Shown: in pieces, positions 1 through 64,000 of the stretch
Layout: each line of letters starts with the position of its first letter
How positions within the stretch are numbered: the stretch's first letter is position 1
Sequence record: PP047755
Reading direction: 5' to 3' (one strand)
Source of the DNA: Escherichia phage KEP1
DNA length: 64,000 bases
The notes under the pieces: generated by a model
Told to the model about the DNA's origin: nothing
Databases searched by the model: none
The model's input: only the letters and a program-made list of their open reading frames with translations
Translations under genes and position numbers: made by a program

Positions 1-1032
1 CTGAAGGATGCTATTAAGCCACCAGCAATTACTCAGCAACCGACAAACCAAACAGTTAATGAGGGTGGCACGCTTACCCTAAGCGTTATCGCAACTAACG
101 CCACTGGATATCAGTGGAAGAAGGGTGGTGAGGACATCTCCAGTGCCACTTCTGCAACTTATACAAAACAATCTGTAGTGCCTTCTGACGCTGGTTCATA
201 CACTTGTGTTGTATCTGGAGAGGCAGGGACAAGTGTTACATCAGATGCGGCAACAGTTACTGTTAATGCGCTACCCGTGATTACACAGCAACCTTCTAGT
301 CAGACCATCAATGAGGGTGGAAATATCAACTTGGAGGTTACTGCAACTGGTGCAACAGGTTACCAATGGAAGAAAGATGGCTCTGACATCCCTTCAGCTA
401 CAGAAGCCACCTATAGCAAGTCTGGCGCACTGCCAGCAGATGCAGGCTCATACACTTGCGTTGTAACGGGTGCGGGTGGTTCTGTTACTTCTAGCCCTGC
501 GACTGTTGTAGTAAACGCTCTACCAGTGATTACCAAGCAGCCAACCAGCCAGGCAGTCAATGAAGGTAGTAGTTTGACGCTGAGTGTTGAGGCTACGGGT
601 GCAACAGGTTACCAATGGAAGAAAGACAATGTGAACATCCCTAGCGCAACTGGTGCAACTTACACGAAAGCTAAAGCAGCCCCTGCTGATGCTGGTTCAT
701 ATACCTGTGTAGTAACTGGTGCAGGTGGTTCAGTCACATCCAATGCAGCGACAGTTACTGTGAATGCTCTTCCTGTAATCACTCAACAGCCAACCAATCA
801 AGAAATCACTGAAGGTGAGACCTTAACGCTGAATATTGTGGCAACAGGTGCAACAGGCTATCAGTGGAAGAAGGGTGAGGAAAACATCCCAGACGCAACT
901 ACTGCAACTTACACCAAAGAAGGTGCAACCGCTGCTGATGCAGGAAGCTACACTTGTGTAGTAACTGGCGCAGGTGGTTCGGTAACATCTAATGCGGCAA
1001 CAGTTACAGTTAATCCAGCAGGAGGTGAATAA
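1..1032 (+). CDS. Ig-like domain repeat structural protein, 5'-truncated by the window edge (likely capsid decoration or fibre protein)
   Basis: Open frame runs from position 1 with no stop; four or more tandem ~88-aa repeats (PVITQQPT..ATGYQWKK..AGSYTCVVTGAGGSVTS..ATVTVNAL) resembling Ig I-set domains. Confidence 0.8.
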   Translation: MKDAIKPPAITQQPTNQTVNEGGTLTLSVIATNATGYQWKKGGEDISSATSATYTKQSVVPSDAGSYTCVVSGEAGTSVTSDAATVTVNALPVITQQPSSQTINEGGNINLEVTATGATGYQWKKDGSDIPSATEATYSKSGALPADAGSYTCVVTGAGGSVTSSPATVVVNALPVITKQPTSQAVNEGSSLTLSVEATGATGYQWKKDNVNIPSATGATYTKAKAAPADAGSYTCVVTGAGGSVTSNAATVTVNALPVITQQPTNQEITEGETLTLNIVATGATGYQWKKGEENIPDATTATYTKEGATAADAGSYTCVVTGAGGSVTSNAATVTVNPAGGE

Positions 1033-1496
1033 TGCAACTCTCAAGAAAAGGTTTAGAAGCCATTAAGTTCTTTGAAGGTCTTAAGTTAGAGGCTTACGAA
1101 GACTCTGCCGGAATCCCAACAATCGGGTATGGTACAATCCGTATTGACGGGAAACCTGTTAATATGGGTATGAAAATCACGGCTGAACAAGCTGAGCAGT
1201 ATCTTCTCGCAGATGTTGAAAAGTTTGTTGCAGCAGTGAACAAAGCTATCAAGGTTCCAACTTCTCAGAATGAGTTCGATGCACTTGTAAGTGAAACATA
1301 CAACATCGGTATCACAGCTATGCAGGACTCTACATTTATCAAGCGCCACAATGCTGGTAATAAGGTAGGTTGTGCAGAAGCTATGCAGTGGTGGAACAAG
1401 ATTACAGTCAAAGGTAAGAAGGTCACTTCAAACGGCTTGAAAAACAGACGTAGAATGGAAGCTGACATTTATCTTGACAGTGTATATCCAAAGTAA
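1032..1496 (+). CDS. endolysin, GH24 phage lysozyme
   Basis: Catalytic-region motifs FEGLKLEAYEDSAGIPTIGYG (Glu/Asp/Thr triad of T4/lambda-type lysozymes); no signal peptide; ATGA start overlaps upstream stop. Confidence 0.9.
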   Translation: MQLSRKGLEAIKFFEGLKLEAYEDSAGIPTIGYGTIRIDGKPVNMGMKITAEQAEQYLLADVEKFVAAVNKAIKVPTSQNEFDALVSETYNIGITAMQDSTFIKRHNAGNKVGCAEAMQWWNKITVKGKKVTSNGLKNRRRMEADIYLDSVYPK

Positions 1497-1505
1497 TATC
1501 TTCAT

Positions 1506-1530
1506 AGGCTCCTTCGGGAGCCTTTTTTAT
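1506..1530 (+). terminator. rho-independent terminator
   Basis: Hairpin AGGCTCC-TTCG-GGAGCCT followed by TTTTTTATTTT. Confidence 0.8.
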
Positions 1531-1547
1531 TTTCTAAGGGGAAAACT

Positions 1548-1946
1548 ATGAAGCTTTGGGCTAGTGACTTTGGGACTTTTAAATACACTCGTAATGGTTC
1601 GCTTGTACGCATCATTGGAAACAATGTAGTTTCAAGAGGCGACAAGGTGTATACACGGTTTACTGTAGAGCTTGTTGAACTGTCACCTATTGAGTCTGTG
1701 AACAATGGTATGTTCAAGTTTGAGACTTACAATGTCAATGAGCATGGACAATTCAATCCTCTTGGTGAAAGTGGACTTGATATTATTTCAGAGCACCCAT
1801 TGACAAAAGAGCAACTTGCAGGTTACTATAAAACTGTTCTGGAAAGGCAGTTAGCAACACATGAACAAGAAGCTAACTACCATTTACAGCATTGCGAAAC
1901 TTTAAGAGCAAAAATCGAACAAGCAGAGAGAGGTTTTTATGAATAA
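1548..1946 (+). CDS. hypothetical protein (132 aa)
   Basis: ORF follows terminator, GGGGAAAACTATG ribosome-binding site; no recognised motif. Confidence 0.6.
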   Translation: MKLWASDFGTFKYTRNGSLVRIIGNNVVSRGDKVYTRFTVELVELSPIESVNNGMFKFETYNVNEHGQFNPLGESGLDIISEHPLTKEQLAGYYKTVLERQLATHEQEANYHLQHCETLRAKIEQAERGFYE

Positions 1947-2334
1947 TAACAGTCATATCCACGTTAAAGTTGATGTCAGTCGTTACAGCGAAAATAAGGA
2001 ACTAGACCTGCGAGATGCTCTTCTATTTGAGAAGAATGGCAATCTTCATTTGCATTTTGAAGGTACAAATACGTACCTCCACAGATGCCGAGATGATGCA
2101 GACGGTTGTCCTGTTTTTGCTTGGTATAATTTAGAGTTTCCTCTTTATGCCATCCACTATCCAGATGGTGGAGAAGACTGGACTACCCAATCAATCTTTG
2201 ATGAGCTTAACGGTATTCCAGTTGAGCAAGAAGAGCAAGAACCTGTTGAACTCACCTTTACTTTCATCAAAGAAGAGAAAGTTGGTGATTTGTCTGTAAC
2301 TGAAGCAATTCAAGTTTCACAGGTTATTCGTTAA
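1939..2334 (+). CDS. hypothetical protein (131 aa)
   Basis: ORF with start overlapping upstream stop (translational coupling). Confidence 0.6.
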   Translation: MNNNSHIHVKVDVSRYSENKELDLRDALLFEKNGNLHLHFEGTNTYLHRCRDDADGCPVFAWYNLEFPLYAIHYPDGGEDWTTQSIFDELNGIPVEQEEQEPVELTFTFIKEEKVGDLSVTEAIQVSQVIR

Positions 2335-2627
2335 TGAGCAAAGTACAGGTTATCTTCCCTATTTGTGACTTCTCACTAGAGCGTGAACTTGACCTGTACG
2401 AAGAAATTACTGACGAAATTATCTGGTCTGTTGTAGAAGAGGCTATCAAGAAGCTGTATGGTGGCCTCTTAAACCCATCAAGTAAAAAGCTCAATACTAA
2501 ACAAGTAGCTGATACGTACACTTCATACGATGCCTACAACAAACCTTTTGAGAATACCTGCTTTAACCTTATGGTAGGTAATAACAAAGTCAACTATTTC
2601 TTCGTCAGAGAGTTTAACGATGAGTAA
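2334..2627 (+). CDS. hypothetical protein (97 aa)
   Basis: ATGA overlap with upstream gene. Confidence 0.6.
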   Translation: MSKVQVIFPICDFSLERELDLYEEITDEIIWSVVEEAIKKLYGGLLNPSSKKLNTKQVADTYTSYDAYNKPFENTCFNLMVGNNKVNYFFVREFNDE

Positions 2628-2964
2628 GCTCCATGTCACAGTGTACAAAAACTTCTCAGATATCAAAGAGTCTTTAACAAACAAGCTCGACATGCAACGG
2701 AAAAGACTCTTTTTGATGTATGACATTGACAACTACAACCATCCTAAAGAGTTTAACTACAAAGATGGTACAAAGGTTGTTGAATTTGAAGATTCTGTAA
2801 CAGTGTACGTCAAACATGACTTACCGGCAAAGTACATAGGGATGTTAGAGTACTATATATTCAAACATACAGGTATGCGTGGTGAGTCTGTCAAGATATC
2901 TTCTATAGAAGTTTTTGAGAAACCTAACACACAACTTAAAAAGTATTTAATGAGGAAACTATAA
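2620..2964 (+). CDS. hypothetical protein (114 aa)
   Basis: Overlapping start/stop in operon. Confidence 0.6.
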   Translation: MSKLHVTVYKNFSDIKESLTNKLDMQRKRLFLMYDIDNYNHPKEFNYKDGTKVVEFEDSVTVYVKHDLPAKYIGMLEYYIFKHTGMRGESVKISSIEVFEKPNTQLKKYLMRKL

Positions 2965-3545
2965 TGTCAGAAGAGCATGAACACATTCAACCAGAAGTTA
3001 CATTAGTCAAGCATTTCGGGAATGTAGAAGGCTGTGTAGCACTTTTTCAGACCAACATCAACTCTCCAGTCAAACTGTGCAAATTGACGATAAACACCAA
3101 CAACATCAGCGTATGTGTGAATGAAGAAGTCCAATACTTCAAATTCAATGATAAAGAGGTTGATGCTGCACTATTAAAATACAGAGCAAATCTTGAAAAA
3201 GATATTGACCATAAAGAGGTGGTGAGTCTCTTTGCAGACCTTCATAAGCTTCTTGACAAGGTTGAAAAAAGAACATACTACATGAATAATGGTTCTATCA
3301 TTACTACCATGATTTCACCATGTATCTCCGAGCCAATCTTCACAGATGACGGTGCTTATTACATTGTAGCTTCAGCGGTATCTGATTGGTGGTTAAAGAA
3401 CAACGCCCTGAAAACAGTGATTGATGCTATCAGAGAGCACATCCCTACATTCAGCCCGTGGAAAGGGAAAGGTGATGAGTTTATCGCACTATTGAGTGAA
3501 GAGAGTAACAAGCGCAGTGCATTACTGCCTAAAAAATACTCTTGA
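2964..3545 (+). CDS. hypothetical protein (193 aa)
   Basis: ATGTCAG start overlaps upstream stop; no recognised motif. Confidence 0.6.
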   Translation: MSEEHEHIQPEVTLVKHFGNVEGCVALFQTNINSPVKLCKLTINTNNISVCVNEEVQYFKFNDKEVDAALLKYRANLEKDIDHKEVVSLFADLHKLLDKVEKRTYYMNNGSIITTMISPCISEPIFTDDGAYYIVASAVSDWWLKNNALKTVIDAIREHIPTFSPWKGKGDEFIALLSEESNKRSALLPKKYS

Positions 3546-3628
3546 CCGAATATACAACATTAACTATGATGGGAGCTATCGAGAGGTAGTTCCCTTTTTA
3601 GTTTCTTGAGAAGATACGTGGTGAAAGA

Positions 3629-3847
3629 ATGAAAAAACTAACTACAGTTGAAGATTACTACAAACTGTCCCTCTTAGAGCAGTATCGTAGGAGTCAGAAC
3701 ATCAGAAAATGCTACGGTAAACACGCTGAAGGTGACTTTTACCATTGCTATGATGCAGATTTAAAAGGTGTAACACCTAGAGGTAAAGTACTACAAAGAC
3801 TTGTTGACCTTGAGTGGAACAAAAGATTGAGAGGGATTGAAAAATGA
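3629..3847 (+). CDS. hypothetical protein (72 aa)
   Basis: ORF in operon context. Confidence 0.5.
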   Translation: MKKLTTVEDYYKLSLLEQYRRSQNIRKCYGKHAEGDFYHCYDADLKGVTPRGKVLQRLVDLEWNKRLRGIEK

Positions 3848-4347
3848 TTTACGAAGAAAGATACAAAATAGACTACCAGAAGACTGGTCATCATACTTCC
3901 CTGAGAGTAACCAAACCAAATGGGGATACTGGTATCATAGCACATTTCGGTGGTGATTATTGGTACGGTACAGGTTGCTTTGAAGGCTACAGTCAAGAAT
4001 ACTTGAAAGCTTTCTACAGAGACTTTACAAATGACTACAACAGGGTTGTTGAAGAGAAGAATAAGTGCATTAAGCATGAATACCATGCCAGAGGTTGTCT
4101 GAATATTGTTATGATACTGGTTTTCTTCTTAGTAACATTACTAGCCGTCTCAGCAATCAGCTACATAGCTCAAGACTTGACCATTACACAGATTACTGCA
4201 AAGGTATATGATGTTTGGTACTTGTATGTTGTCCCTTTAGTTGGTATCATCATCTCACTAATAAGATTCGGAGTTCATAAGAAACGACTTAAGGATTCTG
4301 AGGTTAAACTTGAAGAGGTAAGTAAAGAATGCAACCTACAATTATAG
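3844..4347 (+). CDS. hypothetical membrane protein (167 aa, two C-terminal hydrophobic helices)
   Basis: Hydrophobic segments IVMILVFFLVTLLAVSAISYIA and VVPLVGIIISLI; ATGA overlap with upstream gene. Confidence 0.6.
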   Translation: MIYEERYKIDYQKTGHHTSLRVTKPNGDTGIIAHFGGDYWYGTGCFEGYSQEYLKAFYRDFTNDYNRVVEEKNKCIKHEYHARGCLNIVMILVFFLVTLLAVSAISYIAQDLTITQITAKVYDVWYLYVVPLVGIIISLIRFGVHKKRLKDSEVKLEEVSKECNLQL

Positions 4348-4423
4348 CTGTATGTGTTCGTTTTGCAATCGCTGAAATGATTAACAAGGCAATCTTGAAA
4401 GATGCCTATGGAGAGACTAAGTA

Positions 4424-4648
4424 ATGATTAAGACACCTGTACCAATTTTTGGATTTCCTTCTATAGAAGAGTTCAAAGTTTATCTTGACAAAAACTTCTA
4501 CAATGAGCAGCCTGTTACTTTGCTGAAGAGTGACTTATCAGAGCTTCTTGATATGGTTATCAAGGCAACTTCTGAAAAGGAACCTGAGCAGAAAGCTGAG
4601 AAGAAGACTAGTAAGAAATCCGATAAGAAGGCTGAAAAGTCTGAGTAG
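4424..4648 (+). CDS. hypothetical protein (74 aa, Lys/Glu-rich C-terminus)
   Basis: ORF followed by hairpin AGGGGTTA..TAACCCCT at 4654-4680. Confidence 0.5.
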   Translation: MIKTPVPIFGFPSIEEFKVYLDKNFYNEQPVTLLKSDLSELLDMVIKATSEKEPEQKAEKKTSKKSDKKAEKSE

Positions 4649-4702
4649 TAACTTGAGGGGTTACTTGATAACCCCTTTATAGAAACTTAGAAGGTAGCGA
4701 AT

Positions 4703-5131
4703 ATGCAAATCATTGCTGGTCAAGAACTTGACATCGTAGATGCAAAAACACAGAAGTATATCGCAACAGTGAAGGCTATAGGAGTCAGGGATTGGAATAC
4801 TGAATACCCCATTCAATGCCTTGTGCTGGAAAAGTTTAAAGCTAATGGTGTACACTTTTATCATGGTGACTACATCAGCTTTAACAAAGACGGTTATTGG
4901 CAAGGTAAGAACCATCCTCAAGCAAATGAGTTTGATATGCGTCTAGTGATACCACAAAAAGGTAAATCACAAAATGTAAAAGATATCCTTGTAGAAGCCT
5001 ATGAAGAAGGTATAATAGATGTTGTGCATGATGTTGAAGAAGCTTTAAAACTTATTATGCCACATTTAGAATCTGGAAAGCTGACTTTAGATATGCTTAA
5101 TAGGGTTATTCGGAGAGCTTATGAAAGTTAA
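4703..5131 (+). CDS. hypothetical protein (142 aa)
   Basis: ORF with GAAGGTAGCGAATATG ribosome-binding site. Confidence 0.6.
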   Translation: MQIIAGQELDIVDAKTQKYIATVKAIGVRDWNTEYPIQCLVLEKFKANGVHFYHGDYISFNKDGYWQGKNHPQANEFDMRLVIPQKGKSQNVKDILVEAYEEGIIDVVHDVEEALKLIMPHLESGKLTLDMLNRVIRRAYES

Positions 5132-5585
5132 AGTAGTAGTTCAAAAAGCAATGCTTAACAATTCAACTAAAGATAAAATGTACAAAGAGATTTGTGATAA
5201 GCTGAGTTGTTCAAGACATGCTGCTAAGGCTCTTGTGCATTGCTTTATCTTGGAATGCTCAGAAGCTTATATGAAACATATAGCTTTTGAAAGTTCTAAC
5301 TTACTAGGTGATGTAGAAGTTGGTGAGAAGCTAAAAGAACCTGAGATGAAAACAGTCCCCAAAGTTGGTAATGTATACCACCTTAAAGACTTCAAGACTG
5401 GGAAGATTGTTGCAAAAGGTGTAGTAGAATCTGTTTATCATGATGGTAAATACTTATTTAAAATATTTGAGTATGATAGCCACTACACACACTTATGTGG
5501 GATTACATTCTTAGTAACAGAAGAAGACCTCATTAAGGACAACGGCAACAAGTTTGCAGTTCCAGCTTACCAAGTTTTACGATAA
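5121..5585 (+). CDS. hypothetical protein (154 aa)
   Basis: Overlaps upstream gene end. Confidence 0.6.
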   Translation: MKVKVVVQKAMLNNSTKDKMYKEICDKLSCSRHAAKALVHCFILECSEAYMKHIAFESSNLLGDVEVGEKLKEPEMKTVPKVGNVYHLKDFKTGKIVAKGVVESVYHDGKYLFKIFEYDSHYTHLCGITFLVTEEDLIKDNGNKFAVPAYQVLR

Positions 5586-6147
5586 TGGTGTGATAGATAT
5601 GGAAAAAGATAACTTAAAAGAAGTTGAAGGTAACTACCTAGTCCTTGACTGGAATGATATTCGTGGAGCACTTTACGAAGAAAGCCTTAATAGGTTAGAA
5701 CAAATTATCTTTGCAGTACGGGGTTACAGAGAGGTTCAAAATGGTAAAGAGCCACTTGAAGGAATCTTTGTAGAGAAGTCGTATCCGTTCTATGAAGACA
5801 CTTTGCAGAAAGTTAAGATGCACTTTAAACAGAAGAATCGTAAAGTGGTCACTATGGTATCTCTTGGTGGACAGAGTATGTCTGTGATGGAAGATATCAA
5901 CCCTAAGAGACCGAGTAAAGGTGTTTGTATAAAAATCACAGGTCATGAAGAGTATATCTCGGTGGATGACTTTAGCTTATTCTGTAATGGTTCTTGTGTC
6001 TTTAATGGTTTTCACTATGATATCCGAGTGTACCCAATCAAGGGAGATGATATCATGATGCAGGTATTCGATAATAACAACGGATTTACTCATTTTTATC
6101 AGACAACCAAGTCATCATTGAAAACAGTTCTGGAAACACTGATTTAA
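5554..6147 (+). CDS. hypothetical protein (197 aa; true start may be the internal ATG at 5599)
   Basis: ORF; 32-nt overlap with upstream gene suggests a later start. Confidence 0.6.
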   Translation: MQFQLTKFYDNGVIDMEKDNLKEVEGNYLVLDWNDIRGALYEESLNRLEQIIFAVRGYREVQNGKEPLEGIFVEKSYPFYEDTLQKVKMHFKQKNRKVVTMVSLGGQSMSVMEDINPKRPSKGVCIKITGHEEYISVDDFSLFCNGSCVFNGFHYDIRVYPIKGDDIMMQVFDNNNGFTHFYQTTKSSLKTVLETLI

Positions 6148-6158
6148 AATATCTTAAG

Positions 6159-6186
6159 AGCCTCCTTAATCGGGGGCTTTTTAATT
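6159..6186 (+). terminator. rho-independent terminator ending the plus-strand operon
   Basis: GAGCCTCC-TTAATC-GGGGGCTT hairpin followed by TTTTTAATTTTTAT. Confidence 0.7.
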
Positions 6187-6189
6187 TTT

Positions 6190-7730
6190 ATAAAATTTTA
6201 TCGGTTGTCCCAACCTCTGGGTCACCATCATATGTGAATAAAATATCTACCCTTCTTAACATCCTTCTTAATCTTACTCTCTATATATAGTTATATAGTA
6301 CTATATAGTATCTTAGTAACTATCTAGTGGTCTTAATAGCCCCTCTGTATAGCCCTTCTAAACACTCTTCTAACAAGCCTTCTTAACAACCTATACAATC
6401 ACCTTAACCATACCTTTACACCCTCTTAGAAGCTCCTATACACCTCTTAATCTCTAGGTTAGCTATGTTACCCTCTATAGGTGTTCACTAGGAAATACTA
6501 AGCCTCTATATAGACTGTTTTAACAAACTTAACAGGAATATCTTTACAGACCTTATCTCACAAGGTCTAACACGGTACTAACAAGGTATCTTATAAGCCT
6601 GTTTATGCCTGTATTTTTAAAAGACTGTCTAGGTAATTATTCAGAATTTTAAAATTTTTATAAAATAGGACTATCAAGTCATTTTTTAGGGTCTTTGAAG
6701 GAACTGAAAAATATCTGTCTAGGATGTATATCTGCTTGGTAGCCCTTAACAGCTCCCTTACCATCCCTTTGCAAAATTTTAAAATATCCTTAACAATCTC
6801 TTAACAGCTACTACATCCTCTTAACATCTCTTCAGAGGTCTTAACAGATTCTTAACAGAACTAACAAGGGTGTAACAGTTTCTTAACAGTTGATACATAG
6901 GCTTTACAGAGTCTTAACAGATGACTAACAAGAGCTAAGTAGTTAAATGTTAAGAGTTATTTTGTTAAGATAATTAACAAGTTCCTAACAAGTGTTTAAT
7001 CTTTTTAACAAGCTATTAACATGGTCACTATCTCTTTTCTTATCGTTCCCTCTCTTTCTTAGTGATTCTCTTAACATGCCTCTTAAAAGCTCTCTATAGC
7101 CCCTTATAAGCTCTTTTAAGCCTCTTCCTAGTAGTTACACCCCAACTATACAAACACCTCTTTATAGAGCTTTACAGGAGCTTTTAAGACTATGTCAAAG
7201 ACTCTTACAAGGCTTTTACGTGGTCTTAACAGAGATTTAACAAGGGGCTAACAAGCATAACTATGTAGGGATTGTTAAGAAATTGTTAAGAAAATGTTAA
7301 GGGGGCTAGCATTTACGTAACTTTATAGCCTCTTTTACGTAACTTCAAAGTAACTTAACAGCCCCTATAACATACTTTTTAGAGACTATCAAGGGCTATT
7401 GAGTTATTCACAAGATAGCTAACGAGATGATAAAGCTTACACCCTTATAAGATTCTTTTGAGGCTATAGGAAGCTTTATAAAGGGCTTTTTAGAGTGGGT
7501 TAATGCAATCCCTTAAGTTAGGTTGATAAGGCTGTTATAGAGCTTTATAGAGCGTTTAAATGTGCCATCCCCTTTCTGGGGTTATTGGCTTTTATTTAAG
7601 TTGATTTGATAAGGGGCTATAGAGTAAGCTATAGAGTTATTGCTTTTAAGGTACGAGATAGATTCTGTCGAATTAGTGGGATAGATTCTGGAAAGGGAAG
7701 GAAAGGGATTGTATAGAGATTTGATAAGAC
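6190..7730. repeat. 1.5 kb non-coding region dense in short dispersed repeats (CTTAACA / TGTTAAG, CTATAGAG, ATATAGT)
   Basis: No ORF of 60 aa or more on either strand; about 18 CTTAACA-like copies including 7 within 6790-6900 and an inverted cluster GTTAAGAAATTGTTAAGAAAATGTTAAGG at 7270-7300. Confidence 0.75.
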
Positions 7731-7732
7731 GT

Positions 7733-7758
7733 AAAAAAGCCCCTATGAGAAAGGGGCT
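7733..7758 (-). terminator. rho-independent terminator ending the minus-strand cassette array
   Basis: On minus strand AGCCCC-TTTCTCATA-GGGGCT followed by TTTTTT; a second hairpin GGGGCTAAATAGCCCC at 7771-7786. Confidence 0.7.
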
Positions 7759-7796
7759 GTAAAGGTATCTGGGGCTATTTAGCCCCGCTGCGTCGA

Positions 7797-8045
7797 TTAG
7801 TTGTACCCTTGTTTGCTGTAGTACAGGGAGACAATCAAATCACCCCAATAATGGTAATGATGTTCATCGTTTAACGCCTCTTTTACTGCATCTTTCCAGA
7901 AGTCATCAGTAGGGTTATAATCTGGGATAACTTGCTTGATAACTGTCTTCACTAATGAAAAGCATTCATCAGTTCCACCAATATCAAATTTAACGTCCAG
8001 AGTGTAGCAGCCATAAGCATTAACAGTAGCGCGGATAGTAGCCAT
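7797..8045 (-). CDS. hypothetical protein (82 aa), cassette gene
   Basis: ORF preceded by conserved GGAGATTCAAAA-ATG 5'UTR element. Confidence 0.65.
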   Translation of the reverse strand: MATIRATVNAYGCYTLDVKFDIGGTDECFSLVKTVIKQVIPDYNPTDDFWKDAVKEALNDEHHYHYWGDLIVSLYYSKQGYN

Positions 8046-8110
8046 TTTTGAATCTCCTAGTTTAAGGTATTTATCTAGTGGGAGGTTATTACCTCCCGTT
8101 GATTAGTAAT
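8046..8110 (-). promoter_or_regulatory. cassette element A1: hairpin GGGAGGT-AATA-ACCTCCC plus conserved 5'UTR and ribosome-binding site
   Basis: Minus strand reads ATCAACGG-hairpin-CACTAGATAAATACCTTAAACTAGGAGATTCAAAA-ATG; one of 13 related copies. Confidence 0.7.
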
Positions 8111-8136
8111 TTACTGCATGTTGGCGTAGGTTGCAA
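8108..8136 (-). promoter_or_regulatory. sigma70-like promoter TTGCAA-17-TAAATT for the 7797-8045 cassette gene
   Basis: -35 at 8131-8136, -10 at 8108-8113, 17-bp spacer; the -10 contains the stop codon of the upstream gene. Confidence 0.55.
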
Positions 8137-8374
8137 GTCTTTTTTCGTTGTATTTTGTCAGAATCTCACAAGATAATACATCGTACTTTGTAATAGCGTT
8201 GCCTTTGTCGAGGTCAAAGAATCCGAATGCTTTACCGTCTTTGAATCCGACAACTTCGTAAGATTCTTTAATGATTTCACCATTGAACAAATCACTTTCG
8301 ATACGGTGGAATAGCGCTACATCCTCTTTGTCGGTTGCAATTTGTAAAAGTGTGGTCAGTTCGACGTGTTCCAT
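8111..8374 (-). CDS. hypothetical protein (87 aa), cassette gene
   Basis: ORF preceded by conserved 5'UTR element. Confidence 0.65.
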   Translation of the reverse strand: MEHVELTTLLQIATDKEDVALFHRIESDLFNGEIIKESYEVVGFKDGKAFGFFDLDKGNAITKYDVLSCEILTKYNEKRLATYANMQ

Positions 8375-8435
8375 TTTGAATCTCCAGTTTAGGATTTTAT
8401 TTAGTGGGGGAGGTCATCCCCCGTTGATTGACAAT
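8375..8435 (-). promoter_or_regulatory. cassette element A2: hairpin GGGGGA..TCCCCC plus conserved 5'UTR and ribosome-binding site
   Basis: TTGAATCTCCAGTTTAGGATTTTATTTAGTGGGGGAGGTCATCCCCCGTTGATTG on plus strand. Confidence 0.7.
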
Positions 8436-8461
8436 TTACAGACTTTTGATTGTCTCGTCAA
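8433..8461 (-). promoter_or_regulatory. sigma70-like promoter TTGACG-17-TAAATT for the 8111-8374 cassette gene
   Basis: -35 at 8456-8461, -10 at 8433-8438; the -10 overlaps the stop codon of the upstream gene. Confidence 0.55.
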
Positions 8462-8966
8462 TATCTTTTTCAATTTCTCTTAAAGTTTTTTCTAAGTTCT
8501 TGATATTCAGCATTAACCCCTCTCCCAGTGTCTTAGCGTAACCATTTGGGCGATGGTCATAAAGCTCGATTTCTTCCACTTCGTAAAGGCTGACATTGAA
8601 GCCCCCTACCCCGTAGGCTGTGGATGAAGTGCCTTCCGGTGCTTTGTAGTATTTATTGAGATTCTTTAAAGAGCGCTCGTAAGCCATACGATAACCGTTT
8701 AACACTGTTTTGGTGCAATCACGTACACTTTCACACTGTGCCGCATACTTTTCTAAGAACAGCGGGAGGAGTTCCGCTACCGCTTGCATGAAGTGACGAA
8801 CAACGAAAGTAGACATATTACGGCGGTGAATGTAGAAAACACCCGTATCAGATTTAGTGATAGTTGCGAAATGTTCACCATTGCAACGGAATTCATAGGT
8901 ATCTTTTACAGGCTTGGACATTACACGATTTGAACGAATGTAATTGATTGCTTGAAACTTGTTCAT
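8436..8966 (-). CDS. hypothetical protein (176 aa), cassette gene
   Basis: ORF preceded by conserved 5'UTR element. Confidence 0.65.
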   Translation of the reverse strand: MNKFQAINYIRSNRVMSKPVKDTYEFRCNGEHFATITKSDTGVFYIHRRNMSTFVVRHFMQAVAELLPLFLEKYAAQCESVRDCTKTVLNGYRMAYERSLKNLNKYYKAPEGTSSTAYGVGGFNVSLYEVEEIELYDHRPNGYAKTLGEGLMLNIKNLEKTLREIEKDIDETIKSL

Positions 8967-9035
8967 TTTGAATCTCCAGTTTAGGATTTTATTTAGTGGG
9001 GGAGGTCATCCCCCGTTGATTAGTAATTTACTTGT
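8967..9035 (-). promoter_or_regulatory. cassette element A3
   Basis: Near-identical to A2; upstream TTGCAA-17-TAAATT promoter-like motif. Confidence 0.7.
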
Positions 9036-9182
9036 TTTAATTTGTCTTTGCAAGCAATTTTTTAAGTTTATCTATAAAGAATCTTTTAAGTGAATCCCTT
9101 TTAGATAAACCCCCTCGAACAAATGTACTATTGTCAAGGGGTATCGTCAAGTAATTTTTTAAAGTTTTTTATAAGTTATTGA

Positions 9183-9524
9183 TTAACTGATGAATATTTT
9201 TTCAGGTTTTACATAACTGATACGCTGGCTTTTTAGCAAGTCATCCCAGATTAGCGCGGCAATGTGAGAATAGCCGGATTCACGTAAAAGCTTCATTGTT
9301 TTACTTCTCGTTTCAAAACGGCTTGCGTAGTATTCACTGTTCAAGGTCGTTTTGTTCCCTTCGTTATCTGTATGGATGATTTGCATCACTTGAAAGGGGC
9401 TTACATCCTCGCCTTTGTTCCACTGCTCAAAGTATTTTAGGCACTGCATAGGTGACATCTTATCACTAACCTGAGTTGACCAAGATGAATTCTCTTTATC
9501 GGTAATTACAGTTACATAAGCCAT
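9183..9524 (-). CDS. hypothetical protein (113 aa), cassette gene
   Basis: ORF preceded by conserved 5'UTR element. Confidence 0.65.
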   Translation of the reverse strand: MAYVTVITDKENSSWSTQVSDKMSPMQCLKYFEQWNKGEDVSPFQVMQIIHTDNEGNKTTLNSEYYASRFETRSKTMKLLRESGYSHIAALIWDDLLKSQRISYVKPEKIFIS

Positions 9525-9613
9525 TTTGAATCTCCTAGTTTAAGGATTTTACTTAGTAGGGAGGTTGTTGCCTCCCCGTTGATTGACACTCTACAAGCTT
9601 TTATCAGGCTTGT
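9525..9613 (-). promoter_or_regulatory. cassette element A4
   Basis: TTGAATCTCCTAGTTTAAGG..GGGAGGTTGTTGCCTCCCCGTTGATTG on plus strand. Confidence 0.7.
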
Positions 9614-9847
9614 CTAGTCTTTTTCAATGATAATTTCATATTGACCATCAACACTATCAAAATAAATGCCGTCTTCATCTTCTGTCTTAAAGTAGCATTG
9701 TATGTCATCACTGGCGGGATAGTCTTGTCTTGCTATCTGACAAACTTGAATGGCATTTTCTTTACTTCCTGTGAACTCCTCAAGCCCTTTAAAATCGCAT
9801 GAATGGCCGTTACAAATGGAAAGGATGAGATAAATGGTTGTAAGCAT
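9614..9847 (-). CDS. hypothetical small protein with N-terminal hydrophobic/signal-like segment (77 aa)
   Basis: MLTTIYLILSICNGHSC N-terminus; lacks the conserved cassette 5'UTR. Confidence 0.55.
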   Translation of the reverse strand: MLTTIYLILSICNGHSCDFKGLEEFTGSKENAIQVCQIARQDYPASDDIQCYFKTEDEDGIYFDSVDGQYEIIIEKD

Positions 9848-9913
9848 GATTTAAGCCCTCTAAAAGCCCCTACAAGGGGCTGATTAGTGTTTATAAGGTG
9901 ATTGCATAGGTTT

Positions 9914-10456
9914 TTAGAAAAAGCTCTTTAAATCCTCTTCTGCAATGTTTCCTGTCAGTGTATCCATGATGTCACAAAAAACCTGAATACTGTCTGAATG
10001 TTGAACACTTTTAGCGAGAAGCTCCAGAGACTCATTAAGATAGTTTAAATTTGGGTTATCCAATGAAGGAAGACAAAAAGGTGAATACATAGCGTTAAAC
10101 TCTGTTGTATAGACCTTTTTAATCCAATTTACATCAAAGTACTCTGTAAAACTTGCTACACTCGACATATTATCACAAGAATAATCATCATTTAGCTCAT
10201 CCTCTGGAATATCTAGTTCTAAGATAACAATATTTTGGGTTTTCATCTGGAAAGCTGCGGTGATAGTGGCATTTCCTAGAGCTTGTTGGATACCTTCTGA
10301 TGCTATTTCTTCCTCATCGTCGCCATAGATTTTATTTTCTGGATACACGTAAAAATTGCCGTCCATATCCGAACAATTCCATGCGCCTGATGGTTTATCA
10401 CCGTTATTAATCAGGTTGATGAAGTTTTCTTGAGTAGTACCGTGAAAGCATTTCAT
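9914..10456 (-). CDS. hypothetical acidic protein (180 aa), cassette gene
   Basis: ORF preceded by type B cassette element; terminator-like hairpin AGCCCCT-ACA-AGGGGCT downstream at 9865-9881. Confidence 0.65.
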   Translation of the reverse strand: MKCFHGTTQENFINLINNGDKPSGAWNCSDMDGNFYVYPENKIYGDDEEEIASEGIQQALGNATITAAFQMKTQNIVILELDIPEDELNDDYSCDNMSSVASFTEYFDVNWIKKVYTTEFNAMYSPFCLPSLDNPNLNYLNESLELLAKSVQHSDSIQVFCDIMDTLTGNIAEEDLKSFF

Positions 10457-10548
10457 TTTTGAATCTCCAGTTTAGGATTTAGTGGTAAAGCTCTTTATCT
10501 GGGGCTTACTTTATCGAACTATAAGCCCCCTGTAAAGTACTTTATCAG
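10457..10548 (-). promoter_or_regulatory. cassette element B1: long hairpin GGGGCTTA..TAAGCCCC preceded by TTTACA, plus conserved 5'UTR and ribosome-binding site
   Basis: Minus strand TTTACA-GGGGGCTTATAGTTCGATAAAGTAAGCCCC-AGATAAAGAGCTTTACCACTAAATCCTAAACTGGAGATTCAAAA-ATG. Confidence 0.7.
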
Positions 10549-10746
10549 TTAATTTTTGACAACTTTTAAAACTGCAAGATAACCTAAGCAATAAGAATCA
10601 CCGAAGAGAGTTCTACCCATGAAAGAATCCTCTTTAATATCCTTTGCAGTAACAGTTTTCTCTACGCCGTGGGAAAGGACTACATCACCAACTTTGATGT
10701 CTTTGATGTGTGTTGTTTCAATGTTTAAGCCGTTAATAATAGCCAT
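10549..10746 (-). CDS. hypothetical protein (65 aa), cassette gene
   Basis: ORF preceded by conserved 5'UTR element. Confidence 0.6.
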   Translation of the reverse strand: MAIINGLNIETTHIKDIKVGDVVLSHGVEKTVTAKDIKEDSFMGRTLFGDSYCLGYLAVLKVVKN

Positions 10747-10850
10747 TTTTGAATCTCCTAGTTTAAGGACTTTACTTAGTGGGGAAGGTCATTCCCTCCC
10801 CCGTTGATGAGTAATTTACTTGTTTTAAAAACCAAAATCAAGAGGAATTT
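10747..10850 (-). promoter_or_regulatory. cassette element A5 with TTGATT-17-TAAATT promoter-like motif
   Basis: Conserved 5'UTR, GGGGAAGG..CCCTCCCC imperfect inverted repeat. Confidence 0.65.
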
Positions 10851-11255
10851 TTATAGTTCTGCGTAAATTGCGTCACAGATATCACGGAAATCATGATTTG
10901 TTAAATTACGTTGCAACCATGTTGCAAAAAAGTCAGCGATTGCAAAATTTGCGTCATACTCGACAGATAGCCACACTTTCACGGCAAAACGAAACATCTT
11001 TAAATCAAGCTCTTTATTCATTATCTTTGATTTGCCTAACATGTCAGCCATTTCATATTGTGCACCGTCTAGCGTGATACCTGCTGCAACGTCAGCCAAT
11101 GAGTTTTTTACACTTTCAACGTCTAAGATAACACTTTGAATCTTCCCGATAATATTGTGCAATGTCTCATCAGGTGCTGATGATGTAATAACATTAATCC
11201 GGTTAACGGTTAAACGTGCTTTTAAGATTGATAACTCACGGTTATTAATAGTCAT
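10851..11255 (-). CDS. hypothetical protein (134 aa), cassette gene
   Basis: ORF preceded by type B element. Confidence 0.65.
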   Translation of the reverse strand: MTINNRELSILKARLTVNRINVITSSAPDETLHNIIGKIQSVILDVESVKNSLADVAAGITLDGAQYEMADMLGKSKIMNKELDLKMFRFAVKVWLSVEYDANFAIADFFATWLQRNLTNHDFRDICDAIYAEL

Positions 11256-11340
11256 TTTAGAATCTCCAATTTAGGATTTAGTGGTAAAGCTCTTTATCTG
11301 GGGCTTACTTTATCGAACTATAAGCCCCTTGTAAAGTACT
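11256..11340 (-). promoter_or_regulatory. cassette element B2
   Basis: Near-identical to B1. Confidence 0.7.
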
Positions 11341-11613
11341 TTATACTAAATGCAGCTTTTTACCTTTTACTATGATGTAACTTGATGCGCTATTGCCGCA
11401 CACATCTTGATAAATTCTGCGCAAACGGCCTTCGTAGTGGACTTTCCAGCTAGTTGGAATCTTTTTCCCGTATCCGGTAGCAGTTTTTTGGAGTCCTGCT
11501 ACTTGCCAATCTAAGATATGTTGCTCAGCTTGTAAATCCTCAAAGTGCATCACACCATCAACATAGTGACGTAGAGTGACATTTAAAGTACGACCGTTGT
11601 TAGTAGTATACAT
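11341..11613 (-). CDS. hypothetical protein (90 aa), cassette gene
   Basis: ORF preceded by truncated A-type element at 11614-11640. Confidence 0.65.
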   Translation of the reverse strand: MYTTNNGRTLNVTLRHYVDGVMHFEDLQAEQHILDWQVAGLQKTATGYGKKIPTSWKVHYEGRLRRIYQDVCGNSASSYIIVKGKKLHLV

Positions 11614-11640
11614 TTTTGAATCTCCTAGTTTAAGGCTTAT
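11614..11640 (-). promoter_or_regulatory. truncated cassette element (ribosome-binding site/5'UTR part only)
   Basis: TTTTTGAATCTCCTAGTTTAAGG without the hairpin. Confidence 0.55.
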
Positions 11641-11796
11641 TTTGACAGTTCACTAATTAAGACATCAAAGATTATATCATTATCTGCTACAGTTGCAACA
11701 CCAGTGATATAATCAATTTCTAAGATAACAACAACTTTCGTACATAAACCGTCATCTATATCATTCCAGACAACTTTATCACCTGCACAAAACATT
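11641..11796 (-). pseudogene. possible gene remnant: full cassette 5'UTR and ATG at 11794 but only a 12-codon frame
   Basis: ATG preceded by conserved GGAGACTCAAAAAA context; frame MFCAGDKVVWNV then stop. Confidence 0.35.
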
Positions 11797-11885
11797 TTTT
11801 GAGTCTCCTAGTTTAAGGACTTTATTTAGTAGGGAGGTTATTGCCTCCCCGTTGATGTGTAATTTAATCTATCTAAAAATCAGTG
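11797..11885 (-). promoter_or_regulatory. cassette element A6
   Basis: TTTTTTGAGTCTCCTAGTTTAAGG..GGGAGGTTATTGCCTCCCCGTTGATG. Confidence 0.65.
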
Positions 11886-12218
11886 TCAACAGTTTTGTTT
11901 TCGTTTGCTCAATTCTTGAACAATTACAGCGTAGTAGTCTTTTAAGTCACTGATATTTAAAGCATTTATCAGAGAATTATAATCATTGACTAACTGGAAA
12001 TCATCCTTGAAGATGTCACTTATCTGATAGGTTTTCGCTTTGAATCTGAAGCTCATCTCTAGCCGCTTTATTTGCTCATCACTGAGACGCCCTAGAAAGC
12101 TCTCTACAAGGTTATTGCTAACCTGCTGTGTGATTGCCTTATTTGCTAGATTATAGGCTTTATATGCCTTATATAGCGCGAAAATGGCAATAATTGCAGT
12201 GATACCAGTCATTAACAT
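11886..12218 (-). CDS. hypothetical protein with N-terminal transmembrane helix (110 aa)
   Basis: MLMTGITAIIAIFALYKAY hydrophobic N-terminus. Confidence 0.6.
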   Translation of the reverse strand: MLMTGITAIIAIFALYKAYKAYNLANKAITQQVSNNLVESFLGRLSDEQIKRLEMSFRFKAKTYQISDIFKDDFQLVNDYNSLINALNISDLKDYYAVIVQELSKRKQNC

Positions 12219-12508
12219 GGTGTTTCCTCTTTACGTGATACTTTGCCATTTACAGTTATCTCATAAGATTCTAATAAATCGCTTTTAGACTTTACAGGGC
12301 TTTTAAAAGTATCATCACAAACATTGACTTGCAATACAGGTTTTTTATACTCCCTGCAACTATTCCATAAGCAAATCACTACACGACGGCCTTTGATTTT
12401 TCCGTGTAACCATTCCATAACATCATGACTATTCCTTGATGTTTCAATAAAATCAATTTTGTTGAGTAACTTGCTTAGATTTTCACGGATTTTATTTGAT
12501 AATTTCAT
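12212..12508 (-). CDS. hypothetical protein (98 aa), cassette gene
   Basis: ORF preceded by type B element. Confidence 0.6.
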   Translation of the reverse strand: MKLSNKIRENLSKLLNKIDFIETSRNSHDVMEWLHGKIKGRRVVICLWNSCREYKKPVLQVNVCDDTFKSPVKSKSDLLESYEITVNGKVSRKEETPC

Positions 12509-12596
12509 TTTTGAATCTCCAGTTTAGGATTTAGTGGTAAAGCTCTTTATCTGGGGCTATCTTAACAGCTTGATAACCCCATGTAAAGAAATCTAT
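12509..12596 (-). promoter_or_regulatory. cassette element B3 (stem changed on both strands: GGGGTTATC..GATAGCCCC)
   Basis: Same flanks as B1 but stem sequence co-varies, loop differs. Confidence 0.7.
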
Positions 12597-13109
12597 TTAG
12601 TCCTTAAAGATATTCATCACTGAATCTTTTAATGCTTCCAAGCGTTCTAATACTTCAGATTCTGCGTCTGAATTGTTCACTTCCTCTTTTAGTCTGCTAT
12701 CTAAATCATCGCCGTCACTGTAGCACCAATCGAAAGCATAACCAATATAAAAACTGTCTAAAACCGTGCTACCGTTTGCATCTACAACTTTCGCGGCAAT
12801 GTTGTACTCTGAAGCCTCTAAATCTCTTTCTAATTCTTTCTGTAAACTGATGTAAGCCTCTTTTGATGGATTTTCCCGGCCTTGTTTTGCATAGTCACTC
12901 GAAAGCTGTTTAAGGCTGTAATGTAAAGGGATTGCATATTTAAATTCATTATGCTGGCAGTTAGGATTTTTAACAGTCACACCGCCTTGATGGTCATCTG
13001 TAAATTCCCAATTATCAAGATTATGGCTTGCTTCAAAGCAATTAACAGCTTCATAGATAATGGTGAATTTTTCTTTTACAACTTCAAAGGTAGCGTCTAC
13101 AGTTTTCAT
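12597..13109 (-). CDS. hypothetical acidic protein (170 aa), cassette gene
   Basis: ORF preceded by type B element. Confidence 0.65.
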   Translation of the reverse strand: MKTVDATFEVVKEKFTIIYEAVNCFEASHNLDNWEFTDDHQGGVTVKNPNCQHNEFKYAIPLHYSLKQLSSDYAKQGRENPSKEAYISLQKELERDLEASEYNIAAKVVDANGSTVLDSFYIGYAFDWCYSDGDDLDSRLKEEVNNSDAESEVLERLEALKDSVMNIFKD

Positions 13110-13197
13110 TTTTGAATCTCCAGTTTAGGATTTAGTGGTAAAGCTCTTTATCTGGGGCTTAAGATACCAACTTTTAAGCCCCCTGTAAAGTACTTTA
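13110..13197 (-). promoter_or_regulatory. cassette element B4 (stem GGGGCTTAA..TTAAGCCCC, different loop)
   Basis: Conserved flanks, variable loop. Confidence 0.7.
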
Positions 13198-13503
13198 TCA
13201 GTTAATTTCCAGTTTTGCATAGCCTCTCATTGTACGAATGGGGGATGTTAAGGCTACGCGTCTAATATATGCCTTTTTCGTGTATACATTTGTCTTCCCG
13301 ATAGTGTTTACACATGTAAAAAGGTTTATTGGTGAATTTTTTAACTTCAACTGTTTATCAGTCTTCACGCCCCATCTTACAGCAGATTGTTTTCCGTTGT
13401 CAACCACTTTCCCACCTAACTTTTTCGCCATAATGCGAGCGTCATCACGAGTTTTTGCAGGAATTACAACGTTTTTGATAGTAGCCATTTTTAAGTTCTC
13501 CAA
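13198..13503 (-). CDS. hypothetical basic protein (101 aa), cassette gene
   Basis: ORF preceded by type B element. Confidence 0.65.
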   Translation of the reverse strand: MENLKMATIKNVVIPAKTRDDARIMAKKLGGKVVDNGKQSAVRWGVKTDKQLKLKNSPINLFTCVNTIGKTNVYTKKAYIRRVALTSPIRTMRGYAKLEIN

Positions 13504-13576
13504 TTTAGGATTTAGTGGTAAAGCTCTTTATCTGGGGCTTACTTTATCGAACTATAAGCCCCTTGTAAAGTACTTT
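13504..13576 (-). promoter_or_regulatory. cassette element B5
   Basis: Near-identical to B1/B2. Confidence 0.7.
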
Positions 13577-13957
13577 TTATTTAATTTTGAAGATTGTCAC
13601 GTAGCCATCACTGCCGATGATTTGTGATACCCCAGCTTTTTCTACTTGATAGCCCATATTTTCCAGATGATAGATAGCATCGTCATAACCATATGCACCG
13701 CCCTGATAACGTCGCTTATCACATCTTACTAAAACCTTTCCACGTCCTGCCAGTGCATTTAGTACAGCTTTTTCACTTGATAGCATACCATCTATCATGG
13801 TTGCCGTGTAATGGTTGATTTTATTCCCGTTGATATCATACTTGAAATTGAACGAGTGAACAACGATAACGTTACCTTTAAAATTCTCATCAAGTGACTT
13901 CTCCAGTGCGTTGCGAAAGTTGTCTTTATTGATGAATTTAGGTGCACGGTATGCCAT
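13577..13957 (-). CDS. hypothetical protein (126 aa), first cassette gene
   Basis: ORF preceded by A-type element and a strong promoter. Confidence 0.65.
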   Translation of the reverse strand: MAYRAPKFINKDNFRNALEKSLDENFKGNVIVVHSFNFKYDINGNKINHYTATMIDGMLSSEKAVLNALAGRGKVLVRCDKRRYQGGAYGYDDAIYHLENMGYQVEKAGVSQIIGSDGYVTIFKIK

Positions 13958-14023
13958 TTTAGAATCTCCTAGTTTAAGGTTAGTTATTTAGTGGGGAAGG
14001 TTATTCCCTCTCCGTTGATGCAA
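13958..14023 (-). promoter_or_regulatory. cassette element A7 (hairpin plus conserved 5'UTR)
   Basis: TTTTAGAATCTCCTAGTTTAAGG..GGGGAAGGTTATTCCCTCTCCGTTGATG. Confidence 0.65.
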
Positions 14024-14052
14024 ATATTAGATAACCATAGCCAAAGAGTCAA
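14024..14052 (-). promoter_or_regulatory. near-consensus sigma70 promoter TTGACT-17-TAATAT heading the cassette array
   Basis: -35 at 14047-14052 and -10 at 14024-14029 (minus strand), 17-bp spacer, followed by the conserved hairpin/5'UTR. Confidence 0.6.
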
Positions 14053-14219
14053 GAAAAATTTTAAAAATATTTTTGAAAAAAAAAAAACTGTAATGGAACG
14101 GGCGCACGCGACTACCACAAAACAGAACTACAATCAAGAATTATTTTTCAATCCGCTACAAATTTTTCTCTTGACTTTTGGGGAGAGGGGGAGTAAGAGG
14201 GAAAGAGGGGCTTGGCTGG

Positions 14220-14410
14220 CTATCTATAAAAACCTACCTGCACAATTCTAAAATGATTTTTCTTGCCCGACCTGAGCGGGGTCTGCACGTTTTGAAAATG
14301 AAAAAGCTCTTTGGAGATTACCTGCACAATTTGAAAATGAATTTTCTCTTTGGAGTTCAAAATTCTCTCTACAGATTTCTCTACAGAACTCTACCTGCAC
14401 AATCCTAAAA
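14220..14410. repeat. three direct repeats of TACCTGCACAAT-NN-TAAAATGA, plus one degenerate copy, in a 530-bp intergenic region
   Basis: Copies at about 14226, 14318 and 14388; related GCACGTTTTGAAAATGAAAAAGC at about 14285. Confidence 0.6.
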
Positions 14411-14486
14411 TGAAAAAGCCCTCCTTACCTGAAAAATTTAACAGATAAGAAAGGCTTAGCCTATTGTGAATATTCTACAGAGTTTC

Positions 14487-15272
14487 TTAGTTCTTTGCGT
14501 CTAAGAAGGTAGCTTCTTGTGATGAGAAAATTTCCTCGATATCCTCATCAGTTCTTGCATAGATATAAGTATCTGCATCACTGCCAAATGTTACTGCAAT
14601 CCTGTGATTGCTCTTCGACAGGTGGGTAACTAGAGCGTTACTTAGAGACATCTTTTCAACCGGAGGGTTACTTTGATGTATCTTACCTTTTCTTCGTCTG
14701 AAGAGGGTAACTGTATTGTCTGTGAACGTTACTACACCTGCAAAGTATTCCGGTTCACAGTAGTTCTTCCAACCTGAGAGTAACTTGTGGTACATCTCTC
14801 CTTCGTAGACATACAGATAGACATCTGCACTCTTCATCACCTGATTAATGATAACGGTGACGGCTTGAGGGTCTAGTCCACCGATACCTGCACCAATCAT
14901 AGGTAACCCAACTTTCTTCAACTGATTAACTTCACAGTACCTGTTAAGCTGTTTCAAAGATGATTCTAAAGCACTGTATCGGGCATCTTTGCCAGTCTTA
15001 AGCTGAGTGTAAAGGTTAGCTATACGGCCTTGTTTTAAACGTGCTACAGAGAAATTACCTAGTAAGTTCTCACAGGGCTTGTGGCCTATGCCACCTGCAT
15101 ACAGATAAACTTCTGTATCAGTCTCATATGCTTTTGGGTAAAGTTTAGAAATCTTGTCAGCGATACCTGCACCCATTAAATTCATACAGTTGCAACCGTG
15201 ACCAATGACGTCAAACTTACCTTTATCAAATGCGGCAAAGATATCACCATTGATGATTTTTACAATACCCAT
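14487..15272 (-). CDS. macro domain protein, TARG1/OARD1-like (putative ADP-ribosyl hydrolase) with C-terminal domain of unknown function
   Basis: GDIFAAFDKGKFDVIGHGCNCMNLMGAGIA and LPMIGAGIGGLD match the TARG1 signature (GDLF..HCISEDCRMGAGIA, MPRIGCGLD). Confidence 0.7.
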   Translation of the reverse strand: MGIVKIINGDIFAAFDKGKFDVIGHGCNCMNLMGAGIADKISKLYPKAYETDTEVYLYAGGIGHKPCENLLGNFSVARLKQGRIANLYTQLKTGKDARYSALESSLKQLNRYCEVNQLKKVGLPMIGAGIGGLDPQAVTVIINQVMKSADVYLYVYEGEMYHKLLSGWKNYCEPEYFAGVVTFTDNTVTLFRRRKGKIHQSNPPVEKMSLSNALVTHLSKSNHRIAVTFGSDADTYIYARTDEDIEEIFSSQEATFLDAKN

Positions 15273-15473
15273 TTAACATCTCTCCCAAGATTCTTTATCT
15301 TCTGAAGGTTTTACACGTTGTCCTTCATGGTCTACCCAGATACATCCACAACCTTCACAGATTACTGGCATTGCATAGCCAGCTTTAAAGTCATCTTCAG
15401 TGATAAGACCTTTTAAGTCACCTGTATCACGTCCGAACATTTCGATAGCACAATCTTTGCAGAAGTCAGCCAT
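15273..15473 (-). CDS. small Cys-rich protein (66 aa from the MADFCKDC start)
   Basis: CxxC...CEGCGC motifs; ATG overlaps upstream stop (ATGGCTGA). Confidence 0.5.
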   Translation of the reverse strand: MADFCKDCAIEMFGRDTGDLKGLITEDDFKAGYAMPVICEGCGCIWVDHEGQRVKPSEDKESWERC

Positions 15474-15699
15474 GAATAATTGCCTCTTGAATGATGATAC
15501 CTTTACCACAACGATTTTTAAAGTCTTCCAATGGTTCAGAGAAGAAGTCACGGAAATGGTTACTGCACTCACGTTTCATCACCTTCTTGTAAGTTAACAC
15601 ATCTTCTCCTGTAAACGGGACGACTTCATGTCTCCCTTTGAATACTGCTGAACTTACAATCTTACGTGTCTTTTTATCTCTGGCTAGTATTACTTTCAT
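15466..15699 (-). CDS. hypothetical protein (77 aa)
   Basis: ORF in operon. Confidence 0.55.
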   Translation of the reverse strand: MKVILARDKKTRKIVSSAVFKGRHEVVPFTGEDVLTYKKVMKRECSNHFRDFFSEPLEDFKNRCGKGIIIQEAIIHG

Positions 15700-16039
15700 A
15701 GTTTACCTTCTCAGTTAGCTCATATAAATCAACATGCTCAATACTATCAATGTTGATACCAATCTTTTTGAAGCGTTCTATCACTTCGTTGTCAGTCATC
15801 CATATCAGACACCAATGATTGTGGATGGATTCTTCAAGAAGGTCAACACAATCTTTAAAAGTTTTTGTATCACTTCTTGTTCCGACTACTGCGATTGTCC
15901 CATACAACCACTTACCATTACCATAAGATACTTGTGCTACGCCAACTTCTTTATCTTTCTCGTAGTAAACGGCTACAAAGTCTCTTCCATTAATCTGCAT
16001 TTGTAAGTTCCTCTGTTGGTAATTCACCATTTTCAGCAA
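15674..16039 (-). CDS. hypothetical protein (121 aa)
   Basis: ORF in operon. Confidence 0.55.
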   Translation of the reverse strand: MLKMVNYQQRNLQMQINGRDFVAVYYEKDKEVGVAQVSYGNGKWLYGTIAVVGTRSDTKTFKDCVDLLEESIHNHWCLIWMTDNEVIERFKKIGINIDSIEHVDLYELTEKVNYESNTSQR

Positions 16040-16304
16040 AGTACTGAAGGTATGGCAATAACTCTTTCACCTGTTCTTGGTTGAGTTTCATTCTTTGGTT
16101 ACCTACAAAATCTTTGCCTACTAATGCTGGGATATCAAGTGTTTTCCAGCCACCATCTAGGTACTGAACAGAGACCTCTTTAGCACCTAACCAAATACAT
16201 GGTTCATATGATGAACTCTCTTGTAAAGTACAAATTTCCCCTTTAGCATCTTTAAATTCTGCATAAGAAAATCCACGATTTGTTGGCTGGAATTGCATAA
16301 TCAT
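15990..16304 (-). CDS. hypothetical protein (104 aa)
   Basis: ORF in operon. Confidence 0.55.
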   Translation of the reverse strand: MIMQFQPTNRGFSYAEFKDAKGEICTLQESSSYEPCIWLGAKEVSVQYLDGGWKTLDIPALVGKDFVGNQRMKLNQEQVKELLPYLQYFAENGELPTEELTNAD

Positions 16305-16570
16305 TTCCTCGTTTTGAGAACTGCTAAGATTTCTTTAGAGTCTGGTAAGAACCATGTGTAGTGATTCTCTTTGATTTCTGGATGAGTGTCAACCTTTATT
16401 TTGCACTCTTTACCAACGTGCTTAAGCTGTGCTGTGACACCTTGCATAAAGATATGACACATCACATTATCCATAATGGTTGGTAAGAAGTCAATTCGCA
16501 TATAAGTTTCTTTTGGTCGTGGTAACAGTAAGTAACCCTCTACGTAAAAAGTATCTTCATTCTCTGTCAT
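16301..16570 (-). CDS. hypothetical protein (89 aa)
   Basis: ORF, ATGA overlaps. Confidence 0.55.
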   Translation of the reverse strand: MTENEDTFYVEGYLLLPRPKETYMRIDFLPTIMDNVMCHIFMQGVTAQLKHVGKECKIKVDTHPEIKENHYTWFLPDSKEILAVLKTRK

Positions 16571-16836
16571 TGCTGTTTATTTCCTAATAAAATCATATCA
16601 ATAAGGTTATTAGCTTTGATTGTGCACTGGTAAAAACCATCACGATAAAACTCAAGGGCTGCTGCCACATCACTACCAGTATTACCTTTGACAGTGAATC
16701 TTGACTCTTCTTGAGTGTACTTGTCACTCTCACTTACTTGGGAGTTTTTGAATGTACTGTTCACTTTGTTCGTTGAACACCCTGATATAATTATCAGTAA
16801 CACAAACATTATAAAACTCTGGCTTAGTTTTTTCAT
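16567..16836 (-). CDS. putative o-spanin-like outer-membrane lipoprotein
   Basis: Signal peptide with lipobox LIIISGC; start lies inside the upstream TM/coiled-coil gene in another frame (overlapped architecture). Confidence 0.45.
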   Translation of the reverse strand: MKKLSQSFIMFVLLIIISGCSTNKVNSTFKNSQVSESDKYTQEESRFTVKGNTGSDVAAALEFYRDGFYQCTIKANNLIDMILLGNKQQ

Positions 16837-17077
16837 ATGTTAGTACCTCTTTTGTATGCTTATTCTTAGCAAGCACATCTTTCAAATCATTTTTGTAATT
16901 GGTGCTCAGTGTGGCTAAACCTTCCTGATAAGCGTCTTTAGCAACACTTATTAGTTTCTCATTGCTTAACTCAGCTTCAGCAACTTGGTAGTCTCTGTAA
17001 GAGTATCCTCCCCAGACACCTGCCCCAACTAAGAAAACAATTATGAAAGTAGCTTGACAGAACTCTTTAAATGTCAT
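16730..17077 (-). CDS. putative i-spanin-like protein (N-terminal TM helix plus coiled-coil)
   Basis: FIIVFLVGAGVWGGY hydrophobic helix then charged helical region; overlaps the lipoprotein gene. Confidence 0.45.
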   Translation of the reverse strand: MTFKEFCQATFIIVFLVGAGVWGGYSYRDYQVAEAELSNEKLISVAKDAYQEGLATLSTNYKNDLKDVLAKNKHTKEVLTYEKTKPEFYNVCVTDNYIRVFNEQSEQYIQKLPSK

Positions 17078-17090
17078 TTAACAATCTCCT

Positions 17091-17118
17091 GAAATGAAAA
17101 AGGCTCCCGAAGGAGCCT
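17091..17118 (-). terminator. rho-independent terminator
   Basis: Minus strand AGGCTCC-TTCG-GGAGCCT followed by TTTTTCATTT. Confidence 0.7.
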
Positions 17119-17129
17119 GTATCTTAACC

Positions 17130-17609
17130 TTAACCGAGGACTTTAGCAAGGATATTTGCAGCCATCGAAGAAGCTTTTGCAGCAGCAACTACGCCAGCTT
17201 TGACAGTGCTATCCTTAATAGCAGATACCGTTGCAGCATCAGTAAAGAGATAAGTGATTGTTTTAGAACCACTCGTAAAGGAAAGCATAAGAGTAGTTTC
17301 CAGATTGAAAGAGCGATACGGAGCACCTTCTTTAACGATACCTTCAGCACCTAACTCTGAAGCCTTACCCATATCATAGATAGTCATCAGGTTTTCTTTG
17401 TGTGCAGTCGTTGAACCAGCACCTTTTACGTGCTTTTTAACATTCAACAATGCACGGTATTCACGAATGCTGCCATCAGCTTTTACATTAACAGCACGGA
17501 AAATTTTACCTTCAAAGTTACCTTGAATCATTTTACGAACTACTTCAGATTTGTTTGCCGTATCGTCCAGTGCTACCGTAATGATATTGTTCATAAGTTT
17601 TTCTCTCAA
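17130..17609 (-). CDS. hypothetical protein (159 aa)
   Basis: ORF; no recognised motif. Confidence 0.6.
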   Translation of the reverse strand: MREKLMNNIITVALDDTANKSEVVRKMIQGNFEGKIFRAVNVKADGSIREYRALLNVKKHVKGAGSTTAHKENLMTIYDMGKASELGAEGIVKEGAPYRSFNLETTLMLSFTSGSKTITYLFTDAATVSAIKDSTVKAGVVAAAKASSMAANILAKVLG

Positions 17610-18301
17610 TGTTTAACTAACATGGTTTTAATGTGCGGAAGGATTCTGTTAACCTTCTGAACATTCTTCTCTGTATCTTCTATAAAGCATACTATATTAA
17701 AATAAGGCAGAATGCAAGACTGAATCATCCTCACTTTCAAACTTTCTGCACTTATAGAGTTAGTTCCAAAACCACGCATAAAAAGCATGTAATCATGCTC
17801 TATGTAATGCCTTAAAAACATCTCAGTAGGTACTCTCTGAGATTCACCCCTCGCTGTCAAGAGTCCAATGGTAGCATGATTAGAGATTGCATCAATAATA
17901 TTGAAAACATATGTTGGTTTTGCACTTACAGAGTCAAGCAAATTAGTGTACTGTGAAAATGACCCATCAATCAGTTCCGTTGAGCAATCTTCGTGATTAA
18001 AATTTGTAAGAACACCATCAATATCTGCTAAGATGAGGTTACCTTTTTCTACAAGGTCTTTATTAACTATGACTAAACTGTCACGTCTTACACCTATAGA
18101 TTGCCCTGTCTCTTTATCCACAACGTTCACAATTGGTTGTGATGTGTGGAACTCTTCAAGTGAACATACAACTTCTCTTGCAGTGTCTTCAAAATCCCTG
18201 CACTGTTCTGAAGTCCATACACAGGAATCAAGACCTAACTCATGAGGGTGCAAGTCATAAGCATGGCACAATACTTCATCAGACTTTCTTAATTTTTTCA
18301 T
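17606..18301 (-). CDS. HAD-superfamily hydrolase-like protein (putative phosphatase/nucleotidase)
   Basis: LADIDGVLTN (DxDGV motif I), LLTARGES (motif II-like). Confidence 0.45.
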   Translation of the reverse strand: MKKLRKSDEVLCHAYDLHPHELGLDSCVWTSEQCRDFEDTAREVVCSLEEFHTSQPIVNVVDKETGQSIGVRRDSLVIVNKDLVEKGNLILADIDGVLTNFNHEDCSTELIDGSFSQYTNLLDSVSAKPTYVFNIIDAISNHATIGLLTARGESQRVPTEMFLRHYIEHDYMLFMRGFGTNSISAESLKVRMIQSCILPYFNIVCFIEDTEKNVQKVNRILPHIKTMLVKH

Positions 18302-18827
18302 GGTTTACCTTAGAAATGTTTGTTGCAAATTCACATTGAGCGATGACTTTCATATTGTTGTAGACATCTTGAGAGTATTTCTTAGCTTTAGGGATTTTGT
18401 ACGAATACCCAGCATTATATGATGCTAAAACTTTTTGTAAAGTCTTCTTTGATTTTGGCTGACCATGTACCTTTGTCCAAAACTCAAGCTCTTTATGTGT
18501 TTCTTTTGCGGCATAATCAAAATCTTTTAAGAGTTTCTTTTTAGCCACATTAGGACTAATTTTGTTACGCTTTACAACAGTCTTCAAGTGATTCTGGAAA
18601 ATACCATAGTCGTGGGTCTTTTTATTCTCTACCTTCAGACCTAACTCTGACTCTTGTAAGGCTATAGCTGCTAGAGTAATACCCCAGCCTTTCCCCATAT
18701 TATTCTCACCATACTGGTAAGCTTTTAACATGTTTACTTTTTGGCTAATTGTTAGCTCTGGGCAGTCAACTGCATAAGATAAGTGTGCTGTAAACATTAA
18801 GCACAAGCCTAGAATCAATTTCTTCAT
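18279..18827 (-). CDS. secreted lytic transglycosylase-like protein
   Basis: Signal peptide MKKLILGLCLMFTAHLSYA; SLT-like LAAIALQESELG...HDYGIFQ motif. Confidence 0.5.
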   Translation of the reverse strand: MKKLILGLCLMFTAHLSYAVDCPELTISQKVNMLKAYQYGENNMGKGWGITLAAIALQESELGLKVENKKTHDYGIFQNHLKTVVKRNKISPNVAKKKLLKDFDYAAKETHKELEFWTKVHGQPKSKKTLQKVLASYNAGYSYKIPKAKKYSQDVYNNMKVIAQCEFATNISKVNHEKIKKV

Positions 18828-18927
18828 TGGTTCTCCTGTTTAGTTTATCGTGACAACAATTATACAGCACTCTGCACAAAATACAAATAAAAAAGGCCGC
18901 CGAAGCAGCCTTTTAAGAAATTACTTA

Positions 18928-20037
18928 TTAGATTTCACGTTTACGTTGAGAGATAAGTTCACCAGCAGTACCAACGATGACATGCAAAGCTTCAGTCTTA
19001 CCATCCCATGCTTTCAGCACTTTACGTTGATTATCAACGATTGCTGCAACTTCATAACGAGAGGAACGCATCTTCATATCGTTGTAATCAGTTGGAACAG
19101 ATACAACATCTCGTGGATGGACACGAACCTTCAGGATGGTATCACCTGAGAAGCAACGAACATAATCCCAAGCACCAACATGAAGACCTTGAGAGCAAGT
19201 TACGTTACGGTTGTTATCAACCATCCAACGTGGCATCTCTACAATGTTACCCAAATCATTAGGCACTTTGTAGGTGTGAGAGTCAACCAGCTTGCCTTCA
19301 CGAGTAGAGACTTTCTTCCAACCAATGATGTAGCCTTCTTCATCAATTTCAACATCAAGGTGTGATACAAATCCCCAAAGTTGTTCTACAGAATCTTTAG
19401 ATGGGTTTTCCATCAGTTTTTCGAAGAACATTACAAGTCGTTCAAAACCTTTATCACCAGTTTTCATCATATGAAGAATACGGTCAACCAGAGTAGAACG
19501 CATCTCAACAGCACCGTAGAAGAGCTTATCGCCTTTGATTGTGATAGCACCCTGAGTGAAGTTTTCGATAGACTTACGAATGTTCATTAGTTCAAATGCT
19601 TTCTTGAACTCACCTTTCACAACATGAACTACAATTTCTTGATAGTTCGGATGAGTAGACTCAACAATTTCAGATTCTGAACCGTAAGTCATAATTACAG
19701 AGTCACCAGTAATCATGTACTCAATCTTGTCATCTTTCTGCATAGCTTCATGCAGTTTATTTACTGGAGCTTTCTGTACAGCATCTTTAACGGCCTTTTC
19801 AACTGGTTTGCCAGCTTTCTTTTTAACTGACTTAGCAACTTGCTTCAAAGTCTTCGTAGCTGGTGTAGAAGCTGCCTTTTTCTTTCCTTTTAAGGTTGCT
19901 TCATGACGCTCTACAGCACGACCAACTGAACGGGTTGAAGTATTGAACTTCTGTGCAATAGCTGTTTTAGTCAGCTTACCTTCTTTAACCAGTTCGTAAA
20001 TTTCTGCGTCAATCTGTGCTTTAGTTTTAGTAGTCAT
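18928..20037 (-). CDS. rIIB: rIIB-like protein
   Basis: C-terminal region (LFYGAVEMRSTLVDRIL ... VRVHPRDVVSVPTDYNDMKMRSSRYEV) resembles T4 rIIB as recalled; sits directly downstream of an rIIA-like gene. Confidence 0.65.
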   Translation of the reverse strand: MTTKTKAQIDAEIYELVKEGKLTKTAIAQKFNTSTRSVGRAVERHEATLKGKKKAASTPATKTLKQVAKSVKKKAGKPVEKAVKDAVQKAPVNKLHEAMQKDDKIEYMITGDSVIMTYGSESEIVESTHPNYQEIVVHVVKGEFKKAFELMNIRKSIENFTQGAITIKGDKLFYGAVEMRSTLVDRILHMMKTGDKGFERLVMFFEKLMENPSKDSVEQLWGFVSHLDVEIDEEGYIIGWKKVSTREGKLVDSHTYKVPNDLGNIVEMPRWMVDNNRNVTCSQGLHVGAWDYVRCFSGDTILKVRVHPRDVVSVPTDYNDMKMRSSRYEVAAIVDNQRKVLKAWDGKTEALHVIVGTAGELISQRKREI

Positions 20038-20081
20038 CTTATTACTCTCTCTTGTTAGTTAATAAATCATTTTGTAAGGCT

Positions 20082-20111
20082 ATTCTAAGGGGCTTTGAAG
20101 CCCCTTGTCAA
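20082..20111 (-). promoter_or_regulatory. sigma70-like promoter TTGACA-18-TAGAAT with hairpin in the spacer
   Basis: -35 at 20106-20111, -10 at 20082-20087; spacer contains the inverted repeat AAGGGGCTT-TGA-AAGCCCCTT. Confidence 0.5.
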
Positions 20112-20116
20112 ACACT

Positions 20117-22483
20117 TTAATCGTAAATTGTAGTCCCTTCTGGAACACACTTCACATCAAAGCCTAAGAACTTACTCACTTCGATGGGTGACACTTTATT
20201 CCAATCTAAATGAGAAAGCAAGAAGTTTTCTTGTTTTCTTTTTGAAAGGTAGTTTGTCACCTTAATGACCATGCGGTCACCAGCTTTCTTAATTTTCTTG
20301 TACAGCTTTGTATCATTGTCAAGGCAGTCTTTCAAAGTTTGCAACCTACTAATAGTGTAAGTATATGCAAACGGTGCAGCAACGTATTGGATTTTACCAA
20401 ACATTGCCTCTACAGCATCTTCATTACCTTCTAAGAAGATAGTTTTGTTTGTATCCCGTGAATAACAATAGCCACGAGAAATCTTCCTGTTATTGAACGT
20501 AAAGTTTCTGGCAATAATCCAACTGCTTGTAAGGTCGAGGACACCATTCATATAGATACGTGTCATATACCTGTTATGATTAATCCAATGAACATCAGTT
20601 AAGCTGTCGTTCAAGAGTTTCTCATCTACTTCAATCCAGTCTTCTGGTATCTTTTTCCAATTTGCTTTTCGGAAAACATAGACTGTCTTACCTGTAACAT
20701 TAGCAACTGACTTAGCTACATCTTCTGGAGATGAGCAAAAACATTCACCATCAACTGTGTCACCGACTGCCTTAATGTAAAGCTGAGGTTCTTCAATTGT
20801 ATCAAAGTCCTCTGAAACCTCTTTATAGGAAGCTACACCTTCTGCTGGAACAGCTTTCCAAAGTTTTACAACGCCTCTTACAGCTTCTTTACGCTGATAA
20901 TGGTGTTCCTTATCAGACATCTTCACAATCTTTAACAAGCTTTTATCAAGTTTGTGCAGATTGATTAAGTCGTCTAGCTCTTTCTCTGTAGAGAATACAA
21001 AGACAATACCATTGTATCTGTGAAACAGACTTGACTCACTGGCATAGTCTCGACATGCACCACGCAAGATTTGGTTGCGTCCTACAGTCTTCTCAGTACC
21101 ATTTTTATTTCGACGGTCATTTATAACAAACAAAAACTGTTCAATTTGGCTTTTACGCATTGCGCCAAAGATATTGAACATACTTGCCTCTTGAGTGTAG
21201 GAAAGCGATGTTGCACGAATCTTACTCTCTAAAGAGTTGAACTTGACGTAAGCAACTGGGTCATAAAGATAATCTACTTTAGGGATATTGTTCCCGTTCC
21301 TATCAACCTTAATATTGCCTTTGCCGTCACGTTCGTAAATGACTGAGCCGTCTTCTGCGTAAATAATTCCACGACGAATGTTTAGTAATTCTTCTTCCAG
21401 AGAATCAAGCTTAACACCGCCCCACTCTAGCTTTGGACACACAGCATTAAACATCTCTCGTGAGTTCAAACGTAACTCAGCATAAGCCTGTGCAGCATCC
21501 ATGAGTGTAGGTTGGCTATTAACTTTCTTGATAACATCCTTTGTAATTGCTTCAGTTATCTTTTTAGTAGCCTCAATGATAACATTTTTTGTCGTGTCAT
21601 TCATCTGCAATGCTTCACGAGAAGCTGCAATAGCAACTGAACCAATAGGCATGTAGATGTTTACAAGGTCTACGCTCCTACGGAAAAATTCTGGCAATAC
21701 TTTGAAGAAATCATCACCAAGTAATGCTTCCATATTAACAGGGTAGGCAATGTTACCCATCACCACATTAAACTCTGTCCTGTTACCACTAGAACGCCAG
21801 CTTTGCTTATGAATCATGGCATCATAAACACCTTCTTCACGGGCAATGACGTTCATATCTGCTAATACATCGTCATACTCAATATTACTTTCTGGTTTTA
21901 CAGCAAAGTATGAGTATACATTACCAGCCTCTTCAAAGAACTTTGAAATACGGTGGTCAGCAACTGCTACACGTACAGCTAAGCCATTAGGTTCATTCGT
22001 TGGGTTGGTAGTTAGCTTAGTTACTTGAGGGATACCATTCTCAAGGTAAACAGAGTACTTATTAACAACACCATCAACATAGCTAGACACTGTGAATGAC
22101 TGAGCAATTGCAAATGGTGATTTTGAGCCGATACCCATTGCACCAATGTAGTCATTAGAGTCATTCTTCGTAGAAGCTCCATAGTTTAGGTACAAACTCA
22201 TAACTTTATCATGAGTCAACCCAGTTCCAAAATCACGAACTTCAAAGTAAGGCTCAAAACGAGTAGGTAAATGCACATGGAACGGGATGTTCTCTTTTCC
22301 AGCTTCTTTCTGAGCATCTACTGCGTTACATGACAGTTCACGAATCACTGCCCTTTCTTTAAAGGTATATACACCAGAACTCAAAAGGCTGAACATTTCA
22401 GGTGTCATTGTAATCTGTGCTTGAGACGTCTCTAAAGAAGTTGAACTCTTAATCACTTCTGCGTGGTCGTTTACCATGCGCAT
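20117..22483 (-). CDS. rIIA: rIIA-like protein with N-terminal GHKL-type ATPase fold
   Basis: GHKL motifs NAVDA, RDFGTGL, GAMGIGSKS; size 788 aa; precedes rIIB-like gene. Confidence 0.65.
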   Translation of the reverse strand: MRMVNDHAEVIKSSTSLETSQAQITMTPEMFSLLSSGVYTFKERAVIRELSCNAVDAQKEAGKENIPFHVHLPTRFEPYFEVRDFGTGLTHDKVMSLYLNYGASTKNDSNDYIGAMGIGSKSPFAIAQSFTVSSYVDGVVNKYSVYLENGIPQVTKLTTNPTNEPNGLAVRVAVADHRISKFFEEAGNVYSYFAVKPESNIEYDDVLADMNVIAREEGVYDAMIHKQSWRSSGNRTEFNVVMGNIAYPVNMEALLGDDFFKVLPEFFRRSVDLVNIYMPIGSVAIAASREALQMNDTTKNVIIEATKKITEAITKDVIKKVNSQPTLMDAAQAYAELRLNSREMFNAVCPKLEWGGVKLDSLEEELLNIRRGIIYAEDGSVIYERDGKGNIKVDRNGNNIPKVDYLYDPVAYVKFNSLESKIRATSLSYTQEASMFNIFGAMRKSQIEQFLFVINDRRNKNGTEKTVGRNQILRGACRDYASESSLFHRYNGIVFVFSTEKELDDLINLHKLDKSLLKIVKMSDKEHHYQRKEAVRGVVKLWKAVPAEGVASYKEVSEDFDTIEEPQLYIKAVGDTVDGECFCSSPEDVAKSVANVTGKTVYVFRKANWKKIPEDWIEVDEKLLNDSLTDVHWINHNRYMTRIYMNGVLDLTSSWIIARNFTFNNRKISRGYCYSRDTNKTIFLEGNEDAVEAMFGKIQYVAAPFAYTYTISRLQTLKDCLDNDTKLYKKIKKAGDRMVIKVTNYLSKRKQENFLLSHLDWNKVSPIEVSKFLGFDVKCVPEGTTIYD

Positions 22484-22511
22484 AATACTTTCCTCTTAGT
22501 TTACTGTTAAA

Positions 22512-22688
22512 TTACTTATTAAACATTTTACCAGAACCGCCACACATAGGGCAACAACCTGCTCTTGTATAGCCTTCTCCATTACAGCAGTCACATTTTT
22601 TGTGCTCTGCATAGTACTTGCAAAGAAGGTAAACAAATACTGCTACACTACCAAGTGACAGCAAAATTTCTATCCAATATGCTTGCAT
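22512..22688 (-). CDS. small membrane-anchored zinc-finger protein (58 aa), not in the ORF track
   Basis: ATG with GAGAGGTGA ribosome-binding site; hydrophobic helix IEILLSLGSVAVFVYLL then CDCCNGEGY..CCPMCGGSGK (DnaJ-like CxxCxGxG). Confidence 0.45.
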   Translation of the reverse strand: MQAYWIEILLSLGSVAVFVYLLCKYYAEHKKCDCCNGEGYTRAGCCPMCGGSGKMFNK

Positions 22689-23005
22689 GACTCACCTCTC
22701 ATATTCTTGTAAAGGATAAAGCTTCTGTCATGGACGATACTTGTAGATACTGCAAAGTTACTTTCAAGCATCTGTTTGTTTGGATTGTAGAAGCTTTCTT
22801 TAAACTCGTCAAGTGCAAATTGGTGATTATCTGGAAGACCTTTTACACACACCTTTATTGTGATTGCTGCTGCAATCTTGCCAGTCAGTTCTTCTTTAGC
22901 TGCTACTAAGATTTTATTGAGGAACTTATGACCATTTTCAGGCTTCTTGATGTTCTCCCAACGCTCTTCTAAGACAATGTTGATGTTCATCTCTTTGATT
23001 TTCAT
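22670..23005 (-). CDS. hypothetical protein (111 aa)
   Basis: ORF following terminator. Confidence 0.6.
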   Translation of the reverse strand: MKIKEMNINIVLEERWENIKKPENGHKFLNKILVAAKEELTGKIAAAITIKVCVKGLPDNHQFALDEFKESFYNPNKQMLESNFAVSTSIVHDRSFILYKNMRGESCKHIG

Positions 23006-23030
23006 AATCTTCTCCAGAAATTAAAAAGGC

Positions 23031-23054
23031 TCCCGTAGGAGCCTCTTATCATAT
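23031..23054 (-). terminator. rho-independent terminator
   Basis: Minus strand AGGCTCC-TACG-GGAGCCT followed by TTTTTAATTT. Confidence 0.7.
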
Positions 23055-23058
23055 ACTT

Positions 23059-24840
23059 TTAAAGCTGCTTGTCAATATTATTTCGAATATCACCAAGAGT
23101 TGTGTAGCCGAACTGCTCAGAGTCGCTAAAGACTAAACGTAAAGCACAAGCTGGATGCTCAAGTACATCTGCAAAACTCTGGAATCCATAGCCATCTACA
23201 GCTTTCAGGTTCTCACCATCCCACATAGGGGCTACACCACCAAAAGCAGACTTCTTAATACCACTATCTGTTTTAGGGTCTTTTGCAAGCATAATCTCTT
23301 TACCACCAATGCTTGCAAGAGTTGCTTTGACAGCAAATGCAAAGGTGTCACGAGTCATGTACTGGTAAGTGTAAGAACCTACACCAAACACTACGTTAGA
23401 ACTTGCAAAACCCATTTCATACAAACGCTTCAGGATTTCGTTTGCACGTTCCAACGTGATAGAGTCACCATAGATAAGGCCAATGTGCTCATCCAGTACC
23501 TTAAACCCTTTAGAGTTGATAGTTCCTCCAAAGATGTTATACAGGGTCTTAATGGCCCCATCAATCTCTGCTACAGGACGTGTTACAACGTTTGCAGAAC
23601 CAACCATATAAGCGTTTTTCAACATCACTGTATCAGCAACTTCAAAGTCTTCTCTGTCAACAACCATTTCGTAACCTTCTGACAGTAGCCATCCAGCAAT
23701 ACCATAATTGATGTTTTCAAGCTTCATGTTCAGAACAGCATTCAGCATTGTGTCGCTGGCTTCCAGCTTACTTAGGTGTTCGTAATAAGCCTTTTTAGCA
23801 CACTCTAAATGGATTGCTTTGTATCCTGTGACAATATGTACAGGGTCTCCAGAATCAGGACGAATTACCAGTTTGCCATCACGTTCCATAATCTCTTTAC
23901 GGAGTTCTGGCAATATGACTGATACAGTTCTCCAGAAGTTATAAGTATCTGAAACAACACTTGCAATACCAGTTGGGTAAGTTTTTGTTAAGAAACGACG
24001 GAAGGTTTGTAACTCACCTTTAAAGCGTCTTTCTTCTTCAATCAACTCGTTACCACCTTCCCAAGCAATGTTTGCACACATTACAGAATGTTCAGTGGCT
24101 GGTACAGAGCTACCAATATCAGAGATTGGGTAGGACTGTCCATAGATGCGTTTAGCTGTATACACAGCAGGGAAGCTATCAGTCCCTTTAAAGCTGGTTA
24201 AGTGGCCTACAGCGTTAAATGCGTCATCAGTAAAGCCGGACATACCACGCATAGCAAAGTCATGGCACTGATAAGGTAAATGCAAGTCGTTGTCACAAGT
24301 AAGGTCAGCCCACTTCTTACAGATACGTTTGTAGTGCAATGCAATAGTTGCAATGGTACAAGCCTTCCAAATCTCAGCAGAGAAAGCATCTTCCAGATAC
24401 CCCGCTACCCAATGGAAACCTGAAACAGTGTTCTGGAAGACAATCATCGGTACACGCATAGGGACAACTGTACCTTCTTCTACAGCGTAGACTTCGACTG
24501 GTAGATAACCTAAGTCGTGGAGTGCTTCCCAATGTTCTCGACCAATAGCATCTTTACCCAGAACACCGTTCATGACTTCTAAGATTTCGTCAATTGCTTC
24601 TTTTTTGTCACGTTCGAAGAATGTGGCGTTCCAGTGGTCTATCAGGTAATCTTTAACAAAACGTTGAATACCAAAAGCGACTACACCATCAATTGCTAAG
24701 GGGCTGTTAAACCACTTATCACTACGTGGTGTCAGATTGAACATCAAGTATTCTGTTGCACTAGGGTACTGGTAAATGTGACCAGATTTGTAAGCATCTG
24801 CGTTTAAACCTGCTGGTACTGCATAAAGTGATTTAGTCAT
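23059..24840 (-). CDS. nicotinamide phosphoribosyltransferase family protein (NAMPT/NadV-like; alternatively a Namat-type enzyme)
   Basis: VVSDTYNFW, IRPDSGDP, IYGDSI, VFGVGSYTY, KDPKTDSGIKKSAFGG match the NAMPT family (VVSDSYD, IRPDSGNP, IQGDGV, AFGSGGG). Confidence 0.75.
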   Translation of the reverse strand: MTKSLYAVPAGLNADAYKSGHIYQYPSATEYLMFNLTPRSDKWFNSPLAIDGVVAFGIQRFVKDYLIDHWNATFFERDKKEAIDEILEVMNGVLGKDAIGREHWEALHDLGYLPVEVYAVEEGTVVPMRVPMIVFQNTVSGFHWVAGYLEDAFSAEIWKACTIATIALHYKRICKKWADLTCDNDLHLPYQCHDFAMRGMSGFTDDAFNAVGHLTSFKGTDSFPAVYTAKRIYGQSYPISDIGSSVPATEHSVMCANIAWEGGNELIEEERRFKGELQTFRRFLTKTYPTGIASVVSDTYNFWRTVSVILPELRKEIMERDGKLVIRPDSGDPVHIVTGYKAIHLECAKKAYYEHLSKLEASDTMLNAVLNMKLENINYGIAGWLLSEGYEMVVDREDFEVADTVMLKNAYMVGSANVVTRPVAEIDGAIKTLYNIFGGTINSKGFKVLDEHIGLIYGDSITLERANEILKRLYEMGFASSNVVFGVGSYTYQYMTRDTFAFAVKATLASIGGKEIMLAKDPKTDSGIKKSAFGGVAPMWDGENLKAVDGYGFQSFADVLEHPACALRLVFSDSEQFGYTTLGDIRNNIDKQL

Positions 24841-24885
24841 CTTTTAATCTCTCTCAAAATGGGGCTTTGAAGCCCCTATAAACTT

Positions 24886-25767
24886 TCAATCAAGGTTTGC
24901 TACAGTAACTTGACTGTAATGTGTTAAGCCACGGTCTTTAGCTTCGCCTAAAGAGTTTGTAGTGTAAATATGGTCGATACCATTGTCAAGAAGGTTTTCA
25001 ACATCTTTAGAGAAGATACCATGTGTTACATAAAGTTCCACACGTTTTGCACCTGCTTCACGAAGATGTTTCGCTGCTTCTATGAAGGTTCGACCACCAT
25101 CACAGATATCATCCAGAATCATAACGGTTTTATCTGTCAAATCAACATCATCAAGGATTCGCATACCAGTAATTTCACCAGTCTTAAGGTTACGCACTTT
25201 AGACATTGTGATGTATGGTTTATCCACCTCTTTAGCAGTCTCTGCAACCTTCTTAGCAGCACCTGCATCTGGGGCTACTAAGTAATCAACCAGTGGGTCA
25301 TTTGCATAGTGGACTGCAATTTCCTTTTGAGGAATACTCTGGAAGCAGTTAAACAGGTTATCTGGTACATAGCTGTGAGGGTCAACTGCACAGACTGCAC
25401 CAAATCCCATTGCATTTACCTGTTTAGCAAAAACCTTTAAAGCTGCTGCGTCGCCTTTAAACATGTGACGGTCATATCGTGCATTTGGTAAGTAGTAAAA
25501 GATGACAGTCTTTAAAGCATAATCATGAGGAATTAAATCATCAATTGCTTCTTTAGCAAGTGCCACAGCAAACAATGTGTCTTTATCATAACCTTTTACA
25601 ATCATAATCACATTGTTAATGGATGATGCTGCATAAGCAGTAAAATCAACAAACTCTGGCGAAAAGTGTCCACCAATCTCACCAGAAGGGAATTGGATGA
25701 TGTTAAACTCTTCTTCATGAGTTCCTTTAGTTGGTGAATGAACTGTAACACGGATAGATGTTTTCAT
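24886..25767 (-). CDS. ribose-phosphate pyrophosphokinase (Prs) family protein; alternatively an ADPR-pyrophosphate synthetase-like enzyme
   Basis: Prs-family motifs: FPSGEIGG, YLPNARYDR, VDPH, VAPDAGAAKK, ILDDICDGGRTF, YVTHGIFS. Confidence 0.7.
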   Translation of the reverse strand: MKTSIRVTVHSPTKGTHEEEFNIIQFPSGEIGGHFSPEFVDFTAYAASSINNVIMIVKGYDKDTLFAVALAKEAIDDLIPHDYALKTVIFYYLPNARYDRHMFKGDAAALKVFAKQVNAMGFGAVCAVDPHSYVPDNLFNCFQSIPQKEIAVHYANDPLVDYLVAPDAGAAKKVAETAKEVDKPYITMSKVRNLKTGEITGMRILDDVDLTDKTVMILDDICDGGRTFIEAAKHLREAGAKRVELYVTHGIFSKDVENLLDNGIDHIYTTNSLGEAKDRGLTHYSQVTVANLD

Positions 25768-25779
25768 AGTTTTTCTCTC

Positions 25780-26058
25780 TCAATCAAAAGTTACGTTTGT
25801 TACTGCCATTGCAGATTTGCATTTTGCAGGGTCTACAACGTGATAAAGTACACTACAGTTACCTGTGCTGTCTGGTACAGGTTTAACCCATTGTTGCTTG
25901 ACAGTTGGTTCGCCTAAGTCTTTGTAAGAACCATCTGTAAAATTATTTATCATCTCAAGTGCAATTGGTTCTGGAATATGACCTCGTATCATGTACATCT
26001 CACAACCATTACCACCTTCACTAACTAATGGTAAAATCTCCCACTTTTCTTTAGCCAT
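25780..26058 (-). CDS. hypothetical protein (92 aa)
   Basis: ORF. Confidence 0.55.
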   Translation of the reverse strand: MAKEKWEILPLVSEGGNGCEMYMIRGHIPEPIALEMINNFTDGSYKDLGEPTVKQQWVKPVPDSTGNCSVLYHVVDPAKCKSAMAVTNVTFD

Positions 26059-26566
26059 TGTAAGTTGCCCTATAAACTGTCTCGAACTTCAACAGGAGAG
26101 ATATTGCCAAATCTGTATAGTTGTTGTCAAGCACATCTGGCATATTATTTTTGATATACCTCTCTTGCTCTTCATAGGTCATCTTAGGGATACTCAGGAG
26201 GCTATCTCCTTGCTTCTGGTTATCAGCTTTAGTTTGGATAAACCAGTTCGCACAGTGATGTTCGCCACCTTTTGTAACAGGTTTGTGGTGGCCTAGTGTA
26301 AATGTTTGCTTACCCGTATACCTGCAAAGATTGTTCAGTGTTGCAATGGTGTTCTTCACAACACACCATTCATACAGGTTATCTATTGTGTAGTGTGGGT
26401 AATAACGAACAAGTGCTCTTTCACGGAAGTTATCACGATTCCAAAGAACCATGTGATTAGAATTTGAAGGGTCATATTTGTGGGAGTCTATAAATTCTTG
26501 ACGCTCATCAAAGCTGAGTCTTAGAACTGACATTGCAACCGAACGTTTCAAGTTTGACAGATACAT
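26051..26566 (-). CDS. HNH endonuclease (free-standing homing-endonuclease-like)
   Basis: HNH motif GHHKPVTKGGEHHCANWFIQTKADNQKQG. Confidence 0.6.
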   Translation of the reverse strand: MYLSNLKRSVAMSVLRLSFDERQEFIDSHKYDPSNSNHMVLWNRDNFRERALVRYYPHYTIDNLYEWCVVKNTIATLNNLCRYTGKQTFTLGHHKPVTKGGEHHCANWFIQTKADNQKQGDSLLSIPKMTYEEQERYIKNNMPDVLDNNYTDLAISLLLKFETVYRATYNG

Positions 26567-26573
26567 TTTACCT

Positions 26574-26605
26574 CCAAAATAAAAAGGGAACCTTTACAGT
26601 TCCCC
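26574..26605 (-). terminator. rho-independent terminator
   Basis: Minus strand GGGGAAC-TGTAAAG-GTTCCCT followed by TTTTTATTTT. Confidence 0.65.
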
Positions 26606-26617
26606 TATAGTATCTGT

Positions 26618-26938
26618 TTACTGAGCTACTTTCAAGAGGCTTGTGAATGAAATCTCACTCTCATCCATAAGCTCTTTTGCTTTTCCAGTAACTTTTACAA
26701 AGTTATCTAGGCAGATAATCTTCTTATCTTTCTTGCTGTAGGTCAGTTTCACCTTTTCAATATCTTTCTTATAGCTTTCCTCTTCATTAAAGAGCTTCAC
26801 AGCTTCTTTGAATGGGAGGTATGAGCCATCATCATCACTAATAAAACCTGTACCACAATAGTAGAAGTTGTATTCTTTAGCCATAAACTGGCACAGTACG
26901 AAAATCTGTAATTTGCGAGTGTTATAAACTTTGCTCAT
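26618..26938 (-). CDS. hypothetical protein (106 aa)
   Basis: ORF. Confidence 0.55.
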   Translation of the reverse strand: MSKVYNTRKLQIFVLCQFMAKEYNFYYCGTGFISDDDGSYLPFKEAVKLFNEEESYKKDIEKVKLTYSKKDKKIICLDNFVKVTGKAKELMDESEISFTSLLKVAQ

Positions 26939-26940
26939 GA

Positions 26941-27198
26941 TTATTTAGCCTTCTTATTACGTTTACGGTTACGAGCTTTCTTAGCTGCTCGTTTAATAGC
27001 TGCTGCACCAGACGGGCGATGGGCTTGTTTCTTACCACCTTTGCCACGGCCTACATAGATACTTTCCATAATCTCATTAGCCAGCCGCTCATCCATCTTA
27101 AAGTTCTGCATAAGATGAGTTACATCAACCCCAGTGAGCATACCTAATGAAGCTAGTGCTGCTTTTACTTTTGATTTAAAGCTATTCCAGATTCCCAT
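26941..27198 (-). CDS. hypothetical protein with highly basic C-terminal tail (85 aa)
   Basis: C-terminus AAIKRAAKKARNRKRNKKAK. Confidence 0.55.
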   Translation of the reverse strand: MGIWNSFKSKVKAALASLGMLTGVDVTHLMQNFKMDERLANEIMESIYVGRGKGGKKQAHRPSGAAAIKRAAKKARNRKRNKKAK

Positions 27199-27321
27199 TT
27201 CGTGTCTCTCTCAGTCTTTTCAAAAATGTTTTAAGTTCTTCTTCAGTGACACCAACGGTTAAGTTTGTTCTGTAGAACATTGTAAAGTGGCCTTTACCGA
27301 TAACCTACTTTACGACGAGAC

Positions 27322-27807
27322 TTACTCGGCTCTCCACTGACAATCGCCTTGCCACCCATACTCTTTTCTCCAGAGGTTTTGGTTATCAGAACCACGATAT
27401 GGTTTAACTGTTGGTTTAGATGAATCATACTTACCATCAATCACCACGTCAACATATTTCATCACATCTAAGTGAATTTTTTCGTGTAACTGAAAACCTG
27501 TCCAGAGCCAGATAGATTTTTCTGGGTAAACAGTTTTAATACGTTTACAAATGTTGGTGACCTCTTGAATATTTCTATCATCCAGAGGCTCTCCACCGAG
27601 TATTGACAACCCACTGATGGCCTCATCATCCATTAACTTAATGATGCCGTAGAGGTTTGCATAAGTAAACACTTTACCAGCATTAAACTTCCAAGACTCC
27701 CTATTAAAGCAGCCTTCACAGTGATGTTTACAGCCAGCTACGAATAGGCTTACACGAACCCCTTCACCATTAGCTGTGTCAAATGGTCTAATCTCCATGT
27801 AATTCAT
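27322..27807 (-). CDS. nrdG: anaerobic ribonucleotide reductase activating protein (radical SAM)
   Basis: CxxxCxxC cluster GCKHHCEGC near N-terminus; follows nrdD. Confidence 0.8.
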   Translation of the reverse strand: MNYMEIRPFDTANGEGVRVSLFVAGCKHHCEGCFNRESWKFNAGKVFTYANLYGIIKLMDDEAISGLSILGGEPLDDRNIQEVTNICKRIKTVYPEKSIWLWTGFQLHEKIHLDVMKYVDVVIDGKYDSSKPTVKPYRGSDNQNLWRKEYGWQGDCQWRAE

Positions 27808-27842
27808 CTAGTTACCTCACCAATATTATTTAATTGTTTTAC

Positions 27843-28238
27843 TCATTCAAACACCGCCTGACAAGGAACCTGTTTAGTAATAAACTCTTCACAGTGTTCT
27901 TTAATGAAGTTTTGTAATGGCACACAGTCTTGTGCACAAGTCATTAACATAATGTACTCTGGATTCATAATGTTTTCAAGACTGTAGAAGACAACATCGT
28001 TAGATAATTCATGACCGTCTTCTTCAGACCAAGTTCCAGTGACTACAGCTAATTTGTCAAGCAATTCATTAGGTAATGCTACATCATCTTCTACGGAGTC
28101 ACTTAGAACGTTGTCGCTGATGTACAATGTGAATACCGTGTGGAATGTTGAGTATCTTACATGATTCTTTTCGCAAGAGCCACACTCTGAGGCATAATCT
28201 TTAATCCACTCTAACTGTTTTTGGTTCAACTTAATCAT
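27843..28238 (-). CDS. hypothetical protein (131 aa)
   Basis: ORF. Confidence 0.55.
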   Translation of the reverse strand: MIKLNQKQLEWIKDYASECGSCEKNHVRYSTFHTVFTLYISDNVLSDSVEDDVALPNELLDKLAVVTGTWSEEDGHELSNDVVFYSLENIMNPEYIMLMTCAQDCVPLQNFIKEHCEEFITKQVPCQAVFE

Positions 28239-28435
28239 AATTTCACCTTAGTTGGTAATGTACTGAATGCTATGGCTAACCCTAAAAATGGTTTGAAGCA
28301 TGACCATAAATCCATCTGACCATGATATGAGAAACTCCATTGTGGGTCTGAAAAGCCCCATACCATAACGCTAACCCCAAAGAAGAAGATTAGAATGTGG
28401 AGTATGTATATCATCGCTTTTGATATTTTAAACAT
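28235..28435 (-). CDS. small membrane protein (66 aa, two hydrophobic helices)
   Basis: MIYILHILIFFFGVSVMVWGF and FLGLAIAFSTL segments. Confidence 0.5.
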   Translation of the reverse strand: MFKISKAMIYILHILIFFFGVSVMVWGFSDPQWSFSYHGQMDLWSCFKPFLGLAIAFSTLPTKVKL

Positions 28436-28589
28436 TTTAACTTACCTCTCAACTCACAATAAGAGAGTCCTAAAAAGAACCCTAGTAAGACAGAACCTAT
28501 GAACAACCCAATAATACTCTCTGCCATATCTAACATCCAATAAAAAAGGTGATGTAAGCCTATCAAGACCCACATCACCTTGTCAAGTT

Positions 28590-30734
28590 TTACATAGAGA
28601 CTCTATCACGAATCTCAGCGATTTTTGCATCGTTCATTCGGGATTCGCCTTTAATCTTAGTCCACCCAAGATACCCACACACCCTGTTAATCACAGAGAT
28701 ATCATGTGAATGGCAAATCTCACATTCTTCGACATCAGCCTTTGGTCTGTTACCACAATGCTCACAGATTGCTAAGTCAAAGTTAAGTCCCTGATAAAAA
28801 CCTTTCAACATGCCTCTTGTAATACAGCTTTTAAGTGCTGTTAAGTTTTCTGGGTTAGCTACTCTGACATACTGGATTCTACCACCTCTACAGATATGGA
28901 AGAATGGCTCTTCTAAGTCCTGCTTCTCAAATGGTGAGATGTCTGCTGCAACATTCATATGGAAACTGTTTGTAAAGTATTCCTTGTCAGAAACACCTTT
29001 GATAACACCAAACATTTCTCTGAACTGTTTTAGCTGAGTTCCACAAAGTGATTCTGCTGGAGTACCATAGACAGCATATAAGAAGCCATCTTCATTTTTA
29101 AACTCTTCAGTTTTCATGTTGATGTATGCCAGAACATCGTATGCAAAACTAGAGCTTCCAACTTCATGAAGTCGTTTACCTTCAGCAAGAACAGATAACT
29201 CATCCAGTGCGGTAACCCCAAAAGAAGCTGTGAAGGACTTCACGATATCCCAGCCAACCTTGTCAGTAGATTTCTTAGTCCCTTTGTACAGACCACCTTG
29301 TGTGAATGCAAGAGGGTTAGAACTTGCTGGCATATTAGCAATCATTTCGTAGCGTTTCTTGTGGAAGCTACGAATCATCTCTAGGTACTTATCAAGCTCT
29401 TTCCAGAAATCTAAGTCATTCCCTTTAGAATACTGGTAAATCATTGGCAAGTTCAAAGACACAGCACCAATGTTAGCACGACCAACGTAGAACTCTTCCC
29501 CATCATCATTAAGATATGGAGACAAGAAAGCTCTGCAACCCATCGGTGAAATTACCTTACCAGAACGCTCAAAAGCCTCTGCTACAGCACCGTGACCAGA
29601 TACACTTAAGAAATCTGGATACATTGCTTTAGAGCAACACTCGATAGCTTTACTGTACAGGTGACCTTGACAGATATTTTCATCATGTCTCTTCTGGTCA
29701 TAGATATAAACCAGTTTAGGGAATACAACAGGTTTTTTGCTCTTACCTTGTCCATTCATACGAACATCTAGGAGAGTACTTGCAATCATGTATTGTAGTC
29801 GGTTGTCTTCATTAGACATATCTGAGTCAAGTAGCCCAAATGTTAAAGTTGTGAATGCAAAATCACCACGGCTGCAAGGTACGGTATTTAGTTTCATCTC
29901 TAGTGACTGGAAGCCTTGAGTTAATTCAATCTGTAGCTGCTCCATGACATAGTTATGGTAATGTTCTTTAGGAATACCGTAAGATGCTGCTTTCTCAGCA
30001 TGATAGCGTAGAGACTTCTTAGCATACGGTACAAGCACCTTATCAATCTCTGCTAAAGTAAAGCCACCAAATTGCTGTGCAGTTGCTGAAAGAACTACAT
30101 CACCAATAACCTGTAAGGCTGACAGTACAGACTTCGGTTCACAGTATTCGATGCCAGACATTTCAAAGCCACCTTTCAGTACTTTACCAATGTCAAACAA
30201 GCAGCAGTTAATACCACCAAAAATTAAGTCTCTTAAGTCATGGATGTAGATAAACCCTTTTTCAATGGCTTCAAGTTCCTCTGGTGTTAAATGGTATTGT
30301 TTAAAGATTTCTTTAGTCAGATAACCACGAATAATTGAACCTTTTGTAGAAATTAAACTGCTGTCAAAGTTGGCATTTTCACGGTCACCTAAGAAGAGTG
30401 TGTCTCTAGTCTTTTGGTAAAGCTCATCCCAATTTTGAGCAACCTCTTTACGGTAATTTCTATATGTTGAGTAAGACTCGTAAATCTCGTGATTGACTTC
30501 TGCCAAAGCACCCTCAACAATACTGTGAATGTCATTTACCGAGATGAGCAAATTATTCTGCTTAGTGGACTTCACCAGAATCCTCATAAATGCTGACTCA
30601 AGAGCTTGGGTAACATCTGGTGGGAGTTCTTTATACCCAACCCTGTTAGCTGACTTAGTTACTGCTGCTAAAACTTTTTTGATATCCGGTTCTTCAAGTG
30701 AGCCATTCTTTTTAATAATCTGTACTTTGTTCAT
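28590..30734 (-). CDS. nrdD: anaerobic ribonucleoside-triphosphate reductase
   Basis: C-terminal glycyl-radical motif RVCGYLG and zinc ribbon CEHCGN..CEICH; ~714 aa. Confidence 0.9.
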   Translation of the reverse strand: MNKVQIIKKNGSLEEPDIKKVLAAVTKSANRVGYKELPPDVTQALESAFMRILVKSTKQNNLLISVNDIHSIVEGALAEVNHEIYESYSTYRNYRKEVAQNWDELYQKTRDTLFLGDRENANFDSSLISTKGSIIRGYLTKEIFKQYHLTPEELEAIEKGFIYIHDLRDLIFGGINCCLFDIGKVLKGGFEMSGIEYCEPKSVLSALQVIGDVVLSATAQQFGGFTLAEIDKVLVPYAKKSLRYHAEKAASYGIPKEHYHNYVMEQLQIELTQGFQSLEMKLNTVPCSRGDFAFTTLTFGLLDSDMSNEDNRLQYMIASTLLDVRMNGQGKSKKPVVFPKLVYIYDQKRHDENICQGHLYSKAIECCSKAMYPDFLSVSGHGAVAEAFERSGKVISPMGCRAFLSPYLNDDGEEFYVGRANIGAVSLNLPMIYQYSKGNDLDFWKELDKYLEMIRSFHKKRYEMIANMPASSNPLAFTQGGLYKGTKKSTDKVGWDIVKSFTASFGVTALDELSVLAEGKRLHEVGSSSFAYDVLAYINMKTEEFKNEDGFLYAVYGTPAESLCGTQLKQFREMFGVIKGVSDKEYFTNSFHMNVAADISPFEKQDLEEPFFHICRGGRIQYVRVANPENLTALKSCITRGMLKGFYQGLNFDLAICEHCGNRPKADVEECEICHSHDISVINRVCGYLGWTKIKGESRMNDAKIAEIRDRVSM

Positions 30735-30751
30735 TATTGCCCCTTTACATG

Positions 30752-30776
30752 CTAAAAAGGTCTCCGAAGAGACCCT
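30752..30776 (-). terminator. hairpin/terminator
   Basis: Minus strand GGTCTC-TTCG-GAGACC followed by TTTTTAGCA. Confidence 0.55.
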
Positions 30777-30782
30777 TTCATT

Positions 30783-30989
30783 TTAAATCTTTTTAGAAAA
30801 CTTTGAAACGAGTTTTCTTAGTTTTTCAGTGATGCCTAGCTGTATCTCTAATATTTCAAAGATAACCCATAATAGCATGGCTCCAAACAATGAACCTTGT
30901 TCAAAATCAGTAAATAGGTTAACAACAAGCATACCAATCACAATGGCTGGTGCATCAACAACCAAACCTTCCCAAAGGCGTTTAAGCAT
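30783..30989 (-). CDS. small membrane protein (68 aa)
   Basis: Hydrophobic segments AIVIGMLVVNLF and FGAMLLWVIFEIL. Confidence 0.5.
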   Translation of the reverse strand: MLKRLWEGLVVDAPAIVIGMLVVNLFTDFEQGSLFGAMLLWVIFEILEIQLGITEKLRKLVSKFSKKI

Positions 30990-31224
30990 TATTCACCTCT
31001 GCCATAAAATTCTGTAGTGTCCCAACAGGTTTTAGATTTTGACCATCAGTCTTCATGATGAATGGCATCTGACGAACTGGCATCTGTGCAATATCCATCA
31101 GGTCTGACAGTTCATAATCCTGCCCTAACATTCTCACAACATGGTCAATACCACGAGCTTTTGCAAAATTCTTTGCAGTCTCACACTGAGGGCATCCAGT
31201 TTTGGAGTAAATTACATAAGTCAT
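30982..31224 (-). CDS. glutaredoxin/NrdH-like redoxin
   Basis: Active-site CPQC in SKTGCPQCETAK; adjacent to nrdB. Confidence 0.8.
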   Translation of the reverse strand: MTYVIYSKTGCPQCETAKNFAKARGIDHVVRMLGQDYELSDLMDIAQMPVRQMPFIMKTDGQNLKPVGTLQNFMAEVNNA

Positions 31225-32297
31225 TAAGGAACCTCTAAAAATCCACTATTCAAATCATCTACAACAGTATTCAATAAGTACGCACCGTTCTGTTGCTCCT
31301 GATTAGCATTCTGCTCTTTATCAATTTCCATCTTCTTAATCATATACTTCAAAGGTGGTTCTTTAGGAGCTACAAAATCTCTAGGAATGCCAAACATATC
31401 ATACAGTGGGGCAGCATTATAGTAAACCCACTCATGGAGAAGCTTTGTATTTAAACCAACTACAGCACGTCCTTCGGAGAAGATATAATACGACCATTTT
31501 TCTTCGCTTTCAACTACTTCATCTAAGATTACTTTAATCTCTGGAAGAATTTGTTGGAAAGCTTTTTGCCACTCATCGTCTCTTAAAGTTTCTTTTAAAA
31601 CTTCAATATCAATTTTAGTGTGAAGGATTTCATCAAGCATAATTTTCTGAACAGCTTGAGCAATACCCTGAAATTTATCTTGAGCATCAAGTGCAAAAGT
31701 ACATGCAAAGGATGCCATAAAAGATATACCTTCCAGTGCAGTCACTGCAAATAGACCTTTCAGAATCACTTTATGGAAGTGTAAAGGGTCTTTGTCCAGA
31801 AGTGAGTCACGGACATAACTCAGTCGATAGTTTATACCTTCATCCAGTAATTCTTCAAGAACACGATTCACAGTTTTTAATCGGTCTTGTACAGCAATGT
31901 TCTGGTTAATCTCATCTAAGATTGTTTCAGGATTTTTAATACATTGTCTTACAATCTCTGAGTAAGTGAGGGCATGTAAGTTTTCAATCTCAGACTGCTT
32001 CATAATTGCAGTTGCATAAATGTCATCAGAGATGAATGGTGCAAAAGCAAACGCTAAACTCTTAGCAACTTGGGTATCTGCTTCCCACTGCCACTTAAGA
32101 ATCTCAAGCATTACACCTGACATTGATGCTGGCACACTTTCAAAATCAAGACGTGATTGTTCAAAAGGGAACTCATCTTCTGACCAGTCTTGCGCTTTTT
32201 GTTGTTTATATAGCTCAAAGATTTTTGGGTAGTGCTTGTTAAGTGAGTCAAATGTCTTTCTCTCACCACCTAAAAAGATTGGGTGTTGGTTAATCAT
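31224..32297 (-). CDS. nrdB: ribonucleotide reductase small (beta) subunit
   Basis: Adjacent to nrdA, size consistent with class Ia beta subunit; the ORF extends to 32357 but the MINQHPIF start at 32297 avoids overlap. Confidence 0.8.
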   Translation of the reverse strand: MINQHPIFLGGERKTFDSLNKHYPKIFELYKQQKAQDWSEDEFPFEQSRLDFESVPASMSGVMLEILKWQWEADTQVAKSLAFAFAPFISDDIYATAIMKQSEIENLHALTYSEIVRQCIKNPETILDEINQNIAVQDRLKTVNRVLEELLDEGINYRLSYVRDSLLDKDPLHFHKVILKGLFAVTALEGISFMASFACTFALDAQDKFQGIAQAVQKIMLDEILHTKIDIEVLKETLRDDEWQKAFQQILPEIKVILDEVVESEEKWSYYIFSEGRAVVGLNTKLLHEWVYYNAAPLYDMFGIPRDFVAPKEPPLKYMIKKMEIDKEQNANQEQQNGAYLLNTVVDDLNSGFLEVP

Positions 32298-32551
32298 AAT
32301 GTGATTTCTCCTTTCTTTATCATCTCTAAGGCTTGTTTTCTGTCTAAAACTTCCCAATTTTCTTTATTAAACATGTCATAAGGTCTTGCATAGATTTTAC
32401 CATCTGCTGTAGAGATGTAAGAGACGCCATCGACCCATGAGTCATCATTTTGTTTTATCATCATGTCTGTGCTACTCACATAGTACAGCGTTTTTCGAGG
32501 TTTGTGGAGCAAGTATATAGGCCATTCATGGTTTGCTATTAAATCTTTCAT
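32294..32551 (-). CDS. hypothetical protein between nrdA and nrdB (about 85 aa from internal Met)
   Basis: ORF 32294-32635; the internal start MKDLIANHEW at 32551 avoids overlap with nrdA. Confidence 0.45.
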   Translation of the reverse strand: MKDLIANHEWPIYLLHKPRKTLYYVSSTDMMIKQNDDSWVDGVSYISTADGKIYARPYDMFNKENWEVLDRKQALEMIKKGEITL

Positions 32552-32606
32552 AGTCTCTCCAAAGTTAATTTTAGAGGGTCTTTTACGACCCTCATAGTTG
32601 TTAAAA

Positions 32607-34841
32607 CTAAACACCACAACCCTCGCAATAAGCATCTTGCAGTGCAGATTTACCTACACCAATGCGACTGTTAAGGTAGTACATGGTTTTCATACCTACT
32701 GAGTTGGCATAAATCATGTACTTCAAAGCTTGAGCCAATGATACCTTTTTAGACTTTGCATAGTCAACATAGAAATCTGAAGAGATAGCTTGACCAGTGA
32801 ACTTTTGAACAATTGCATAACAATCAATCAGGTCAAAGGTGTCGATATCCCAAGCAATTTCATAGACATACTTCAATTCTTCATAATCTGGAACAATAAA
32901 CAGTACGTTACCAGTTGCAGACTTTTTAGTTAAAATAAAGTCACGAATTGGATACAAGCCATTTGTCGTATTAGTTGCCAGTGAAGAACTCTCATTAGGC
33001 ATGTAAGCTTCTAATACAGAGTTACGGATTCCACCATTCTCTTTAATACGTTGTGCTAAGTCATCCCAATCATAACGAAGTTTTGCATCATGCTTCTCAT
33101 CAATCCTCCTGTTAGCTGTCTTCGGAGGAACCCAACCTTCAGGATACTTAGTGAACTGTATATACTCAGGTACACCGCGTTCTTTAGCAAGTCTTAAAGA
33201 GGCTTCGTGTAAGTAGTAAGAGTGCATTTCAGCAAGCTCATGAAGCTTCGTCTTACCTGCTCTTGAAGAGTAGTTCACGTAGTTTTTTGCAAGGTAATGA
33301 GCCACATTTGTAAGGCCAATACCAACAGAACGACGCTTCTGAACATGGTTGCGCATCGACGGATACGGATAATCCATAAGGTCAATAACGGAGTCAACCA
33401 TTGCAAGAGCATAATAAGCAACATCAGCGTATTCATCTTCTGAAATTCTCCCTGCAACCAAACTAGCTAGGAAGCAAAGAGCTACCTCACCATCCTCTTT
33501 CACAGCATCGTCTCTGTAAAGGTCTGTCTCTTTCTCAAAGCCGTACACTGGCAACACAATTTCCATACAAAGATTTGACATCTTCAAAGGTTCTTTAAAT
33601 GGTGTATGTGTGTTTGCATTATTCGTAAAGAATGGGTACACACGGCCTGTTGCATAACGCTGCTGGATAAACAGTTTAGCAATTTCACGAGCCTTTACTC
33701 GTCTGTGCTTAACACCTGAATGGACTGCGTGACCAACTGCCATAGCAAACTCATCAGCAGATGCTGTGTAGAACATGTCATAGAGCTTTGGTGCATCCTT
33801 GTAAGAGAATAGCAACCAGTCTGTATCATATTGAACACACTGCCAGAAATAATCATTTGTACCGAATGAGTAGTCCATCTCGTTAATACGTTTCGAAGGA
33901 ACCGTTGTAGGGTGCTTCAAACGCAGTAAATCTTCAATCTGCGGGTCTAGAGCAGTGTAGAAGTTGTTAGCTGAACCACCACGGCTCTTCTGTTTGTTTG
34001 CCTCTACAGATGAACGTACAAGCTTGTAATAAGGCAGTTTACCCATGTGCTCAATAGTATTTTGACGGATACCATCACCAATAGTGCGAGTCTCCATCAG
34101 CATCCCAATACCAGCTTGCTTTGTAGTCATATCATAAGCAACCTTTGCAGCAATACCAAGCGATTCAGCGGTATCATTCGCCTTAATCAAACAGCATGAC
34201 GCATAACCTGATTTAGTAGCTCTTAAACCGTTTAAATAAGGTGTAGGAGCGTTAATCTTCAGGTCAGATAGGTAAGTGTACAGCTTGATAACATCTTGCA
34301 GTCTACGGTGCTTTGGTTGCTTCTCAAAGGCTTTCATAGCCATACCCATAAACATAAATTGTGGTGACTCAAAAAGTCTTCCCGTTTTAATATCACGGAT
34401 ACCATACTTGTCTCTGAACTGTTTCAATACTGCATAACCGTAAGAGATATCTTTTGAGTGCACGATGTAACCTTGCAGGTATTCAAGCTCTTCCTGTGAA
34501 TAATCCATCTTCTCCCAAAGTCCTGCTCTCTCCATATTCTTAACGAAGGTAATCAGCGTAGGAACCTTAGTAAAGCCTCCAAAGGCTTCTTTGTAGATAA
34601 TACCCAGAAGTAGTCGTCCAGCCATGTCTGAGTACTCTTGAGTTTGTTTATCAACACAAACATCAATCATGGCTTGGTGCATCTCTTTTGTAGTGCAACC
34701 CTCATAGACACGTTTCATGGCTTCCATAGTGACTTCTGACCAGATGATTCCACGCTTATCTGCCCATGATGCCCACTTATTCAGTCTTTCTGGGTCAAAG
34801 CTTACTACTGTACCGTTTGATTTTTTAATTGTCTTAATCAT
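32607..34841 (-). CDS. nrdA: ribonucleotide reductase large (alpha) subunit
   Basis: 744 aa; C-terminal CEGCGV cysteine pair; radical-site region NLCMEI. Confidence 0.9.
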   Translation of the reverse strand: MIKTIKKSNGTVVSFDPERLNKWASWADKRGIIWSEVTMEAMKRVYEGCTTKEMHQAMIDVCVDKQTQEYSDMAGRLLLGIIYKEAFGGFTKVPTLITFVKNMERAGLWEKMDYSQEELEYLQGYIVHSKDISYGYAVLKQFRDKYGIRDIKTGRLFESPQFMFMGMAMKAFEKQPKHRRLQDVIKLYTYLSDLKINAPTPYLNGLRATKSGYASCCLIKANDTAESLGIAAKVAYDMTTKQAGIGMLMETRTIGDGIRQNTIEHMGKLPYYKLVRSSVEANKQKSRGGSANNFYTALDPQIEDLLRLKHPTTVPSKRINEMDYSFGTNDYFWQCVQYDTDWLLFSYKDAPKLYDMFYTASADEFAMAVGHAVHSGVKHRRVKAREIAKLFIQQRYATGRVYPFFTNNANTHTPFKEPLKMSNLCMEIVLPVYGFEKETDLYRDDAVKEDGEVALCFLASLVAGRISEDEYADVAYYALAMVDSVIDLMDYPYPSMRNHVQKRRSVGIGLTNVAHYLAKNYVNYSSRAGKTKLHELAEMHSYYLHEASLRLAKERGVPEYIQFTKYPEGWVPPKTANRRIDEKHDAKLRYDWDDLAQRIKENGGIRNSVLEAYMPNESSSLATNTTNGLYPIRDFILTKKSATGNVLFIVPDYEELKYVYEIAWDIDTFDLIDCYAIVQKFTGQAISSDFYVDYAKSKKVSLAQALKYMIYANSVGMKTMYYLNSRIGVGKSALQDAYCEGCGV

Positions 34842-34858
34842 TTTTGAATCCTACAGAT

Positions 34859-34881
34859 GAAAAGAGCCTCCGAAGAGGCTC
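34859..34881 (-). terminator. hairpin/terminator upstream of nrdA
   Basis: Minus strand GAGCCTC-TTCG-GAGGCTC followed by TTTTCATC. Confidence 0.55.
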
Positions 34882-34887
34882 CCTAGT

Positions 34888-35262
34888 TTAAATCTTGAAA
34901 ATTTGCTCATTCTGCCACATATCGTAAAACTTATCACTTACTTTTGTGACTGAAGAAGTGTGCATACAATTCAGGGAGAACCATGATGATGTATTATCAT
35001 CCATAAGTGTTTCAAGTTTTTGTGTAACGTTCACATCCATGTCTGCAACAACGTAATTACCTCGCATCTTGCAAACAATTCTTCCAAACAAGATTGCACT
35101 TCTCCCTCTTCGGTCATCACAGTACATAACTGTATCTCCGTGCTTAACGTCTTGTCCGATACTGTCAACACCTAACTTAGCACCTGAGATAATGTCATCA
35201 TAAGATAACTTTTTTTGCTTTAGACACGGTATTTCTCCAAGTTTCTTTTTAGATATAACCAA
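34888..35262 (-). CDS. hypothetical protein (124 aa)
   Basis: ORF. Confidence 0.55.
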   Translation of the reverse strand: MVISKKKLGEIPCLKQKKLSYDDIISGAKLGVDSIGQDVKHGDTVMYCDDRRGRSAILFGRIVCKMRGNYVVADMDVNVTQKLETLMDDNTSSWFSLNCMHTSSVTKVSDKFYDMWQNEQIFKI

Positions 35263-35552
35263 CCATAGTCTGTTCTTTCTACACCCATGAAGAGTGGAGC
35301 CATCACAACTTTACCAAAAGTATTTCTGTGTTGGCAGATTTCAAAGGAATACTCTTTTTCAATATCAATCCCATATTTGTACAGGACTGCTTTTAAAACT
35401 TGTTCATTATCCAGAAGTGTATCTGGAGTCTCACCATACTTCTCAAGTAACGGGTCATACATAAACACCGTCATAGAAATATTATAGTTTGAGAAGTGGC
35501 TCTTCTGAGCCACACCTTCTTTATTAATGTTCTGTGAATCCATTATAACCAA
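35220..35552 (-). CDS. hypothetical protein (110 aa)
   Basis: ORF. Confidence 0.55.
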   Translation of the reverse strand: MVIMDSQNINKEGVAQKSHFSNYNISMTVFMYDPLLEKYGETPDTLLDNEQVLKAVLYKYGIDIEKEYSFEICQHRNTFGKVVMAPLFMGVERTDYGWLYLKRNLEKYRV

Positions 35553-36279
35553 CCCCTTTTAACCAGCACTTCAGGTTATTAGCATCATAATTCAGTTTCG
35601 GGTATGAGGTTACATGGAACTGCTCACCATCATAGTAGACAATATCTGCAATCCATAGTCCATTCTCTTTACAGAAATCTTTATCTGCTTTAGAGGTAAT
35701 TGGATTAACTTCTACAAAACCATCTACACCCAAATCCTTTAAGCTACCTACAATACCTTTGCAGATAACGCATGTCTCAGATACTACCACAAAAAGTTCT
35801 TGGCTTTCAAGCTCTACAATGTATTCACCAAGCTGTACTTTAGGGAGATTTGATTGCTTCATAATCTTCCCATCTGCTGCACGGACAATCGCATACCACT
35901 CTTTACCATCAACTACTGACATTCTGATGATACACTCTTGACCAGTACGCTTCTCAATATCTGCAAGACGTTTTAAAGCTTCTTCATAGTCATCTGTGTA
36001 CTTCAGGTCATTATTATGACAAACAGCTTCCATAGCACCGTTATGGTCATGTTGTGACAGATAAATCAGACCATCAAGAACATATTGCAAATCTGCCTGA
36101 GCATCCAGTGTCTCAATGGGGTCTTTCTCTTCAATTGCTTTTACAAGCTCTTTTGCTTCTTCAAGCATACACAGAGACTGGGATTTTAAAGATTCCCAAT
36201 ACTCATCACTGTAAGGTTGCTTTTGGGTGTTTCCACAACGAAGATTCCAGTTTTTTACTGCTTCTCTTGAGTTAAACAT
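35524..36279 (-). CDS. hypothetical protein (251 aa); N-terminal region weakly MazG-like
   Basis: LEEAKELVKAIEEKD..DLQYVLDGLIYLS resembles all-alpha NTP pyrophosphohydrolase helices (weak). Confidence 0.5.
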   Translation of the reverse strand: MFNSREAVKNWNLRCGNTQKQPYSDEYWESLKSQSLCMLEEAKELVKAIEEKDPIETLDAQADLQYVLDGLIYLSQHDHNGAMEAVCHNNDLKYTDDYEEALKRLADIEKRTGQECIIRMSVVDGKEWYAIVRAADGKIMKQSNLPKVQLGEYIVELESQELFVVVSETCVICKGIVGSLKDLGVDGFVEVNPITSKADKDFCKENGLWIADIVYYDGEQFHVTSYPKLNYDANNLKCWLKGVGYNGFTEH

Positions 36280-36517
36280 TCGGACTCCTTAAAAATCTGT
36301 TAACTTTTAGCTCTCGTGTTTCAATATATTCCAGATGCTCACGTAACTCTTGACGTTTAAGCATTAGGTGCTGCATTTGAGATTCAACAGCTTCAACTTC
36401 TTTAATTATTGACTCTCTGGCATTTGCAAGAGTGCGCTCAAGTTCTTCAATCTTGCTGTCAACCTTTGCTACATGACTCACAGCTTTACTTTTGTTAAAC
36501 ATTTTATTCTCTCTCAA
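36272..36517 (-). CDS. hypothetical coiled-coil protein (81 aa)
   Basis: Heptad-like charged helix. Confidence 0.5.
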   Translation of the reverse strand: MRENKMFNKSKAVSHVAKVDSKIEELERTLANARESIIKEVEAVESQMQHLMLKRQELREHLEYIETRELKVNRFLRSPNV

Positions 36518-36523
36518 TAGTTA

Positions 36524-37024
36524 TCAAGCACAATTTGCTTTCATTACCTTATGGATTCTTTTTTCAGCATCTTCATAAGTTTCTTTAGTAATAAACTTAA
36601 TTGCTGCAATATTGGCATTGTAGAAGAGTCTGAGCTTAGAGTCAATCCTTTTTGTCATTACATCGAATTTATGTTGGAGGTTTGCTTCACCATAAACTAG
36701 GCCACCTTTCGTGTAGTAGGTTTGGATAATGTAAAAGTCAAAAAATTCTTTTCCAAAGCTCTCAATATCTTTTTTAACATACTCAGAAGAAGTCTCATAA
36801 GTCATCCAATCACTCTCCTTAGTGACTACCTTCTTCCGAGTCTTACCAGCAACTTTTCTTTTAGTCACACTATTAAGCTGTTTCTTACCCAAATAGTACT
36901 GTCCAGTCTTTTTGCAGTACACTAGGTAGACAAAACCAAAGTGCTTTGCTGGGTCAACTTCACCACATAGTGAAATCCAATGTCCATAAGTTGGACAACT
37001 CCCAAAACCTTTAACTTTAATCAT
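36524..37024 (-). CDS. GIY-YIG homing endonuclease-like protein
   Basis: FGFVYLVYCKKTGQYYLGKK matches the GIY-(10)-YIG signature. Confidence 0.6.
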   Translation of the reverse strand: MIKVKGFGSCPTYGHWISLCGEVDPAKHFGFVYLVYCKKTGQYYLGKKQLNSVTKRKVAGKTRKKVVTKESDWMTYETSSEYVKKDIESFGKEFFDFYIIQTYYTKGGLVYGEANLQHKFDVMTKRIDSKLRLFYNANIAAIKFITKETYEDAEKRIHKVMKANCA

Positions 37025-37521
37025 TCATAAGCTTCTCCGTGATTTGTAAACTCTTTATGGAGTTCTTCTCTTTTCTTTTTGACAACTAATTCAGCCTCAG
37101 CGATAGAGTCAAATAAACCTAGATGATAGCAAACTTTATTATGCTTGACTTGTGCAGCCCATCTACCTCTTTGCTTATGGTAATATACACCCTTCACACC
37201 AGATTTATTATCTCTTCTTTTGGCTGCATTACAGTTATTGTCTGACCTACTACACTCTCTCAAATTGTCGAACCAGTTGTCGTGCCTGATACCATTCTTA
37301 TGGTCAACAAATTTTGGTAGGTATCCTTTCATATACAAGAATGCCAGTCTGTGTGCTGCATATCTTTTCCCGAAGAGTTTTATGTAGATATAACCACTAT
37401 GATGTTTAAGACCCGCTACTGAGCCAGCTTTGGCCTTACCTTTTCTATTAACTAACCAAGTAAAGACCCCTGTTTCGGGGTCATAGTGCAGGTATTCTTT
37501 AAGAGTTTGTTGGGTTAACAT
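37021..37521 (-). CDS. HNH homing endonuclease-like protein with AP2-type DNA-binding domain
   Basis: LHYDPETGVFTWL, HRLAFLYMKG, VDHKNGIRHDN, GVKGVYYHKQRGRWAAQ; paralogue of 47385-47918; start taken at MLTQQ (ORF extends to 37545). Confidence 0.7.
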   Translation of the reverse strand: MLTQQTLKEYLHYDPETGVFTWLVNRKGKAKAGSVAGLKHHSGYIYIKLFGKRYAAHRLAFLYMKGYLPKFVDHKNGIRHDNWFDNLRECSRSDNNCNAAKRRDNKSGVKGVYYHKQRGRWAAQVKHNKVCYHLGLFDSIAEAELVVKKKREELHKEFTNHGEAYE

Positions 37522-38545
37522 TTGGTGTCCATCCATACTTATCAAAAGTGAAATCGTCTTTCTTATTTCTTTCCTGATAAGCTAAGAAAAAGTGTTGCTG
37601 CATTAACTCTAAAGGTGTTCTGGTAATTGTTTGACCATCCCACGAGACATAAGTGTATGACTCTTTCTTAGCATAAAGCTCATAAATTGCATCAAGACAC
37701 TCTTTGTAAGTGGTTTTACCTTCAAGGGCTTTCATTATAGTAACCTTACCAACACCCTTTAAACCGAAATAATTATCCGCATTATCACCAGCCACGGCTT
37801 GATAGCAAAGAAATTTAAAACCTACCCCAACTGTCTTCTTAGCTTTGGGTGTCGATTTTATTGGGCAATCCCAAATTTCACCAACGTTGTTATCAGCAAT
37901 GAAAATCAAAGGTGACTTTTCATAGGTCATATCAATGCAGTAAGTCCCTTCAGCTTGGCGAAGGTCTTTATCAATACTCATCAAGGCGGCCTTTTTACCC
38001 ATCTTTTCAGCTTTAGCAATAACGATAGAGTCGGCTTCAAATCCATCAAGAATTAGTTTGAACTCTGGTCTTGACAGAAGATATTCACGGCAAGCAACTA
38101 AGTGTGTTGGTGTGACAGCATCTTTACGGTTACCTTGATATTGGTGCTCAAGACCTTTAATGTCTTTATGTTTGTGTACACCTTTCTCTGTTAAGTAACC
38201 TACCCAAGTTCTTTCTTTACCAACAACCTTAAGCCATTCCTGAAGAACCTGTTGAGTAGCCATGATAGCTTCTTTTTCACTCTTAGCTTCTTTCCAAGTC
38301 TGTCTTTCCCATTCATCTTCATCAAATGCTAGGCCAAGCTCTTCTACAAGGATTCTCTGGTCTGCTAACCATCTTGCGGCATCTTTTGCATTATCAAATG
38401 GTTCAGATTCTTCTGCTGTGAGTTTATTGACATATTTATATTTTGCTTTCTCAACTACACAAGCACCTTTATAGGCAATACTATCAGAGTCAATAAAGAC
38501 ATGTGTAACTGAATCGGGAAGTTTTGTTAGTGTATACTTCTCCAT
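37499..38545 (-). CDS. flap endonuclease / 5'-3' exonuclease (RNase H-like)
   Basis: N-terminal HVFIDSDSIAY and GFEADSIVIAKA...LMSIDKDL acidic clusters typical of FEN/T4 RNase H. Confidence 0.7.
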   Translation of the reverse strand: MEKYTLTKLPDSVTHVFIDSDSIAYKGACVVEKAKYKYVNKLTAEESEPFDNAKDAARWLADQRILVEELGLAFDEDEWERQTWKEAKSEKEAIMATQQVLQEWLKVVGKERTWVGYLTEKGVHKHKDIKGLEHQYQGNRKDAVTPTHLVACREYLLSRPEFKLILDGFEADSIVIAKAEKMGKKAALMSIDKDLRQAEGTYCIDMTYEKSPLIFIADNNVGEIWDCPIKSTPKAKKTVGVGFKFLCYQAVAGDNADNYFGLKGVGKVTIMKALEGKTTYKECLDAIYELYAKKESYTYVSWDGQTITRTPLELMQQHFFLAYQERNKKDDFTFDKYGWTPNVNPTNS

Positions 38546-38607
38546 TGTGGCTCTCCATATGAAAAAGCCCCATACTAAGTACAGGGCTTTAAAGTAACTT
38601 TTAGAGA

Positions 38608-39465
38608 TTAATCTTCTGTATCGAAGTCTTCATCTTCTTCGTCATCTGGGTCTGGCAAGTCTTCATCGTCACCATCATCAGAATCATTAGAAGGTTTGTG
38701 GTCTTTTGCGTCTTCTTCAGTGATTTCACCGTTATCTTCAACACCATCAAGACCAAGCATAGCCAGTTCGTCTTCATCCAGTTCAGGTTCACCGTTAGCA
38801 CCGTTACCACCATTGTAAGGTACAAGAGTATCAATGATAAACTGCTCCTGAATAGGTTTTGTCAGAACATTGTTCTCAAAAGTGTAGAAGTGAGTAGAAA
38901 GAATCACACTACCAAAAGAACCGTTACCAACTGCAATGTCTGGATGAATTACATCATAGTTCTTGTCATCTTCGTGTTTGTCAGATGCTTGAGCTTTGAT
39001 TTTCTTCATCGGCTGTTTAACAGCTACACGCTTACCATTTACTTCTTCAATCAGCATTACAGGGAATGACTGTTTAGCTGTCCACACAGCACCATCTTTA
39101 TAAGCTGCTGCACGACTTACTTTCAAGATGTGGTAAGTGTCTGCTTCAAATGGTGGTTTGCAACCAAACTTCTCTTCGAAGTCATCTGCATCAACTGCTT
39201 CAGTAGTAACTTTATCCCAACCTTCTGGGTTTTTCTTAGACTTAGTAAACTCTTTAAACAGTTTGTTACCATCTTCTGCCAGAATTGAAACACTATAGTT
39301 GCAGTCTTTTCCTGGGAATTTCTTATCAATGGACTTGCCTTTTCCCGGACGTGGTGAAGTGTTCAGGTAATAAAACCAGACATCTTTCAGCAGGTAACGC
39401 AGAGTTTGACGTTCAGTACCGTTGTACTTCTCTACCGGAGCTTTCATTTTAACAACTTTAGACAT
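38608..39465 (-). CDS. putative single-stranded DNA-binding protein with acidic C-terminal tail
   Basis: C-terminus DDGDDEDLPDPDDEEDEDFDTED; located among replication genes. Confidence 0.5.
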   Translation of the reverse strand: MSKVVKMKAPVEKYNGTERQTLRYLLKDVWFYYLNTSPRPGKGKSIDKKFPGKDCNYSVSILAEDGNKLFKEFTKSKKNPEGWDKVTTEAVDADDFEEKFGCKPPFEADTYHILKVSRAAAYKDGAVWTAKQSFPVMLIEEVNGKRVAVKQPMKKIKAQASDKHEDDKNYDVIHPDIAVGNGSFGSVILSTHFYTFENNVLTKPIQEQFIIDTLVPYNGGNGANGEPELDEDELAMLGLDGVEDNGEITEEDAKDHKPSNDSDDGDDEDLPDPDDEEDEDFDTED

Positions 39466-39537
39466 TATTTAAACCTCTATCTCAATTTATGAAGAGTACC
39501 AATTCTAATTTGTTGATACTCTATTGTCAAACATTAA

Positions 39538-39687
39538 TTACTGGAAGTTGTGCTTATCTTTAGAAGCTGCTTTACGTGCAGTTTTTCCAGTTCTTACACG
39601 TTTTTCTTCATAGTATTTTGCTGGTTTTCCAGCAGTGGCTTTTAAGGAATCCCCAAAAACTTTTTCAAATGCTTTAGAGTGTTTCAT
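39538..39687 (-). CDS. small basic protein (49 aa), not in the ORF track
   Basis: ATG with GGAGAATATC ribosome-binding site; MKHSKAFEKVFGDSLKATAGKPAKYYEEKRVRTGKTARKAASKDKHNFQ. Confidence 0.4.
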   Translation of the reverse strand: MKHSKAFEKVFGDSLKATAGKPAKYYEEKRVRTGKTARKAASKDKHNFQ

Positions 39688-39977
39688 GATATTCTCCGAT
39701 ATACTTGATATTCAAACACATTTTCTTTCATTATAAACAGCCAACCAATATTATGCTGAGGCAGTGTAATGATGACTGTAATCATACTTTGATGGAACTG
39801 TTGTTCTATTTCAACTTCTCCATCGCATTTCATGTGGAGCATTCTATAGAACCTATCAATCTTTGTCAAACACTCTTCATGAAATTTATTTAAACTTTTT
39901 TCTTCAAAGAAGGGTGTGAACCCCTCTCTTTTATAGCTATCACTCAGTTTCGAACGGGCAGTCATCTGCATCCTCAC
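39684..39977 (-). CDS. hypothetical protein (97 aa)
   Basis: ORF. Confidence 0.5.
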   Translation of the reverse strand: MRMQMTARSKLSDSYKREGFTPFFEEKSLNKFHEECLTKIDRFYRMLHMKCDGEVEIEQQFHQSMITVIITLPQHNIGWLFIMKENVFEYQVYRRIS

Positions 39978-41931
39978 TTAATACAGGTGGAATCGTTGAG
40001 CTTTGACGCTGCTCTTCAGTATAGACTTCACCAGTCTCACGGTCAAACACTTCATCCTCATAATGTGGCAAAGAGTCATCGTAATGGTCTTCAGCTTCAC
40101 CAATACCAAACTGTTGGCGAATATTTTCTGCTGCACCATCAATGTCAACACCACATCCAGAAGCTTTGATGAGACGTCCTGTGTCTGGATTGTACCAAGT
40201 GTGTCCAGCAATACCTGTTGATTTACCATGACGACGACACTTAGTTAACTTGATTTTTGTCAAGTTTTTCTTAACAGGGTCTGGGTCAACCTTGTTACGC
40301 ATTAACAGAATGTTGTTCATAGAAATCTGGAAGTATGCACCAGAACCCTTAATATCCTCTTCAGAGATATCTCCACCTTCAGAGTTAGCTTTCTGACCAC
40401 CTGCACTCTTACGAACGTGACATACGTTTACCTGTGCATACTGGTAGCGTTTGCAACGACGCAATAGCTCAGACAAGACTTCCTCTTCATCCGTATCAGA
40501 ACGTGACAGAGCCAACGTAATAGGGTCAAGAATGATAATCTTGCAATCTAAGCTGTTAACAAGATAGTCAACAAACTCCAGCAAATTATCTTGGTCAATT
40601 GCCCCTTGATGGTCAACGATATGGATACGACGACCTTTAGATAGTTCTGCGTGTGCTCCCTTTAGTTCATCCCAATCCCGTTCATCATAAGGAATCTCAG
40701 AAATCTGTTTGCTCAGGTGAATTGCACAGAGCATCTCCATCAACTCTTCATAGGTATCTTCTACAGGAATTACACCGATATTATAATCAGTTTCTTTCCA
40801 AGCTGAATAAATCATCTCACGAGTGTAAGCTGACTTACCTACTGAAGATGGTGCTGCAATAGTTGTAATCTCACCTAAACCGTAACCACCATAAGTCAGT
40901 CTGTTCAAATCCCCGAAAGATTCTGGGAAAGGAATCAATGGAATCTGACCACGGTTCTTCATTGCCTCAAAACCATCTGCAAAGTTCTTGATACCAGCAG
41001 GGCAATAACGAGGTGCGTTGTAGATACGCTGCTTAAATCCTTCCAGAACTGTGTCTTTCTCTTTATAGAACTTTGTCCACCATTCGTTAAGGTCTTTTAC
41101 ACCCTCTGGATACTGGAATAAACGAACTTTCTCAATAGGTAAGATACCAGCAGCCTCTTTGGTAGCTTTAGCACCTGCTTCATCGTTATCAAAGCACAAG
41201 TAAATTTCATCAAATGATGTGATGTACTGATAGTTATCTTTGATAGACTTGATGTTTGCACCTGACGGAACAGATACATGACAGTAATTCTTACGACGAG
41301 ATTTGTCCTTAATCGCAAGAGAAGTCATATAGATTGCTGTCGCACATTCCATCTCACCTTCCCAGATGAATAAACGGTTACCACCTTCTGGAGCAATCCA
41401 TGAACCGAACATTGCCAGTTCACCTTTAATATCTCCAACACCACCTGAAAAGTCTTTTAGCTTACCACGTAGGTGTTCTTTTGGATGGTCTTCTGGGTAA
41501 CGGTGACGGACACGGTAGCCAACATGTTCTAACTTGCCATCTTCATTACGTTTGTAAGTTGGATAGAAATGTGCATCAATTTCACCATCACTATCAATGT
41601 CAACCTTGATACCTAAACGTTCAAGGACTTTTGCAGGAATCTTCCTGTCTTTCAAGTCCATTGCTTCTAGGTTTTCTTTTACATCATCTAAATCCATTCC
41701 ACGGAAAGTACGGTTTTTATTATCTGAACCAGTAGAATAAGTGCTCACGATTTGTCCTTTATCAAAATCCCACTCTGGGAAACCTTTGTTACAACTAAAG
41801 CAAGTCATCGAATAAGAATCATCGTCATGATGGTAGATTGAACCAGCATCTGATGAACCACAACGTGGACATGCACAATGACCAATAAACTGACCAGCTT
41901 CTTTTAATTTACGACCTTTAGACATTAGCAC
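39940..41931 (-). CDS. bifunctional DNA primase/helicase (T7 gp4-like)
   Basis: N-terminal zinc ribbon CACPRCG..CFSCNKG, TOPRIM region, helicase Walker A APSSVGKSAYT. Confidence 0.85.
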   Translation of the reverse strand: MLMSKGRKLKEAGQFIGHCACPRCGSSDAGSIYHHDDDSYSMTCFSCNKGFPEWDFDKGQIVSTYSTGSDNKNRTFRGMDLDDVKENLEAMDLKDRKIPAKVLERLGIKVDIDSDGEIDAHFYPTYKRNEDGKLEHVGYRVRHRYPEDHPKEHLRGKLKDFSGGVGDIKGELAMFGSWIAPEGGNRLFIWEGEMECATAIYMTSLAIKDKSRRKNYCHVSVPSGANIKSIKDNYQYITSFDEIYLCFDNDEAGAKATKEAAGILPIEKVRLFQYPEGVKDLNEWWTKFYKEKDTVLEGFKQRIYNAPRYCPAGIKNFADGFEAMKNRGQIPLIPFPESFGDLNRLTYGGYGLGEITTIAAPSSVGKSAYTREMIYSAWKETDYNIGVIPVEDTYEELMEMLCAIHLSKQISEIPYDERDWDELKGAHAELSKGRRIHIVDHQGAIDQDNLLEFVDYLVNSLDCKIIILDPITLALSRSDTDEEEVLSELLRRCKRYQYAQVNVCHVRKSAGGQKANSEGGDISEEDIKGSGAYFQISMNNILLMRNKVDPDPVKKNLTKIKLTKCRRHGKSTGIAGHTWYNPDTGRLIKASGCGVDIDGAAENIRQQFGIGEAEDHYDDSLPHYEDEVFDRETGEVYTEEQRQSSTIPPVLSEDADDCPFETE

Positions 41932-42118
41932 CTCTTCGTTGCAGTTCTGCCTTCAATCCGTTTTCAATCTTGTCCAGTTCATGAATTTCATCTGCAATCT
42001 CTTTCCTTCGTGATTCAACTCTCTTAAGACGTTCAATCATTACCTCATTGGAAAGAGATGAGAGTTCCACTAAACGATGGTCAATAACTTTGAAATTATC
42101 TTTTACTCTCATCTTCAT
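41918..42118 (-). CDS. hypothetical coiled-coil protein (66 aa)
   Basis: ORF. Confidence 0.5.
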   Translation of the reverse strand: MKMRVKDNFKVIDHRLVELSSLSNEVMIERLKRVESRRKEIADEIHELDKIENGLKAELQRRGANV

Positions 42119-42126
42119 TCTCTCTT

Positions 42127-42870
42127 TTAAATTTTCAGGATAGCTCTTAGCTTGCTTTCAAGGTCTTCAAGAGTACCATTATTATGGATAATGTCACGCG
42201 CATATTTGGTAGAAATTCCATTTTCTGAAACATGTGATGAAACCTTGTCCACATTGTCTCTTTTTACTTCAATAATTTGGTGTGCAAATCTGCTCAGCCA
42301 CTCAGCTTCAGAGTCAAATCTTAAGTCACTGATTAAAACAACACCTTCTTGATTCCTAAGTGAGCAAACATCAAAGAAATTTACCATTCGTTTTTCTAGG
42401 TCTTTAGCCCAGAACTTGTCACCCATAACTTTACGGATAACTTCAGTACCCCAAATCTGTTGAATTTGCCTTGATGAGAATTTATACTTTTTACTAAACC
42501 CCAGACGTGTCAATAGAGTTGGCTTAGCAACCCTCTTAAGTTCCATGATTAATCGTCCGGTTAACTCAGACATAAGCTTAAAGTCCATATGGTAACGTTC
42601 ATCTCTGAAGGTGAACTCCATAGCTTCCGTAACTTTACTCATAAGTTCAGGGTATGATAAATCAAAAACCTGTGGAGTCTCTTTAGTTTCTCCGTAAAGG
42701 TCATTCCATGTCAAGTCAAATATCTTTGATGCAGATAGCTTAAGGTTGTCGGCATAGGCCATTACTGCAACATTGTAGCCATACTCATCCTCTAAGATGT
42801 TCTTCACAATAGAACATGAGGTGTCTTTTCCAGAACGTGCCTTTCCAGTAAATGCAATAATATTACTCAT
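42127..42870 (-). CDS. deoxynucleoside monophosphate kinase
   Basis: N-terminus IIAFTGKARSGKDT resembles T4 gp1 dNMP kinase P-loop (LSGVKRSGKDT). Confidence 0.7.
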   Translation of the reverse strand: MSNIIAFTGKARSGKDTSCSIVKNILEDEYGYNVAVMAYADNLKLSASKIFDLTWNDLYGETKETPQVFDLSYPELMSKVTEAMEFTFRDERYHMDFKLMSELTGRLIMELKRVAKPTLLTRLGFSKKYKFSSRQIQQIWGTEVIRKVMGDKFWAKDLEKRMVNFFDVCSLRNQEGVVLISDLRFDSEAEWLSRFAHQIIEVKRDNVDKVSSHVSENGISTKYARDIIHNNGTLEDLESKLRAILKI

Positions 42871-42886
42871 TTTATCTCCCTTAATT

Positions 42887-42913
42887 ACTAAAAAGCCCCC
42901 AACTAAGGAGGCT
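42887..42913 (-). terminator. hairpin/terminator
   Basis: Minus strand AGCCTCC-TTAGTT-GGGGGCT (one G-U pair) followed by TTTTAG. Confidence 0.5.
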
Positions 42914-42931
42914 TGTAAGATTTATAAAGAC

Positions 42932-43732
42932 TTAGTGCAGTTGGTCAGCATACTCTTTTTCAGCCATAGCTGAGACTTGCTTCACAAAATCGTCACCAAA
43001 GTTAATACGAAGCTTCTCTTCAATGATTGAAGCGCCAATGTTTACCAAAACATCATTGATTGCTTGCATACTGACACCACCGGTCATCTCCTCAACGAAC
43101 TCAATGGTTACACCCAACATCTGAGAAAGTTGGATTAGTGCAACGATATTCATCATTGTAGAGATAGCAGGAATCATCAGAGCAACCTTAACCTGTAGTG
43201 GTTCTACATCAGCTACAGAATCATCTTTCACAGCTTCTGCTAAAGAGTCTTTAGTTTGCTGGATAATCTCTTTGATTCGTGGGTTTAACTCTTCTACACC
43301 CCAATCAAGTTTTTCATATCGTGACAGCTTCTCTTCCATTCGCTTCTCAAGAGCAGCCATAACAGCACTCGTTGACGAAATTAACAGGTCAACTAGCTCA
43401 TCATAACCTAAGAGCAGTAGCGAGTCTTTTTCTTCAGAGGTCATGGCAATATAGTCATTTTTCTGCATCTCATAGAAAATGAACTCTGCAAGAGCATCAA
43501 CACCTACAACAATAGATGCTAAGGCAAGCTTTTTGTCACACAGCATCATATTAACCTGTTCTGCAAAAGCACCGTTATCAGACTTGTCTTTAGGCAAGTT
43601 ATAGCTTGCAGGCATAAACTGTTCTGTGTAGTTGTTACCACGAAGAATCATAGCCATGCTTTCTACGGCATTGATTAAGAATGCTTCGTCAATACCTTTT
43701 TCTTTAAGCATCTGGTCTACAGTAGTGTTCAT
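42932..43732 (-). CDS. hypothetical protein (266 aa)
   Basis: ORF. Confidence 0.6.
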   Translation of the reverse strand: MNTTVDQMLKEKGIDEAFLINAVESMAMILRGNNYTEQFMPASYNLPKDKSDNGAFAEQVNMMLCDKKLALASIVVGVDALAEFIFYEMQKNDYIAMTSEEKDSLLLLGYDELVDLLISSTSAVMAALEKRMEEKLSRYEKLDWGVEELNPRIKEIIQQTKDSLAEAVKDDSVADVEPLQVKVALMIPAISTMMNIVALIQLSQMLGVTIEFVEEMTGGVSMQAINDVLVNIGASIIEEKLRINFGDDFVKQVSAMAEKEYADQLH

Positions 43733-43733
43733 A

Positions 43734-44156
43734 TTATTTCTCTCTCAGTTGGTTAAGTTTCTTTCTAGAACATTTTAAGTTTTCTGATGAAGAAAAGTCA
43801 AGTGTCTTTTCAGAACGTGGATAGTAATGCCTATCCCAAGAAGTTTCAACATCGTTAATCAGTGACGCTAGATTACACAGGTCTGTACCACTTTGCAACC
43901 TCTTTTTAAGAGAATCTAGTAAAGCAACTGTGTCTTTGGCTTTACGTCTAGCTGTAGCAACATCTTTCATATGCTCAAATACAGAGCATTTTAAGTCATC
44001 TTCATAGTTTTCAGACAACTCTATTTCATGTTGTATATCAACCATTCTCCTGTGATGGTGAGCATATTCCCGTTGAGCAGCAATGTCAAGTTCTTCCAAC
44101 TTCTGCAAAGCTCTAACAAAGTCAGCTATGTCTGGGTGAACAAACATTTTCTGCAT
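43734..44156 (-). CDS. hypothetical protein (140 aa)
   Basis: ORF; first gene of the minus-strand block, next to the divergent intergenic region. Confidence 0.6.
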   Translation of the reverse strand: MQKMFVHPDIADFVRALQKLEELDIAAQREYAHHHRRMVDIQHEIELSENYEDDLKCSVFEHMKDVATARRKAKDTVALLDSLKKRLQSGTDLCNLASLINDVETSWDRHYYPRSEKTLDFSSSENLKCSRKKLNQLREK

Positions 44157-44413
44157 GTAAGCCTCTTTTAAGTAACTATTAAGTTTTAATCTTTTATCTT
44201 AACGTATTCTATACGTTATACTTTAAAGCTTTTTAAAAGCTATTAAATAATCTTTTAAGAGTTTTAAAGTATCTGTATAGTTAAACTGTTAAGTAACCTT
44301 TTAAGTAAAAACCCACTTCGCAAAGATTAACACCTTGTCAAGTGCATTGTCAACTTGCTTTTTATAATTTTTTGCAGTAATGTATGTGGTTAATGATTTT
44401 AGAGGGAGTAAAA

Positions 44414-46556
44414 ATGGAAAACGTAGATTTTAAAAACTTACATTTAGTTGGTGATACAGAAACTGATGGTTTACTCCTTGAGTTCACTAAAGTGCACGTA
44501 ATGGCTTTCGCAGACTATAAATCTGACGATGAAGAGCCACCTGTATGGGTCTTTACAGATGAGCCTATCCTCGGTCACAAGTATACCAAGTACATTAAGG
44601 GTGGTTTGCGTGAAGGTGTTGAGTTTGCGTTAAAGGCGAAACGTCTTTGCATCCATAATGGTCTCGGTTATGACTGGTGGGTTTTCAATCACATTGCACC
44701 TGATTTATGGAACTTTGATAATCCAAAGTGTAAACCGTGGAGTAATTTCTTTCAGGATTCTCTTATCCAGTCTCGTGTTCAGTGGATGGATAGGCCAACT
44801 CCAAAGGGTTATAAAGGTGCTCATGGCTTGGCTGCATGGGGTGCTCGTGTTGGTGTTCGTAAACCAGAGATTGAGCATTGGGGTGTATGGAATGCAGAAA
44901 TCTTCACTCGTGTTGTAGAAGATATTCGTATTAACGCCAAAACTAAACGGGCACTTGATAATGAGTATCTCAAGCTTAAGAAGTGTGGCATAGACACTTA
45001 TGAAACCTATATGCGAGCTAAAGAAACATCTTTCTGGATGAGTCAACAAGCTATCAATGGTTGGAAAGCTGATAAAGAGCTTATGGAGTTTCATGTAAAG
45101 GAGCTTGACAAGTTGACTAATGAGCTTGCTTCAGAGGTTGAACCACATCTACCTCCAACTATTAAGACCAAAGGTAAAGTCACTGGAGAAGAATTTGCAA
45201 AAGCTTGGAATGAGTATGTTGAAACATTTGGTCATGCAGATGGACTGAAAAGAATTACCAAGTATCCTAAGACAAAGTATCGTCAACAGGTGCGTAACGG
45301 TGAGATGCAGACATACGAAATCAAGCCATTTGGTAAGCCAACTACAAAGATTTTTAACATTGAAAAGAGAAATTGCTATACACCAACCAACTCTGTAACT
45401 GGTGAAGAGTACAAGGAAGGTTTTGTAGCAATGAAGGATGCTCGTGCAATTTGCAATGAGTTGAATGCAAAGATTGGTAAGAAGTGCAAAGACTGGAAGC
45501 CAGTAAAAACAGTTAAAACTGTGAAGTACTATAACAGCCATGTCGTTAACCACTTTGAGCTTGAGTCAAGTCGCTACACAGGTTTGATTGATGCACCATA
45601 TACACCAATTGAGTTCGAAGTTTCTCGTATGACTCAGGTAGCAGTTGTTAAAGACTACTTGAAATCAGTTGGTTGGATTCCAGATGACTGGAACTATAAG
45701 AAAGACTCAGATGGCCGTCCTGTTAAGGTTTGTCGTTTCAAAGACAACAAAAAGAGGATTACTAAGCACCCTAAATGGGATGAGATGGTTGAACGGTGTG
45801 GTTTGAGTTATGTTGAACATGAAGGTGTACAGTACATAGAGCATAACTGGTCTGTTAAGAAATACACAGATTTGCTTGAACCTTGCTTAATCCGTACTTC
45901 ACCAAAACTTACTGAATCATCTTATGATACGATTGAAGGTGAGCTTGGACAGAAGATTGCTAAGTACTATACTTTGATGCACAGACGTAGAACTATTGAG
46001 AACTCAAAGGATGATGAAAAAGGTTGGTTGAACCAGATTCGTCCTGATGGTCGCCTTAGTGCTGGCGCAATGGTGTTTGGTACTTCAACTGGACGTATGA
46101 CACAATATGGTATTGTAAACGTACCGTCTGGTGCTGCTGTCTATGGAGCACCTATGAGGGAGGTGTGGATTTGCGAGGAGGGGACTAATATCGTTTCAGT
46201 TGACCAGAACTCTGCACAGCTAGTTCTTCTTTGTAACTTTATGGGTGACAAAGACTTCACTAAAGCGGTAACTGAGGGTAAAGAGTCAGTAGAGTTCACT
46301 AAGCAAGATGACGGTAGATACTATTGCAAGCATCTCGATAAGTATCTTAATCCAGAAACTGACAAGTATCTTCGTTATGATGCTGAGAACGACCTCTACG
46401 AAGTCTACACAGGGACTGATGCGCATACACTGAACAGTATTTACTTTGGTCTGAACAAGGAAGAAGACATTGTTCGTTGTAGGGAGACACAGGATGAGGA
46501 ACTTCTCCACGAGATTACAAAAGGTCGTAAGAAAGCCAAAAATGGCATTTATGCGT
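44414..46556 (+). CDS. family A DNA polymerase, exon 1 (3'-5' exonuclease domain through start of motif B)
   Basis: GGGAG ribosome-binding site before ATG 44414; DnaQ-like exo motif LVGDTETDGL; motif A VDQNSAQLVLL (cf. DYSQIELR); frame ends in RKKAKNGIY, the start of motif B. Confidence 0.8.
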
Positions 46557-46824
46557 CAGTGGCGCATGTAAAACGTTGTGAATTGCTGGAAGCCTAAGTC
46601 TGTAAAGATATGGTAATCAGCAGCGAAGCCTCTTAAGAGGAACGTTCAGAGACTATCGAAAAGCATACTTAACGTATGAACTGAGTAGAGTAGGGTGGTA
46701 AGCTAATGACCATTCCCAAGTGCAACGGTAGTATTACTACTACGTGATATAGTCCGACACTCCGTAGAAATGCGGAGAAGTTCATAAGAGAACTGGTACA
46801 CCTTGCGAGTGTATTGACCAGATG
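46557..46824 (+). ncRNA. group I self-splicing intron (268 nt) interrupting polymerase motif B
   Basis: Classical P/Q/R/S core elements: AATTGCTGGAAG (46581-46592), AATCAGCAGC (46615-46624), GTTCAGAGACTA (46644-46655), GATATAGTCC (46746-46755); P1 pairs exon ATGCGT with GCGCAT (46562-46567) with U-G at the splice site; terminal G at 46824. Confidence 0.75.
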
Positions 46825-47381
46825 TATTGTTCGGTGCAGGTGATGAGAAGTTTGCAAAAACTATCAAGGCATCATCTACGGAAGAAGGTGCATTGACTAA
46901 ACAAACTTACTATATGCGTCTGCCAAAGATTAAGAAGTTACTTGATAGCTTAGAAGCCGATTTTAAGGCGTCTAAAAAGGCTCTGGAAGAGGTTTTTGGG
47001 AAGAATTCTTCAATTGCTAAAGGTGGTTATATCAGGGTCGCTGGAGCATGGATATGGTGCAAATCTCCACATAAACTACTGAACTACCTCCTGATGAGTT
47101 CGGAAGCACAGATTCAGAATGAGGCCATCAACCTAGCAGCAAGAAAAGCCTGTGAAGATGGCCTGACAAAACTGAATGCTCGAAAACCAGCTATCGGAGC
47201 AAGGTTACTTCTGGCATATCACGATGAAAATAGTTGGGAATGTCCAGAGGGTATGACACATGATATGAAAGCAATTGCTGACTGGATGTATGGACAAGCT
47301 TCAAAAAACTTAGGTTTGAGGAAAGAAACACTTGTAACTGGTACAGCAAAGGTTGGTAAGAGCTGGTATGAGGTACATTGA
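46825..47381 (+). CDS. family A DNA polymerase, exon 2 (rest of motif B and motif C)
   Basis: Spliced junction reads IYALLFGAGDEKFAK, same length as T7 IYGFLYGAGDEK; motif C LLAYHDENSWE. Confidence 0.75.
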
Positions 47382-47384
47382 TTA

Positions 47385-47918
47385 ATGGATTTAATTTTAC
47401 AAAAACGTTTAAAGGAGCTGCTGCACTATGACCCCGAAACAGGGGTCTTTACTTGGCTTCGTAGAGAAGGTAAATCAAGAGCTGTTAGTGTTTTTAACAG
47501 TAATTATGCAGGAAAGGTGGCAGGTAATATCCAGACTGATTCAAGTGGTCATAAACAGATTAGTATCTATTTTGACAAGAAAGCACATAAAGCACACAGA
47601 CTCGCATGGCTTTACGTGTATGGCAAGATGCCAAAAGGTATCATTGACCATATCAACGGAGACTCACTTGACAACAGGATTGTAAACTTAAGGGAAGCAG
47701 ATGACTTTCAAAGTGCTTGGAATAAAGGTAAGCTAGTCACCAATAAATCTGGGTACAAGGGTGTAAGTCTTAAGAAGAAGTCTGGTAAGTGGGTCGCACA
47801 GATAAGTTATAGAGGTAAGAAGATGTTTTTAGGTTATCATGACACACCTGAAGAAGCCCATAAAGCTTACTGTAAAGCTGCTGTGAAACTCCACGGAGAG
47901 TTTGCAAAACTAAGTTGA
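47385..47918 (+). CDS. HNH homing endonuclease-like protein with AP2-type domain, directly downstream of the intron-containing polymerase
   Basis: LHYDPETGVFTWL, HRLAWLYVYG, IDHINGDSLDNR, GYKGVSLKKKSGKWVAQ; paralogue of 37021-37521. Confidence 0.7.
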   Translation: MDLILQKRLKELLHYDPETGVFTWLRREGKSRAVSVFNSNYAGKVAGNIQTDSSGHKQISIYFDKKAHKAHRLAWLYVYGKMPKGIIDHINGDSLDNRIVNLREADDFQSAWNKGKLVTNKSGYKGVSLKKKSGKWVAQISYRGKKMFLGYHDTPEEAHKAYCKAAVKLHGEFAKLS

Positions 47919-47969
47919 CAAGGTGCTCATGGAAGAGTACCTTATACAATATCTTATATAGGAGGGCTT

Positions 47970-48179
47970 ATGAGCCACCGTGGAAGAACCCATGCAGCAA
48001 TGATGAAAGGTGCTTCAAAGGAAACTATCAAGAATCGTAAGCAGAAGTTGTTTGAGAGAATAAACAGGTTGATTGACAATTCATCTCTTTCAGGTTCTGA
48101 GAAGGTTTTCTTGAAAGGTAATCTGAAAAGCATTGCACAAGAACTTGTAGATATTGAATATTGGAGACATCAAAAATGA
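47970..48179 (+). CDS. hypothetical protein (69 aa)
   Basis: ORF with GGAGGG ribosome-binding site. Confidence 0.55.
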   Translation: MSHRGRTHAAMMKGASKETIKNRKQKLFERINRLIDNSSLSGSEKVFLKGNLKSIAQELVDIEYWRHQK

Positions 48180-48394
48180 CACTTGCAGACGTTATTCAGC
48201 AACTTCATGATAACTGCTACACTCCAGAGTTAATTCAGGAGATGTCCATTGTAGTCATGCCTAGCAAGTTCGTAAAAACCTTTAACAACGACGCTTTAAG
48301 GTCTACACACATCCTTATCGTTGACGGTAAGATTGCAAAAGACCGTACTGGAGTACTTAAAGGTGAACGTATTGATATTCTGGAGTTGCTATGA
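48161..48394 (+). CDS. hypothetical protein (77 aa)
   Basis: ORF overlapping upstream stop. Confidence 0.55.
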   Translation: METSKMTLADVIQQLHDNCYTPELIQEMSIVVMPSKFVKTFNNDALRSTHILIVDGKIAKDRTGVLKGERIDILELL

Positions 48395-48531
48395 AGAAAA
48401 TGTACAGTCTCTGGGGAAGGGTTGGTAAAGGTTTTGACTGGACACTTCTTCGTTCAAACGTTAAACGTAGTGAATTACCAGAACTCATTACTCACTATTT
48501 AAAAACATACAGAGAGGTAGACTATCGTGAA
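48391..48531 (+). CDS. small hypothetical protein (46 aa), not in the ORF track
   Basis: ATGA overlap with upstream stop; MKKMYSLWGRVGKGFDW. Confidence 0.35.
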
Positions 48532-48784
48532 CAATAAGGTTAAGAGTTGTGTGAAAGCAATGGTTGCACTTGGAGTAATTTTTCTATCTGGCTGCAACCC
48601 CTCTTACGAGGACAAAAACGCTTCTTATAGCCTCCCACCAGAGATGCAAGACTGCAAAGTCTATAAGTTACATGGTGATGCCATAAGCAGAGATATTGTT
48701 GTTGTCAGATGTCCAAACTCTCAAACAACAACATCTTATAGTTATGGGAAAAATGGTCAATCACACACTACGGTTATTGAGTGA
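48527..48784 (+). CDS. putative lipoprotein (85 aa)
   Basis: Signal peptide with lipobox VIFLSGC. Confidence 0.55.
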   Translation: MNNKVKSCVKAMVALGVIFLSGCNPSYEDKNASYSLPPEMQDCKVYKLHGDAISRDIVVVRCPNSQTTTSYSYGKNGQSHTTVIE

Positions 48785-48791
48785 GGTTTTC

Positions 48792-49001
48792 ACGATGGAA
48801 GTCCTAGTAAACTATATCTATTGTTATGATGTTGTTCACTCCACTACAACCGTAGCTCAACGTAACCCAATCGTCCCACGAGAAGGTGAGTTGGTTCGCA
48901 TCGAGGGTTGGACTTACACTGTGGAAAGCATCATCCATAAGTTTGATGTTGCTGGTGATGTTCAAGTTATCGACGTAGAGATTGGTGGTAAGAGAAAATG
49001 A
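48792..49001 (+). CDS. hypothetical protein (69 aa from MEVLVNY)
   Basis: GAGG ribosome-binding site before ATG 48792; the longer ORF 48696-49001 overlaps the lipoprotein gene. Confidence 0.5.
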   Translation, partial: TMEVLVNYIYCYDVVHSTTTVAQRNPIVPREGELVRIEGWTYTVESIIHKFDVAGDVQVIDVEIGGKRK

Positions 49002-49153
49002 AACCTAAGCAAACAATGACAGATGCAACCTTCACAGTGCGCAGTTTCGAAAGGTTGCACATCAAAGATGCAAAAAATACACCAAAATGCGTTGTGCATT
49101 TCATTAAAAGGCGTAGTAACATGTCATATATGAAATCTGACAAAGGCAAGAGA
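48998..49153 (+). CDS. small basic protein (51 aa), not in the ORF track
   Basis: ATGA overlap with upstream stop; GAGAAA ribosome-binding site. Confidence 0.35.
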
Positions 49154-49157
49154 TAAA

Positions 49158-49349
49158 ATGAACAAAGAAGATAAGCATAAAAATGCTGTACGAACTCCTG
49201 ATGGAAAGGTTCAATCCTTCATCCTTACAGTTGATGGAAAGCCATTTCGTTGCCACTGCGGAGCAAACTGTTTTCATAAACCAGATAAAAATGACTTAGA
49301 GCTTTACGCATGTAATGCTTGCAATACTTGGTATCACTCAGAGGAATAA
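49158..49349 (+). CDS. small zinc-ribbon protein (63 aa)
   Basis: CHCGANC...CNACNTWYH cysteine pairs. Confidence 0.55.
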   Translation: MNKEDKHKNAVRTPDGKVQSFILTVDGKPFRCHCGANCFHKPDKNDLELYACNACNTWYHSEE

Positions 49350-49350
49350 A

Positions 49351-50454
49351 ATGACAACTCTATACAAACAAAATAAAGATGGCTCTTTTAACGTCTGGTC
49401 ATGTGTCGCTGTAGGTGACAAAGTTATTACAACCTACGGTAAAGAAAATGGCAAGATGATGTTTGAAGAGTATACAGCAGAACCTAAAAACATCGGTAAA
49501 AAGAACGAGCGTAACGCTGAACAGCAAGCTCTCTTTGAAGTTGCTGCTAAGTATAAAAAACAAGTTGACCGCAAAGGTTATGCTTACACAAAAGAGTCTG
49601 CACAGAATACTGAGAAGGTAGGTGTACAGCTTGCTCATGATGCTGCAAAGGTTAGTCATGCAAAGTATCTGAAGTTCCCTGCTGATGCTCAACCGAAACT
49701 TGATGGTGTCCGTTGTAGGATTTCAAGGCACTTAAGTATTGGCAGTGTATTCACAGCATATTCTCGTGAAAATACTGTTTACAAAATCCCTACTGAACTA
49801 ATACCTGACATTATGGCAATGTTAAGGCTCCACAAAGATGTTGATGAATTTGATGGAGAGATTTATGCTCATGGGTGGGACTTAGAAGATATCGTCTCTA
49901 TGATTAAAAATGAAGACAATCCTGACAGACACCTGCTCAAGTTTTACTGGTATGATATTTGTGACAGCACTAAGACGTGGCCTGAGCGTAGAGATATTAT
50001 TGAGACTTCACCATTGAATGACTTTAGAGACGGCTGTAGAGTTGTCCCTGTTAAGTCTCGTCGTGTAAATTCTTGGGAAGAGTTTGATGAAGCTCATGAT
50101 AAGTGGGTTGAAGCTAAGTTTGAAGGTGCAATGTACCGTTCAATCTCTGAAGACTCCTTCTATGAGTGTTGTCACCGTTCATACTTCTTGATTAAGCACA
50201 AGAAGATGCACACTGAAGAGTTTAAAGTGACTGGTGTAAAGACTGATAAGCGTGGTCATGGCAAGTTCGTTGTAGAGACTCTTCCTAACGTCTTTGTAGA
50301 TGTCTCATGGAAGACTACTCATGAGAAGAAACAGTATCTTGCTGAGCATCCTGAAGAGTTTATCGGGAAGCCTCTAACGGTTCAGTTCCAGAAGATGACT
50401 CGTAAGGGTTCTTTACAGTTCCCTGTCGGGCTAGTTATTAGGGATTATGAATAA
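49351..50454 (+). CDS. ATP-dependent DNA ligase
   Basis: Adenylation motif I PKLDGVRC (KxDGxR); GAGGA ribosome-binding site before ATG 49351 (ORF track start 49315 is probably too early). Confidence 0.85.
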   Translation: MTTLYKQNKDGSFNVWSCVAVGDKVITTYGKENGKMMFEEYTAEPKNIGKKNERNAEQQALFEVAAKYKKQVDRKGYAYTKESAQNTEKVGVQLAHDAAKVSHAKYLKFPADAQPKLDGVRCRISRHLSIGSVFTAYSRENTVYKIPTELIPDIMAMLRLHKDVDEFDGEIYAHGWDLEDIVSMIKNEDNPDRHLLKFYWYDICDSTKTWPERRDIIETSPLNDFRDGCRVVPVKSRRVNSWEEFDEAHDKWVEAKFEGAMYRSISEDSFYECCHRSYFLIKHKKMHTEEFKVTGVKTDKRGHGKFVVETLPNVFVDVSWKTTHEKKQYLAEHPEEFIGKPLTVQFQKMTRKGSLQFPVGLVIRDYE

Positions 50455-50457
50455 ACT

Positions 50458-50604
50458 ATGTTCAGTACAGTCATTCTGTTTATACTGGTTGTCTTTGTAT
50501 TGTCATACGTTGCAAGTAAGCTTTTGGACACATCTTTTGCAATGGGTGTCTTGTTTACAATCTTTTGTTTCGTGACACATATAGCTATCAGGACTTTTAT
50601 ATAA
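50458..50604 (+). CDS. small hydrophobic membrane peptide (48 aa), not in the ORF track
   Basis: ATG three nt after the ligase stop; MFSTVILFILVVFVLSYVAS...VLFTIFCFV. Confidence 0.4.
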   Translation: MFSTVILFILVVFVLSYVASKLLDTSFAMGVLFTIFCFVTHIAIRTFI

Positions 50605-50611
50605 AAAGCTG

Positions 50612-50639
50612 TTGACATAGAAAATTTGGTGAGTATACT
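50612..50639 (+). promoter_or_regulatory. near-consensus sigma70 promoter TTGACA-16-TATACT
   Basis: -35 at 50612-50617, -10 at 50634-50639. Confidence 0.6.
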
Positions 50640-50689
50640 GAGCAGCATAAACCAACAGGTACTCACCAGCATCACTTAAGAGTCTTTCT

Positions 50690-50940
50690 AAGAGGGTTTT
50701 TAAGTGATGTCCGGTCGGGTGAGGTAGGGTTAAGTATTGTCCGGTACGGTCGGGTAAAGTACGGTACGGTAAGGTAAAGTACGGTATGGTAAGGCAAGGC
50801 TAGGTCTGGTATGGGTAGTTAGTCTCAGCTACATTAAAATGAGACTTACCTTTTTAAAAGGTCTTTAAGAGGGTCTTTTAACAAGGCGGGGTGCGGCTCG
50901 GTCTGGTTGTGTGAGGTTCTGTTTGGCTAGGTAAGGTATG
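50690..50940. repeat. strand-biased G/T-rich degenerate tandem repeats (GGTAAGG / GTACGGT units)
   Basis: GTCCGGTACGGTCGGGTAAAGTACGGTACGGTAAGGTAAAGTACGGTATGGTAAGG...; no ORF. Confidence 0.65.
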
Positions 50941-51065
50941 GAAGGATGGCAGTAGCCTTATAAAAAATCTGCCAAATAAGCTATAAAATCTGTTGACAAG
51001 TCAGGTGTTATAGCTTATTTTTATACTCAATGTAATACAAAATTTAATATAACTTTGAGGTCATT

Positions 51066-51449
51066 ATGAAAAAGATTTTATTAGCTGCTGCAATGGTTAT
51101 GGCAATGAATTTACCAGTCAATGCAACAGAACTTCCAAATGTGGACTTATCAGGTGTTCCAGAAGACACTTGTCAGATTGTTAAAGGTGTTGCTCTAGCT
51201 AATGGCGAGCTACTTAAACCAATCTCTGAAGAGTCTTTAACAGAGATGACTGATAAGGTAACTGACTATCAGTATCGTGTTCTTGCAGAGTATTTCCTGC
51301 AATCTGCAAATATTAAAGAGAAGCACCCTGATGATATTGATGTACAGACTATGCTTAATCATCGTATCCAGTTTAAAGAGGATTTGATGCAAAAAGCCAT
51401 GTATGGTGTTGAGTATTTCTTAGAAAACAGAAGCTGCACAGGTATTTGA
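51066..51449 (+). CDS. secreted protein (127 aa)
   Basis: Signal peptide MKKILLAAAMVMAMNLPVNA; GAGG ribosome-binding site. Confidence 0.6.
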   Translation: MKKILLAAAMVMAMNLPVNATELPNVDLSGVPEDTCQIVKGVALANGELLKPISEESLTEMTDKVTDYQYRVLAEYFLQSANIKEKHPDDIDVQTMLNHRIQFKEDLMQKAMYGVEYFLENRSCTGI

Positions 51450-51450
51450 T

Positions 51451-51663
51451 ATGGCTCTTAAAAAGTTACATCCCAGAAGCGGTTATGGTAAGATAATTGA
51501 TGATACAGACGGCTTTACAGTCTTTACAGTTATCTGTCAAGATGATTCACAGATTGAAAAGATTCTTGACGATTATCTTAACGATGAACGTGAAAAGGTT
51601 AGGGCTACAAACATAGATTCATTGATTGACACTTCACGCAAACGGAAGAAGAAAGATGAATGA
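51451..51663 (+). CDS. hypothetical protein (70 aa)
   Basis: ORF. Confidence 0.55.
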   Translation: MALKKLHPRSGYGKIIDDTDGFTVFTVICQDDSQIEKILDDYLNDEREKVRATNIDSLIDTSRKRKKKDE

Positions 51664-51955
51664 GGTTTTTGACCCTTATGCTCCACAAGATGATTGGGAG
51701 GCTGACAGAGAGGCTGAAATGGAGAGTTATATTTGTCCAATGGATGTAGACGAAATGAGAGACTTCGTTGCACATCGTTTTAAGAGAGAGATTAAGTCCA
51801 GAGGTCTTTCTCAAGAGCAAGTTGCTAAAATTTGTGGTATCTCTCAGGCTCGTGTATCCAACATAATCCACCTCACTGGTAATGTCTCGCTTGAGTATAT
51901 GTTGGAAGTATGCGAAAAATTCGGTGTTAATTTTAATTTAAGGCTGGCAGATTAA
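51656..51955 (+). CDS. helix-turn-helix DNA-binding protein (XRE-like)
   Basis: LSQEQVAKICGISQARVSNI helix-turn-helix; start ATG 51656 overlaps upstream stop. Confidence 0.6.
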   Translation: MNEVFDPYAPQDDWEADREAEMESYICPMDVDEMRDFVAHRFKREIKSRGLSQEQVAKICGISQARVSNIIHLTGNVSLEYMLEVCEKFGVNFNLRLAD

Positions 51956-51956
51956 T

Positions 51957-52316
51957 ATGAAACGTGAAAACATTATCCACTCTGAAAACTTCGCATTAGG
52001 CTTTTATGGTGCACCTACTCACCTTGAAAAGTATTATGGCGTGAAGATTCTTTCCAATCTCATTATGGCTTACAAAGATGGTAAGATTAAGCATACTGAG
52101 AAGAAACGTGTCATGGGTTATATGGCTGTAGGTTCAGCAATCTCAAACATTAAGCTGGAGACAACCAGTAGCCAGATTGTGAAAGACCACTTCATCAAAG
52201 AACTTTACCACAATCTTGATGGTGTAGATGTTCAGGCTGTTTGGCTGGATGTTGATGGTCACAACTACACAAGCTTCGTTTTCAAAAACGATGACATCAA
52301 ATGTCTGTTCCCATAA
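51957..52316 (+). CDS. hypothetical protein (119 aa)
   Basis: ORF. Confidence 0.55.
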   Translation: MKRENIIHSENFALGFYGAPTHLEKYYGVKILSNLIMAYKDGKIKHTEKKRVMGYMAVGSAISNIKLETTSSQIVKDHFIKELYHNLDGVDVQAVWLDVDGHNYTSFVFKNDDIKCLFP

Positions 52317-52329
52317 TAGGTGATGAATT

Positions 52330-52845
52330 ATGATTGATATATACTTACAAGATGCTCATGCAGATTTCCTTAAAGTGATGCTTAAAAAGTTTATGGCTTC
52401 ACAGGGTGATAATGAAGCATCTTTTAAAATAGTTACATGTGGCGATGAAGCTGGTTTTGTTGAGATTGAACATGAAGGTACTGGAAAGATTGTTTGCAAG
52501 CTACCTGATAGCATGTTCTCTAGCACATTCTTAGCAAAGACTAGCATAAATGTTAAGCTTGTGCCTCAGATTGAAACATACTCTGGTACAGATTACCCTA
52601 AAGGTTTTAAGTCACTGATGAAGTACTTCTTAGATGACTTTGTGAGTAATCTTCTGAGAGAGGTAAAAGAAAGCCGTACAGTGTTGACTATAGAGAATAT
52701 GGGAGGCACTATTAGGGTTACTTCTGACTGTTTTGTTATGAGCCTCTTCGACTTCGTTCCTAAGAACTTTGATGGTATTCTGGATGAAGAAGATGACTGT
52801 GTAGACTTTATATTGGTTCTTGAACCAGTTTTTGAGGTTAAATAG
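52330..52845 (+). CDS. hypothetical protein (171 aa)
   Basis: ORF. Confidence 0.55.
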   Translation: MIDIYLQDAHADFLKVMLKKFMASQGDNEASFKIVTCGDEAGFVEIEHEGTGKIVCKLPDSMFSSTFLAKTSINVKLVPQIETYSGTDYPKGFKSLMKYFLDDFVSNLLREVKESRTVLTIENMGGTIRVTSDCFVMSLFDFVPKNFDGILDEEDDCVDFILVLEPVFEVK

Positions 52846-53106
52846 ATGAAAATTGAACACTGCTATGAGTCTGACGGAGCACCTATCCGTTGTCCACATT
52901 GTGGATGTACAGACTTACAAGGTGAGGTAAGTGAAATAGTCAACGGTCATATTGCTGAAGAGAGTACAAGGTGTACAGGGTGTAGTGAAATCATTGCTTT
53001 CTGGGCTTACGGTTCATACCAACCTACACCACACTTAATCTACCATAGCAATAAAGCTGTGAAGAATGTTATCAACTGGTTCATTAAGAAAGGGTTTACA
53101 AAATGA
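52846..53106 (+). CDS. small zinc-ribbon protein (86 aa)
   Basis: CPHCGC...CTGCSE cysteine pairs. Confidence 0.55.
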   Translation: MKIEHCYESDGAPIRCPHCGCTDLQGEVSEIVNGHIAEESTRCTGCSEIIAFWAYGSYQPTPHLIYHSNKAVKNVINWFIKKGFTK

Positions 53107-53648
53107 TTAAATTAATCTTTGCAAGTGGTGAAAATGGTGAGTTTGGCACTCCAACTGGTATGCCGTGGCCTCGACATAAACAGGATATGCAAGAGTTTAA
53201 GAGACTCACTAAAAACAACTTAGTAGTTATGGGTAACGAGACTTTCAAGACTCTGGGTAGTAAACCTTTACCAGAACGTGCAAACCTCATCTTAACAAAT
53301 TCTGTACCATACTTAGGCATAGACTTTGGCAAAGATGAGGTAATGTATGCTAAGGCCAGCAAAGAATCCTTTGGAGCATTTTTGAAGTATCTCGATAGCT
53401 CTATTGATGAAGATGTCTTTGTAATTGGTGGTGCAGGTGTCCTTGTCAATGCTTTACCATATGCTGGTGTAGTTTTCCATACAGTTTTCCATAAAGTTAC
53501 TGAAGAGGCCACTGTGTATTTACCTTTTGAAAACTTCTTTGAGAAGCTGTATGATAACCGTGTATTTACAAAGGTACAGTCAAAACCATCAGAGGATGGT
53601 AAAGCAACCTTTGAAATTTATGTTCCACAAGTAAAAGGACACTTTTGA
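53103..53648 (+). CDS. frd: dihydrofolate reductase
   Basis: N-terminal GTPTGMPWP and VVMGNETFKTLG...LPERANLILT match DHFR motifs. Confidence 0.85.
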   Translation: MIKLIFASGENGEFGTPTGMPWPRHKQDMQEFKRLTKNNLVVMGNETFKTLGSKPLPERANLILTNSVPYLGIDFGKDEVMYAKASKESFGAFLKYLDSSIDEDVFVIGGAGVLVNALPYAGVVFHTVFHKVTEEATVYLPFENFFEKLYDNRVFTKVQSKPSEDGKATFEIYVPQVKGHF

Positions 53649-53649
53649 T

Positions 53650-54549
53650 ATGTCGCAAGCAGATACAAGTTACAAAAATATCCTGAACCATGTTTTATCA
53701 GTCGGTGAACTGCGTACTACACGAACTGGAGATGTTATCTCTGCATTCGCTCCACCTCAGTTTCGTTTTGATATGCGAACTGGTTTCCCGCTCTTAACAT
53801 CTAAACAGGTGTTTACAAGACAAGTTATCGGGGAAGCTTTATGGTTCCTGAATGGTGAGAATAAGCTTGGTGAACTTCGTTACCGTACTTGGGATGAAAA
53901 TGACGGAGAACGCTGGACTATCTGGTCAGATGATTTTAAACGCTGGTTAAGCTCTAATTATTCTTCTGAACAAGATTGGTTAGATGATGCAGGTGGAAGG
54001 ATTTATGGGGTTCAGTGGAGAAACTTTGAAGGTCATAATGGTTGTGTTGTAGACCAACTAGAGACCTTAGTAACGAAGATGAAGGGTGATATCACAGACC
54101 GTTACATGCTTGTTAATGCTTGGAATGCAGCAGATATTGCAGCAAACTCAATGGCTTTAGCACCTTGTCATGTTCTGTTTCAGATTTATATCACTAACGA
54201 GGGTGAAGTTGACTTACAATGGTATCAGCGTTCAGTAGACACCTTTTTAGGACTTCCGTTTAATATTGCATCTTACGGTTTTATTCTGGAAGTTCTTTGT
54301 AAGATGACTGGATACACTCCACGGTACTTGATAGGTGTCTTTGGAGATACTCAGATTTATCAGAACCACATGAAACAGGTTTATGAACTACTGAACAACG
54401 AAGAGTTCCATGCACCAACTTTTGAGATTGGTATACCACTTAACACTTTAAGTGACTTAAAACATCTTACAGCAAGTGATTTTATTGGTGGGATTAATAA
54501 CTACCAACATGCAGGTAAGATTGAAGCACCTCTGTCAGTAGGCAAGTAA
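53650..54549 (+). CDS. thyA: thymidylate synthase
   Basis: Active-site region LAPCHVLFQIY and SVDTFLGLPFNIASY match ThyA (ALAPCH, DVFLGLPFNIASY). Confidence 0.9.
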   Translation: MSQADTSYKNILNHVLSVGELRTTRTGDVISAFAPPQFRFDMRTGFPLLTSKQVFTRQVIGEALWFLNGENKLGELRYRTWDENDGERWTIWSDDFKRWLSSNYSSEQDWLDDAGGRIYGVQWRNFEGHNGCVVDQLETLVTKMKGDITDRYMLVNAWNAADIAANSMALAPCHVLFQIYITNEGEVDLQWYQRSVDTFLGLPFNIASYGFILEVLCKMTGYTPRYLIGVFGDTQIYQNHMKQVYELLNNEEFHAPTFEIGIPLNTLSDLKHLTASDFIGGINNYQHAGKIEAPLSVGK

Positions 54550-54595
54550 AACAAAAAAGGCTCCCGTAAAAAGGAGCCTTAAATTTTATTTTTCA
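54550..54595. terminator. bidirectional rho-independent terminator between convergent genes
   Basis: AGGCTCC-CGTAAAAA-GGAGCCT flanked by AAAACAAAAAA upstream and TAAATTTTATTTTT downstream. Confidence 0.75.
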
Positions 54596-54957
54596 GTATT
54601 CTTTGTGTTCTTTTCAGTAATAGCTTGCAAGGCTGATACTGATTGAGCCAGATTGTTCACACTGTCAGAGAATTTATCAAGAGTCTTAGTAAGTTTTGCA
54701 TTCTCACCCTTAACATTCTCTAACTGAACTTTCTGGTTCTCCATCCCTAGCTGAATCAGTCTCATGTCAGACTGTAAATCACGAATAGCTGAGTAATTAG
54801 ATTTGCTATAATTATCTAGCTGCTGTAACTTTGTTGTGACAGACACTTCTTGCTTACCATCCGAGACTTGCATGGTGGTATACATCCCAATAACACTAAA
54901 AATACCAACTACAATTGCACCAATATTATTTTTAAAAGCTTCCTCTAGCCACTTCAT
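54586..54957 (-). CDS. membrane-anchored coiled-coil protein (123 aa)
   Basis: IGAIVVGIFSVIGMYTT helix followed by Gln/Leu-rich coiled coil. Confidence 0.55.
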   Translation of the reverse strand: MKWLEEAFKNNIGAIVVGIFSVIGMYTTMQVSDGKQEVSVTTKLQQLDNYSKSNYSAIRDLQSDMRLIQLGMENQKVQLENVKGENAKLTKTLDKFSDSVNNLAQSVSALQAITEKNTKNTEK

Positions 54958-55151
54958 TTATTCTCCCCCTTAAAAGCTTTTTCTAAGTTATCTACGAACT
55001 CATCATCAATAGGTGTGTCTGTCTTACTCGCAAGATATCTTGCAAGCTTAAAGAACACTTTCTCAATCATGTATTCACTTAGAAGGGATAAAATGAGTTT
55101 CCAGAAGAAGCTACCTAGATTTTTTAGAAGAATTGCTAGGATTGTAGGCAT
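54954..55151 (-). CDS. small membrane protein (65 aa; holin-like candidate)
   Basis: PTILAILLKNLGSFFWKLILSLL hydrophobic segment, charged C-terminus. Confidence 0.45.
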   Translation of the reverse strand: MPTILAILLKNLGSFFWKLILSLLSEYMIEKVFFKLARYLASKTDTPIDDEFVDNLEKAFKGENK

Positions 55152-55230
55152 TTAATCACCTCATCAGCCAAGATGGTGAGAATATCCATAAAGAATATTA
55201 ACACCATCTTAACAATCAGTCAACAAGTGA

Positions 55231-57777
55231 TTAAGCAGTTCTCACCCAAGCCATTAACTTGTAGAACTGGTTAGTAACACTAAATGCTGAACCAGAACCA
55301 GTACCACCTGTGTTACCGCTAACTGTGTGGCTGTGAGCACCAATACCAACAGTGTGGCTGTGGTTACCTGTTGTATTTGTTACACCAGACCAAGTTTTTG
55401 ACGCATTAAAGTTAGCAGGGATACCATAAGTGAAGTTAGAGCCAGTAAAACCCTTAGAAGCAGTTGAGCTACCAAGTGTAAATGCACCACTTGCTGTGTA
55501 GAAGCTGCTAGAGTCACTTCTAAAGTAACCTACTGTACCAGTAATCTCCATAGTCCCTCTGTTATGGTTATGGTTACCAGTTGTGCTGGAAGTCTTAGTG
55601 CCATAATCAAATGATGAAGTGGTAGCAGAGAAGCTATGCGTGTGTGAAGGTAAGTTGCCAACAGATAACGTTACAGAGTCTGAACCACCAGTTGTAGCAA
55701 CATCTGAACCGTTTGCTGCTGCAATTCTAATAGTTCTGCCAACACCATTGTTCAGGTACGTCCAAGTTAGACCAGGAAGTGCTGTATTAGGGTTAACATT
55801 ACTGTTAAACCATGTCACAATACCCACTGGATAGATTTTATTCAGGTCTGTAGAGTCACTAATCGCCTCTGCAATCTTCTGGTCAGTCTCTGCTTTAGTG
55901 TATGCACCAATATCTGAAGGGGTTGGTTTTTGCAAACTTGTGTAGTATTTTGCAATTGTACCCTTCACAATACCTTGTGGAGCATCATCAAATGTCTGTG
56001 GGACTTCAAACAACTGTACACTTGCATTACTAGAAGACTGAACCCTTGTCGTTGTGCTGTTTTGATACGTACCAGCAAGATAGTAAATATCATAGGTGTC
56101 TCCAGAAGTATTCACATAACCAATATCCCTGACAATGGTGTTATCTGATGTTCTCCAAGCAACAACATTTAAGCCCTTTGGATTGTTATTTGAAGTTCGC
56201 AGAACAATTTCACATTTACCTGCTTGTTGTGGTGTATTAATATTAAAACCTGACCCACCAAATACCTCAATAACAGCAGTGGATGCTGATTGTGGCATCA
56301 CAACAGTGGCAATTTTAGCCCACTTATCAGTGTTTCCCACATTGAAGCTAGTGCTTCTGATTCTTAGGTATCTGCTATCACTAGCACTTTGCGTAAAGTA
56401 TCTAGCATCTAAGTTAGAAAAATCTGAAGGTTGAACTTGTCCAGCAATAGTCAATGTTTTGTTAATGTATGATGTTGTATCCCCGAGAACCAATTGGGTT
56501 CCAGAATAACTGTTATTTAGGGTAACATCATTCGTATCAGCACCACCAACACCAATCCACCATCTTGATACATTAGCAGTGTCCACACCACGAATATATA
56601 ATGGTCTATTCTGAGTAGAGTTTTTAACAATCAGACCTTCATTATCCGTAACAACTGTCTGTACACCATTAAAAGTATTCCTTGCATTAGTTCTTGCAAT
56701 CGTACTTAATGTTGCTACCGGAATATATCTAGAGTCAATGTTAGCCCAATCTGAAGGTTGAACTTGTCCAGTGATTTGCACAGTTTTATTGATACCAATA
56801 GTAGTACCTAGTGAAACCTGTGAACCTGTAAGGTAGTTGTAAATGTTTAGACGTGTCTCATCAGAATCTGTACCAACATACCATTTATTTGTTCCATCAG
56901 ACTTCTTACCGAGAATGTAAAGTGCTGTACTTGCATCAGTATTCTGCAAAGTAATAGCATTAGCATTCTTCTTAGCAACAAGGTTAGTGAAAGTGTTAGC
57001 ACCTGTAAAAGTATTATTGCCAGCTAACTGTGCAAATCTCTGATTAGCAACTGTCTGAGTAAAATATCTAGCATCTAAGTTAGAGAAGTCTGAAGGTTGA
57101 ACTTGACCAGTGATTCTAAGTGACTTGTTAAATGCTGCTGTTGCATCAAGGGTTAACATTGCACCAGTAGCATGATTGTACAAATAAACATTAGTACTGT
57201 TTGCATTTCCCTGTCCAACATACCAAGTTTGCTGGTTATTAGCATCTCTACCTTGAATATATGAAGCACCTGCATTGGTTGCCTTCTTAAGAGTTAACTG
57301 CTCACCATCAGTTACAATTGCTTGCCTAATACTGAAGTTATTTGTAACAGCAAGCCTTGCATATCTTGCATCATTCTCTTCATTAGTTCTCATACCAAGT
57401 TCATTAGGGCTTGGTTTATTCAAAGTATGATAAACAGTTGCCGACCTTGTGGCATCTGCAATAGTGAGTTTAAGACCATTTGAGTTAATTTTAAAAGTCT
57501 TTAAAATATCCCCAATAGTAATCTCAGAAGAGCCTGTTGGGTCAAATACTGCCTTACCACCGTAAAGTAACTTGACAATACCTAAATCCCCAACCATAGT
57601 ACTCCCAGCAATCTGAACAAACCTTTCTAGTTTGAAGGAAGCTAAGAAGTCTTGATAGGTCATTCTACGGTCTTCGTCACCCAACATTTCAGGTCTTTTC
57701 TTAACTCTGATGTGCAATAGGTCTTCTGAACGAATTGTGTCGATTGAGTTTAATTGACTCAATTTGTAATCTGCCAT
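55231..57777 (-). CDS. tail fibre protein with internal shaft repeats and His-x-His C-terminal tip
   Basis: Three ~110-aa repeats (ITGQVQPSDFSNLDARYFTQ); C-terminal HTHSF, GNHNHN, GNHSHTVGIGAHSHTV; ends MAWVRTA. Confidence 0.8.
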   Translation of the reverse strand: MADYKLSQLNSIDTIRSEDLLHIRVKKRPEMLGDEDRRMTYQDFLASFKLERFVQIAGSTMVGDLGIVKLLYGGKAVFDPTGSSEITIGDILKTFKINSNGLKLTIADATRSATVYHTLNKPSPNELGMRTNEENDARYARLAVTNNFSIRQAIVTDGEQLTLKKATNAGASYIQGRDANNQQTWYVGQGNANSTNVYLYNHATGAMLTLDATAAFNKSLRITGQVQPSDFSNLDARYFTQTVANQRFAQLAGNNTFTGANTFTNLVAKKNANAITLQNTDASTALYILGKKSDGTNKWYVGTDSDETRLNIYNYLTGSQVSLGTTIGINKTVQITGQVQPSDWANIDSRYIPVATLSTIARTNARNTFNGVQTVVTDNEGLIVKNSTQNRPLYIRGVDTANVSRWWIGVGGADTNDVTLNNSYSGTQLVLGDTTSYINKTLTIAGQVQPSDFSNLDARYFTQSASDSRYLRIRSTSFNVGNTDKWAKIATVVMPQSASTAVIEVFGGSGFNINTPQQAGKCEIVLRTSNNNPKGLNVVAWRTSDNTIVRDIGYVNTSGDTYDIYYLAGTYQNSTTTRVQSSSNASVQLFEVPQTFDDAPQGIVKGTIAKYYTSLQKPTPSDIGAYTKAETDQKIAEAISDSTDLNKIYPVGIVTWFNSNVNPNTALPGLTWTYLNNGVGRTIRIAAANGSDVATTGGSDSVTLSVGNLPSHTHSFSATTSSFDYGTKTSSTTGNHNHNRGTMEITGTVGYFRSDSSSFYTASGAFTLGSSTASKGFTGSNFTYGIPANFNASKTWSGVTNTTGNHSHTVGIGAHSHTVSGNTGGTGSGSAFSVTNQFYKLMAWVRTA

Positions 57778-57823
57778 TATAAATTTTCCTCTTAAAAGGG
57801 GCTACAAAGCCCCTGTAAAGAAA

Positions 57824-58999
57824 TTAAGCTGTTCTCTGCCACACATATACTACAAAAGATGGTTGCTCAACACTGAAAGCTTGACCACCACCAACAGAAC
57901 CAGATGTCCCTGAGTGTGTATGCTCAGAGCTAGAAACAGTAACAGTGCCCGTATGACTGTGTGAACCAATATTAACAGTGTGGCTGTGAGCACCAATTGC
58001 AACAGTATGGCTATGAGCACCAGATGATGCAGTTGTGCCTGAGAAGCTATGGGTGTGAGCACCAGCTAAATCAGTATACATAGCATTACCAACACCAGCA
58101 TCAGCAGATGCAGTAATAGCATTTGTACCGCCCCTATCATTACCCCTCATAGGTACTCTGTGGTTGTGGTTACCAGCATTACTTGTTGTACCACTAAACG
58201 TGTGAGTATGAGCACCAGCACTATTAGTCGTTTTTGTACCGTAGTCAAAAGTTGATGTACTCTTTGAACCATAATCAAAACTAGAGATAGATACACTTGC
58301 AGAGTGTGTATGACCACCACCTGTTAGATAGATAGAGTGTGTGTGTGCTGGTAAATTATTATTCGTTAATGCTACAGTCTGAGAACCAAACATTGAACCA
58401 ACAGGTCTAGAATCTGTATCATAACCAACTAGTGCTCTACCTTTAGAAACTAACTCCCAAGTACCTCCACAAAGCAAGTAAGTTGATGGGTTAGCAGAGT
58501 TAACAGATAGATGAATAGTTCCTACTGGATATGATGCTTGGATAGCTTTGTATAAATTATTCACCGCTCTCGCGGTAGCGTACTTATCAGCATCTTCATT
58601 GTACAGATTAGATGTTGTCCAGTTCTGAACATTACTTAAACCGACCTGTGCTTTCGTTGTATTGTGTGGGTTACTTTTGTCGTCAATATGTTGCTGAATT
58701 AAGTTATTCACTTCTTCTGACGACATAATTTGTAGATTTGCTCTTGCCTCAGCAACATTCACAATGTCTGACAAGTTATTGGCTGCAACTAATTGGAGAG
58801 AGTTAATAACATTATCAAGACCCACTTGCGATTTGGTTACACCATGAGGATTATTCCTCAGAGATGCGTGAGGTGCTAACAACTGTTCAAGCGTACATCT
58901 TTTATCCTCAACACCTTGCTTAAGGTGGAAGATATCACTTAAATCAACTGGTAAGGCCGCTTGTGGCAAGGCACTAATTTGAATTTCACCTACTGCCAT
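57824..58999 (-). CDS. second tail fibre protein with His-x-His repeat tip
   Basis: GAHTHT, GNHNHR, GAHSHTVAIGAHSHTVNIGSHSHTG; C-terminus VYVWQRTA parallels the larger fibre. Confidence 0.8.
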   Translation of the reverse strand: MAVGEIQISALPQAALPVDLSDIFHLKQGVEDKRCTLEQLLAPHASLRNNPHGVTKSQVGLDNVINSLQLVAANNLSDIVNVAEARANLQIMSSEEVNNLIQQHIDDKSNPHNTTKAQVGLSNVQNWTTSNLYNEDADKYATARAVNNLYKAIQASYPVGTIHLSVNSANPSTYLLCGGTWELVSKGRALVGYDTDSRPVGSMFGSQTVALTNNNLPAHTHSIYLTGGGHTHSASVSISSFDYGSKSTSTFDYGTKTTNSAGAHTHTFSGTTSNAGNHNHRVPMRGNDRGGTNAITASADAGVGNAMYTDLAGAHTHSFSGTTASSGAHSHTVAIGAHSHTVNIGSHSHTGTVTVSSSEHTHSGTSGSVGGGQAFSVEQPSFVVYVWQRTA

Positions 59000-59001
59000 T
59001 A

Positions 59002-59304
59002 TTAAGCTCCTACATATTCATATGTGTAAAGGTTTCCTGTACTTGTTGATGCAGTCCCTGTCTCAGATTTAATCAGATTCCAGCCATTAGCCACTAAATC
59101 TGGTTGCTCAGTTGCATATGAGCGAACTTCACCAACAGTGCCGTTTACTTTATTAAGCAGGTAGTTGATAATATAGTTGAACCACTGCCTACCCATAGGT
59201 TCACCCTTTAAAAGACCTGTCTCTTGAACTTCCGGTGGTGGTAAAACTTTTAACTGGTTACCATCAGTATCTACTTCATTTGTAGACCAATTTAAAACTG
59301 CCAT
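59002..59304 (-). CDS. hypothetical structural protein (100 aa)
   Basis: ATGA-coupled within baseplate/fibre operon. Confidence 0.55.
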
Positions 59305-60158
59305 TAAGAATTTCCTTCTTGTTGTGATTTATCTTTTCTGCCTTTGACAATTTGTGCAACCTCAGCCATGATTCCATATGCACCACCTGCAATAGCTTCT
59401 TTACCAACGATGAAATAGCCACTATTATTGGACCTATCTACAGTCATATAATCATCACTCTGTGAGTTTGCTGTTCTGTCAACCCTAAAGTAACCATCAA
59501 TAACACCAGCATCTGCAAGGCTACCTACTAAGTTGGATTCCAGAGAGCCACCAGTGTTATTTGTGACAAGACCTCTGTTAGCATCAGTTACAAACCAGTT
59601 CTCTTTATCATCAACAATAGCAAGTGATGAATCAGCAACCTCTACAGGTGTCCAAGCAGTTCCATTTAAAGTAACATCTCTTAAGATAACAGCAGAACCA
59701 GTAGTTGTTGCAGAAATCTTTGACAGTGTATATGCAGCATCTAGAACGCTTTTTCTAGTGTTGATACGGATAACGATACCACCAGTCTTAGGAGTAATAT
59801 GCTCAAAAATCTGAGAGAAAGTTGCACCATATAGTGTCATAATTGCTTTTTGCAAGAATGTTGGAGTAGTGTCAGAGCGTCTTAGGAAGATTTGGATATA
59901 AAGCATAGCTCTATATGTTTCATCATCTGCGCCTAAAGGTCTAGGAACTTTAATCAGTGAGCCAATATTATCAAGTTGTTGGCCTACTGACGTCCTGATA
60001 TTTCTCTCTGTGTGCATCTGCCAGCAAACATCCTCTAGAGTTTGTAATTCATCAGTGATTGCTTTCAAGATACTTGTATAGATAAATTTATCTTTAAACT
60101 GTGTTACAGTCCTTTCATCAAGTGTTTTGTAATAAACACTATCAATCTTCTCAAACAT
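59304..60158 (-). CDS. putative baseplate protein (P2 gpI-like by position)
   Basis: Position between J-like gene and fibres; overlapping starts. Confidence 0.5.
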
Positions 60159-60160
60159 TA

Positions 60161-61629
60161 TTACTCCTTAGTGATGGTATACTGGCTGCTTTCCCAAACA
60201 GTATATTGGTCACCATCAACAGTAATTCTTGCTGTAGTATACTGCCCGTCACTAGGTGGGACTGATTGGCTGTTTGATAAGGCTACTTTAACCTCATTAA
60301 TCTCAATACCTTTAATTACGTCATAGATATATCCATAGATTCTGTTAGGGATAACATCATTACCAACCTTAAGAGTTCTCCCATAAGCATTAATACCTTG
60401 TACAATGCTGTCTCTGATATCCTCTTCAGGGATTGTCAAGCTTTCTTCATCATATAAAGAGTAAGATACTTTAACAAATGCGTATTTTGGTGTTGGTCTG
60501 CTAAAATAAATATTATGTGCCAAACCACCTAAATCATGGGCTGTACCAAAAATTGAGCCATAAGCCCTAATACCAGCAGGTTTTGTATCCCAGATTGCTT
60601 GAGCAACATTATCATTTTGACCACCAACTACAACAATCTTAAAAGATTTTGGTGGAAGACCTTCTGAGCTTGTCTCTTCAGTATCATTCTCAACACCTGA
60701 AGCATCTGAGACACCTTGAACTCTTTTAACAGCAGCTACAATTGCATCCAAAGTCCCTACACCAGTAACTGCTAAAGATTCTAAATATCTCTGTCTAAGT
60801 TCTGTGTCAGTTTCTTCGTTTCTACCAGTTGTTAAGTCATACCTGTTATAAATACTGTCAAGACCATCAACAGTTGTCTCAATCTCAATAAGCGTACCAG
60901 CCAAAGCAGGGGTAGCACCAACCTCTTCAGCTACTACATCTGAAATAGTTGTAATTTTTGTAAAGGTCAGAAACGTTGTTGCAGTGACAACCATAGGGTT
61001 TGTTCTTGCAATGATATCACCCTCGTCTTTATAGACTCTTAATGCGGCTCCATCATTAATAACTTCTGCTTTTGCTACAATACCACCATTAATAGCTTCT
61101 GCCAATTTTGTTAGCAGCGTGGTGATTGTGTCTAATGAGGTTGGTTTATATGAGAAAATGACGTTATCAATAATAATAACATAATCTGCATCAGTTCGTA
61201 AAGAGTTAACTTCAAGGATAGCTTCAACACAATATGATGGAGTAAGGGTAATGTTATTAACTGGATAAAAGATGTTTCCGGCAGTACTTCTTAATCTTGT
61301 TGTTGAAGGAATGGTAGCACCAGTCGTTCCAGTAAACTCAACTTGACCTCTTGTTGCCTGAGCAACATATCTGTATACCGCATTTAAAGCTGTAATATCA
61401 TCAAGGTTAAAGCCTTCAGCCTTATCAATTGTACCTCCATCGTAGATTTCTGATAGAATCTCATGAGTATCTGCTAAAGACCTTGCAATTGAAGCTAGGA
61501 AGAGTCCTAATTGACTATCTTCAGAAACGTCAAGGTTGGGTGAAATATCTCTAAGAAGTCTTGATTTGATATTATCAAAAATTTCCTGATATCTTAGAGT
61601 TTGTAATCCGGTTGTAGTTAATCCTGCCA

Positions 61630-61630
<1 letters not shown>
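60161..61630 (-). CDS. putative baseplate J-like protein
   Basis: 489 aa, gene order V-W-J-I-fibre typical of contractile-tail baseplate modules. Confidence 0.5.
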
Positions 61631-63999
<2,369 letters not shown>

Positions 64000-64000
64000 C

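Follow-up and report, generated by a model that had tools for sequence, protein, structure and literature searches.

A probable type II VIPR guide-RNA array without its effector gene in a Felix O1-like phage

Organisation of the locus between the ligase gene and the DHFR/TS block

The DNA analysed here, a stretch of 64,000 nucleotides that we call the window, belongs to a Felix O1-like phage (Felixounavirus) and is ~95% identical to the nearest records of the phage collection. The locus of interest has the DNA ligase gene on one side and the DHFR/TS block on the other. Its features are listed below, the repeat modules being labelled by analogy with the vrRNAs of the VIPR system of phage SUSP1, with which they are compared in the next section.

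50612..50639, plus strand: promoter P1, TTGACATAGAAAATTTGGTGAGTATACT, TTGACA-16-TATACT, matching 11 of 12 consensus positions
50670..50709, plus strand: header hairpin type A, CATCACTTAA-N20-TTAAGTGATG, a 10-nt perfect inverted repeat
50701..50815, plus strand: repeat tract of putative vrRNA-a, 23 NNGGY units in perfect 5-nt register
50810..50846, plus strand: 3' tail of vrRNA-a, predicted H-type pseudoknot, from covariation
50849..50886, plus strand: header hairpin type B, CCTTTTTAAAAG-N14-CTTTTAACAAGG, from the inverted repeat, the fold and the relatives
50883..50942, plus strand: repeat tract of putative vrRNA-b, 12 NNGGY units
50937..50973, plus strand: 3' tail of vrRNA-b, predicted H-type pseudoknot, from covariation; the identical sequence ends the last SUSP1 vrRNA
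50993-51021, plus strand: promoter P2, TTGACA-17-TATTTT, identical in SUSP1, at the 3' border of the VIPR locus
51066..51449, plus strand: first gene 3' of the locus, 127 aa, not part of VIPR, with a homologue after SUSP1 vrRNA4

The near-consensus promoter that an earlier note on this DNA had described is found at exactly the coordinates given for it, and the same 28-mer stands upstream of vrRNA1 in SUSP1 and is kept in relatives. It is followed, as had also been observed, by a stretch without open reading frames (50640-51065, 426 nt, no plus-strand ORF of at least 30 aa), in which the sole ORF is one of 41 aa on the minus strand (50672-50797). The -10 box and start region of P1 are enclosed by an 8-bp inverted repeat, GGTGAGTA at 50628-50635 and TACTCACC at 50660-50667, which is likewise kept in relatives. 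No strong intrinsic terminator for P1 transcripts was found before 51066, so read-through into that gene is likely. Judged from its sequence, P2 is the promoter that drives the downstream genes. A 19-nt inverted repeat (50974-50992 / 51002-51020), identical in SUSP1, holds P2 and brackets its -35 box; it is operator-like, possibly for the protein encoded at 51656-51955. The latter gene, noted earlier as XRE-like helix-turn-helix, does belong to this class (Pfam HTH_3, E 4.9e-10), and no Pfam family was found for the product of 51066-51449. On the other side of the locus, the small ORF at 50458-50604 between the ligase gene and P1 is a variable cassette, which encodes a 48-aa hydrophobic ORF in the window and in phages humlepung, ASO1A and fBSPA4, and is replaced at the same position by an unrelated Cys/Lys-rich ORF of ~60 aa in SUSP1, L003, L010 and L017.

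The repeat region had been called strongly G+T-rich, and its G+T content over 50690-50940, 65%, is indeed the highest that any 251-nt stretch of the window reaches (mean over the 64 kb 0.50, sd 0.036), with a GC skew of up to +0.56. Its repetitiveness exceeds chance: a scan of the window with the three-unit pentamer pattern GGTANGGTANGGTA, allowing up to two mismatches, gave 20 matches against 2.6 expected, with 14 of the 20 inside 50713-50943, and Tandem Repeats Finder reported periods of 5, 15 and 20. The form of the repeat differs from that first proposed, however. The unit is not a 7-mer resembling GGTAAGG or GTACGGT but a pentamer, NNGGY, whose 5-nt register is perfect throughout, with zero phase slip, and what had been described as one array over 50690-50940 is two, of 23 and 12 units, between which lie the first pseudoknot and then the type B hairpin. 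In a hand count of the units that precede the tails, GGY is perfect in 16 of the 22 units of vrRNA-a and in 9 of the 11 of vrRNA-b.

Each module consists of a header hairpin, an NNGGY pentamer tract and a tail, and a genome carries one to five of them. Header A is stable in both the MFE and the centroid folds, is kept in all relatives, and continues through its 3' arm in register into the repeat tract; the annotation of phage ASO1A labels it a terminator, and it may be a processing signal. Header B has the loop GTCTTTAAGAGGGT in common with header A, and the two header types seen in relatives likewise have a common loop, GTCTTnTAAGAGGGT. The region as a whole folds better than shuffled sequences (z = -3.8). 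The tract of vrRNA-a contains an internal duplication of 30 nt (50700-50729 / 50730-50759), which accounts for its length of 22-23 units, above the 9-16 reported for vrRNAs. It copies the header's 3' arm (TTAAGTGATGTCCGG / TTAAGTATTGTCCGG), and the same is found in L016 and L018, two relatives that carry the 195-aa ORF introduced below.

Both tails of the window fit an H-type pseudoknot. In vrRNA-a, stem S1 would pair 50815-50818 with 50829-50832 and S2 50821-50827 with 50840-50846, whereas in vrRNA-b S1 would pair 50942-50945 with 50956-50959 and S2 50948-50952 with 50969-50973. Over 16 distinct tails, 93% of the cells are paired, compared with 29-40% in controls slid along the sequence, and 9 of 11 pairs have changed on both sides. 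Four tail types are separated by such compensatory changes, with GTAG/CTAC, AAGG/CCTT and GTGG/CCAC as variants of the first stem and AGTCTCA/TGAGACT, AATCGGA/TTCGATT, GGCAG/CTGCC and GGTAG/CTACC as variants of the other.

The 1.1-kb region matches 258 phage records, the majority being Escherichia, Salmonella and Shigella phages of the genus Felixounavirus. In 23 IMG/VR relatives and in the annotated records, a spacer of 264 to 2,123 nt separates the ligase gene from the downstream gene, and P1, the hairpin CATCACTTAA-N20-TTAAGTGATG, the segment TATGGAAGGATGGCAGTAGCC...CTGCC and P2 are nearly invariant in it. In the pentamer tract, GGT (or GGC) is kept at every fifth position, while the NN are fully different between phages whose flanks are ~95% identical. 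Absence or lack of conservation of the repeats in related phages had been named as evidence against their significance; they are present in 27 of 27 relatives, and over the 84 modules of these genomes GGY is conserved and NN hypervariable. Where the Felixounavirus spacer is longer, two ORFs (195 and 146 aa) stand between the modules; the 195-aa ORF is flanked in this way in 15 of the 27 relatives.

Relation to the VIPR system of SUSP1

The 195-aa ORF corresponds to PDB entry 36pp, 'SUSP1 Vipr protein' (E 1.5e-127); it matches no Pfam family and falls in PHROG 4652, function unknown. The VIPR system of SUSP1 consists of Vipr, vap1 and four vrRNAs (bioRxiv 10.64898/2026.04.26.720920, 10.64898/2026.04.26.720927; PDB 36pp). 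In these 2026 preprints VIPR is presented as a minimal form of RNA-guided DNA recognition, proposed to be older than CRISPR, and Vipr as a minimal RAMP protein, kin of the CRISPR proteins Cas5, Cas6 and Cas7 (bioRxiv 10.64898/2026.04.26.720920, 10.64898/2026.04.26.720927). The vrRNAs comprise 9-16 YNNGG repeats, with a pseudoknot as the 3' tail in the SUSP1 clade; each GGY is bound by one Vipr protomer, and NN pairs with double-stranded DNA, every third target base being skipped, which leads to transcriptional silencing, as shown for the SUSP1 system (bioRxiv 10.64898/2026.04.26.720920, 10.64898/2026.04.26.720927). The SUSP1 vrRNAs are expressed as ~100-nt RNAs that bind and co-purify with Vipr (bioRxiv 10.64898/2026.04.26.720920). 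For 18 of the 20 SUSP1-clade vrRNAs with identifiable targets, the target is a satellite with homologues of the phage tape-measure and baseplate-hub genes, and some satellites have been reported to carry vrRNAs of their own (bioRxiv 10.64898/2026.04.26.720920, 10.64898/2026.04.26.720927).

Parsing SUSP1 into modules in the same way gave one vrRNA upstream and three downstream, in agreement with the small-RNA sequencing of bioRxiv 10.64898/2026.04.26.720920, the full order being ligase, vrRNA1, vipr, vap1, vrRNA2-4, the homologue of 51066-51449, the HTH gene, DHFR and TS. The window resembles this arrangement in genomic position (ligase, locus, 127-aa gene, HTH gene, DHFR, TS), in its identical P1 and P2, in the shared header hairpins, GGY/NN tracts and pseudoknot tails, and in guides that point toward the same satellite family under the rule of a 1-nt skip. 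It differs in having neither vipr nor vap1, in its two modules instead of four, and in the 22-23 units of one guide where 9-16 have been reported. Of the marks of a VIPR locus, the window thus has the pentamer tract, the pseudoknot tail, the target code and the SUSP1 locus with its promoter, and lacks the vipr gene beside the vrRNAs and the accessory gene vap1. With a probability of about 0.8, we read the repeats as the array of guide RNAs (vrRNAs) from a SUSP1-clade VIPR locus of type II that is without its effector. The window is not a complete VIPR system, since the effector gene is missing; the kind of system is already known, and its orphan state is the undescribed part.

Two of the options that the earlier note had offered for the repeats bear on this reading. 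A non-coding RNA would be right in kind, the modules appearing homologous to the vrRNAs of SUSP1. The suggestion of a protein-binding array would hold in so far as these are binding repeats, but their partner would be Vipr on RNA and not the adjacent helix-turn-helix protein on DNA.

The association between pentamer arrays and Vipr extends beyond this genus. When IMG/VR was scanned for runs of seven exact GGTNN units, at least 120 loci were found, where fewer than one is expected by chance. Among the matches listed, 50 are degenerate arrays (at least six different NN), which lie on contigs unrelated to Felixounavirus and are often organised as tandem modules of 10-20 units with short conserved linkers. 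A tblastn search with the 195-aa ORF revealed homologues beside degenerate arrays in more than 30 unrelated loci. With a Vipr profile built from 36 homologues, the fetched stretch contained a Vipr homologue in 34 of the 50 degenerate-array loci among the matches listed, on the G-rich strand in 33 of the 34 and at a median distance of 146 nt from the array, as against 2 of the 70 simple pentamer microsatellite loci among the matches listed. Long tandem vrRNA arrays with short linkers of their own, each adjoining a distant Vipr homologue, are found on the unrelated IMG/VR contigs L045 (2200-3410, at least 10 modules), L035 (minus strand, 3380-3845, 7 modules) and L123 (3228-4335, 7 modules), and are probably other VIPR types.

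In the 64-kb window, tblastn gave no hit for vipr at E 1e-2 or better and none for vap1 (the 146-aa ORF2), and the Vipr profile HMM found nothing (best E 9.7), with the positive controls SUSP1 and L003 at ~1e-62. The window represents ~64 of roughly 87 kb, and for the remainder the absence of vipr rests on synteny with SUSP1, by which the other ~23 kb are taken up by the structural and tRNA region, and on the complete genome of one relative, Salmonella phage fBSPA4. In that 87,179-bp genome, whose locus has the architecture of the window (P1, header A, array, pseudoknot, header B, array, pseudoknot, P2), the Vipr profile found nothing.

The orphan state is frequent. The 27 loci divide into 12 orphan ones, with one or two modules each, and 15 vipr-positive ones, with three to five, and roughly half of the Felixounavirus genomes checked are without vipr. 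Phage humlepung, like fBSPA4, is a vipr-less relative, and JohannRWettstein (Bas63) may be another, since the length of its match points to two modules. In the phage collection, Vipr is found at an identity of at least 90% in 118 records, compared with the 227-258 that match the locus. Sorted by organism name, 77 Escherichia-phage and 17 Salmonella-phage records have vipr, versus 119 and 76 that match the locus. The nearest relatives of the window are Salmonella phages.

Guides and their satellite targets

The satellite was located through its baseplate-hub gene, and four copies (L148, L151, L152 and L153) were scanned with every guide at skips of 0-3. It occurs in 474 of 5,426 complete E. coli genomes; among representative bacterial genomes, one per species, its baseplate gene was found only in Citrobacter, E. 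albertii and Shigella, and not in Salmonella. The element is ~12 kb long, with genes for two serine recombinases, a tape-measure protein and a baseplate hub (the last two being homologues of phage genes). Copies lie in L148 (5700-17300), L151, L152, L153 and L154-L156, and there are several insertion sites (yciI/tonB, near dinB, near yecN). In the four satellites examined there was no vipr and no pentamer array, and a blastn search of the array against the 5,426 E. coli genomes gave nothing, which indicates that the satellites are without these headers and tails.

Over all guides, a 1-nt skip alone gives matches of 0.8-0.92, compared with 0.55-0.75 for the other skips, and this restriction reproduces the published rule. 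The guides of the window behave alike (0.88 at a 1-nt skip versus 0.62-0.71 for skips of 0, 2 and 3). For vrRNA-a, 30 of 32 NN bases match L148 at 9700-9747, in frame with the gene of WP_021522065.1 (185 aa), the skipped base falling at the wobble position of its codons. The full 22-unit guide matches at 35 of 44 bases, against a mean of 24.9 (sd 1.0, maximum 29) for shuffled guides. Its 5' units also match in satellite L153, so that the entire tract seems to be one long guide, and its target site is present in a Citrobacter genome as well. The match of vrRNA-b is with L151 at 8139-8170 on the minus strand (21 of 22) and with L152 (20 of 22), at a site that covers the ribosome-binding site and the first codons of WP_053881421.1 (96 aa); with the tail unit included it is 21 of 24, against a shuffle mean of 16.7 and a maximum of 19. 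Both guides beat 100 of 100 shuffled guides, with z-scores of 9.2 for vrRNA-a and 6.0 for vrRNA-b, and vrRNA-a also beats 500 shuffles.

No self-target at 80% or more was found in the window, the best self-match being 0.77. Perfect targets were not found either, the exact-pattern scans of IMG/VR and the JGI metagenomes with both guides being empty. Taking all guides together, a target in the four satellites was found for 6 of 20 guides of orphan loci and for 29 of 61 of vipr-positive loci, and GGY is perfect in 74% of the units of orphan arrays versus 78% in vipr-positive arrays (p = 0.26). The guides of the window still appear to read as working guides.

Origin of the orphan array and alternative explanations

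Module A of the window is nearest to the first module of the vipr-positive loci L016 and L018, and module B shares 94% identity with the last module in the vipr-positive loci L003 and L012. A block of ~70 nt, consisting of pseudoknot T1 and header B, occurs twice in L003, L012, L007 and L021, where its two copies flank array 2, vipr, vap1 and arrays 3-4. In the simplest account, homologous exchange between these repeats would delete array 2, vipr, vap1 and arrays 3 and 4, so that just the outermost two modules remained, as in the window, and exchange between two type A headers would yield the loci with a single module. Both modules, each with its header hairpin, GGY/NN tract and 3' pseudoknot, would be transcribed from P1; vrRNA-a would address the gene for the 185-aa protein, and vrRNA-b the start of the gene for the 96-aa protein, of the ~12-kb satellite. 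Without Vipr these RNAs would be unable to silence on their own, and the array is presumably inactive at present. As far as the sequences can tell, it is most likely a recently orphaned, still-transcribed remnant. There are no marks of sequence decay in orphan arrays, in which P1, headers and pseudoknots are intact; recent or repeated loss of the effector would fit these intact arrays and their targets, and continued use would fit equally well. The last module always survives such deletions, so that the persistence of an array is not itself evidence of function.

Continued use would mean that the array is kept because it works without vipr in cis. Its RNAs could be loaded with Vipr supplied in trans, by a co-infecting vipr-positive Felixounavirus or another resident VIPR element, or they could be a decoy, abundant P1-driven RNAs soaking up the Vipr of a rival in a manner comparable to orphan CRISPR arrays or RNA anti-CRISPRs. 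We consider this unlikely, though by no means negligible. Promoter, headers, GGY and pseudoknots are equally intact in orphan and vipr-positive loci, both window guides have near-perfect natural targets, and the target match of vrRNA-a spans more units than that of the shorter version in the vipr-positive L016. About half of the sequenced genomes have an orphan locus, and Salmonella-phage records in particular have 17 vipr for 76 loci; the guide sets differ among orphan loci; and satellites with their own vrRNAs are described in the preprints, those four examined here being without vipr. However, selection is not needed for retention if the last module is never removable by module recombination, P1 may be retained simply because it helps to drive the downstream genes, and the diversity of orphan guides can be explained by independent deletions or by recombination with vipr-positive phages. 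Supply in trans, moreover, requires co-infection.

On the lines of the earlier note, the region could instead be a long structured 5' leader, or another cis-regulatory RNA, of the putative secreted-protein gene at 51066, or a DNA array bound by the XRE-type helix-turn-helix protein. The likely read-through from P1, the better-than-shuffled fold and the presence of the HTH_3 gene 600 nt downstream are in line with such a role, but we regard it as very improbable. The downstream gene has a conserved promoter of its own, P2, and the RNAs would be guides acting in trans, so that the leader reading does not appear to hold. The number of modules varies from one to five, and a gene cassette of 1.2 kb can interrupt the supposed leader. 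For the DNA-binding version, hypervariable NN mean that there is no fixed operator in the array, and a 5-bp period would be unsuited to a helix-turn-helix dimer on duplex DNA. In SUSP1, the same sequences yield discrete RNAs of ~100 nt that are found with Vipr (bioRxiv 10.64898/2026.04.26.720920).

A structural or replication element without guide function (an R-loop origin, G-quadruplex, primase-site cluster or antisense, C-rich Rho-loading site) is scarcely credible: a G-rich non-template strand (GC skew +0.56) behind a strong promoter, GG runs every 5 nt and a location at the edge of the replication gene block would suit it, but it leaves unexplained the strict 5-nt register, the pyrimidine after GG, the covarying pseudoknot, the close linkage with Vipr genes across unrelated viruses and the NN matches to satellites at a 1-nt skip only.

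Several known classes of element were also considered and rejected. A binding site for a TRAP-like ring protein and a CsrA-type sponge are opposed by the Vipr association, the covarying pseudoknot and the 1-nt-skip targets, and the Vipr association, the pseudoknot and these targets likewise oppose two-tier G-quadruplexes, an R-loop origin, a primase-site cluster, Chi- or RecA-type hotspots and an antisense Rho-loading site. The conserved triplet is GGY and not the GAG or UAG of a TRAP-type attenuator, and the GGA motifs of a CsrB/RsmZ sponge and the 36-nt units of ToxI antitoxin repeats are lacking. The array is not a CRISPR array, as its only period is 5 nt, with multiples and module-level repeats, and there are no repeats of 25-40 nt with spacers of similar length. 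A search of 50600-51065 against Rfam 15 gave no match, even at E up to 10.

The orphaned vrRNA array has a parallel in orphan CRISPR arrays, in which a guide array, promoter and intact repeats also persist without effector genes and the guides match mobile elements. CRISPR arrays are composed of repeat-spacer units and are borne by cells, whereas the window has GGY/NN pentamers with gapped pairing in a lytic phage. We know of no adaptation machinery for VIPR. The TRAP-binding RNA of Bacillus has 11 GAG/UAG triplets (nine to eleven), spaced by 2-3 nt in single-stranded RNA. By analogy, it may be compared with the present tracts in its conserved triplet and 2-nt spacer, giving a 5-nt period with one subunit per repeat; it differs in the (G/U)AG triplet and the 11-mer ring, where VIPR would use GGY, a helical RAMP filament and spacer bases that carry the targeting. 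In T4-type phages, promoter/stem-loop cassettes (PeSLs) shuffle genes in hyperplastic regions; like the modules described here, they are repeated regulatory elements that flank optional genes and provide homology for the gain and loss of cassettes, but in the window the repeated modules are themselves the guide RNAs.

Because the pipeline by which VIPR was discovered began from the Vipr protein, arrays without Vipr would have escaped it. The window shows that such effector-less vrRNA arrays exist and are common, and that promoter, GGY scaffold, pseudoknot and satellite-matching guides are kept in them. They offer a natural test bed for the frequency of effector loss, the sharing of guides between co-infecting phages and the limit of vrRNA length, which, with 22-23 units and a 66-bp target, could far exceed 9-16 units. 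If the orphan arrays were a maintained strategy, about half of the Felix O1-like phages would express working guides without encoding Vipr, which would imply use of Vipr in trans during co-infection or an RNA decoy against the VIPR of a rival. If they are only deletion scars, the window is an ordinary instance of a known system.

The alleles of the last module also differ in a particular way. Between vrRNA-b (50883-50942) and the vipr-positive allele in L003 (2318-2382) there are five differences, all in GGY and none in NN; they exchange G and T at the first G, or T and C at Y, and each allele has two imperfect units, in different places. As all five lie in GGY, the first G of this triplet may be less constrained than the guide bases.

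Follow-up and report, generated by a model that had tools for sequence, protein, structure and literature searches.

The fibre locus of this phage encodes two adjacent proteins rich in His-x-His (HxH) motifs, raising the question of whether they are recent copies of one gene, pieces of one jointed fibre, or two separate receptor-binding fibres. The initial annotation had placed both as neighboring minus-strand fibre ORFs (55231-57777 and 57824-58999), and this placement is confirmed. We regard it as very probable that they encode the two side-fibre sets carried on the virion of a wV8/E9-like Felixounavirus, each with a gp37-type receptor-binding module.

Identity and layout of the fibre locus

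By megablast, the window (the whole stretch of 64,000 nucleotides analyzed here) is a wV8/E9-like Felixounavirus (Felix O1 group, Ounavirinae), with 94-96% identity to E9, wV8, and the O157 typing phages, in which the matching genes carry tail fibre annotation. Gene order, running from baseplate wedge 2 and wedge 1 through a 100-aa protein, the short tail fibre (STF), and the long tail fibre (LTF) to td and frd, is the same in wV8, E9, HY02, VpaE1, Sf19, and Felix O1; the part from wedge 2 to LTF is identical also in ASO1B (Table 1). As the mark of an Ounavirinae fibre locus, we took wedge 2 (489 aa), wedge 1 (~285 aa), a 100-aa platform, STF (~390 aa), and LTF (~780-850 aa); the window has all five, at 489, 284, 100, 391, and 848 aa, respectively. 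STF and LTF are both present, at the same positions, in 33 of 33 complete Ounavirinae loci, drawn from Felixounavirus and Mooglevirus. The T4 gp37 tip relies on the chaperones gp57A and gp38. Here, the two ORFs directly downstream of LTF gave no Pfam match to a chaperone family and only weak transmembrane or coiled-coil-like matches; Mu-type chaperone homologues have been reported absent from Sf14 (PMC11821841). The wedge sizes agree with those of Bas63 (wedge 1, 285 aa; wedge 2, 489 aa; PMC12609058). By analogy, the 100-aa protein is the likely counterpart of the Bas63 LTF platform gp25, which is T4 gp9-like (role from PMC12609058), and published cryo-EM of relatives points to wedges 1 and 2 as the probable attachment sites of the fibres.

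Table 1. Features of the two-fibre locus (window coordinates)
Feature	Coordinates	Strand	Basis or remarks
LTF gene, 848 aa	55231..57777	-	ORF; phrog_4277 tail fibre over full length, 1337 bits; equivalent to Bas63 gp27, Sf14 gp53, wV8 gp83
LTF N-terminal baseplate-binding region, aa 1-135	57373..57777	-	median 93% identity, 3 allele classes (33 alleles)
LTF shaft repeat 1, aa 137-248	57034..57369	-	PF20744 and repeat HMM; core is an exchangeable cassette, E9/HY02/VpaE1 type
LTF shaft repeat 2, aa 249-360	56698..57033	-	PF20744 and repeat HMM; core cassette of wV8 type
LTF shaft repeat 3, aa 361-470	56368..56697	-	PF20744 and repeat HMM; common to E9, wV8, KEP3
LTF module D5, aa 476-610	55948..56352	-	homologous to middle part of T-even gp37 and some T5-like fibres
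LTF gp37-type receptor-binding module, aa 611-848	55234..55947	-	collar, ascending needle, head, descending needle, return strand ending WVRTA
LTF head segment, aa ~739-803	55369..55563	-	65 aa without HxH; E9 allele, similar type in Shigella phage Sf19
STF gene, 391 aa	57824..58999	-	ORF; phrog_2097 tail fibre, E=6e-139; equivalent to Bas63 gp26, Sf14 gp52, wV8 gp82
STF N-terminal part, aa 1-144	58568..58999	-	baseplate-binding region and short shaft
STF gp37-type receptor-binding module, aa 145-391	57827..58567	-	collar, ascending needle, head, descending needle, return strand
STF head segment, aa ~281-313	58061..58159	-	between two HxH runs
100-aa protein	59002..59304	-	directly upstream of STF; phrog_4141, E=3e-60; synteny and size
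Baseplate wedges 1 and 2	59304..61630	-	Pfam Baseplate_J, E=9e-16; phrog_4017, phrog_6
Baseplate wedge 1, 284 aa	59304-60158	-	
Baseplate wedge 2, 489 aa	60161-61630	-	

The exact STF sequence sits in a 259-member cluster, and 19 phage records carry an STF with at least 99% identity; identity is 74.9% to the Sf14 homologue, 68-79% to most other Felixounavirus and Mooglevirus STFs, and 74-79% for most of the group's Salmonella, E. coli, and Shigella phages. The exact LTF protein is a singleton 90% cluster from one 88,443-bp NCBI contig; its closest public match is phage E9 (92.7%), and it is 47-93% identical to family LTFs over the full length. The N-terminal part of STF, 84-100% conserved among Felixounavirus alleles, carries the motif NPHxxTKxQVGLxNV twice (aa 50-64 and 110-124), and EDKRCT at its aa 31-36 agrees with the published baseplate-binding motif of Sf14 gp52. 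The LTF sequence EDRRMT (aa 35-40) parallels EDRKMT of Sf14 gp53 (PMC11821841).

Receptor-binding modules of the T4 gp37 type

The initial annotation had drawn attention to dense HxH repeats in both proteins, exemplified by GAHSHTV, GNHNHN, and HTHSF, all of which are present. STF has nine HxH motifs (aa 219, 230, 264, 278, 315, 329, 338, 347, and 360), compared with 1.4 expected and a maximum of 6 in 2000 shuffles of the same composition; LTF has four, compared with 0.13 expected and a maximum of 2. Each remaining ORF of 80 aa or longer in the window has two at most. The STF motifs are arranged four and five around aa 281-313, and those of LTF two and two around aa 739-803, with aa 712 and 736 on the ascending needle and aa 806 and 815 on the descending needle. 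Two HxH runs flanking a head insert, with conserved histidines, which we took as the signature of a gp37-type tip, are thus found in both fibres.

The T4 gp37 tip (residues 785-1026) is represented by the structure 2XGF. STF aa 145-362 align to residues 17-227 of the crystallized fragment (phmmer, E=8.2e-27), with seven of seven T4 HxH motifs falling on STF HxH motifs, and Pfam Gp10_C matches the STF module at 66.9 bits (cut-off 27). LTF matches 2XGF both as a single sequence (phmmer, E=5.9e-07) and as a profile of 70 homologues (E=9.6e-35, residues 20-242, last strand included). All eight histidines of the four LTF motifs are invariant in these 70 homologues, against a mean column identity of 23%. 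Judged by sequence, STF and LTF are tail fibres of the T4 gp37 tip family, in keeping with the initial annotation. The T4 tip is an interwoven homotrimer with octahedral Fe coordination by six histidines per layer. Its HxH motifs have been described as coordinating Fe ions along the needle (PMC12609058), and STF and LTF would probably bind metal as well. Structure prediction, the check proposed in the initial annotation, was run on the LTF tip as an AlphaFold2 monomer only; the overall pLDDT was 62, and large parts of the needle and head stayed below 50. With this low-pLDDT monomer model, Foldseek returned weak gp10 matches, none significant.

The C-termini, AWVRTA in LTF and VWQRTA in STF, are conserved in 33 LTF and 34 STF alleles. 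The initial annotation was right about their similarity but not about their place at the tip. In the second matched stretch of the profile, the LTF-family C-terminus aligns to 2XGF residues 203-242, ending IVRLA, and a chain with the gp37-type fold turns round in the head and runs back to the collar (PMC12609058). Given that WVRTA/WQRTA aligns with the last gp37 strand, which the published fold puts in the collar, this strand would lie in the collar at the needle base.

What the two fibres have in common is the collar-and-needle scaffold; their heads differ. The relatedness of the tips, as originally proposed, therefore holds for the scaffold but not for the head segments, which are unalignable with each other and form the most variable block among alleles. 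The lowest-identity block of STF is aa 276-325, at 32-48% against three other Felixounavirus STFs, whereas the rest is at 84-100%, and the number of HxH layers beside the head ranges from 7 to 9 among STF alleles. The STF head aligns to the T4 gp37 segment between the third and fourth HxH motifs. The LTF head falls into 14 allele classes, with a median identity of 16% to the window (33 alleles). Each head is the putative receptor-contacting end. With no more than four HxH layers and a head of 65 aa that does not resemble the T4 head, LTF may depart from the T4 model in details of its distal end. Because the heads of STF and LTF differ completely, the phage probably recognizes two distinct surface features. 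The dual receptor specificity suggested in the initial annotation is the same hypothesis as that in published work (PMC11821841, PMC12609058); for the present phage, we infer the receptor identity and the division of labor between the fibres.

Shaft repeats and allele cassettes of the LTF

The LTF shaft contains three repeats of ~110 aa, as first annotated. PF20744 (gp37_trimer) scores 221.3 bits on LTF (Pfam gathering cut-off 21.7) in three stretches, and an HMM built from the LTF repeats finds exactly three copies in LTF (units aa 137-248, 247-360, and 358-470) and none in STF. Their supposed near-identity in DNA was not borne out. The repeats are mutually 36-47% identical as proteins (BLASTP), their best conserved DNA block spans 92 nt at 67-79% identity, and exact DNA matches between pairs of units reach no more than 17-24 nt; Tandem Repeats Finder detected no ~330-nt array in LTF. 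Three repeats, no more or fewer, are present in 33 of 33 LTF alleles. The repeats are old and diverged, and the proposal that near-identical copies make the gene recombination-prone is contradicted. Repeat 1 weakly matches T7 gp17 (4A0T, E=0.003). The following module, D5, is 31-46% identical to T2, T4-like, and T5-like fibres (tblastn), with matches to phrogs 3299, 21552, and 22609.

A comparison of fibre alleles across related phages, put forward in the initial annotation as a check, covered 33 LTF and 34 STF alleles and showed that recombination does shape LTF, but between phages rather than within the repeats. DNA identity jumps between 95-100% and about 45-55% at LTF module borders. In repeat 1, positions 57125-57349 match E9 and HY02 at 95-100% identity and wV8 at only 43-53%. 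In repeat 2, positions 56750-57049 are 97-99% identical to wV8, whereas identity to E9 and HY02 in the three core bins (56750-56974) is 45-69%. In the head, positions 55400-55549 are 95-96% identical to E9 and 71-87% to wV8. HY02 has a diverged repeat 3, with 12-56% protein identity. Compared pairwise, cassette cores give clearly bimodal identities in repeat 1, repeat 3, and the head; the two modes are less distinct in repeat 2 and D5. The variable modules comprise 12-18 allele classes each; D5 has 18, with a median identity of 9% to the window (33 alleles), and many Felixounavirus alleles carry unrelated sequence in its place. LTF modules are discrete allele cassettes reshuffled between phages, which is the new point of this analysis. 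The LTF of the window is a unique recombinant, with repeat 1 of E9/HY02 type, repeat 2 of wV8 type, and a head of E9 type, and the sites of exchange between phages are the conserved linkers on either side of the divergent cassettes.

A two-fibre model and its alternatives

In the model that we favor, STF would attach to baseplate wedge 2 and LTF via the platform protein encoded just upstream, as cryo-EM of relatives suggests. Each fibre would be a homotrimer that has, from N- to C-terminus, a baseplate-binding region, a shaft, and a T4 gp37-type module; the trimeric state, attachment sites, and fibre lengths are carried over from published cryo-EM of relatives and hold by analogy. Each chain is predicted to leave the collar, run up a thin beta-stranded needle to a small distal head, and run back down the needle to end in the collar with WVRTA or WQRTA. 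HxH motifs of three chains, on ascending and descending strands, would point inward, and, as in T4, a six-histidine layer with one iron ion would staple the needle, nine times in STF and four times in LTF. The head between the HxH runs would touch the receptor, most likely lipopolysaccharide sugars. The LTF shaft comprises three PF20744 units plus D5, the fifth module, which is homologous to T-even gp37; these modules, like the head, are divergent cassettes between conserved linkers, and recombination between phages reshuffles them. This architecture has already been published for the phage group (Bas63 and Sf14, 2025), making the finding real but ordinary.

The initial annotation had offered a recent duplication as one explanation of the related tips, and the genes are indeed adjacent on the same strand, their C-terminal ~230-250 aa are homologous (BLASTP, E=3e-17), and short DNA stretches of 28-54 nt that encode GAHSHTV match at 81-89% identity between the two genes. 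That one fibre gene was recently duplicated in tandem, with the related ends reflecting recent common descent within the genome, is nevertheless very unlikely, because the tips share only 30% identity (21% gaps) and each is nearer to fibres of other phages. The LTF tip is nearer to prophage fibres of Providencia, Morganella, Erwinia, and other Enterobacterales (44-52% for most of the aligned set), and the STF tip to T-even gp37 and lambda Stf (39-58% over alignable stretches). Both genes are also in place in every Felixounavirus and Mooglevirus locus examined, so that tip identities and locus conservation already contradict this reading. We likewise give very little credence to STF and LTF being proximal and distal halves of one jointed fibre, in the manner of T4 gp34/gp37. 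T4 does make one fibre from several gene products, and LTF joins T-even gp37-like segments with a shaft that the Bas63 authors likened to T4 gp34 (PMC12609058), but both proteins here have a complete collar-needle-head and an N-terminal ED(K/R)(R/K)xT baseplate motif (PMC11821841). In Bas63 and Sf14, moreover, cryo-EM revealed separate fibres, one about 430 and the other about 630 angstroms long, at different baseplate sites (PMC12609058, PMC11821841).

Two further readings concern function. LTF alone might set host recognition; STF, stowed on the sheath, would then serve chiefly for structure or as a trigger and contribute little to specificity, and dual receptor specificity would not be genuine. 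In Bas63, the STF head lies between sheath domains at full occupancy while LTF occupancy varies (PMC12609058), and STF is far less diverse than LTF, whose variable modules show the allele richness described above. The fall in identity confined to the STF head and adjacent needle, however, together with the varying number of HxH layers beside it, is the pattern expected of a receptor-contacting surface, and the STF module as a whole is homologous to a known adhesin tip; we consider the LTF-only reading unlikely. That the HxH strings are mere compositional low complexity, without metal-binding function, is hardly credible. The regions are rich in Gly, Ser, and Thr as well as His, Tandem Repeats Finder reports a 27-nt tandem repeat at 57951-58022 within the STF gene, and modelling of the LTF tip, as a monomer only, gave no metal site. 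Against this, HxH counts far exceed those of same-composition shuffles, the LTF histidines are invariant amid diverged columns, and the motifs align one-to-one with the Fe-coordinating HxH of T4 gp37 (PMC12609058).

Placing the two-fibre reading beside known systems clarifies what is particular to this phage. In wV8, vB_EcoM_E9, and the O157 typing phages, the locus and gene order are the same, STF is essentially the same allele (96-100% per 25-aa bin, nine HxH), and LTF likewise has 847-849 aa, four HxH, and the same C-terminus; LTF differs here as a recombinant, with E9-type repeat 1 and head and wV8-type repeat 2. The wV8 record names its short fibre GP37. Bas63 (JohannRWettstein), of the same genus, shares the two-fibre architecture, baseplate gene sizes, gp37-like HxH tips, and repeated LTF shaft domains. 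Its cryo-EM study described STF gp26 and LTF gp27 with collar-needle-head tips, HxH motifs, beta-helix repeats, and an LTF platform, and reported the tips and LTF shaft repeats 2-5 as variable (PMC12609058). Bas63 has seven HxH in STF and six in LTF (by the paper and the Bas63-like alleles L026 and L029), compared with nine and four here, and five beta-helix domains by structure, compared with three PF20744 repeats and D5 by sequence here. Sf14 belongs to a different genus, Mooglevirus; its gp52 equals the present STF in length (391 aa), and its gp53 has 792 aa. In Sf14, as in Bas63, the two fibres are stowed along the sheath, and a two-receptor idea was advanced (PMC11821841, PMC12609058). 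In both the Bas63 and Sf14 maps, fibre density was too weak for atomic models (PMC12609058, PMC11821841), and a PDB sequence search with STF and LTF matched no fibre chain from the Bas63 or Sf14 entries. The LTF of Sf19, a phage related to Sf14, is ~56% identical to the present one and differs in its shaft cassettes and D5, but its head is of the same four-HxH type.

Homologues of the module extend well beyond this group. VpaE1 gp74 and gp75 were both recognized as homologous to T4 gp37 in 2015, with the LPS core as receptor (PMC4690856), and the VpaE1 LTF allele carries a near-T4 head, whereas the T4 gp37 head is unrelated in sequence to the heads here. T4 gp37 otherwise shares a homologous collar-needle-head, with aligned HxH motifs (seven, compared with nine in STF and four in LTF) and IVRLA aligned to WVRTA/WQRTA. 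In T4, the module ends a four-protein jointed fibre; here, it would sit on a fibre made of one protein that binds the baseplate directly. Prophage fibre modules of Providencia, Morganella, Erwinia, Photorhabdus, and Klebsiella, most of them 41-52% identical over ~90% of the LTF tip, share the four invariant HxH with LTF and match Pfam Gp10_C (PF21939) with or without Phage_fiber_2 (PF03406) and DUF3751 (PF12571). They differ in their N-terminal shafts and attachment domains and are probably borne by temperate phages or tailocin-like elements.

The two fibre genes and their genomic context

By megablast, the window matches Escherichia phages vB_EcoM_E9 (E9) and wV8, as well as several typing phages of E. 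coli O157, at 94-96% identity, and we class it as a wV8/E9-like Felixounavirus. Phages of this group serve in Salmonella typing and in the biocontrol of E. coli O157. The two neighbouring ORFs that the initial annotation had read as tail fibres were borne out at the positions tabulated here. Both genes are annotated as tail fibre proteins in E9/wV8-type records; the short one is named "putative tail fiber protein GP37" in the wV8 record and is also labelled "GP37" in that of Felix O1. We refer to them as the short and long tail fibres (STF and LTF), names borrowed from their published counterparts in the related phage Bas63. The surrounding gene order is common to the window, wV8, E9, HY02, VpaE1, the related Shigella phage Sf19, ASO1B and Felix O1. 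The annotation is settled: the locus holds the short and long tail fibres of a Felixounavirus, the main candidate determinants of host range.

Much of this system has been described. Cryo-EM of Bas63 revealed an STF (gp26) of 430 angstroms bound to wedge 2 and an LTF (gp27) of 630 angstroms bound to the T4 gp9-like platform gp25; both carry a T4 gp37-like collar/needle/head tip with His-x-His (HxH) motifs, and the LTF contains beta-helix repeat domains resembling T4 gp34 (PMC12609058). In Sf14, gp52 (391 aa) and gp53 are two fibre types that may bind different receptors (PMC11821841), and both fibre proteins of VpaE1, which uses the LPS core, were described in 2015 as homologous to the T4 gp37 adhesin (PMC4690856). 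LPS or O-polysaccharide moieties are given as the receptors of the genus; of two 2026 preprints checked for receptor assignments of Felixounavirus, one only names it as a clade with known OPS or LPS moieties as receptors, and the other has no text on the matter. The presence of two fibres, their T4-like metal-stapled needles and probable dual LPS recognition are already in the literature, and the initial annotation was for the most part a correct recognition of a known system. New here, and descriptive only, are the 9 + 4 HxH configuration of wV8-type fibres and the cassette-like reassortment of LTF modules, of which the window is a unique recombinant.

Features of the fibre locus and its surroundings, with DNA identities of selected LTF modules to related phages
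Feature	Position	Strand	Context or content	DNA identity to E9 / HY02 / wV8
Baseplate wedge proteins, 489 and 284 aa		(-)	First in gene order around the fibres
100-aa protein		(-)	Between wedge proteins and STF
STF, 391 aa	57824-58999	(-)	After the 100-aa protein
STF HxH motifs	aa 219, 230, 264, 278, 315, 329, 338, 347, 360
STF head (predicted)	aa ~281-313		Between the two HxH runs
27-nt tandem repeat	57951-58022		2.7 copies, 80% matches; 9-residue GAHSHTVxI units
STF-LTF spacer hairpin	57798-57813	(-)	GGGGCT-ttgt-AGCCCC, then TTTT, RBS AAGAGGA, LTF start codon
LTF, 848 aa	55231-57777	(-)	After STF
LTF repeats 1-3	aa 137-248, 247-360, 358-470		PF20744
LTF repeat 1 core	57125-57349			95-100% / 99-100% / 43-53%
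LTF repeat 2 core	56750-56974			52-69% / 45-61% / 97-99%
LTF module D5	aa 476-610
LTF HxH motifs	aa 712, 736, 806, 815
LTF head (predicted)	aa ~739-803		Between the two HxH runs
LTF head, compared block	55400-55549			95-96% / 71-87% / 71-87%
Two small putative membrane proteins	54586-54957, 54954-55151	(-)	Directly downstream of LTF
Bidirectional terminator-like hairpin	54557-54580	both	8-9 bp stem, T runs each side
Thymidylate synthase and dihydrofolate reductase genes		convergent	Beyond the small membrane proteins
207-aa spike-domain protein	62049-62672	(-)	PF18352, E=6e-20

gp37-type modules of the two fibres

The HxH motifs are real: STF has nine (1.4 on average in the shuffled protein) and LTF four (0.13), while none of the other ORFs in the 64-kb window that reach 80 aa exceeds two. 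The motif strings quoted in the initial annotation and the termini AWVRTA and VWQRTA were likewise found in the two fibre proteins, whose C-terminal ~230-250 residues are homologous (30% identity, E=3e-17). STF aa 145-362 align to the T4 gp37 tip (PDB 2XGF, E=8e-27), which has seven Fe-binding HxH motifs (PMC12609058). Each of the seven faces an STF motif, and the two extra STF motifs lie where the ascending and descending runs come nearest the collar. As a single sequence, LTF matches 2XGF over aa 706-827 (E=6e-7); a profile of its tip (aa 611-848 aligned with 69 homologues) does so at E=9.6e-35 (residues 20-242), including the last gp37 strand, which ends IVRLA. The protein homologue search behind this profile was used solely for the tip alignment, its best match being 68% identical and the closest full-length LTFs not being among its returns. 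In that alignment the four LTF motifs keep all eight of their histidines in every sequence, against a mean column identity of 23%. Because of the 2XGF matches and the invariant histidines, we assign both fibres to the gp37 collar/needle/head family, in agreement with the initial annotation.

An AlphaFold2 monomer of the LTF tip (70-sequence alignment) had a mean pLDDT of 62, with 74-87 in the collar and less than 50 in much of the needle and head. Foldseek of this model against the PDB returned T4 gp10 matches alone, at insignificant E-values of at least 0.27. The native fold is an interwoven trimer, so the monomer model is silent on metal geometry. At the DNA level, the 27-nt repeat, which encodes units of the descending needle strand of STF, is the sole true tandem repeat of appreciable length that the two genes contain.

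A chain with the gp37-type fold reverses direction at the head and runs down again to the collar (PMC12609058). The near-identical C-termini (WVRTA/WQRTA), taken earlier as evidence of related tips, align with the final gp37 strand, which places them in the collar, at the foot of the needle; the segment between the two HxH runs is predicted to be the distal head. The head segments of STF and LTF could not be aligned with each other by BLASTP and are the least conserved blocks among alleles, so the two fibres share a scaffold rather than a tip. For fibre engineering, the predicted receptor-contacting head is thus an internal segment and not the C-terminus, and the C-terminal strand should be kept in swaps because its alignment with the last gp37 strand makes it part of the collar scaffold.

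The recent duplication that had been offered as an explanation is excluded: the tips are 30% identical, each is nearer to the fibres of other phages, and every one of the 33 complete loci compared from Felixounavirus and Mooglevirus carries both genes. Most of the prophage tail fibres that were aligned (from Providencia, Morganella, Erwinia, Photorhabdus and Klebsiella) are 44-52% identical to the LTF tip; against T-even gp37 and lambda Stf, identity with the STF tip is 39-58%, over the aligning stretches only. Across the 33 loci the termini are conserved, with 7 or 9 HxH motifs per STF and 4, 6 or 7 per LTF. STF alleles with 7 motifs and those with 9 differ beside the head, and the VpaE1 LTF (alleles L005 and L015, aa ~675-750) carries a head and distal needle almost identical to the T4 gp37 tip, an apparent exchange between Felixounavirus and T-even phages. 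The distal needle and head thus seem to move as one piece between these and other phage groups.

Cassette structure of the long tail fibre

Three tandem repeats of ~110 aa are present in the LTF shaft, as the initial annotation held, but its description of them as near-identical in DNA was wrong. Pfam PF20744 ("gp37_trimer") matches LTF three times (221 bits), and a profile HMM of the repeats hits LTF exactly three times and STF not at all. The units share 36-47% protein identity (BLASTP) and have mainly the linker motif GQVQPSD(F/W)(S/A)N(L/I)D(A/S)RY in common. Neither Tandem Repeats Finder nor an exact-seed repeat search found a ~330-nt array for the LTF repeats, which rules out near-identical DNA repeats of that length; the best conserved block spans just 92 nt at 67-79% identity, and exact matches between units extend to 17-24 nt at most. 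Each of the 33 LTF alleles has three copies, so there is no visible sign of unequal recombination within the gene. Repeat 1 of allele L029 and repeat 3 of allele L010, each from a different viral contig, share one repeat cassette at 85% identity, every other cross-position comparison giving at most about 52%; the linkers downstream of positions 1 and 3 are identical in the window's LTF (GQVQPSDFSNLDARYFTQ). This suggests occasional cassette movement between repeat positions 1 and 3.

We typed 33 LTFs in eleven blocks, with classes cut at 85% identity. The conserved blocks (3-5 classes, median 80-93% identity to the window) are the baseplate-binding region, inter-repeat linkers 1 and 2, the collar plus ascending needle, and the last 45 residues; linker 3 varies more (12 classes, median 68%). 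The three repeat cores, D5 and the head fall into 12-18 classes each, which occur in differing combinations among phages, and the same cassette is found in Salmonella and E. coli phages. Pairwise core identities are bimodal, at about 20-50% or 70-100%, sharply so for the head and for repeats 1 and 3, more weakly for repeat 2 and D5. The window's LTF changes allele type at module borders with sharp DNA breakpoints. No phage record matches its combination, the best full-length identity being 92.7%; in 90% clustering the exact protein stands alone as a singleton, from one 88,443-bp NCBI contig, whereas the STF protein sits in a 259-member cluster. These patterns indicate recombination between phages, at the conserved linkers; as natural recombination joints, the inter-module linkers could serve as boundaries for fibre swaps.

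This reassortment bears on a question left by the Bas63 authors, who found that the tips and, unexpectedly, LTF repeats 2-5 are highly variable, and who put the variation of the shaft down to drift, host recognition or defence escape as possible causes (PMC12609058). Simple drift is argued against by the bimodal identities, the sharp breakpoints, the sharing of cassettes across hosts and the cassette found at positions 1 and 3. A tentative reading, which we consider possible though rather less than probable, is that the shaft cassettes (repeat cores 1-3 and D5), besides the head, are independently selected determinants of specificity or immunity evasion: ancient, discrete allele classes would be maintained and reshuffled at the conserved linkers to give each Felixounavirus a combinatorial fibre "barcode", the window's being a previously unseen combination. 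The cassette pattern gives no indication of which property is under selection.

Neighbouring elements

The STF-LTF spacer of 46 nt contains a hairpin at a position annotated as a rho-independent terminator in wV8; a terminator scan missed it because its T run is too short. It might attenuate transcriptional read-through from STF to LTF. The two small ORFs directly downstream of LTF have hydrophobic, membrane-span-like starts as judged by eye, belong to PHROG families of unknown function, and matched no Pfam family above threshold, fibre chaperones included. Neither resembles a known fibre chaperone. The 123-aa product has just weak coiled-coil-type Pfam matches, and its Sf19 homologue is annotated "holin"; a strong bidirectional terminator-like hairpin separates this ORF, the end of the late-gene block, from the convergent thymidylate synthase gene.

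A tRNA scan found no tRNA genes across the 64-kb window. Felix O1 is reported with 22 tRNA genes, and the tRNA cluster presumably lies outside the window, elsewhere in the ~88-kb genome. The 207-aa protein with a Pfam phage spike N-terminal domain has a single HxH at aa 188-190, the position of H188/H190 in the Bas63 baseplate puncturing-apparatus protein "PA", whose motif is proposed to bind iron (PMC12609058). Coding-strand GC skew flips sign near 44 kb of the window.
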